Assembly (NCBI GenBank): GCA_963701085.1
Contig: OY969561.1
Coordinates: forward strand, 320,001 to 384,000
Direction of reading: 5' to 3'
Origin: an uncultured bacterium
Lineage (GTDB): Bacteria > Babelota > Babeliae > Babelales > Vermiphilaceae
DNA: 64,000 nt
Made by a program: the position numbers and the translations under genes. The notes beneath the pieces are model-generated. The model ran no database searches. It had not been told where the DNA came from and saw only the letters and a list, made by a program, of their open reading frames with translations. Each line of letters begins with the position of its first letter. Position 1 is the stretch's first letter. This document shows positions 1 through 64,000 of this stretch, in pieces.

Positions 1-248
1 TGCGTTAAATTATTGTAATTCATGTAAGCATTATAGCCATCAACAGTGACCGCAAATCCTTGAGGCACTCTAATTCCCTGTGAGCTGAGCGCGCTGATCA
101 TTTGCCCCAGTGAAGCATTTTTTCCGCCAACAAGATTTAAATCAGAAAGTTTTACATCTTGTAGTGATCTAATATAACGATAGTGCGGTTTTGTTTCTTC
201 TGGTGTGGAGAGAAAAATGAGCAAAAGAAAATAGTGTAATGCTTTCAT
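1..248 (-). CDS. ppsA: Phosphoenolpyruvate synthase, 5' part (runs off window)
   Basis: Manual translation: MKALHYFLLLIFLSTPEETKPHYRYIRSLQDVKLSDLNLVGGKNASLGQMISALSSQGIRVPQGFAVTVDGY. VGGKNASLG and VPxGFA are PEP synthase N-terminal motifs. Confidence 0.85.
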   Translation of the reverse strand, partial: MKALHYFLLLIFLSTPEETKPHYRYIRSLQDVKLSDLNLVGGKNASLGQMISALSSQGIRVPQGFAVTVDGYNAYMNYNNLT

Positions 249-400
249 AGAGAGATCCTTAGTTTGTTTTTTATGATCATAAATTGATTATCATGTATGG
301 TACTAAAGGGTAATTTGTAAAAACAATATTTTGTTTTTTTTGTGTGTTGATAGGTGATACTCTGTGCGAGTAGTGCAAAATTTTAAAAAAGGTAGAAGTT

Positions 401-1882
401 ATGAAAGAAAAAGCAGAAGTGTATCTTGTTCAGGAAAGTATGGTTTGGTCGGTAATTTGTGCAGCAGCACAAAACACTATTGTTCAAGTTTTTGCACAGA
501 TTGGACAATTTGATTGGTGTGAGCCGTATCGCATAGAAGCGCAATATGAAAGCTTTGGTAGTGGTTTTTTGATTGATGATAATGGGTACGTGGTTACTAA
601 CGCGCATGTTGTTGAGAGTGCAAAATATATTTGGATTCAGGTTCCTATTCTTGGTAGACAAAAGCTTGACGTAGAAGTGGTTGGTATTTGTCCTGATCGT
701 GATATTGCATTGTTAAAAGTGAGTGACAGTGGTATTGAAATGTTACGTCAATTATTGGGGTCAATACCATTTTTATTGTTAGGTGACTCTGATGTGGTGA
801 AAAATGCTGACGGTGTTTTGGTGCTTGGTTATCCACTGGGGCAGTACCACGTTAAAAGTACCACCGGCATTGTTAGTGGCCAAGAATTTGTGATATCAAG
901 TTCTTTGTTACAAGTGACTGCTCCTATTAATCCTGGTAATTCTGGTGGGCCGTTGCTCAATGCACAGGGTCAGGTGATTGGTATTGCGGTTGCTATAGCA
1001 GCGAGCGCGCAAAATGTGGGGTATGCAATTCCTATTAATGAGCTAAAAATTATACTTGATGATTTGCGTAGTAAAAAATTTGTTCGTCGGCCTTATTTGG
1101 GCGTGCGTTTTGTGAGTGCAAGTGATGAAAAAGCGAAATTTCTGAATAATCCAGTTCCCTGTGGTTTGTATGTTGCGCAGGTGTTTACGGGGACTATTTT
1201 TGCCCGCGCGGGTGTGCAAAATGGAGATATGCTTTATGAGTTTGATGGTTGCGCGATTGATGCATACGGAGAAATGTATGTTGAGTGGTTGCGCAATAAA
1301 ATGTCAATATACGATCTTATTACGCGTATTAAGGTCGGCGATAAGATACCGCTTGTTATTTATCGCAATGGAGAACGTAAAGAATTGACCTGCGTGATCG
1401 ACGATGAACCTCCCTTCGCTATACGAAAAAAATTCCCTAATTATGAACCTGTTGCGTACGATACTATTGCAGGTATGGTTATTATGGAGCTTGCAGAAAA
1501 CCATCTTGAGGTTTTGATGGAAGATTATCCAGAATTGGTGCAGTTCCATCAGCCAGAGAATCGAGTTAATTCAGCGCTTATTATTACGAATATTGTTCCT
1601 GGTTCGTATGCATATCAAGTGGAATCATTAAATCCGGGAAATATTATTGTTACCGTCAATGATATTCCGGTGCAAACGCTCGCTGATTGGGAAAAAGCGC
1701 TTGAAAAAAGTGTAACAACAGGATTTATTGCATTAAAAACAGATCATAATGTGTTGACCGTGTTGTTATTAGAAAAAATTCTTGCAGATGAAATTAAGTT
1801 AAGTAAGGCGTTTGAGTATCCACTTTCTGAAACGGTAAAGAGATTGCAATCAATGGCACAGTATACACATAAGGATGACTAA
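401..1882 (+). CDS. HtrA/Deg-family trypsin-like serine protease with two PDZ domains
   Basis: GSGF, VTNAHVV, DIALL and INPGNSGGPL catalytic-triad motifs, followed by PDZ-like segments. Confidence 0.92.
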   Translation: MKEKAEVYLVQESMVWSVICAAAQNTIVQVFAQIGQFDWCEPYRIEAQYESFGSGFLIDDNGYVVTNAHVVESAKYIWIQVPILGRQKLDVEVVGICPDRDIALLKVSDSGIEMLRQLLGSIPFLLLGDSDVVKNADGVLVLGYPLGQYHVKSTTGIVSGQEFVISSSLLQVTAPINPGNSGGPLLNAQGQVIGIAVAIAASAQNVGYAIPINELKIILDDLRSKKFVRRPYLGVRFVSASDEKAKFLNNPVPCGLYVAQVFTGTIFARAGVQNGDMLYEFDGCAIDAYGEMYVEWLRNKMSIYDLITRIKVGDKIPLVIYRNGERKELTCVIDDEPPFAIRKKFPNYEPVAYDTIAGMVIMELAENHLEVLMEDYPELVQFHQPENRVNSALIITNIVPGSYAYQVESLNPGNIIVTVNDIPVQTLADWEKALEKSVTTGFIALKTDHNVLTVLLLEKILADEIKLSKAFEYPLSETVKRLQSMAQYTHKDD

Positions 1883-2394
1883 GAAATTATACATAGGCAC
1901 GCGTGATCGTCATTGGTCTGAGTATTTTTAAGCGAAGCTTTTTTATATTGTATAATCCTTTGTTCTTCGGTTCTAACATATTTATCAAGTTCTTGTTGTA
2001 ATTTCTTTTTTTCTTGCTCAACATACTTGTTAAAAATGGGAGTGGATGCATTGTGACTATAAAATTTTGCGTATTCAAGAACGTTTTGCACGCAAGAAGA
2101 GTCAAAGAGTGGTTTTTTTGTATGTAAAATCCATTCAAGAAAATTGCTATTGTTTGTATGACAACTATATACCAAGAGAGATGTTATTTCTTCTTCTTTA
2201 CGAGGAAGTATTTTTTTTGCCTCTGTTATATTGTTATCCAGAAATAGTTCATAAATTGTTTTATTTAAACCTGATAAATTTGAACGATAATTTATCTCTA
2301 ATGTAGAAATGATTTTTAAAAAGTTTACAGGTTCCATAGTATAAGCTGTTGAAGCAGATACTAATAGTGTGCAGAGTAATAATTTATAGAGCAT
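1879..2394 (-). CDS. Secreted hypothetical protein with degenerate ankyrin-like segment and C-terminal CaaX (CIIS)
   Basis: Signal-like MLYKLLLCTLLVSASTAYT-ME. NNSNFLEWILHTKKP segment shared with the neighbouring ORF. Ends CLCIIS. Confidence 0.65.
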   Translation of the reverse strand: MLYKLLLCTLLVSASTAYTMEPVNFLKIISTLEINYRSNLSGLNKTIYELFLDNNITEAKKILPRKEEEITSLLVYSCHTNNSNFLEWILHTKKPLFDSSCVQNVLEYAKFYSHNASTPIFNKYVEQEKKKLQQELDKYVRTEEQRIIQYKKASLKNTQTNDDHACLCIIS

Positions 2395-2458
2395 GCTATT
2401 TTCCTGATTGACCAATAAAAGTATAATATAGCAGGATTCACAAAGACATACACTATTT

Positions 2459-2629
2459 CCCGCGCTCGCCCTGAACTTGTTGAAGGGTTTTCTTCGAGCG
2501 CTCGGGGATATCCTTTATTCCCCAATTTACACTTCGTTTCAATCGGGGTCCCCATCGAAAGAAACTGAAGATGGGGTTAAACGAGCGCGGGGAGGATATT
2601 TAATATTTTTCAGTTTTAGGGATAGGCTT
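2459..2629. repeat. Partial MITE-like element carrying an inverted REP doublet
   Basis: cgctcgccctgaacttgttgaaggg...acgagcgcggg plus terminal tttagggataggctt; homologous to 5968-6111 and 43284-43389. Confidence 0.8.
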
Positions 2630-2630
2630 A

Positions 2631-3284
2631 TTAAAAAAGTATACATTTTTTGTATCCGGCTACGTTTGGCATATATCCTGTATCATCAGGTCGATACAAT
2701 GGTTCTGGTATGGCTACAACTTCATCATATTTTCCCATTTCATCGTCCCAGTATTGCATCGCTTGAATTTTGACATAGTCATTGAGCAGTTGAGTTATTT
2801 CATTATGATTCAGTTGTTTTGAGTTTGCAAGAGAGCGGTCTATGAGGGGAGATTGAAAATATGGTTTTCTTGTGTTGAGTAGCCAGCGCATAAAATTTAT
2901 ATTGTTTTGTTCTATGCCATACAAAAAAAGATCTGATACATCAACTTGGTTGCGCGGTAATTTTGTGCTGAGTTTTGGTTTGTTGTTAAGAAATAGTTTG
3001 TAAGCTTCTTCAGCAAGTTTTAGAGCGCCTTGCCTGCGCAAATCATTTATGAGAACTGCATCATTTTTGTTACACGCGCTGTTATATCGTTCATTTAATA
3101 TATGTTGAGGGATAATCATTTTGAATAATTTTTTATTAGTAAGCTTAAGAGCTATACGATCATCCCGGTCAAGTTGCGGAGCAATATTATAGGTAATGAT
3201 CTGGCTATTTTCGAATACAAGTTTCATGGCATGCGTTGCTGAGATGGGAAAGAGGAGTAGACCGAGTAATAATTTATGGTGCAT
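2631..3284 (-). CDS. Secreted hypothetical protein, possible F-box-like plus ankyrin-like segments, C-terminal CaaX (CILF)
   Basis: Likely start MHHKLLLGLLLFPISATHA-MK. IITYNIAPQLDRDDRIALKLTNKKL resembles an F-box. Contains NNINFMRWLLNTRKP. Ends KKCILF. Confidence 0.65.
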   Translation of the reverse strand: MHHKLLLGLLLFPISATHAMKLVFENSQIITYNIAPQLDRDDRIALKLTNKKLFKMIIPQHILNERYNSACNKNDAVLINDLRRQGALKLAEEAYKLFLNNKPKLSTKLPRNQVDVSDLFLYGIEQNNINFMRWLLNTRKPYFQSPLIDRSLANSKQLNHNEITQLLNDYVKIQAMQYWDDEMGKYDEVVAIPEPLYRPDDTGYMPNVAGYKKCILF

Positions 3285-3377
3285 ATTATTTCCTGGTAAT
3301 AAAATTAATGGAATTATGATTATACTATATCTGAGGCAGGTAAATGAGTCAATTTGGTGGTTTAATGGGTAAAATGT

Positions 3378-4112
3378 ATGGCTAAAATAAAAAAACGTCT
3401 TGATGTGAGATTGCAGGAATTGTTGCCAGAATATGATGAGCGACACATTCAAAGTTGGATTATGCAAGGGAAAGTTTTTGTTGATGACGAGCGCGTGACA
3501 ACACCAGGAACACAAGTTGCTGAGGATGCAAAGATTACTCACACCATTGAAGAGCCAAAGTTTGTCAGCCGTGCTGGTTTAAAGCTAGAAAAAGCACTTG
3601 ATCATTTTCATATAGATGTGAAAGGTTTAACTGTTTTAGATGCGGGAATTTCCACCGGTGGATTTACTGATTGTTTATTACAGCGCGGGGCAAAAAAAGT
3701 GTATGGTGTTGATGTTGGTTATGGTGATGTTCATGAAAAAATACGTACCGATGAACGTCTGGTTTTATTAGAAAAGACAAATGTACGGTTGTTGGAATCG
3801 GTTGGTGAGCCTGTTGATCTGATAACACTCGATTTATCATTCATTTCTGTTTTAAATGTCATGCAGACTGTTTGTAAAATTTTAAAAAAGGATGGCAAGC
3901 TTGTTATTCTTATCAAGCCACAGTTTGAAGCAAGTAAGCATGAAGTTGGCGCTGGCGGAATTGTGCGTGATGATAAAATTCGCCAAGCTATTGTAGGTGT
4001 GGTTGTTAAAGGAATTGTGCAGTATGGTTTTGAATCTGTTGGCGTGATTGATTCACCAATTTCAGGCGCAAAGGGTAATAAAGAGTTTCTGGCGTATTTT
4101 TTACGCAAGTAA
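3378..4112 (+). CDS. tlyA: TlyA-family rRNA 2'-O-methyltransferase
   Basis: S4 domain (KRLD...IMQGKV) and motifs FVSRAGLKL, LDAGISTGGFTDCLLQ, DLSFIS, LIKPQFE, GNKEF. Confidence 0.95.
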   Translation: MAKIKKRLDVRLQELLPEYDERHIQSWIMQGKVFVDDERVTTPGTQVAEDAKITHTIEEPKFVSRAGLKLEKALDHFHIDVKGLTVLDAGISTGGFTDCLLQRGAKKVYGVDVGYGDVHEKIRTDERLVLLEKTNVRLLESVGEPVDLITLDLSFISVLNVMQTVCKILKKDGKLVILIKPQFEASKHEVGAGGIVRDDKIRQAIVGVVVKGIVQYGFESVGVIDSPISGAKGNKEFLAYFLRK

Positions 4113-4660
4113 TGTGCGCAATAGTTGTCTATTGGTATCAAGGGCACTAGTAATTGTTTGTTGCTTGCCCTTCGACGTGTCCTCCGAAGCCTTGGCGAAG
4201 GAGGAAGCTTCAGCGGAGTAGGGCTTGTCCTTCGAAGCTTCAGCGGAGTAGGGTCGATTATCGATACTTGCAAAAATCTTGCTCAAATCATTAACCGCAG
4301 CTAACAATTTTTGTTCTAGCTGTGCTTCTTTTGTTACAATGGCAATTGATCCAATGGGCCCAAGTAATGCCAGACCAGGTGAATTTTTTTTGTACTTTTC
4401 CTCAATGGTTGCAAGTTGGTCTTTGATCTCCCCAATGGCATGCGCATAGGTGTGGGCGTGCAACGGGTGTTCTTCCAAAAAGTGCAGCTGGCGTTGAGCT
4501 GTATATATTTGATCAATAAAGCTGCGATCAAGCTCATGAATCATTGATTCTTTGTGTTCGGCTAAAAATGAAAAAGTACGATCAAAAGCCGTTTTTACGA
4601 GGAAAAACAGCATGCATAGTAATAAAATGTCCCTAATTCTACTAAAAAATGAGTATTTCA
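4101..4660 (-). CDS. Hypothetical membrane-anchored protein with in-frame palindromic insertion
   Basis: Likely start MKYSFF; one hydrophobic helix; PYSAEASKDKPYSAEASSFAKASEDTSKGK is encoded by repeat DNA at 4164-4253. Confidence 0.6.
4164..4253. repeat. Tandem/nested coding palindromic elements
   Basis: Two ttg(c/t)ccttcga..agcttcagcggagtaggg units; the first is interrupted by gtcctccgaagccttggcgaaggagga. Confidence 0.8.
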
Positions 4661-4860
4661 TGGTTAAAAACCCCCTAGGTTTATAGTCCTTTGTCCCTAT
4701 TTTTAGGATAACATCTATAAGTATGATGGTCAAAAGGGTCTATTTTACGGTGTTTTTTGTGTATTTAGGGAGGTTTTTTTAAAGGAGCTTGTTAATTACC
4801 TTCCTTTTTCTATATAATAATTACAGGTAGGGTTTGTTTTATAAAAAATAGGGAAAGCGT

Positions 4861-5961
4861 ATGAAATCAATTAAAAATATCGTTTTTACGGTAATTTTAG
4901 GTGCTATTTGTTGTGAAAGTAATGGTAGCGAAGCCGTGAATACAATGACTACCATGGCACAAGGAATTACTGCAAAAGTGAGAAATTTGCGAGATAAGAT
5001 TGTTACCATTGATCCTGAGAAAGATATTCAGCAGAAGGAAGAAGCTATTCTTGAAATAAATAATTTAGAAAAACCGCTTCATGATTTAAAAATATTTGTT
5101 CAAAAAGAGAAACGTAAAAATCCCGGTTTTATCAATCAATTGAATACTGAGGGGATGCCGCCACGTATAATCGAAGAAGAGGTTGAGTTATGTTTTAGGC
5201 ATGATTTGGATGCGATAGGCATGTCATTGGGCATAGGAGCAGCTGAAGAGAATTACGATATATGGAAATTGGGAGATGAAGAATGGAAAATTTATAGTAT
5301 GATCGAAAATTTGTCAGGTCCGGTGGTTATATTTAAAAATCTTGATAAACGTTATAAGAATTATCTTGAATTTGTTGCTGAAAATAAAAGATATAGTCCT
5401 CAGGAGGCACATGTTATTTTGCATATTGCTACGTATGTGATTGCTATGAGAGAGTGCCTTGCTCTTGCTGAAAAAGATGCGGGACGTTATTTGTTTAATT
5501 TGCTAAAGACTTATGTTGATTGGTTGCCAGAGGCAACTCATTTTGGTGAAAATGTAGAAATAATTATGCAGCATGGTAGCCTCATAAGCGTTATGGATAA
5601 AAATAATAAAACAATGCTTGATTGGACGAATGATTTAATCAACCAAGTAAAAGTAAAAAGTGAATCATTGAAAAAAAGGAATATATCAACTATTTATACG
5701 GATGAGAGTTTGAAACAACTTCGCGAAATAGCAATGATGTTAAAAGGAATTATCAGAATAGAAACGGGTAAAAGAAAACTTGCAACAAGAGATCCTTTGA
5801 GGTTAAAGAAAGCTTTTAATCCCGCAGCTATTCCTGGATATGAAAGCCCATTAACTGAAGAAGAAAAAAAGAATATAGAAAGATTAAAAGCATTAAATCT
5901 TTCAACAGAAAAAAAACTTATTGATGTATCGTATAAGGCACAACAATCATATCCACGTTAA
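4861..5961 (+). CDS. Secreted hypothetical protein (one ankyrin-like segment)
   Basis: 366-aa ORF with signal-like N-terminus; HGSLISVMDKNNKTMLDWT resembles an ankyrin turn. Confidence 0.6.
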   Translation: MKSIKNIVFTVILGAICCESNGSEAVNTMTTMAQGITAKVRNLRDKIVTIDPEKDIQQKEEAILEINNLEKPLHDLKIFVQKEKRKNPGFINQLNTEGMPPRIIEEEVELCFRHDLDAIGMSLGIGAAEENYDIWKLGDEEWKIYSMIENLSGPVVIFKNLDKRYKNYLEFVAENKRYSPQEAHVILHIATYVIAMRECLALAEKDAGRYLFNLLKTYVDWLPEATHFGENVEIIMQHGSLISVMDKNNKTMLDWTNDLINQVKVKSESLKKRNISTIYTDESLKQLREIAMMLKGIIRIETGKRKLATRDPLRLKKAFNPAAIPGYESPLTEEEKKNIERLKALNLSTEKKLIDVSYKAQQSYPR

Positions 5962-5967
5962 AATAAG

Positions 5968-6111
5968 AACCTATTCCTAAAGTCGAAAAATATTGAATTT
6001 CCTCCTCGCGCTCGTCCTGAGCCTGTCGAAGGATATCTTTGAGCGCTCAGAAAGAAACCCTTCAACAAGTTCAGGGCGAGCGCAAGAAAAAATTAGTTTA
6101 GGGATAGGCTT
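5968..6111. mobile_element. MITE-like element with ~14-bp terminal inverted repeats enclosing an inverted REP doublet
   Basis: Ends aacctattcctaaa ... tttagggataggctt. Internal arms cgctcgtcctgagcctgtcgaagg and cccttcaacaagttcagggcgagcg. Confidence 0.75.
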
Positions 6112-6287
6112 TAATTTTAAAAAGAGGGTATTTTTTTATTTGTTATTACATAAAACATTGATTTGCTGGTCAAATAAGCTTTTTTCTGGTACAAATAATG
6201 ATATAATTTCTTGATATTGCGCCCCCTTCGACAGGCTCAGGATAAACTCCGCTCATGAGCTAGGGCGCAAAAGAGTTGAAAGATATT

Positions 6288-6364
6288 GCGCCCGTAGCTC
6301 AGTCGGATAGAGCGCCTGACTTCGAATCAGTAGGTCGCAGGTTCGAATCCTGCCGGGCGCGCCA
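6288..6364 (+). tRNA. tRNA-Arg (anticodon TCG)
   Basis: gcgcccgtagctcagtcggatagagc...ctgacTTCGaatcag...ggttcgaatcc...gggcgcgcca; cloverleaf with encoded CCA. Confidence 0.95.
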
Positions 6365-6442
6365 TACTATGCTCCTCCTTTGGAGGACTTTTTTTATACA
6401 AAAAAAAGCAAGGCTTCGTATGGCAGGCCATCTTCTTAATGA

Positions 6443-6640
6443 TTATTTTTGTTTGTCTTGTAGGAGCTGCACTTCTTCGCCTTGTGCTTCACATACATTT
6501 TTTAGTGCAAGTAAAAATACACGAGGGTCTTCATTTTTAAGTGCTTCATTAAGATAAAGACTTGCTTCTTCTGGATCTTGCAAATCTTGAATCAATTTTT
6601 CTTGGTAATCTCTAAATTCTCTTTTTACAGTTCTTTTCAT
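6443..6640 (-). CDS. Addiction-module antidote-like protein (probably truncated, no HTH)
   Basis: LQDPEEASLYLNEAL...FLLALKNV is typical of the addiction module antidote N-terminus. Confidence 0.7.
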   Translation of the reverse strand: MKRTVKREFRDYQEKLIQDLQDPEEASLYLNEALKNEDPRVFLLALKNVCEAQGEEVQLLQDKQK

Positions 6641-6653
6641 AATGATTCAAAAC

Positions 6654-6960
6654 TTACGCCTTAAAGACATCTTTTGGTTCTTTACCCATAAGTGCCAAAA
6701 AATGAGCAAAGCTTGCCAATGTTAAATTTGCTTGCCCACGTTGTATCTTAGCTGCTTGAGATGGACTTGTAGATAAACGACGAACAACTTCGTTAAAACC
6801 AACTTTATTTTTCTTCATATACTCTGCCATAGTATCTGCAAGTATTTTTTGAATTGATCTAAGGATAGCAACTTCAAGTTGTGCTTGTTTTTTGATTTCA
6901 ATCAAGTTGTTCTTGAGAAAGTTTTGTTTTTATCAAATCATCAAAACTTTTTGTTTTCAT
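6654..6960 (-). pseudogene. XRE/HTH antitoxin, frameshift near 6900
   Basis: MKTKSFDDLIKTKLSQEQL continues in another frame as IEIKKQAQLE...GFNEVVRRLSTSPSQAAKIQRGQANLTLAS (HTH). Confidence 0.7.
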
Positions 6961-7277
6961 TATTCTCTCCATGCGTTTGTATGCAGTTTTAATATCTTTA
7001 TCTTGTGATTTTTTATCACCAGCAACAAGTAAAATAATCAGTTTATTTCCCTTAAAACAATAATATAATCGATAACCGAATCGTCGTTCACGCAACTCAA
7101 AAAGCCCTTTACCAAGCGAACGGCTATGTGGAAGTTGTAATTCATTTCCTAAATCCTCTAACATGCGGAGTTCCTTAGTTACCGATATAGCTTGTTCTTC
7201 GGTTAGCTTCTGAACCACTTTTCAATAGGACTTTTTCCGCTTTCATTAGCATAATACCGTATAATCCATCTTTCCAA
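6958..7277 (-). pseudogene. RelE/ParE (Gp49/HigB-like) toxin, frameshifted
   Basis: TTG start MERWIIRYYANESGKSPIEKW, then a shift to QKLTEE...PHSRSLGKGLFELRERRFGYRLYYCF...LLVAGDKKSQDKDI. Confidence 0.8.
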
Positions 7278-7621
7278 ATGTTTACTCCTATAAAAAGTAG
7301 TACTACTATAAAAGATATAGAATAGTGGGTGCGATGTCAACTTACTGTTAATTTAGTAAATTTCTGGTTTAATTTAAATGATGAATATACCGTCTGGATC
7401 ATTGTAAGCCAACGGTTATATTCACTTCACCGTTTCTGAACATGTCTGGCAGGTGGCGCCATACTTCGCATAAAGCTAGGTATGGCACGCCAGACTTTTT
7501 TTAATGTCCAAATCTATTGATTTCCTATTTGTAAATCTAGTATTATGATAGTGATGGAATATGAACTAATATATTCGATAAAGGATTTTCAAATATGAAA
7601 AATATAAAAAATGGGACCAAA

Positions 7622-9491
7622 ATGAACCAATTATTGCATCTAACTCTATTATTGGGGGCTTTTTGCTCAATAAATCTTTTGCCCATGCGTATGACTGAAA
7701 AAGGTAAAGCTTCAGCAAAAAGATGGCTTGGGTTGCAGCAGAGAGAAGAGGCGATAAGCAAAAAAAGAGGATTATTGATCTTTTTGGATGAGCAGGAAAA
7801 AGATGAATTTGGAGCAGTAAGCTCTAATTTATTGATAGCTCTTTATCAAGAAGCTGGGCCTATAATTGTTTCCACATCGTTATTATACGGCTTACGTGAA
7901 TATTGGCAAAAGGATAATCGGCCTATCGAAGATTTATTAAATGACCCACTATTAAAAAATCTTCCGTTATTAAATGGCCCGCGTCAAGAAACCGAATCTT
8001 TATTAAATATAATATTAAGCAGAACATGTTTTAAAGAGGAGCGTTGGATTATAAAAAAAGTTAATAATTCGTTGAATCTTTTAATTCCATTGAGGCATTT
8101 GCAATCTCTTAAGGTTAATCAAGATAAAATAAAAAATTTTGATAGCACGATGGAGACAAATGACGTATTCGCTATTGAACTGCAGTTAGGTCTTAAAGTT
8201 AATCATATGGAAACCATTGATTTTAGATCAATAATACCTTCTTATTATACGCAAATTTCGACTTATTTTTCTTTCTCACAATCAGCGAGTTATTTTGTTG
8301 ATTCTTTGGATATTATTTTTTGTAAAAAATCTGATTATATAAATAAACAGGTTACTATTCCTGAATGGTGCATATTTATAGATGGACATGGAGCAATTAA
8401 TCATTCTATTGCATATCTCACTTTAAATGATTTTAAAAAGTTCTTAAATTTTTTAGAAAAGGAAATGATTACCACGTTGTTGGTGATTCTTTCTTGTTAT
8501 GCTGCAGGGGTGAATGCGGGTAAAATTTATGGGGAATTATCGTTAGAAACACAGCGATATTATTCATTTCCTATTATTATTAAAGGTTTGAACGATATGG
8601 TCACGGGTGGTCCTGTTGTAGGCATTGATTGGAGTGCTTGGAAAGATCAGAAAAAGATATCTTTAAACACCAAGATTAGTTTTTTTGATTTTCTAGAAAA
8701 AGCAAAACGTTCAGAAGGGAATTATAATGAAATTATAAAGCCTATATTGTACGATTATTTTATAGGAAATACTCCACAAATCAAACTGCCAGGTCTTGAA
8801 TGGTTTTCAGTGATGGATATGGGGAACAAAATTGTTGCAATAGGTTCAATTTTCAGCGCAAACAAGAGATCCTCAAAAACCATTAGATATTGTTTCTTTT
8901 TTTAAGAAAGATCCAGAAGTGATCTTATTATATACCGATAATATTCCCTTTGGACTTGTGTGCTTAGTTCAAAAGATGTAATAACAGCGATTTGTTCTAT
9001 GGTTTCATCAGGGCCTATGCCTAATAATCCAGAGCTTGTTATTAACCGAATAAAAAAAATATCCTCTGATAGGGGTTATTTTTCAATAATCAATAGATTT
9101 GTGGTGGAAAGTTCTATGAAATGGTTTTTTATTGATGAAATCGATGAAAGCAAAGATATGTATAGAAAAGATGTTTTAATTTTTGCTGCGTCAGAAAAGC
9201 GATTCTATATGACTGGTAAGAACAAACAAAATGTTATTTTAAAGATAAAAATAATGATTTATTTAAACAAGAACTTTGGAATTATGGCAAAGTTGAAGCA
9301 AATTTTTGGGATAAAAGGGATTATGAATCTAAAATGAGTGAAGTGCGAAAATATTTACATTCATCTGAAAAGAAATGAATGATTACTCTGAGCATATTGA
9401 AAAAATAAAAAATGTATTAACTGAGCAACCTGCTGAAAGACAAAAAAAATTAAAAGAAGCATATACGGTATCAGAACCTGAAGTTGATTAG
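7622..9491 (+). CDS. Secreted protein with clan-CD cysteine-protease-like His/Cys motifs; split by frameshifts after ~8860
   Basis: Signal-like N-terminus; WCIFIDGHG...LLVILSCYAAG. Reading continues in shifted frames (ORF 8960-9337) to TAG at 9489-9491. Confidence 0.55.
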
Positions 9492-9737
9492 AATATAATA
9501 AAAAAGCAGACGATGGGTAGAAGAAGCTATCGGCTGCTTTTTTGTGCTTTTCTTATAAGGAGAAATAAATTTGTCTCCTTGAGCTTCACATACGTTTTTT
9601 AGCGCAAGTAAAAATATACGTGGATCTTCATCTTTAAGGGCTTCATTAAGATAAAGGCTTGCTTCTTCTGGATCTTGCAAATCTTGAATTAATTTTTCTT
9701 GATAATCTCTAAATTCTCTTTTTACAGTTCTTTTCAT
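9471..9737 (-). CDS. Second copy of the addiction-module antidote-like protein
   Basis: Near-identical to 6443-6640 up to VCEAQG, then diverges. Confidence 0.65.
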   Translation of the reverse strand: MKRTVKREFRDYQEKLIQDLQDPEEASLYLNEALKDEDPRIFLLALKNVCEAQGDKFISPYKKSTKKQPIASSTHRLLFYYILINFRF

Positions 9738-9750
9738 AATGATTCGAAAC

Positions 9751-9915
9751 TTACGCTTTAAAAACATCTTTAGGTTCTTTATTCATAGTATCTGAAAGTA
9801 CTTTTTTGATTGATTTAAGAATAGCAACTTCAAGTTGTGCTTTGCGTTTGATTTCAATAATTTCCTCATCAGTAAGTCTTGTTTTTAGGTAATCATCAAA
9901 ACTTTTTGTTTTCAT
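9751..9915 (-). pseudogene. Second antitoxin copy with in-frame deletion of the HTH
   Basis: MKTKSFDDYLKTRLTDEEIIEIKRKAQLEVAILKSIKKVLSDTMNKEPKDVFKA; preceded by a toxin remnant (AGDKKSQDKDIKTAYKHMEE*, 9914-9978). Confidence 0.7.
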
Positions 9916-10150
9916 TATTCTTCCATGTGTTTGTATGCAGTTTTAATATCTTTATCTTGTGATTTTTTATCACCAGCATTGGTTATAGTATTTAAAGAGA
10001 GAGAACGTCTGGTCTCTTAAGATATCAGAAATTTGACTTTTGAGGGTATATTGTTTTTTTATAGCAAATTTTTTTTTCGCCAGTCATACTTTTTATAATT
10101 GACTAGATAAACCATTATTCCAAACAAATTTAATTAAAGTAAGGTATATA

Positions 10151-11509
10151 ATGAAATCTCAAAAAATTATCTCATTAAATCCTAGCAAAAATTATGAAGT
10201 GATTGGAGAAGTTGATCCTTCAACACGTCATGAAATAGATACAAAAATTATTAAATGCTCGTAAAGCACAACCAGCATGGTCACATCTCACTGTTGGTGA
10301 AAGAGTTACATTCTTGAAAAATTGAATCAAGAATTTATAACAAGAAAAAATGATATACGATCTATCTCGCAAAAAATGGGTATACTCATTTCGTTTGTAA
10401 TCAAATAGATATTAATTCTCATTTAATTTTTATGCGAGGAAATTTATTTTGCCCAACAATGGCTTACGCTTGAAATCACTTAATGAAACCAAGGAAGAAA
10501 ATCATAATCTTTTTTTTAACAAAAAAGAGTGCGGGAGATAATTTTCTTCGAAAAATCCTTTTACTCTTTTTATCTGGGAGGTAATGCAAAATTCGATTGT
10601 TGGAAATAGTAGTTTATAAATCTGGAGAAAAATGTTCGCTTACCGGAAACTTTTAGAAGAGATAATGCAATCAGCAACCTTGATGGGTTTTTAATGCGGT
10701 ATATGGTGATGGTAGTGACATTGGTGAGTATTGATGAAAAGCTGAATCGATCTTATTTGGTTTACGGGAAACACCGGTCTGGGGAGAACATTCAAATAAA
10801 AATGCTTCTCAAAGAGTAATTCCTGCAATTTTAGAGCTCGGTGGTTCAGCGCAGGAATTGTTTTTAAAGATGCTGATATACAAATGACTATTGAATCAAT
10901 TTATTTTCATCGTTTTATTAAATAGTGGCAAATTTGCCATGGACTCAAGCGCCTATGGTGCGGCAGTATTATTTTTGATGCAGTAGTTCAGGGATAAATA
11001 TTTAATACTCGCTAAAAGAGTTGCGCCTGCGGATATTGATAAGTGATCTTGGTTTATTGTTGCTGAACTAAGTAGTAAATCTTGAACAACAACTTGTGAT
11101 GCATTACAAAAAGGCGACAAATATTGTAGGCGGAAAACATTATGTCAATTAAAAGGTGCTTATTAACGAACCAATTATTCTTAGAATATACATTTGATAT
11201 GGCTGTGTGGAAAGAAGAAGTCTTTGGCCCAGTGTTGCCTATTATTCCTTTTGATTCTGAAGATGAAGCGATAGCATTCGCAAACGATTCTCAATATGGT
11301 CTTGGTGGTTATATATATACGCAAAATAAAGAACGTGCATTAAAGGTAGGCCGGCATTACAAACTGGTAACATTAGTATTAATGAGCAAATTATGTGATT
11401 CCACAAGATCCATTTGGTGGATACAAAAATTCAGGGCTTGGTCGCGAACATGGCAAAAGAAGGCTTGCGTGAATTATGTTCACTCAAACTGATAGCGTTA
11501 AAAAAATAA
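10151..11509 (+). pseudogene. Aldehyde dehydrogenase, many frameshifts
   Basis: Fragments MKSQKIISLNPS, WFTG, LELGGS, NSGQ/K-C and EEVFGPVLPIIPFDSEDEAIAFANDSQYGL, plus PFGGYKNSGLGREHG, lie in different frames. Confidence 0.85.
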
Positions 11510-11594
11510 GAGAAAAAGCGTCTAGTTGGCGCCACTTCTTCTGTGTTGAATAAAAAATAGGCGACTGTATAAAAAACCACCGCCTGATTTTATT

Positions 11595-12848
11595 TAACGT
11601 TTATCGTCTTTTATATTCAAACGGGTTATCGTTTAAATTTTGTTTCAATTAAAGTTGAATGCAATTATTTTTTGAACATCATCGGGCACATCATGCTGAT
11701 TAAGACACTCTTTTAATAAAAACCAATAAAGATAAGGTAATTTTTCTGTTGTATTATAAAGTACCTCAAAAGGAACTGGAAGAGTTATGCATTTATCAGG
11801 TAGCACAACCATGAGTTTTTTTCCATCGGGTGAAAAAGCAATATTTTTATGAATGTGACGGCTGCGACGTAGGGAAGGGTGGCATTGTTGTGATGAGTTG
11901 CTGAGTTATAACATCCCAATAGAATACAATTTGATGAGGTTCATGATCGATACATAATGGCATTACTGTTGCTAAAACAGCACTGTTTGGGTGGAACAAT
12001 ATATCTACCCAGGTATCATCTGCAGAATATTGAATAGCAGTGAGCGTATCAGTGACCGGATTTATTATGAATTGTATTTTTTATTGTTGGTAGCTTAATT
12101 TTTTCTGGAATCCAAAGTGTTGTTTTGAGTCGTATGTTTTATGATATAAACAGCTTTGTTTCCATTTTGAACTGCTATCAGGGATCCATTAGGGCTGCAG
12201 AGTATATGAGTAGGATTGCAATGGTAGCCTAATCCGATTCTGTCTGTTTGCTGTAATGTAGTTGGCTATAAATTTCTATGCATGGATTTGAAAACCAGCC
12301 GCCAATAGGATGGCACATATAAACAATTTTTTGTGTTGGATGAAATGCAACAAAAGAAATTCTTCCAGCTCCCATTCTTGCTTATGGCCTGTTTCACAAT
12401 CATAGGACGTACTATAGCCATAACTGTCTTCCAGTAGGATATTGTTATGTAATGGATCAAAGACGGGTTTTGTGATAGATAGATGATTTGTTTTATAAGA
12501 ACTTCTAGATCTCCTGAGCTGCTGTATATTGCAGGATTTTTTCCAGCAAAAGCAATTTTTTTGTAGTTGGATGTATTGCAAAATGATGGAGCTTGTACAT
12601 CTATTTTTTTAATTTCCTTATTTGTGGCTGGGTTAATAATACTACATCCATCTTTACCATTAACATAATACGATCTTCTGCAAGATATTCGGCCTGCAAT
12701 GGTTCTTTGATGGAGGTTATTTCTGAAAGAATTTTAGGTTTTTCGAAAAGATTATATTTTTTGAGATCTAATAATTCCTTTCCATTGCAATTGATGAGGA
12801 TACTGCAATTAAACAATGAATGATTATGAGATGTAGATTATTTTTCAT
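11595..12848 (-). pseudogene. Secreted WD40/beta-propeller-like protein, frameshifted
   Basis: Fragments IAFSPDGKKLMVV, FHPNSAVLATV, CSPNGSLIAV; N-terminus MKNNLHLIIIHCLIAVSSSIA-ME. Ends approximate. Confidence 0.5.
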
Positions 12849-13018
12849 GATGTTTTTTTGGCCTTATATTATTTATTTTTGCTAGTAATTAGTATATTTA
12901 AAAATTTATAAAGAATAAATCTTGTTTTGTAGGTAATATAGTGTTTTTTAGGCCATTTTTTTGGTACAATTCTTATATTCCGTTCATGCTTGCCTCGTAG
13001 CTCGTAGAGCGGACTAGG

Positions 13019-13095
13019 GCGCCCGTAGCTCAGTAGGATAGAGCGACAGATTCCTAATCTGTAGGCCACAGGTTCAAATCCTGTCGGGCGCACCA
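13019..13095 (+). tRNA. tRNA-Arg (anticodon CCT)
   Basis: gcgcccgtagctcagtaggatagagcg acagattCCTaatctgt ...ggttcaaatcc...gggcgcacca. Confidence 0.95.
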
Positions 13096-13170
13096 TACTT
13101 TGCTCCTCCTACGGAGGACTATTTTGATACAAAAAAAAGGCTACGTATGGCAGGCCAGTCTTCGTTTATT

Positions 13171-13196
13171 CCGCTCATCCGGAGCCTGTCGAAGGA
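13171..13196 (-). repeat. Minimal REP copy flanked by a 14-bp direct repeat
   Basis: ccgctcatccggagcctgtcgaagga; acgtatggcaggcc occurs at 13143-13156 and 13196-13209. Confidence 0.75.
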
Positions 13197-13212
13197 CGTA
13201 TGGCAGGCCTCG

Positions 13213-14478
13213 CTACTTATCCCACACACTTGCCATAGAAAAGAGTTGGAGATTGGTGAATGTATCGCGAATTTTTCCCTGTTTATCTTTTCGTTTAATC
13301 ACTTTTTTCTCAAAATAGGCATCAGTCAAATCTTTGTATGTTTGATTCCTTCAAACACTTTTCCAATTGGTATTTCATGTAATTTTCCATATCCGTGTGA
13401 GTATGAACGCGCTTCGATAGTAAGTTTTTGTCTGTATCAGAGACAACCATGACATGGCCGCGGATTAAAATAAGATCGCCGTGTGTTAATACTTGTTCAG
13501 GTTTGAGAGGTGCAAGGCAGTGTGGTATGGTTGCGGTATTTTTACAAAAATAAGGAATGCCGCATATTTGTGTTGCGCGTGCAATAGCTCCTGAGCAATC
13601 AAATCCACTTTTTGGTGAATTGGTGTCTTTTTCGTATTCATATGATGAGTAGTCGCTATTGTTGGTTTTGTGTGTTACTTCTTTAAAATTGCCATGAGTT
13701 GTGTGTGCAAAGCTTGTTCCGCCCCATGTGTAAGGAATGCATCCATGTTTGGTGTGAGCCCATTTTTTGAGCAGATTGACGTAATCGGTAATTTGTTCAG
13801 TTTTAGTTTTTGTTGGGTCGGCAATCATGCATTTTTAGATGGTATTTTTATCTGATGCTCTTGCATGGTTTTATAATCAATGGCAAAGACTGTTATGTAA
13901 GAGGGTCTTTTTTTTGTGGTGATGGTACCCGTGTAAAGCGCGTTCCTACGGAAAATGTTGTGTGTAATGTTGTATCATGGTGTGGTTCCGTTAATGTTAC
14001 AACGTCAGGATGTTTGAGTGCGTGGTGTGATTTGTCAGAAAAATCTATAGGGTTTGGCAGATGGGCTGTTGGGATGTTGTGTGCAGTAAGATCATCAAGT
14101 AGTGTAATGTTATTTTTTAATATCCAGTATTGTGCCTGCCTGTCCGCCGATGTCCGCCGTAGCTTTAGCGAAGGCGGATGGAGCAACGTAAAATGCATGA
14201 GCAATGCGTATCTGTGCTTCATCATCAGTAGTTTTTATGACATCAATAATATCGTTATAGAGTAGCTGGTGTAGACGTGGGCATGCATATGTAGAATTGA
14301 TTTGCCCTCCGCAAAATGCTATTGCATGATATGCAGTATGTGGTGATTCATTGGGGCGCATTGTTGTTATTGATTGTCCGAGTAAATCTGCTATTGGTAC
14401 ATTGATAACTGCTTTTTGCGAGGTGTATGTATTAAAACAAGTTAAAGTGCATAGTGCAAGCGATTGGAGTATTTTCAT
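13213..14478 (-). pseudogene. NlpC/P60 (YkfC-like) peptidase with SH3-like N-terminus, split by frameshifts
   Basis: VINVPIADL and QLLYND (SH3b-like), IPYTWGG, GFDCSG, GDLILIRGHV spread over several frames. Confidence 0.8.
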
Positions 14479-14484
14479 GGGATT

Positions 14485-14604
14485 CCTTTGTAGTAAGATT
14501 TTCGTAATTTTTAAGACAAACTCAGGACGAACGGGGAAAAGAAATCTTTTTGCGCCGTTCGCGGTGAGCCTGTTTAACCCCATGTCCAGTGGTGTATCGA
14601 AGGG
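14485..14604. repeat. Degenerate inverted REP doublet
   Basis: actcaggacgaacgg (14520-14534) and ccgttcgcggtgagcc...gtatcgaaggg (14555-14604). Confidence 0.6.
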
Positions 14605-14873
14605 TTTACCCATATTGGAACAAATGAAAATTTCGTGAAATACCATACGAATTTCGTATACAAAGTTAGCATAGCCAAATGATGTTGTTATTAGCCACTG
14701 TTTATGTATGATATTTTTTATTTCTCTTAGAAACATTGATAATTAAATATATTAAATGTTATTATTAATATGAAAAACAAAACAGCAATATACGGTGAAT
14801 AGGGGGATGAGGAAATGGTTAAAATAATAATGGTGATGCTTTTGTGGCTTATGCCACTTTTTGGGAGTGGTAG

Positions 14874-15860
14874 GTGAAGGGAATCGGGATTGGACGTGGA
14901 TATATCGTAAAAATTTTGCAGAAAATCTGCGTACAGCAGATAGAAAACAAAAAATCATTAATGTTTGCGCACGATAATGTTTCTCCATTTACGCAGCTTA
15001 TTTTTTCATGGAATGCATTTCGGCCTGAAGAAGGCCATTTTTCTTTTTACGTACAGGTGCGTGATGCTGCAACAAAAAAATGGGGGACATGGCATCGCAT
15101 GGTTGATTGGGGAAAAGATGTACAGCAGTCATATTTGAGCAAAAGTGATGGGTTTTCTTCATACGTTCATGTGCGCCTGGAAACTGAAAATAAAAAAGGT
15201 GCTGATGCGTTTAAGATAAAAGTTGAGCCGCAAAAATCGGCATCATTATCCTTGGTGCATGGCATTTGCGTGGCGCTTTCTGATTTTAATAGTTTTAAAG
15301 CAGAGTCGCATAAAAATATTGATAGTGGGTTACCGTCTGTTCATCTATCTAATATTCCATCAATTGCGCAATTTGCATTGGAGCATGAAGATAAGGGGCG
15401 TATCTGTTCTCCCGTTTCATGCAGTATGGTTGTTCATTATATGACAGGTAAATATAAAGATCCGCTTGATTTTGCTGCAGGTGCGTTTGATATAGGGCTT
15501 GGTGTGTATGGAAGTTGGGGATGTAATACGGCGCATGCGTTTGAACATTCTGATGGAAAAATACATTTTTTTGTCAGACGCATGAATGGATTTGCTGATA
15601 TACATCAACAATTGGTTCAAAGTTTACCGGTTGTGGTGAGTGTGCGTGGGAATTTGCCTGGTGCTTTAAAACCATTTCCGCAGGGTCATTTGATTGTTGT
15701 TGTTGGGTGGGATAGTGATACGCATGAAGTGTTGTGCCATGATCCTGCTTGCGATAATCATGGTGATGTATTTAAGCGGTATCCTCTTGAGCCTTTCTTG
15801 CGTGCATGGGAGTGTTCTCACAGACTTTCGTATGTTGCTGATCCGGTGCGCAGTAAATAA
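14874..15860 (+). CDS. Peptidase C39-like family protein
   Basis: Q...ICSPVSCSM, GHLIVVVG, HDP motifs. Start uncertain. Confidence 0.8.
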   Translation: MKGIGIGRGYIVKILQKICVQQIENKKSLMFAHDNVSPFTQLIFSWNAFRPEEGHFSFYVQVRDAATKKWGTWHRMVDWGKDVQQSYLSKSDGFSSYVHVRLETENKKGADAFKIKVEPQKSASLSLVHGICVALSDFNSFKAESHKNIDSGLPSVHLSNIPSIAQFALEHEDKGRICSPVSCSMVVHYMTGKYKDPLDFAAGAFDIGLGVYGSWGCNTAHAFEHSDGKIHFFVRRMNGFADIHQQLVQSLPVVVSVRGNLPGALKPFPQGHLIVVVGWDSDTHEVLCHDPACDNHGDVFKRYPLEPFLRAWECSHRLSYVADPVRSK

Positions 15861-15884
15861 ATAGATAATGTATATATGATTTCC

Positions 15885-16016
15885 CCGCTCGCCCTGAGTG
15901 TCCTCCGAAGTGTTAACGGAGGAGGATGAATCGAAGGGGTAAGCGGAAAATATAAAGTCATTGTTCGATTGCACCCTTCGATACTTTTTTGCAAGCAAAA
16001 AAACTCAGGGCGAGCG
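15885..16016. repeat. Inverted REP doublet
   Basis: Minus copy 15885-15938 (cargo gtcctccgaag..ggagga) and plus copy 15974-16016 (cccttcgatac-hairpin-actcagggcgagcg). Confidence 0.85.
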
Positions 16017-16177
16017 CATTAAAACAATCGCAAAATTAAAATTTTAATAGATTTTGTATATTAATAGTTATTTTTTATATTAAATTAAATGTTATTGACT
16101 ATTTGATATTCTAAATGATATTCTTAAACCAGAAAAGGAAATGAATGAGGGAAGCATAAAAAAAATAAGGGGATGAG

Positions 16178-17325
16178 ATGAGTAAGATAATAGAGTATTT
16201 TTTAATACCACTTTTTGTGGTGGTGAGTGTGTTATACGCATTTAATTCATCTGGTAGTGATGGTACTATCCAGTTACATAAGGTGTATCATCATACGACG
16301 CATAGTCCAGTTCTTCTCGAACGGGCGAATGTGTCATTTTATTTTTCAGGTGATCCGCAGGTGCAGGAAATAAAAAGTAAAAAAGCTCAAGATGTGCAAT
16401 CATCTGCTTTTTTTTCCCACAAGCAGTCATTACTAAAGGTGAATGTGAAGCGATGGTTAAACGTTTGAATGATTATCGTGATTGTTACACGGTAACTATT
16501 GAGGAAGTTGCAAGGCCCACAAAAGGAATTATGCTTGTTTTTAATTGTGATCCGAATAAATTTGCCGTCAGTTATGAACGGTTTGATTCTATTGGTTTAC
16601 AAAAAGGAGTTGTTTTTAGGTTGCATAATAAAGAACTTTTAAGGCAAATTGAGCAAGCCAATAATCAACCTGTTTTACGTACTTTGTGGCATACGAGTAA
16701 GCCTTGCATTGCAATTGATCCTGGGCATGGTGGTGCTGACTGTGGGGCGATAGGTCATGGTGGTATTCAGGAAAAAGATATTTGCCTGGCGATTGGTACC
16801 GCGGTGGGTAATTTATTGGAGCAGCATGGATGTTCTGTTGTGCTCACAAGAAACAGTGATTGTTTTATTGCTTTAGATGAACGTACATCCTACGCAAATG
16901 ATCATCATGCCGATCTGTTTGTTTCTATTCATGCAAATTATGCCGCAAATCAGCGCGCGATTGGTGTTGAGACTTTTTGTTTGCAACCATCTTTGTTAAA
17001 ACGTGGCTTTTCTCAGTTATCAGATCGGCAACATGGTATAGTTTCTGATCTGATGAATCAACGGTTTGAAAGTTCATGTGCTTTAGCGCAATCGGTACAG
17101 CGTCATCTTTGTAATGCGGTGTCAGAATTGCATGATGAACCGATTGATCGTAAAGTTAAGCATTCTGTAACACAAGTGCTTCTTGGAGCGCAGATGCCCG
17201 CGGTGCTTGTTGAAGTTGGTTTTGTTTCGCATAAAAAAGAAGCGGCTTTATTACGTGATGTTCAGTATCAAAACAGTGTTGCGCGCGGCATTTGCGATGG
17301 TATTTTATCCGCTATTGCTTCCTAA
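16178..17325 (+). CDS. N-acetylmuramoyl-L-alanine amidase (Amidase_3), one frameshift in the T-run at 16408-16415
   Basis: IAIDPGHGG, QEKD, LTR, ADLFVSIHAN, PAVLVEVGF. The 16178 ORF joins if one T is added. Confidence 0.88.
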
Positions 17326-17464
17326 TCGTTCTTTTAAAAAAACTTATATTTCTTATTGTTGCTTCATTAAAAAGGTGGTACTATACGTTATCCCAACCAC
17401 ATAAACTTTGGTGGGATTTTTTTTATGGTAGGTACTATTCTTTTTAGGTGGGTTAATAGTTGTG

Positions 17465-18889
17465 ATGCATTTTATTTGGGAAGATTTTTTAACTATTGTT
17501 AGAGAAGAGCTTGGTAGCCGTGTTGTAGAAACATGGTTTAAGGCTGTTTCCATGACCAAATGGGATAGTGCTGAAAAAGTTATTTATTTACAAACGCCTA
17601 ATGCATTTGTGTGTAACTGGCTCGAAAAAAATTACCGTTCTGTTTTTCAAACGCATCTTGGACGATTGCTTAATGTTGCTGATCCCAAAGTTGTATTTTT
17701 AACGACATCTTCCAAAAAAAGTGAACCTATTTTAGAGCAAAGTACTGAGTTGCAGGTCTCGCTTAATGATTCTCAAACACCACAGGAAAAAATGTATCGT
17801 CCGGCACAGGTTATTCCGTATGGTGCTAAAAAAAATACACTGACGGTTTCAAAATTGTCAGAACGGTACGGTCATATTAATAAAAAGTATGTGTTTGAAA
17901 CGTTTGTTGTGGGGCCAAGTAATTCTCTTGCGTATGCAGCGGCGTGTGCTGTTGCACAAAAGCCGGGTGAATTATATAATCCATTATTTCTTTATGGAGG
18001 TTCTGGCCTTGGTAAAACACATTTGCTCCACGCAATTGGCAATGCTATTCAAGCGAATAATAAAAAAGCCCTTGTTTTGTATCAAACAGCAGACCGATTT
18101 GTGAGTGAATTTATTAATGCAATTCGCTTTGATAAAATAGATCGCTTCCAAAAGAAATATCAGTTGGTTGATGTATTATTGATTGATGATATTCAATTTA
18201 TTTCTAATAAAGATACAACGCAAGAAGCTTTTTTCCATATTTTTAATTCACTCTACGATGCGCGCAAGCAGATTGTCTTTTCCAGTGACACTTTTCCACA
18301 AAATATTAATGGTATTGCTGAGCGGTTACGTTCACGCTTGTCATCAGGTATGATTGCTGATATTCATCAGCCGTGCATTGAAGTTAAAACAGCTATTTTA
18401 AAAAGAAAAGCTGAATCAAGTGGTGAGGTTTTGAGTGATGAAGTTGCTCATTTCCTGGCATCGCACGTTACTTCTAATATTAGAGAGTTGGAAGGAGCGT
18501 TGATACGAGTAATTGCCTTTGCACATTTAACCAAAGAGCCAATTGATTTGGCGCTGGTTCAAAAAGTTTTTTTTAATGATGATGAAGGTGTGGAAAAACA
18601 ATCAGTTGATTTTAAGGCGGTTGTTAAGGCTATTACAAAGCACTTTCCCTATTCATTGGATGAACTAAGATCAGAGAATAGGAACAAAGAGTTAGTTTTG
18701 GCGCGTCAACTTACTATGTATATCATGAAAAAACACACCAATAGATCTTTGCGAGAAATTGGTGCTTATCTTGGTGACCGTAATCATACAACGGTCAAAC
18801 ATGCGTTATCTAAAATAGAAGAATATCTTATTGAAGATGTAAAACTCCAACGGCAAATGAGCGCGATAGAAAAAGAGTTTGATCGGTAA
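17465..18889 (+). CDS. dnaA: Chromosomal replication initiator DnaA
   Basis: YNPLFLYGGSGLGKTHLL, LLIDDIQF, RLRSR, NIRELEGAL, RNHTTV. Confidence 0.98.
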   Translation: MHFIWEDFLTIVREELGSRVVETWFKAVSMTKWDSAEKVIYLQTPNAFVCNWLEKNYRSVFQTHLGRLLNVADPKVVFLTTSSKKSEPILEQSTELQVSLNDSQTPQEKMYRPAQVIPYGAKKNTLTVSKLSERYGHINKKYVFETFVVGPSNSLAYAAACAVAQKPGELYNPLFLYGGSGLGKTHLLHAIGNAIQANNKKALVLYQTADRFVSEFINAIRFDKIDRFQKKYQLVDVLLIDDIQFISNKDTTQEAFFHIFNSLYDARKQIVFSSDTFPQNINGIAERLRSRLSSGMIADIHQPCIEVKTAILKRKAESSGEVLSDEVAHFLASHVTSNIRELEGALIRVIAFAHLTKEPIDLALVQKVFFNDDEGVEKQSVDFKAVVKAITKHFPYSLDELRSENRNKELVLARQLTMYIMKKHTNRSLREIGAYLGDRNHTTVKHALSKIEEYLIEDVKLQRQMSAIEKEFDR

Positions 18890-18908
18890 ATTACCACTTC
18901 AATGCACA

Positions 18909-19658
18909 CCCTTCGATACATTTTTGCAGGCAAAAACACTCAGGGCGAGCGGTCCTTCGCTACATTTCGAAGACGAAATACTCAGGATGAGCGGAAGAAA
19001 AAAGATTATAATACCAAACCGCTCGCCCTGATCCATCGATACGTTTTGAAGACAAAACACTCAGGATGAACGGAAGAAAAAATAATACCAAACCGCTCGC
19101 CCTGAGTGTTTTTGCTTGCAAAAATGTATCGAAGGGTGCGGATTAATTATCATCTGTTAAATTTTTTCTTTGCTGATAATGAAAGATCTGCCCAATTTCC
19201 TTTAATTAATGCCTCTTTTTTACGTCGGTTCCATTTTTTTATTTGACGTTCAGCATGAAATGCTTCATCTCGGGTCCCAAAGGATTGCACAAACACAATT
19301 TCTATAGGTAAGCGATGGGAAGTATAGCCATTATATTCACTCAGATGGTGTTCAGAAATTCGTTTTTCAATATTATCAGTATGTCCAACATAATAAGAAT
19401 CATCACTACATTTTAAAATATAAGTAAAAAAATCGCTCATTTTACCTCAAAAACATTAATAAACACGTTATTTTTAATGTGCACCCTTCGATACATTTTT
19501 GTAAGCAAAAACACTCAGGGCGAGCGGAGGGGGGACATGTATAATATCTTCCGTGTATTCTGAGTGCCCCATCAGGAGCGTATTGAAGGAACGCTCATTT
19601 CTTCCCGCTCATCCTGAGTGTTCTCCGAAGTTTTAACGTAGGAGAATGTATCGAAGGA
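18909..19658. mobile_element. Putative mobile element: GIY-YIG gene embedded in a REP cluster, bracketed by a 21-bp direct repeat
   Basis: Starts cccttcgatac and ends gtatcgaagga. Flanks aaattaccacttcaatgcaca (18888-18908) and aaactaccatttcaatgcaca (19661-19681). Seven full and one partial REP copies inside. Confidence 0.75.
19150..19440 (-). CDS. Small GIY-YIG nuclease (UPF0213/YhbQ-like)
   Basis: FTYILKCSDDSYYVGHTDNIEKRISEH, EAFHAERQIKKWNRRKKEALI. Confidence 0.92.
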   Translation of the reverse strand: MSDFFTYILKCSDDSYYVGHTDNIEKRISEHHLSEYNGYTSHRLPIEIVFVQSFGTRDEAFHAERQIKKWNRRKKEALIKGNWADLSLSAKKKFNR

Positions 19659-19663
19659 TAAAA

Positions 19664-20728
19664 CTACCATTTCAATGCACAAGGGTTGATTTTGCATTGA
19701 GCCATGCGGCGATCATTTTTTGTTTGAAGAAATGCGTCTTGGAAGTATTTTGCCCCGAGATAGAGGTACCATTCAAGATGGTTATTGAAAAATGGTTCTT
19801 CTTGTAATCCAACAATTGATGGAAAGTGTTCAGTGTCCACAATGCTCATATGATATTCATCGGTGTCTTTTTGGTGCTTAATAACAAAGTTGTCCGCGTG
19901 AGGATCAACAAACAGGTGGAGATCCATGCAAAGCTCCATGATAAGTTCGCTCTTTTGTTGGGATGATAATAGTGGTGCATTTTCTTTTATATCAATAGTA
20001 TCAGCAACGATAGCATAGACACTTGGCATAAGCGTGGATATCTCTTTTTTGCCACCGATGTTGTAGCCCTTAATTTCCATCCAACGATGTTTTTGAGGTA
20101 GCCAATACCATTTGCGTGGTGTTTTTATTTTACCATTCCAACGGGGATGGTCATCTATCTGTTTTTTCACTAATTCGAGATTTTTGACTCGGGTTAATCC
20201 TGCAATATGACGATTCATGCCACCAGACATGTAAAAAAAGAACTGGTTCTCAAATCCCTTGCAATAAGGATCGATAAATGATTTTGGTGTTTCCATGAAT
20301 AGTTTTAGGACAAATGGATAGTTTTTAAATTGCAATACCAACAGGCCGCATTTTTCTTTATAATTAAAATTTTTGTCTTGTAAGACTATAAAATGAGTGT
20401 ACAGTTTTTTCTGTTTTTTAAGTTCCCTAAGCAACCGCTCGATGCATGAATTGAGCTCGAGACAATTAAATGATGTGCTAGGGTCGTTTATATCATTGAT
20501 ACAATCAGTCGGCAGCATGTGATTGAAGAAATATTCTTTATTGAATGAGGTAAAGATTGGGTACTCTTTATACGCCCAATTGGTGTGAGAGATTACTTTT
20601 TTTACATTTTTCCATCCGATGGTTATTTTAGGCACATCCTTGTCTTTTTTTCTAAAAGGACTGCGCGCTAGCAGATTGGATGAAAAAGTTAAAAAAGTAC
20701 AAATAATGAGAAGTATGGCTCTTTTCAT
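19664..20728 (-). CDS. Secreted protein with atypical kinase-like motifs
   Basis: Signal-like N-terminus; FVLKLF, VDPHADNFVI and SIVDTE motifs. Confidence 0.55.
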   Translation of the reverse strand: MKRAILLIICTFLTFSSNLLARSPFRKKDKDVPKITIGWKNVKKVISHTNWAYKEYPIFTSFNKEYFFNHMLPTDCINDINDPSTSFNCLELNSCIERLLRELKKQKKLYTHFIVLQDKNFNYKEKCGLLVLQFKNYPFVLKLFMETPKSFIDPYCKGFENQFFFYMSGGMNRHIAGLTRVKNLELVKKQIDDHPRWNGKIKTPRKWYWLPQKHRWMEIKGYNIGGKKEISTLMPSVYAIVADTIDIKENAPLLSSQQKSELIMELCMDLHLFVDPHADNFVIKHQKDTDEYHMSIVDTEHFPSIVGLQEEPFFNNHLEWYLYLGAKYFQDAFLQTKNDRRMAQCKINPCALKW

Positions 20729-21032
20729 GGTCTTAGCTCTTTATCTTCGGTCATTTTTATATGAATCTTATTTAGTATACCACAATCTAGAAAAAAGGCT
20801 TGCTGGAAGTTGCCAAATACTGTTTTTTGTTTCTATTTGGCAGATGTTGCTATAATTAACGGTCGTTTTGCTGGCAAACGACTATTTTTTTGTGGGCAAT
20901 TTTGGAATTATTGCTTAAAAAAAGGGGGTCATGGTAAAATAAATCAGTGCAATTTGAGAGTAGTTGCAGTTCAGGGTAAGGTGGGGTATGTTGTGAGAGA
21001 GAGTAGTAGGAGGATGGTGAGAAGGAGTAGTT

Positions 21033-21569
21033 ATGAAGCCAGAGTTGTTGATGTATCGAAACGCCCAAATTGCTGATAGTTTGAGGCGATTGCCGAGAAA
21101 AATGTTACAGCTACATGGTCTCGAAAACATGCCCGACTTTGTTTTGCATGAGCTGTGCAGTAGGGACTGTTTTAATCTACCAAAAGCGGCTTATTTTGTT
21201 GATAATCCCGCTTTTAATTGTTTAAAGGGTGTTGTAGGAGTTTCTGGAGCAGAATTGCAGGGTGTTGAAAATATTTGGACCAGTCCTGATCAATTTATTA
21301 AAACAATCGCTCAATCGCCATTTAATCAGAAGGTACGTGCTTTTACCTATGAGAGTCGTAAAAATCGTGGTCATTCGCCAGAAGAGATGGCGCAAACAAT
21401 TGCGCAGGAGCTTGGTCTGAATGATTATGGTTTTTATTCTTGGGATATGAAGCATGATAATCATGGGTTTGTAGTGTGTGAAAAGAATAAAGCAGAAGAT
21501 AGCGAGCATCCTCAGGATGATGTTATAGTTGATGGGCTTAGTTTATTGAGTTTTTGTCCCATTTATTAA
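21033..21569 (+). CDS. Hypothetical protein
   Basis: 178-aa ORF with AAGGAG RBS upstream; no recognisable motif. Confidence 0.7.
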   Translation: MKPELLMYRNAQIADSLRRLPRKMLQLHGLENMPDFVLHELCSRDCFNLPKAAYFVDNPAFNCLKGVVGVSGAELQGVENIWTSPDQFIKTIAQSPFNQKVRAFTYESRKNRGHSPEEMAQTIAQELGLNDYGFYSWDMKHDNHGFVVCEKNKAEDSEHPQDDVIVDGLSLLSFCPIY

Positions 21570-22738
21570 AAGTCTTCTTCAAAGGCAGCTAATCCGGGTA
21601 ATAACGTATCGCTGAGATAGGCCAATGCGGCACCCCCACCTGTAGAAAGATGATCAATTGATTGGTAGTTTTTGGTATCCAAGGCAATATCAACGGAATC
21701 ACCACCGGCAATGACAGTTTTTGCTGACGATTTGGCCATTGCATTGATAATGTTTTTGGTGCTTTCTTGTGTTTCTGGCCTACGAGCAAAGCCCATCGCG
21801 CAGTTTAAGAATATCGTTTTTGCCTGATTAATTTCTTGTGTTAAAAGTTCAACGGTTTTTGGGCCGATTGATATGCCAATCGCATCATCAGGGAATGTAG
21901 TTGCGGTGATAATGGAGAGTTTTCCGTCGAGTGTATTGTGAGCAATTTGATAATCAACAGGAAATAGGTAAGCAATGTCGGAGCTTTCAGCTTGAAGGAT
22001 GATTTTTTTGCATGTAGTGAGCATTGAATCATCAACCAGAGATTGTCCGATTGGTTTGCCTAATGTTTTGAGAAATGAAAAGCAGATGGCGGGGCACAAT
22101 GCAATCGCATCAACTTTTTTTAATAAGCTCTGAATAAGAGGAATTTTATCTTTTATTTTTCCGCCACCAAGAATTGCAATAAACGGACGTGGTGGATTTT
22201 TTTTGAGTATAGTGAGTGCGCGTAGCTCTTTTTCCATTAATAATCCAATACTGCGTCTATTTTCGGGAAATTCATAGGGTAACAATGAGACAGAACAATC
22301 ATTGCGCTGAATCACGCCAAAAGCATCATTGATATAAAAATGTGCACTGTTGGCAAGTTGTTTTGCAAAAAAAGGATCTCCATTTTTTTCCCCCGGGAAG
22401 AAGCGGAGATTTTCAAGTAAAAGAATGTGCTTGGGAACTGTTTGCATGGATGGGATGGTGGCGATATCTTTGACGAATGTGATTGAATAGCCATGTTGTT
22501 GAAACCATGGAATGAGGATTTGCGTGGAAAGTTCGGGCTCATTATGTGTTGGACGGCCAATATGCGTTGCCAAGATAATGTTGCCATTGTGGTTGAGAAT
22601 ATAATCTATTGTTGGAAGTATGCTTTTAAGGCGAAAATCGTTGGTGATTGTTCCATTGTTTAAAGGAACATTGAGATCAGCTCGAAGAAAAACTCTTTTG
22701 TTTTCCATTTTCCATTGTTGGAATGTTGTAGAGATCAT
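21566..22738 (-). CDS. pgk: Phosphoglycerate kinase
   Basis: RVFLRADLNVP, HIGRP, LLENLRF, NDAFG, LGGGK, GGDS, HLSTGGGA. Confidence 0.97.
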   Translation of the reverse strand: MISTTFQQWKMENKRVFLRADLNVPLNNGTITNDFRLKSILPTIDYILNHNGNIILATHIGRPTHNEPELSTQILIPWFQQHGYSITFVKDIATIPSMQTVPKHILLLENLRFFPGEKNGDPFFAKQLANSAHFYINDAFGVIQRNDCSVSLLPYEFPENRRSIGLLMEKELRALTILKKNPPRPFIAILGGGKIKDKIPLIQSLLKKVDAIALCPAICFSFLKTLGKPIGQSLVDDSMLTTCKKIILQAESSDIAYLFPVDYQIAHNTLDGKLSIITATTFPDDAIGISIGPKTVELLTQEINQAKTIFLNCAMGFARRPETQESTKNIINAMAKSSAKTVIAGGDSVDIALDTKNYQSIDHLSTGGGAALAYLSDTLLPGLAAFEEDF

Positions 22739-22741
22739 TTT

Positions 22742-23974
22742 TTATCCTTCAAAGCGTAAAACACGTGAGATATTAATAGCGCGAATGCGTTGTATTGGTA
22801 ACCATGTCGCAAAGAAACTAAAAAGAATAACAACACAGAAAACAGCGCAAACAATGTGGCCATTCATTACAACGGGTAGTTGTGTAACATAATACGTGTC
22901 TGGCAATGTAATGAATGGATATCGTTGCAATAGCCAACTTGCACAAACTGCAGCCAGTAAACCAAAAAATGATGCAATGCAACTGATTGTCATGCCGATG
23001 ATGAAGAAAATTGAACTGATTGAACGGTGAGACATTCCCATTGCTTTGAGAATGGCGATATCAGGACGCTTTTGGGTGATTTGCATAAACAGCAGTGAAA
23101 TAATATTCATGCTTGCAACCAGAAGTATGAGGGCGATAATAAAAAATGAAACATATTTTTCTAACTTTAACGTTGCAACAAGAGATGGATATAAATCTTT
23201 CCATGAATAGACATCGAGTCCAAGGCGATTGTGCAGTTTTTGTATAATGGTTTGTTCGTCAGTATAGGGAGCAAGAGAAATATTGATTTGTTCAATTTCT
23301 ATGTTGGGGAAAAGTTGTTCTAAAAATGGTAGTGAGCAATAGACAACACCGTTATCAAATTCATCAATTCCGGTATCAAAGATGCCGCTTACTATAGCTG
23401 GTTGCGAATCAAAAATAATTTTTTTACCACGTATTTGCCCATCGCGTAAAAAAAGAAGTTCTACCGTGTCGCCGATAGTAATTTCATTATTGCGTGCGAG
23501 TTGTTTGCCAATGATGATCTGATTGGTAGTAAATAATTGGGAAAATTCTATTGGTGAAGGGTTAATTATTTTTTTTGCTAAAGAGCTGGTTAACACTTCT
23601 GTTTCAGGATCAATTCCTTTAATCATTGCCACTATTGGTGTATCTTCTGATTGATCTTTGGTGCGCAATAATATGTGATGCGTAGCCATGGGAGAAAATG
23701 CATTGATTTCAGGAAATTCTTTGCGAAGTATTGGGGCAAGAACATCTTTATTAATACCGCTTTTGTATGATTGTATGATAAGGTTGGCATGGATGCCTTG
23801 CATTTTTTCATGAATAACAACTTCAAAGCCATTCATAATTGCCGTGACGAGCGCTAATGAAAACGAACCAATAAAAATACCAGCAAAGCAAATAATGGTC
23901 ATAGTAGAAATACTTTTTTGGTATACATGCGTGAATAATATGCGTTGAGCTAAAAAAAATGCTGTCATGTTCAT
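22742..23974 (-). CDS. LolC/E-family ABC transporter permease
   Basis: AIMNGFE after the first TM helix; VASMNIISLL...QKRPDIAILKAMG; ends LRFE. Confidence 0.9.
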   Translation of the reverse strand: MNMTAFFLAQRILFTHVYQKSISTMTIICFAGIFIGSFSLALVTAIMNGFEVVIHEKMQGIHANLIIQSYKSGINKDVLAPILRKEFPEINAFSPMATHHILLRTKDQSEDTPIVAMIKGIDPETEVLTSSLAKKIINPSPIEFSQLFTTNQIIIGKQLARNNEITIGDTVELLFLRDGQIRGKKIIFDSQPAIVSGIFDTGIDEFDNGVVYCSLPFLEQLFPNIEIEQINISLAPYTDEQTIIQKLHNRLGLDVYSWKDLYPSLVATLKLEKYVSFFIIALILLVASMNIISLLFMQITQKRPDIAILKAMGMSHRSISSIFFIIGMTISCIASFFGLLAAVCASWLLQRYPFITLPDTYYVTQLPVVMNGHIVCAVFCVVILFSFFATWLPIQRIRAINISRVLRFEG

Positions 23975-24058
23975 GGCTGCTCACCTTTGTGCTTGTAAAG
24001 AATCATTGTTTTAATTAGGATACTAGTAACATTAAAGGTTACAAATAAAGAGAGGAAT

Positions 24059-24688
24059 ATGAAAGTATTAATGAAAATTCATACATTATCGAGTATCGTG
24101 ATGGTTTTGTTATTGTTGCCAAGCTGTGGAAGAGTGATTGATTGGGGTAACAGGACTTTTGCTCAGACACCATCATTGGATTCCAGTGTGACTGCTGCGC
24201 AGAAGTATATTCAGTCAGTGACATCGTATGATCAGTTAACAACGCGTGCACGTTTTGATGTGTTATGGTTATCAGATGATGTACGCATTAATTATGCAAA
24301 TTTGTACGCATTAAAATTTGGAAAAACTGAAGAGCAGAAGAAAATATTTTTACGACGACAACTTGAAGAAAATAATCATTTTATATCATTCTATGTATTA
24401 AGTTTATATGATCAACCGCTTGGTGATACCAATAGTGAATGGACGTTATTCTTAACTATTGATGATAAGCATTATGCGCCGATTGAGATCAAATCAGTAG
24501 AACTTTCCCCTGAATATATTTATATATTTGGTAAAAAATATAATAGATTTAAGGTTCCATACAGCGTAAAATTTGATACTAAAGATATTAATGATCAGTC
24601 TTTGATTACTGATGAAACGAACCATATTACTCTCCATTGTAGATCGCTCGGTTCAGAAGTTACATTTGTGTGGGACATTGCACATTAA
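24059..24688 (+). CDS. Putative lipoprotein
   Basis: Hydrophobic stretch ending in a LLPSC lipobox. Confidence 0.65.
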   Translation: MKVLMKIHTLSSIVMVLLLLPSCGRVIDWGNRTFAQTPSLDSSVTAAQKYIQSVTSYDQLTTRARFDVLWLSDDVRINYANLYALKFGKTEEQKKIFLRRQLEENNHFISFYVLSLYDQPLGDTNSEWTLFLTIDDKHYAPIEIKSVELSPEYIYIFGKKYNRFKVPYSVKFDTKDINDQSLITDETNHITLHCRSLGSEVTFVWDIAH

Positions 24689-24703
24689 AAATGGAGATTG
24701 TGT

Positions 24704-25138
24704 ATGAAAATTGCTATTGGTGCTGATCATCGCGGTTTTTTGCATAAAGAGTTTATTAAAGAACATATGCCATCAATTGAATGGATTGATGTTGGCACGT
24801 ATAACCAGGATCGCACAGATTACCCCATTTTTTCTGACAAGGTTATTGATTTGATACATACTCGTGCTGTGCAACTAGGGGTGTTAATTTGTGCCTCTGG
24901 CGGTGGTATGGCGATAGCGGCAAATAGGAATAAACATATCTATGCTGTTGTTGCATGGAATGTTGACATTGCGCGGCAGTGTAAACAAGAAGATAATGCT
25001 AATGTTTTGGTGTTACCGTCTGATTTTGTTTCTTGTGATGATGCCGTTGTAATGATTACTGAGTGGCTTGCGCAAGAGTTTAAGGGTGGGCGGTATGCTG
25101 AGCGTATTGCAATGATTGACCCTTCGATACACCCCTGA
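24704..25138 (+). CDS. rpiB: Ribose-5-phosphate isomerase B
   Basis: IAIGADHRG, TDYP, LICASGGGMAIAAN, DNANVL, FKGGRY. Last codons derive from a REP. Confidence 0.93.
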   Translation: MKIAIGADHRGFLHKEFIKEHMPSIEWIDVGTYNQDRTDYPIFSDKVIDLIHTRAVQLGVLICASGGGMAIAANRNKHIYAVVAWNVDIARQCKQEDNANVLVLPSDFVSCDDAVVMITEWLAQEFKGGRYAERIAMIDPSIHP

Positions 25139-25260
25139 CGGGGCACTCAGGGTGATCGGGGGAGATGTATTTAGTCTTGGAGAGAGTGCATTTTATTTTA
25201 TGAGATTGTTACCATCCCGCTCGCCCTGAGTGTTTTTGTCCTCAAAAAAGTATCGAAGGG
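25120..25260. repeat. Inverted REP doublet overlapping the rpiB stop
   Basis: Plus copy 25120-25159, minus copy 25217-25260. Confidence 0.85.
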
Positions 25261-25288
25261 TAAAGCGGGGTAAAATAAATGTTTTATA

Positions 25289-25326
25289 AAAAAACAGACT
25301 TTCTGGATTTCAGAAAGTCTGTTTTT
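25289..25326. terminator. Bidirectional intrinsic terminator
   Basis: aaaaaacagactttctg-gattt-cagaaagtctgttttt between convergent genes. Confidence 0.75.
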
Positions 25327-25347
25327 GTTATTTATTCTGACGTTATC

Positions 25348-27909
25348 TTAGGCAATCGCTGGTTCTGCCCTATCATCTTCAAGTTCAGCAAGATCGTCAT
25401 TCGTGATGATTGATGTTTTGCCTTCAGCTTTATCAATAACTGCTTGTACTTCTTTATCATTCATGATTTTTTTATCCATGAGTTCATCAATGAGAGCGAT
25501 GAGTGCATCGTTATGATCTTGCAGAAGTTGCATAGCATCAACATGACATTGTTGCAGCAAGTTATATGCTTTGAGTTTTAACTCTTGTTTTACCTTTTTA
25601 GGAAGTGCATCTGGATTAAGGCCACCAAAAACAAGGTCTTCAATCAATTTGAATGCACGGTCACGACTGTGGCTATGGCAGGTAAAGCCGCATGATCCGA
25701 GCATCAATTCCTCAGCAGCAAAGCCAGCAATGAGCGTTGTTGCTTCATTGATGATGGTGGTTTCTTTTTTGACATTGATGGAGTCATGAGCTTGTCTTGT
25801 GGTGATACAACCATATTCAATTCTTTTTTGACGATCTTTTTCTTCTTTTTTCTCATAGTTTGCCCATACGCCTTCCTCTCTTAAATCATTCATGTGGGCA
25901 TGTATGGTAACTTTATCAAGTTGTGAATGTGTTTCAAGATGCATTGCGGCAAGGGCTCTGCCGGCAAAATGCGTTGCGATGATTCGTGTTTCATGCTCTG
26001 GAAGATCTTTGTGATCAGATGGTATGATATGATGTATTTCCGTATCAATACTATGCTCAAGGAGTTTTTGGGTTAATGATTCTCCATGGAGCCATGCACG
26101 TGTCATTGCATTGCGAATAATTGCTTTTAAATCTTCAAACGTTTTTTCATTTGTTTTATCTGCGAGAGCTTCAATATCAAATTGGCTAAGATCAAGAGCC
26201 ATGCTTCTGAGTTCACGTTTGATGTATTGGATGCGGTATTTTCTTGCAGGATAGTCAAAACAAATTTCTTTACCAAAGCGACCATTTTTACGGAGTGCTT
26301 GGTCGATGTTTTGAGGATTATTAGTTGCCGCTATAATAATAACCACTTTGGATGGATCTGCAGTCATGGAGTTTTGCATTGCGGTAAGGAAATCACTTAA
26401 GAGTTGATTGTTGCCAACGCGTTGGAGACCGAGCAAATCGATTTCATCAATAAATATCACCGCAGGCGCATTGGAGCTTACTTGATCAAGAATTTCTTTG
26501 ATTCCATATTTATTTACCAAAAACGCGTCTATGTTAAAGAATTTTATGGTGTCTGCTTTGCCACGTTTTTTCATCAAGAGTTCTATTTCACCGCAGAGAC
26601 AGTCAACGCTAAATGACTTACCGGTACGTGATGGTCCGGTAAGTAACCATCCTTTTTCTGGGGTAGCTTCAAGGCGCATGAGTTGTTCAGGATCATCGAT
26701 GTATTGAATAATTTGAGCAAACTGTTCTTTAACTTCATCAAGTCCAACCATATCTTTAAAGGTATAGGTTGGTTTTATTTGAGCAAGGCCAGTTCTTTGA
26801 ATGTTGCGATATTCTCCACCACGCAGGAAGTTCCATACAGCATCTCTTTTTTTAGCCAATGCAGGGTAAATGCTTTCATTCCAAACTGATTTTCCTTCCA
26901 TAAAAAGCATACCACCGACAAATGCTGCGATTGGTTCATTTCCCAATAAAAATTGTGAAATTGAATAATCCAAGAGTGCTATTCGGCCTGGATCACTCGT
27001 ACCAGGCTGAGTTGCGAATGGATTTGGAGCGCTACTGTGTTTTGACCCTATTGGACGTGGTAGACCGGTATGTGGGTCGCGTTCAAGAAGAGGAAAGGTT
27101 TTTTGCAAACCCATTATTAATGTATCGAGATATGTTTTCTGTTTTTCATCACTGGCATTTGGGCTTAAAATATTGCCCCCCCATTTGCAGAGGGAATAAC
27201 TTGTAACAAACGCTATTCCTGCACTATAAAGCGCGATGTTTGGAAGATTATATTTGTTTGCCGGCGTTACAACATATGTATCAACAGCACGGGCAACCTT
27301 GTTGTACCAGGTAAGGCCAATATTTTTTACGCTGTGCTTGAGTGCCGTAAGTTCTGTTTTAGTTTGTTTGAGGCCTTTTGTGAGTGATTCTTGTTTAAGA
27401 TGCTGGCCGTGTGATCTTGTTTGCCCTTTATTCATGTCAGAGACAAAGCGTTTCATGTTAAATGGCTTTGCGTCGGCAAAGCATTTTTTGATCTGATCGT
27501 TTAAGTAGGGTATGAAGGCGTTACAAAATTCGGTGATGATAAATGTATATTGTAAATGAGCGCGTGGATCTTGGGTGGCCATGAGTTCGTCTTGAGCGCT
27601 TAATAATCCGTTGACGATCATTTTGTTTTCAGTGAGCAGTTCCATTATTTCATGGAGTTTAGGCCCAGGGATGTTTAAGGAGCCTTTTCTGACTAAAAGG
27701 GCAACTTCCGTTAGGGTGTTTTCAATCTTTTGTAATGAGCTGAATGCCTTTACACAAGATTTTTCAGCAAATTCTATGATTTTTATGATTTCTGCTTGTT
27801 GTGCAGCAGTTAATGGTGCGTCTTGAGGTTCGTTTATTTCTGCTTGAATGATTGCGCTGAATGATAATGCGCAGAGGATGAGTGATTGTATCATTTTAAT
27901 CCGTTTCAT
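25348..27909 (-). CDS. FtsH-like AAA+ ATPase with degenerate M41 protease domain
   Basis: TFKDMVGLDEVKE, Walker A GPSRTGKS, Walker B IFIDEID, SRH AATN..DQALRKNGRF. HEAGH is replaced by HFAGR. Confidence 0.85.
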   Translation of the reverse strand: MKRIKMIQSLILCALSFSAIIQAEINEPQDAPLTAAQQAEIIKIIEFAEKSCVKAFSSLQKIENTLTEVALLVRKGSLNIPGPKLHEIMELLTENKMIVNGLLSAQDELMATQDPRAHLQYTFIITEFCNAFIPYLNDQIKKCFADAKPFNMKRFVSDMNKGQTRSHGQHLKQESLTKGLKQTKTELTALKHSVKNIGLTWYNKVARAVDTYVVTPANKYNLPNIALYSAGIAFVTSYSLCKWGGNILSPNASDEKQKTYLDTLIMGLQKTFPLLERDPHTGLPRPIGSKHSSAPNPFATQPGTSDPGRIALLDYSISQFLLGNEPIAAFVGGMLFMEGKSVWNESIYPALAKKRDAVWNFLRGGEYRNIQRTGLAQIKPTYTFKDMVGLDEVKEQFAQIIQYIDDPEQLMRLEATPEKGWLLTGPSRTGKSFSVDCLCGEIELLMKKRGKADTIKFFNIDAFLVNKYGIKEILDQVSSNAPAVIFIDEIDLLGLQRVGNNQLLSDFLTAMQNSMTADPSKVVIIIAATNNPQNIDQALRKNGRFGKEICFDYPARKYRIQYIKRELRSMALDLSQFDIEALADKTNEKTFEDLKAIIRNAMTRAWLHGESLTQKLLEHSIDTEIHHIIPSDHKDLPEHETRIIATHFAGRALAAMHLETHSQLDKVTIHAHMNDLREEGVWANYEKKEEKDRQKRIEYGCITTRQAHDSINVKKETTIINEATTLIAGFAAEELMLGSCGFTCHSHSRDRAFKLIEDLVFGGLNPDALPKKVKQELKLKAYNLLQQCHVDAMQLLQDHNDALIALIDELMDKKIMNDKEVQAVIDKAEGKTSIITNDDLAELEDDRAEPAIA

Positions 27910-28144
27910 AATCCATTACTCCTCGATTTAGCTGTTAATTTATTTATAAAAAAGTTACTAATAATACAAATTTAGCATTTTTTTTTGATTCTGTGAATTT
28001 TTTTGGCCTTAAAATGGCTGTTTTTGGCCGTTTTTGATGAAATAAATGCTAAGTCTGGCAAATTTAAATATGATTTTATTAAAAACATTGCAATTTGAAA
28101 ATTTTAAATGATATGATGAGGGTAGGAAAAACAAAGGTTAAAAA

Positions 28145-29245
28145 ATGATTTTATTAATGGGGGAGGAAGCAATGTTTCCGCTCAAAAAGGCTGAAAGTTT
28201 ATCAATGAGACGTATACAAGGGCGCATTGTTATTATTTTGTCTATTTTTCTTCAGGTTCCTGCTCTTTGGGGGGCTATGATAGATGGTTTTCATGGCCAT
28301 GTTGTCCCGGAAAAGACTAAAATAGCCAACGGAACGATTGTTGAGCACGTTGTTCTGTATCCGCAAGAGGCGCATGATTCATCTAATCGAATTGCTCGCC
28401 ACGGTATTTTAGCTCGTAACGATGGGGCTAAGGCAACAATTTTAGTATGTCATGGATTTATGTGTGATAAATATGATGTGGGTATGTTGAGAAGGATATT
28501 TAAAAAAAGCCACTTTAATGTAATGACATTTGATTTTCGTGCGCATGGACAAGATGGTAATGGGCAATATTGTACGTTTGGCCGTGATGAATCTTTAGAT
28601 GTAATTGCCGCAGCAAAATTCTTGCGCAATCATTCAGAGTTGGAAGGGATGCCACTTTATGCATATGGTTTTTCCATGGGGGCAGTTTCTGCCATAGAAG
28701 CGCAGTCTTTATGCTCAGATTTATTTGATGCAATGATATTAGATTGTCCTTTTGATTCTAGTGAGCGAGTTATTAAAACTGGTCTTGAGGGGTTAAAATG
28801 CTCAATTTTTGGTTATGAGTTTGATGCACCTGGTAAAGATCTATTGCAAAAATATGCATTTCATCCCTATGTTCAAGCGTTGGTTAAAGCCGTGTTAAAA
28901 ACAGTTTCGCAGATGGATGCTACCGGTGTTAATACCAATTTTTGTCCGTTATATCCCGCTGAATCGGTTAAAAAAATAGTTGTTCCTGTGTTTTTTATTC
29001 ATTGTAAAAATGATCAAAAAGTTTCTGTTGAGCAAGTTAAACGTGTGTATGATGGTGCTGCTGGTTATAAACGGTTATGGTTAACCAATGGTCGTCGTCA
29101 TTACGATTCATTTTTTTATAATCCTGAAAAATACACTGAGCAGGTACGTCAGTTTTATAATCAGGTTACTAATGGTGATATACAAGGAATGCCGCAAGAA
29201 GGAATTGTTGAAGATGATGAAGAAGATGATCATCTGTTTGGATAA
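28145..29245 (+). CDS. Alpha/beta hydrolase
   Basis: LVCHGF, FDFRAHG, nucleophile elbow GFSMG, IHCKND, RRH. Start uncertain. Confidence 0.88.
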   Translation: MILLMGEEAMFPLKKAESLSMRRIQGRIVIILSIFLQVPALWGAMIDGFHGHVVPEKTKIANGTIVEHVVLYPQEAHDSSNRIARHGILARNDGAKATILVCHGFMCDKYDVGMLRRIFKKSHFNVMTFDFRAHGQDGNGQYCTFGRDESLDVIAAAKFLRNHSELEGMPLYAYGFSMGAVSAIEAQSLCSDLFDAMILDCPFDSSERVIKTGLEGLKCSIFGYEFDAPGKDLLQKYAFHPYVQALVKAVLKTVSQMDATGVNTNFCPLYPAESVKKIVVPVFFIHCKNDQKVSVEQVKRVYDGAAGYKRLWLTNGRRHYDSFFYNPEKYTEQVRQFYNQVTNGDIQGMPQEGIVEDDEEDDHLFG

Positions 29246-29277
29246 AAGTAATTATATAAAAAAAGGGAGGATTGGGA

Positions 29278-29862
29278 ATGGAAAAGTATAGTAATAAATT
29301 GATGATGTTGACGATTGTGTGTCTGCTATTTATCGGTGGCGTATCACATACAAAAGTAAGAACGGTTACGGGGCGTAGAGATTTGGAGCGGAGTATAGCA
29401 AAAGAAAGTAAGGTAGTTGTGTTGTTTTATGATGATAGGGATAAGGATCTTGCGCGGATGTATGAAGATGTGAGTGCTATACAACGCTATGATGATGCAG
29501 ACGTTATTTTTCTTAAGGTAAATGCAGCACGTAAAGAGTTGCGTGACTTGGCTCAACTCTATGGTGTTACCGCAATGCCAGCATTTATATTTTTCAGTAA
29601 AGGTAAGCGTCTTGTTAATAATAAGGTTGCACCAGGTGTTGTTATGGGCGCACCGGCTATGCTAACGGGTTCTGTTTCTCGCGATAGATTGCAATCGTTT
29701 ATAGACGAATATTATGGTGTGGAAATTGAGCAGTATATTGCAAAAAAAGATGCAAGAAATAAGCAGCGATTAGTGCAAGAAAAAGAAAGCTGGAAACCTT
29801 ATTTTTATCCACGCGATATATTTGTCCGCAGTTACGGTCCAGAGGAACGTGACTTGGAATAA
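29278..29862 (+). CDS. Thioredoxin-fold protein lacking CxxC
   Basis: VVVLFY, IFLKVN, LAQLYGVTAMPAFIFFSKGK; no cysteines at the active-site position. Confidence 0.7.
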   Translation: MEKYSNKLMMLTIVCLLFIGGVSHTKVRTVTGRRDLERSIAKESKVVVLFYDDRDKDLARMYEDVSAIQRYDDADVIFLKVNAARKELRDLAQLYGVTAMPAFIFFSKGKRLVNNKVAPGVVMGAPAMLTGSVSRDRLQSFIDEYYGVEIEQYIAKKDARNKQRLVQEKESWKPYFYPRDIFVRSYGPEERDLE

Positions 29863-60210: not shown

Positions 60211-63200
60211 ATGAAAAAATATTATGTCCTATCTTTGTTGATATGGGCGTTGCCACTAGTGGCAGAAAAAAGAGATGTTGCTGACAGCATATCTGAATAT
60301 CAATTACATCATCTGTATAATAATTCATATAATAGAGACATTTATTTCGGCAAAGATGTGAGCAACATTGTTAATGTGATACGATGCATTAATGAGATAG
60401 ATGACAATAAAAATTCTTGTCTTCGTGAATTACTCAATTGTATAGATAAAGGGTGTCTTTTTGGTGGATGGGATGCCGTTGCTCAAGCCCTTGATTATGC
60501 AGATTTGGTTTTAAAAAAACGTCATACATGGCTTCCTAAAAAAATTGCCAAAAAATTAACTGCTGATCTTCATCTTATCATTAACCAGATGATTGATGGT
60601 TCATTGTGTGTTGATTCAAACACAATAAAATTTAATAATGATTTTTGTGGTATCATTTTCGATACTATTGTTGACGGAGCATTGATCGTTAGAGGTAACA
60701 CACGCCTGCATGGTAAACTCAAAGTTTATGAAAAAGCTCTTTTTAAAGATAAAGTAAAATTCAAAAAAGATGTTACTGTAGAAGGTACCTTAACAACAAC
60801 AGACTTAGTTGTTCGTGATTGTATTGATAAACTTTGCGTAAACAATTTGACGGTAACCGACATTGTTGTAACTAATTTGAGTATAGTAGGTTGTTTGGCT
60901 GAGTTATGTGTGGAAAATTTATCAGTCGTTAATGAAACAGTAAGTGGAACATTGTCGGTTAATGACTTAGTTGTAAACAATTGTATCAATGATCTATGCG
61001 TAATAAACTTTTCAGCAGTTGATGCATCAATAAGTGGTACGTTATCCGTAAATGATCTTGTGGCGGGTACCGTAGAAGCTGTGTGTAATTTAAGTGTTGG
61101 TTGTAATATTCTGATGCATAATACCGAAAGTCCATTGATAGGTAACATCTTAAAAGATGGCGATCGGTTTATTCATAATACCGGTACTAACAATACATTT
61201 ATGGGGATTAACGCAGGAAACTTTACAACAAGTGGTTTGGGCGGTAATACCGCTTATGGCGTTAATGCATTGCAATCTAATACAACAGGAGCTAATAATA
61301 TTGCCATTGGTGTTGACGCGCTATTTTCAAATACGACAGGTGTCAATAGTATAGCAATTGGTAATAATTCTCTCGAATCTAATACAACAGGATTATTTAA
61401 TGTGGCGGTTGGTTACAATACATTGGCAGCAAATACAACAGGGTCAGTTAACGCTGCGTTTGGTACTAATGCATTGCAAAGCAATATTACCGGATTTTAT
61501 AACGTTGGTGTTGGTAACTTTGCATTACAAAGTAATATATCAGGAAATAATAATGTTGGTGTTGGTAATTTTGCATTAGCGGCAAATACAACAGGTATTG
61601 AAAATGTTGCTGTTGGTAATTTTACGCTGCAATTTAATACGGTTGGTAGTGATAATGCTGCGCTCGGTAATTTCGCATTAACACAAAATACTATCGGCAT
61701 TCAAAATACTGCTCTTGGTAATCATGCATTGCAACAAAATATTACCGGTTATGAAAACACTGCTGTTGGCTATAATGCGCTGACATCAAATAGGAGTGGT
61801 ATAAGAAATACTGCTGTAGGTGCTTATGCATTAAAAAGTAATACAACTGGTGTTGATAATACAGCAGTTGGTGATAGTGCATTAAAAGCAAATACTGTAG
61901 GCACAGCCAATGTAGCCGTTGGTAATTTTGCGCTAGAATCAAATACGTGTGGAGGAGCTGATGTAGCAGTTGGCCGTTTTGCGTTAACCAGTAATGAGGC
62001 GGGAAACTTTAATGTTGCGGTTGGTAACAATGCACTTATGGATAATATAGAATCAGTCAATGCTGCTTTTGGAACAGATGCATTGCTTGTTAATACAACC
62101 GGATTTTTTAATACTGCTCTTGGTAATTATACACTTAATGCCAATACAATTGGTGTACAAAATACAGCAGTAGGTACATTTGCTGCCCCTGCAAATGATG
62201 TAGGTACTGATAATATTGCGATAGGGTATCATGTATTTTTTTCTAATATGACAGGTAATTTTAATGTTGTCATGGGTAATTTTGCACAAGCGACTTCCAC
62301 TGGTAAAGAATATGCAATTCCTATTAATGATCCAGAGGCTCCATCGGGGTTTATCTTAGTGGGTGGAGACGGGGCTGTTGCAATCGGATATCAAGCATTA
62401 CAAAACAGTTTGCTTGGTGAACAGACTGCAGTTGGTTTTCAAGCATTAAAATCAAATAATCTTGGTCTTGGCTTAACTGCAGTTGGATTTCTTGCTCTTG
62501 CCGCTAATATTGACGCTATTGATAATACTGCAGTTGGCTATAAAGCACTTACTACCAATATTGAGGGCGCTGATAACACTGCAGTTGGTTCAACTGCTAT
62601 GGAATTTAATACATTAGGACTAGATGGTACCGCCGTTGGTTCAGCTGCATTAAGATTCAATACAATAGGGGATGGAAATGTTGCGATTGGAGCAGCTTGC
62701 CAAGAATTTTGTATTGCAGGAGACGGCAATGTAGGGGTAGGCACTGAATTCATTACAATTTAATGTTGATGGTAATGAAAATACTGCTTGCGGCACTGCA
62801 GCGCTTAGATTTACTGTAGCGCCTACGTCTAGTGTTGCTGTTGGCGCTAACTCACTGGGTGCTAGTACTCTTGGAGAAGAAAATACTGCAGTGGGCACAA
62901 ATTCAATGCTTATCAATACTGAAGGAAGCTTTAATGTGGCGGTTGGCCATGATACATTGGCGGCAAATGTGATAGGAGAAGGAAATACATGTGTTGGTTA
63001 TAAATCTCTTCTTGTCAATGAGGCAAGTTTTATTACAGCGGTTGGTTTCTTAGCTTTAACAGCGAATACTATCGGAATATCTAATGTTGCCGTTGGTGCC
63101 AATGCTCTTACCGCAAGTATAGACGGGAACGCTAATACCGCTGTAGGCGCGGATGCCCTTGCTGCTAATACTGGTCCAGGTGATAACATAGCTATTGGTT

Positions 63201-64000
63201 TTGGTGCCGGCGCAGCAGGCGTGTTAGGAACCGCCAATATAATAATTGGTAACGGAGCAGCGGATCTTATTGAAGGGAGCGATAATATTATCATAGGTCA
63301 TGGTGCATTTGCAGCATCTTTTAGTCCAACAGCTATAGCAAATATTGCGATTGGAACTGGTGCTCTTGCTATAAATGATGGTCTCATAAATGTAGCAATT
63401 GGCAACGAGGCATTATCACTTAATCCTATTGCGATTAATACTATTGCAATTGGCACCGGTGCTGGCATAGATGATACACTGGGTGCTGATAATATTTGGA
63501 TAGGATCTCCTGGATTCGACACGTTTACAACAATAGGAATTGGAACGCCTTTATTGCATAATATTGCTTGTTTTCCTGAGACATGCTTTACAACGTTTGC
63601 CCCTCTAGCCGTTGGTTTATTACTTGGTAGTCCTACTGCCGGTTATGCTCAATTTGGTATTTTTCCCCCTCCTCCTTCTGCAAAACGTTTTAAACATGAT
63701 ATAGAAGATATGGGAATTAATTCTGAATTTATTTATAAGTTGCGGCCCGTAACATTTAAATATAACGATGATTTGACATTTGTTTCCAAAGATAAGATTA
63801 ATAACAGACAATATGGTTTAATTGCTGAAGAAGTTGGTGAAGTAATGCCTAATTTAGTCTTGTCAGATCCTTTAGGTAGTGGAGAAATATTCTCAGTTGA
63901 TTATGATGCTTTGGCACCAATGTTACTTAATGAAGTTCAGAAAATTAATAAAAAAGTAACGGAATTGCAGGAAAAAGATCTGACCATCGCAGATTTGAGA
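60211..64000 (+). CDS. S74-chaperone fibre/adhesin-like protein, paralog 4; one frameshift at ~62750; runs off window
   Basis: Tandem duplicate of paralog 3. Removing one T at ~62749 restores GTESLQFNVDGNENTA and the downstream repeats and S74 domain. Confidence 0.85.

Follow-up and report, generated by a model that had tools for sequence, protein, structure and literature searches.

A mobile cassette of a small GIY-YIG nuclease gene and inverted structured repeats in a Babeliales bacterium, a probable selfish relative of the Ssn systems

In a 1.2-Mb Babeliales genome (G000, the genome under study) the convergent ends of dnaA and a conserved gene, orfX, enclose a pile of eight repeat units with a nuclease gene inside it. 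This gene and the two units next to it probably form a compact selfish cassette of about 450 bp, in which a UPF0213/Slx1-like GIY-YIG nuclease is carried between its own recognition elements. The nuclease is associated with the repeat, and the cassette and its gene-less derivatives do insert, as matched empty and filled sites in congeners show. That a bare GIY-YIG domain works with a structured repeat of its own was demonstrated biochemically, for a single clade, in 2025 (Chenal et al. 2025, PMC11893778, Nat Commun). Relative to that paper, the present locus adds another nuclease clade, another motif and direct evidence that such elements insert.

The dnaA–orfX locus, its repeat unit and its nuclease

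The window, meaning the whole stretch of DNA analysed, is 64,000 nt long. The convergent dnaA/orfX pair is kept across the family, and orfX matched no Pfam or NCBIfam family. The features of the locus are as follows.

17462..18889, plus strand: dnaA, left host gene (Pfam Bac_DnaA, E=3.6e-66); its stop codon overlaps the left 21-mer
18888..18908: left 21-mer copy, a non-functional duplicate of the orfX 3' end, 19/21 identical to 19661-19681
about 18909..18952, plus strand: hairpin-form unit, outermost on the left of the pile; a comparable gene-less pair lies at the same site in congener G002
18954..18994, plus strand: hairpin-form unit of the pile
19019..19031, minus strand: truncated unit of which only CCGCTCGCCCTGA is left, abutting the next unit, within a 79-nt tandem duplication
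19033..19073, plus strand: hairpin-form unit of the pile
19078..19527, minus strand: mobile cassette of unit, nuclease gene and inverted unit, about 450 bp
about 19093..19136, minus strand: inner unit, left terminal inverted repeat of the cassette by inverted-repeat comparison
19150..19440, minus strand: GIY-YIG nuclease gene g1, 96 aa, UPF0213-like ('class A'), with GAGG 5 nt before the ATG
about 19484..19527, plus strand: inner unit, right terminal inverted repeat of the cassette by inverted-repeat comparison
about 19551..19589, minus strand: degenerate hairpin-form unit, read from the sequence, with a GTATTGAAGG arm
19605..19657, minus strand: hairpin-form unit with a long hairpin, outermost on the right of the pile
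19661..19681: right 21-mer copy, the working 3' end of orfX (CALKW-stop)
19664..20728, minus strand: orfX, right host gene, a 354-aa conserved protein in 31/41 related genomes

The first-pass annotation described near-identical inverted copies beside the nuclease gene, and indeed 19093-19136 and 19484-19527, once the latter is reverse-complemented, show a single mismatch in 44 nt. The further copies it listed are also present, four of them full units (18910(+), 18954(+), 19033(+) and 19605(-)), one truncated (19019-19031) and one degenerate (about 19551-19589), and the block starts and ends on repeat arms as described, with CCTTCGATAC at 18910 and GTATCGAAGG at 19648-19657.

The unit occurs in about 227 copies in G000 and reads, on one strand, CGCTCG/CCGCTCG, YCCT, then either GA(R)YYTGTYGA (short form) or GAGT[hairpin]GTATCGA (form with a variable hairpin), and AGGR. 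Covariation supports a fold as a single strand. Among 137 distinct short units of G000 one predicted pair is T-A in 88, C-G in 46, T-G in 2 and G-C in 1, and the next is C-G in 122, T-A in 9, G-C in 4 and A-T in 2; the pairs vary likewise in other phyla (57 loci, 128 distinct units: T-A 56, C-G 39, G-C 11; C-G 105, G-C 17; T-A 111, C-G 9). The hairpin inserts contain at least 4 consecutive pairs in 42 of 43 distinct cases, compared with 3.2% of shuffles, and 14 different stem starts occur among them. Thermodynamically, the unit fold gives a weak signal (z-scores from -0.8 to -2.8). The spacer between the conserved boxes ranges from 4 to more than 30 nt, which would fit recognition of a folded strand rather than the reading of a duplex by a 96-aa protein. 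Translations of the unit (such as ...LRQTQDERG) turn up as contamination in predicted proteins, for example in the tail that read-through adds to paralogue g3.

Units pile up and nest inside each other. Inverted pairs of two units make up 63 of the 146 clusters, 44 in a '-+' and 19 in a '+-' layout, and the 27 of the 44 '-+' pairs that are listed as elements of 70-74 nt equal two cassette ends joined; their junction is GAGCGCTC or a close variant in all but one of the 27. One tyrosine recombinase gene lies about 400 nt from a doublet at 576530.

The g1 product matches Pfam GIY-YIG (PF01541, E=1.6e-17, residues 5-75), its sole other Pfam match being a weak overlapping one to T5orf172. Class A matches PDB 1ZG2 (BH0048, UPF0213; E=1.7e-13), PDB 1YWL (EF2693; E=2e-11) and B. 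subtilis yazA (42.7% identity, E=1e-13). Residues Y7, Y16/Y17, G19, R27, H31 and E64 are invariant in all four paralogues of G000, and catalytic roles are assigned by comparison with I-TevI and UvrC. The gene is under purifying selection: dN/dS is 0.12-0.18 in comparisons with three full-length orthologues from cassettes and a further, more distant homologue. No transposase partner was found: a genome-wide profile search of G000 detected no gene for Y1_Tnp/RAYT (PF01797), OrfB_IS605/TnpB, DDE_Tnp_1 (PF01609) or rve (PF00665), while the same PF01797 search gave matches in 6/14 control genomes.

Association with the repeat and insertion among congeners

Each of the four class-A paralogues of G000 is enclosed by inverted units whose inner gap measures 340-349 nt, and among the 16 adjacent (-,+) unit pairs 150-3500 nt apart in this genome, a gap below 500 nt occurs solely in the four that enclose them. 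Leaving the window copy aside, all 8/8 copies examined in the genus have units of matching form around them in the same arrangement. The suggested partnership was upheld across homologues and is systematic. Among 82 homologous genes (80 loci) from at least six phyla, an inward-facing unit lies within 200 nt of both ends of the gene in 34 cases, of one end in 29 and of neither end in 19, which leaves 63 with a unit on at least one side; the background is 0.0057 units per 200 nt per orientation. In Sphingomonas genomes, class-A genes go with the present motif and the Ssn-type genes of the same genomes with the published SRM.

Enzyme lineage also matches unit form. Hairpin-form units accompany genes of the g1 lineage (G000 g1, L163, L164, L165, G003 C17) and short-form units those of the g2 lineage (G000 g2-g4, G003 C57, G004 C69, G006), the lineage of genes outside G000 being assigned from profile E-values and nucleotide matches rather than from a tree. 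Against strict tracking, G007 has 94 short units and no g2-type gene, and G004 has 81 hairpin units and no g1-type gene. Across 41 relatives repeat abundance follows the presence of the nuclease, as expected of a partnership: a strong class-A gene (E<=1e-25) is found in 10/15 genomes with at least 10 repeats, 5/9 with 1-9 and 1/17 with none, counts that are not independent because the genomes are kin. The exceptions are G005, G016, G017, G023 and G035, with at least 10 repeats and no strong class-A gene, and G006 (4 repeats), G012 (1) and G024 (0), which have a class-A gene and few or no repeats.

Presence/absence polymorphism among congeners provides direct evidence for the mobility that had been proposed. 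In G001, G008, G010 and G006 dnaA adjoins orfX with no unit between them, whereas G002 has a gene-less pair there. G001, which has neither repeats nor nuclease, offers the empty site that had been predicted, with the dnaA stop, one base and then a single copy of the orfX end. The cassette is found as one block, at 72-77% identity, in non-orthologous sites of G010, G007 and G002, and the sites matching the G010 and the G007/G002 insertions are empty in G000. At a further intergenic site, three different fillings occur among congeners, and five congeners have none. No target sequence is evident in common to the three insertion sites compared.

The 21-bp duplication bracketing the pile had been read as the boundary, and as a target-site hallmark, of the element. 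The duplication of the orfX 3' end is real: 18888-18908 and 19661-19681 match at 19/21 positions, both read CALKW-stop on the minus strand, the whole genome has no third copy with up to 4 mismatches, and the longest exact run between the two is 11 nt, compared with a 99th percentile of 8 nt for the longest exact flank repeat at 2000 random positions. It brackets the whole eight-unit pile, however, and not the cassette at 19078-19527. Nor does it generalise, since the 146 repeat clusters show no excess of direct flank repeats: the longest averages 5.1 nt compared with 4.9 nt in controls, and repeats of at least 8 nt flank 8/146 clusters compared with 2.6% of controls, figures that decay of old duplications could lower. 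No consistent target duplication or target sequence was found across the clusters. The two mismatches are synonymous, as had been noted, but selection on the left copy is not needed to account for them. On the plus strand the orfX stop is TTA in all relatives listed and CTA in the functional right copy here, so at least one change lies in the copy that is under selection anyway.

Relation to Ssn, UPF0213 and REP systems

The first-pass annotation called the locus a candidate new mobile system, yet the pairing of GIY-YIG nuclease and repeat was already in print. Chenal et al. 2025 described small GIY-YIG nucleases (Ssn) flanked by genome-wide hairpin repeats (NTS/SRM) and showed site-specific cleavage of ssDNA beside the hairpin repeat; their criteria for an Ssn enzyme are site- and strand-specific cleavage of ssDNA and none of dsDNA or RNA. 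Their Discussion notes an IS-like layout, draws the analogy to IS200, RAYT and REP, and raises insertion of the units as a hypothesis. The idea that a GIY-YIG enzyme plays the RAYT part is borne out as regards the partnership with the repeat, but it had been published before, as a hypothesis.

The cassette appears from sequence to be a sister of the Ssn systems with a different enzyme branch and recognition motif. Both have a single-domain GIY-YIG protein of about 95 aa (96 aa in class A) and inverted structured repeats on both sides, in tens to hundreds per genome, and the flank statistics are similar: 71% of Ssn homologues have at least one SRM and 42% are flanked on both sides in the published counts (PMC11893778), compared with 63/82 and 34/82 for class A. 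Class A is, however, only about 33% identical to SRM-flanked proteins (median 40 bits), and these proteins (class B) form a separate clade on a long branch (SH-aLRT 99, quick tree); 1ZG2 is matched with E=1.7e-13 by class A and with E=0.042 by an SRM-flanked protein. The class-A loop is conserved, its stem variable and its hairpin optional, whereas in the NTS as described hairpin and flanks are conserved. The published SRM pattern (HGTCWYN(0-2)YYVSBRHN(0-5)WNVSBRGN(0-2)RNCYNB), which finds units beside class-B genes, has 0 matches in G000 compared with 1-3 in mononucleotide shuffles, and 3/83 class-A loci contain any match, none of them beside the gene. Class A is known from sequence, while Ssn cleavage was demonstrated biochemically.

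Assignment of class A to cd10448 as an SsnA homologue, for which membership is set at tblastn E<1e-10 and a CDD score >100, was rejected on proxies: the identity of about 33%, the separate clade (SH-aLRT 99) and the scoring of Herbaspirillum frisingense GSF30. In this strain we found only class A and uvrC, and the table of PMC11893778 scores it NO/NO/YES/NO for an ssnA homologue, with no SRM enrichment. A lenient psiblast criterion does join the Ssn and class-A families, which are therefore related.

By sequence the closest family is UPF0213/COG2827 (1ZG2, 1YWL, YazA; Slx1-like), of the same size and single-domain; class A keeps its GIY and YIG tyrosines and the Arg and Glu of the catalytic core. 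On two Firmicute records, by contrast, the match is annotated beside a tRNA methyltransferase gene, and we found no report in the literature linking this family to repeats. As in REP/RAYT systems (REPtrons), inverted copies of the most abundant palindromic repeat in the genome enclose an enzyme gene, inverted doublets that lack the gene lie dispersed in intergenic DNA, and recognition of a folded single strand would be expected. The differences are that a hydrolytic GIY-YIG nuclease stands in place of the HUH tyrosine transposase, and that the motif is shared by different phyla where REP motifs are species-specific. The 72-nt elements resemble MITEs in being two cassette ends without the gene, in their many copies and in their site-by-site presence or absence between relatives, but differ from MITEs and IS in the lack here of a DDE or rve transposase and of a regular target-site duplication.

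Proposed mechanism and competing readings

GIY-YIG enzymes cut DNA by hydrolysis, with no covalent intermediate, and copying or rejoining of the element must therefore fall to the replication or repair machinery of the host. That such a nuclease cannot perform strand transfer unaided counts against the cassette reading. The unit folds as a single strand in which a short helix closes the conserved loop, which may hold an extra hairpin of any sequence. By analogy with Ssn nucleases, the enzyme would bind this folded unit and nick beside it, the single-stranded DNA being supplied at replication forks, in repair or by extruded cruciforms; the class-A nuclease would thus cleave ssDNA and drive the spread of the repeat, with host replication or repair copying or rejoining the element. 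Gene-less forms, which occur as single units, as 72-nt pairs joined through GAGCGCTC and as hairpin doublets about 130 nt long, may be mobilised in trans, like MITEs or REPINs. The cassette would have inserted into a pre-existing pile of copies without the gene, at the point where dnaA and orfX meet end to end.

The strongest competing reading, to which we give a small share of belief, is a domesticated host system, for example one restricting or shaping the recombination of incoming or replicating ssDNA, with repeats kept because they are useful. Such a role is proposed for SsnA/NTS in Neisseria, where this published sister system modulates transformation (PMC11893778); purifying selection on full-length copies and the mainly intergenic placement of the units (54/227 fully inside ORFs of at least 150 aa, which make up 82% of the genome) point the same way. 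However, even within one genus the gene and the repeats occur in some genomes only (G001 lacks both), cassette loci differ between congeners, several paralogues occur per genome and some copies have decayed (L007 breaks off at codon 47, and matches in G009 and G019 are interrupted by stop codons), and the enzyme tree interleaves phyla. Patchiness, shifting loci, decayed paralogues and the interleaved tree fit a selfish element better, although the two readings are not mutually exclusive.

Somewhat less credible still, the units could be moved by another enzyme, one of three tyrosine recombinases or host replication and repair, with the GIY-YIG gene as a passenger or landing site. G000 has three genes of the Phage_integrase (tyrosine recombinase) family, five repeat-rich relatives have no strong class-A gene, and piling and nesting could be read in this way. 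The recombinase family is present in 14/14 control genomes, though, so its presence in G000 is uninformative; the travel of the cassette as one block, the fixed geometry with matching unit form (8/8) and the framing in 63/82 loci across phyla also count against this reading.

It is improbable that the units act as RNA, being terminators, stabilisers or REP-like regulators with an RNA fold and only a secondary link to the nuclease. Compensatory pairs cannot separate RNA from ssDNA, hairpin-form units contain 3 terminator-like matches compared with 0.8 expected, and units lie at gene ends, one of them providing a stop codon. On the other hand, no Rfam family matched the units at gathering or relaxed thresholds, they occur in both orientations and as inverted pairs, nuclease clade and motif class change together in one genome, which a regulatory RNA leaves unexplained, and SsnA is reported to be inactive on RNA (PMC11893778).

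A classical free-standing homing endonuclease, which would cut a specific duplex site in alleles that lack the cassette and spread as the double-strand break is repaired, is the least plausible: homing endonucleases do belong to the GIY-YIG superfamily and empty and filled alleles exist, but the 96 aa of the protein make up a catalytic domain alone, with no module for DNA binding, the three insertion sites have no evident target in common, and homing would not be expected to yield more than 200 gene-less copies.

Returning to the selfish cassette, the locus bears on two matters that Chenal et al. 2025 left for others: the reach of the principle and the mobility of the units, since the empty and filled congener sites show the insertion that their paper raised only as a hypothesis. 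A bolder generalisation, which we regard as possible but hold at less than even chances, is that UPF0213-type GIY-YIG nucleases are the mobilising enzymes of cross-phylum elements recognised as single strands and inserted with no regular target duplication. A 25-nt loop (CCTTCGAC-AAG-CTCAGG, with hairpin-bearing forms) would then be conserved from Dependentiae to Chloroflexota and Proteobacteria, and the occasional duplications of 11-21 nt from the 3' end of a neighbouring gene would be by-products of host repair sealing the insertion. If true, bacteria would here offer their first case of transposable elements mobilised by an enzyme that only hydrolyses DNA. The nuclease–repeat system also accounts for a repeat whose translation ends up in predicted proteins. 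Chenal et al. 2025 seek structure-specific ssDNA nucleases as tools, and a second, separate enzyme clade with its own motif in at least six phyla suggests that further structure- and sequence-specific ssDNA nucleases with new specificities exist.

The spacer between dnaA and orfX

The genome under study, G000, is a single contig of 1,198,634 bp with 37% G+C, of which positions 320001-384000 form the window. Its dnaA and orfX genes are convergent, and the 774-bp spacer between them holds a small GIY-YIG nuclease gene, g1 (Pfam GIY-YIG, E=1.6e-17), among units of a genome-wide repeat that exists in a short form and a hairpin form.

Features of the spacer and its neighbours (window coordinates)
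17462-18889, plus strand: dnaA, the left host gene
18888-18908 and 19661-19681: the two copies of the 21-mer, 19/21 identical, both reading CALKW-stop on the minus strand
19093-19136 and 19484-19527: the units flanking g1, inverted copies with one base different
19150-19440, minus strand: g1, 96 aa, in the spacer
19664-20728, minus strand: orfX, 354 aa, conserved, without family; the right host gene

Around the two units that flank g1 lie six further units or unit fragments, confirming the structure described in the first-pass annotation: the gene, its inverted flanking units, the surrounding units and the bracketing 21-mers. The left part of this pile (18953-19105) contains a 79-nt tandem duplication (D1, 81% identity; D5, a 24-mer repeated exactly at 19008 and 19082), and pile growth has therefore proceeded partly by local duplication. 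NCBIfam placed neither the nuclease g1, orfX nor the ORF at 21033-21569 in a family, PADLOC gave no match to g1, and PHROGs returned a single weak endonuclease match. A copy of orfX, which has no Pfam or NCBIfam family, is present in 31/41 related genomes, convergent with dnaA at most of the relatives' loci examined (L085-L104).

The pairing of dnaA and orfX is kept across the family. In the relative G001 the dnaA stop is followed by one base and then TTACCATTTTAATGCATA, a single copy of the 21-mer and thus the empty site that had been predicted for related genomes. The site is also empty in G008 and G010, and in G006 the spacer is 60 nt with no unit. In G002 it holds a gene-less unit pair bracketed by a shorter form of the duplication, 11 nt long (TTACCAYTTYA). 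Elsewhere in the genomes of G010, G007 and G002 the cassette of g1 and its two units (19078-19527) recurs whole at 72-77% identity, and the corresponding places in G000 are empty (651702/651708 and near 788715-788730). Insertion polymorphism was also found at an intergenic site near window position 25100 (25040-25260; G000 345040-345260), where G000 has a hairpin-form doublet, G007 and G004 have short gene-less pairs and five congeners are empty. In G000 the doublet has taken the place of the upstream gene's final codon and stop, and the gene, which ends ...IAM(I/L)D(K/E)-stop in relatives, now terminates within the repeat (...IAMID-PSIHP-stop). At one locus of the congener G010 (L165:1270-2004) the cassette is central in a larger palindrome with arms of ~70 bp, roughly 85% alike, and is an element nested in another element. 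Plasmid and phage collections yielded only distant homologues (<=46% identity) and no cassette vector.

Host DNA has genuinely been duplicated locally in the 21-mer, which has one copy in relatives and none in G000 beyond the two bracketing sites; we considered it as a component of the repeat and rejected this because it is confined to those sites. The GCAC adjoining the unit start is seen at other units too, which gives the target a short similarity to the end of the unit. As an element boundary, the role first proposed for it, the 21-mer stands only in part: a real duplication brackets the spacer, but it encloses the whole pile and not the cassette. Direct repeats flanking the 146 repeat clusters of G000 averaged 5.1 nt vs 4.9 nt in controls, and 8/146 clusters vs 2.6% of controls had flanking repeats of 8 nt or longer; no target duplication above chance was thus found across the family. 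A second case of gene-end duplication occurs in G002, where a cassette-holding block is bracketed by two similar copies of the neighbour gene's 3' end. Such duplications may arise at some insertions or may merely be tolerated by selection. The synonymous mismatches between the two copies, earlier singled out, proved ordinary; the stop is TTA in all relatives compared at the site and CTA in the working copy here.

The repeat family and its nuclease genes

A strict pattern detected 76 units in G000 and a looser one 227 in 146 clusters; the exact pattern applied to relatives gave 87 units in G000 and 0 when reversed. Short-form units (106) share the consensus CCTTCAACAAGTTCAGGACGAGCGC, and the hairpin form reads CCTTCGATAC-hairpin-ACTCAGGRYGAGCGG. 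The clusters comprise 74 single units, 44 inverted '-+' pairs, 19 '+-' pairs, some with a short-form unit, and 9 larger arrays. In the 27 listed, the '-+' pairs measure 70-74 nt and each gene-less element equals two cassette ends joined, the join being GAGCGCTC or a near variant in 26/27. Units are scarce in long ORFs (54/227 wholly within ORFs of at least 150 aa, vs 82% genome coverage by such ORFs). Solo-unit orientation by replichore was 21/19 and 9/25, counts that depend on a skew-derived origin which is itself uncertain. The cumulative GC skew of G000 has its maximum at ~0.38 Mb and its minimum at ~1.0 Mb, and dnaA, at 0.337 Mb, is near the maximum, though origins usually fall at the minimum. 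A common truncation or cleavage point was sought in orphan half-units and no pattern emerged. A promoter scan gave no signal above shuffles.

Many 72-nt gene-less pairs are embedded in longer recurring sequence, flanked by AGAACCTATCCCTAAACTAATTTTTTCC and, at the opposite end, by its partner ...GGAAATTTAATATTTTTCGACTTT (in G000 at 124478, 208019, 363312, 793286, 909781 and 957702), which suggests a larger composite repeat family. At two loci of the congener G002 (L088, L164) an insert of 30-60 nt splits the CTCAGG box of a hairpin-form unit; the insert begins CCAGACTTCGCACAAGGCTTC, ends GGGCACGG and looks like another small element targeting the unit.

G000 has four paralogues of class A, the UPF0213-like nucleases such as g1, with 54-57% identity to g1. 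Each of the four is boxed by inverted units whose inner ends are 340-349 nt apart. Adjacent units oppose each other at a distance of 150-3500 nt in 16 cases, and only the four nuclease pairs have a gap <500 nt; 12 other ORFs lie between opposed units. The unit form follows the gene, being hairpin-form at g1 and short-form at g2-g4, and the same match was seen in congeners on the hairpin side (L163, L164, L165, G003 C17) and the short side (G003 C57, G004 C69, G006), with lineages assigned by profile E-values and nucleotide matches and no tree. In g3 the reading frame continues into the gene's own repeat, giving the tail ...ILRQTQDERGEE (L002).

A one-genome-per-species scan returned 80 loci at 44-75% identity in Dependentiae, Chloroflexota, Alpha- and Betaproteobacteria, Myxococcota, Binatota, Eisenbacteria and others. 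Inward-facing units were present within 200 nt on both sides of 34 genes, on one side of 29 and on neither side of 19, against a background of 0.0057 units per flank. The expectation that homologous small GIY-YIG genes are flanked by the repeat was thus borne out on at least one side for 63/82, and the nuclease-repeat link is systematic.

Repeat abundance and strong class A genes (E<=1e-25, a cut set after seeing the score gap) in G000 and 40 relatives
At least 10 repeats: gene in 10/15 genomes
1-9 repeats: gene in 5/9 genomes
No repeats: gene in 1/17 genomes

As exceptions, repeats occur without a strong gene in G005, G016, G017, G023 and G035, and the gene without repeats in G024. The 41 genomes are kin, so these counts are no statistical test.

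A fifth, distant small GIY-YIG gene of G000 (843855-844097, minus strand; L004:256-498) encodes 80 aa ending ...SGSGSAFAKKRFW. Together with two relatives, L111 and L115 (genome reached via L006), it makes up a third clade, 'class C'; neither a CTCAGG-type unit nor an SRM, the hairpin repeat of Ssn nucleases, was seen beside these genes.

Folding of the repeat unit

The short unit strand, 5'-CGCTCG-YCCT-GAAYYTGTYGA-AGGR-...-CGAGCG, contains an outer and an inner helix. For the outer helix, a complementary 5-mer was found within 20 nt in 89/106 units vs a control mean of 5.8. The inner helix has 4 bp and closes a conserved loop; among 137 distinct G000 units one of its pairs is T-A in 88, C-G in 46, T-G in 2 and G-C in 1, and the next is C-G in 122, T-A in 9, G-C in 4 and A-T in 2. 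In other phyla (128 distinct units, 57 loci) three of the four pairs occur as two or three Watson-Crick types. The counts for other phyla come from a strict unit set, since a permissive helix regex flooded GC-rich loci with false matches (~60% paired vs 23-62% in controls). In the hairpin form an additional stem-loop is placed within the loop: 42/43 distinct inserts have at least 4 consecutive pairs, as do 3.2% of shuffled sequences, and the inserts show 14 different stem starts. DNA folding reproduced the proposed helices with weak z-scores (-0.8 to -2.8), and the case for the fold therefore rests on covariation, which indicates that the units fold as a single strand.

Between the conserved boxes lies a spacer of 4 nt or else an arbitrary hairpin, a variation that would be tolerable to a reader of the folded strand but not to a 96-aa reader of duplex DNA. 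G-T against A-C pairs in hairpin stems (1 against 2) gave no indication of the strand of action; position 9/29 of the short unit is G-T in 92/137, though possibly not a pair.

Relation to Ssn nucleases and a candidate mode of spread

SsnA of Neisseria meningitidis is a 94-aa GIY-YIG protein (CDD cd10448) that cuts ssDNA beside the hairpin repeat NTS (Chenal et al. 2025, PMC11893778). Its homologues have a nearby SRM in 71% of cases and SRMs on both sides in 42%, and the NTS-ssnA-NTS arrangement was likened to an insertion sequence and to the RAYT/REP pairing (PMC11893778). A GIY-YIG nuclease as RAYT-like partner, as the first-pass annotation proposed, is therefore a published hypothesis backed by biochemistry in a sister clade, and hence not a new idea. 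The g1 locus is not a member of the Ssn/SRM family as PMC11893778 defines it, and the SRM pattern published there has 0 matches in G000. Class A and the SRM-flanked class B (Ssn-type) proteins are ~33% identical and are separated in a quick tree (class B branch, SH-aLRT 99), and the E-value against the UPF0213 structure 1ZG2 is 1.7e-13 for class A but 0.042 for class B. Two genomes of Sphingomonas and one of Dehalococcoidia have both kinds, class A with the CTCAGG motif and class B with canonical SRMs. In Herbaspirillum frisingense GSF30 we found class A and uvrC and no other; the published table gives it NO/NO/YES/NO for an ssnA homologue and an SRM enrichment of 0.98 (PMC11893778). Babela massiliensis, the sole Dependentiae entry found in the supplementary files searched, is listed with no SRM and no homologue (PMC11893778). 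Among the matches listed, literature searches gave nothing relevant linking GIY-YIG genes to REP, REPIN or bacterial terminal inverted repeats, and from 2024 on nothing further than Chenal et al. 2025 on the pairing.

We weighed several rivals to a selfish cassette. The nuclease could serve a domesticated host function; g1 is under purifying selection (dN/dS 0.12-0.18 in comparisons with cassette orthologues of full length and a single homologue that is more distant), and a truncated copy exists in one relative. The repeats could be mobilised by another enzyme; a profile search of G000 found no Y1_Tnp, OrfB_IS605, DDE_Tnp_1 or rve match, and its three tyrosine-recombinase genes belong to a family present in 14/14 control genomes. 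The units could act at the RNA level; Rfam, run on the window at the gathering threshold and on 18800-19750 relaxed, gave just two tRNAs and otherwise chance-level matches. Classical homing is the remaining rival.

Phage_integrase-family matches were observed inside the window (36925-37431) and at G000 575621-576124; the latter has a gene-less pair ~400 nt away, at 576530.

Taken together our results lead us to favour, with some confidence, a selfish cassette. Its nuclease would recognise the folded single-stranded form of the cassette's own end and, by analogy with the Ssn enzymes, may nick ssDNA near it. Copying would then be finished by host replication or repair, and the gene-less units would be carried along in trans.
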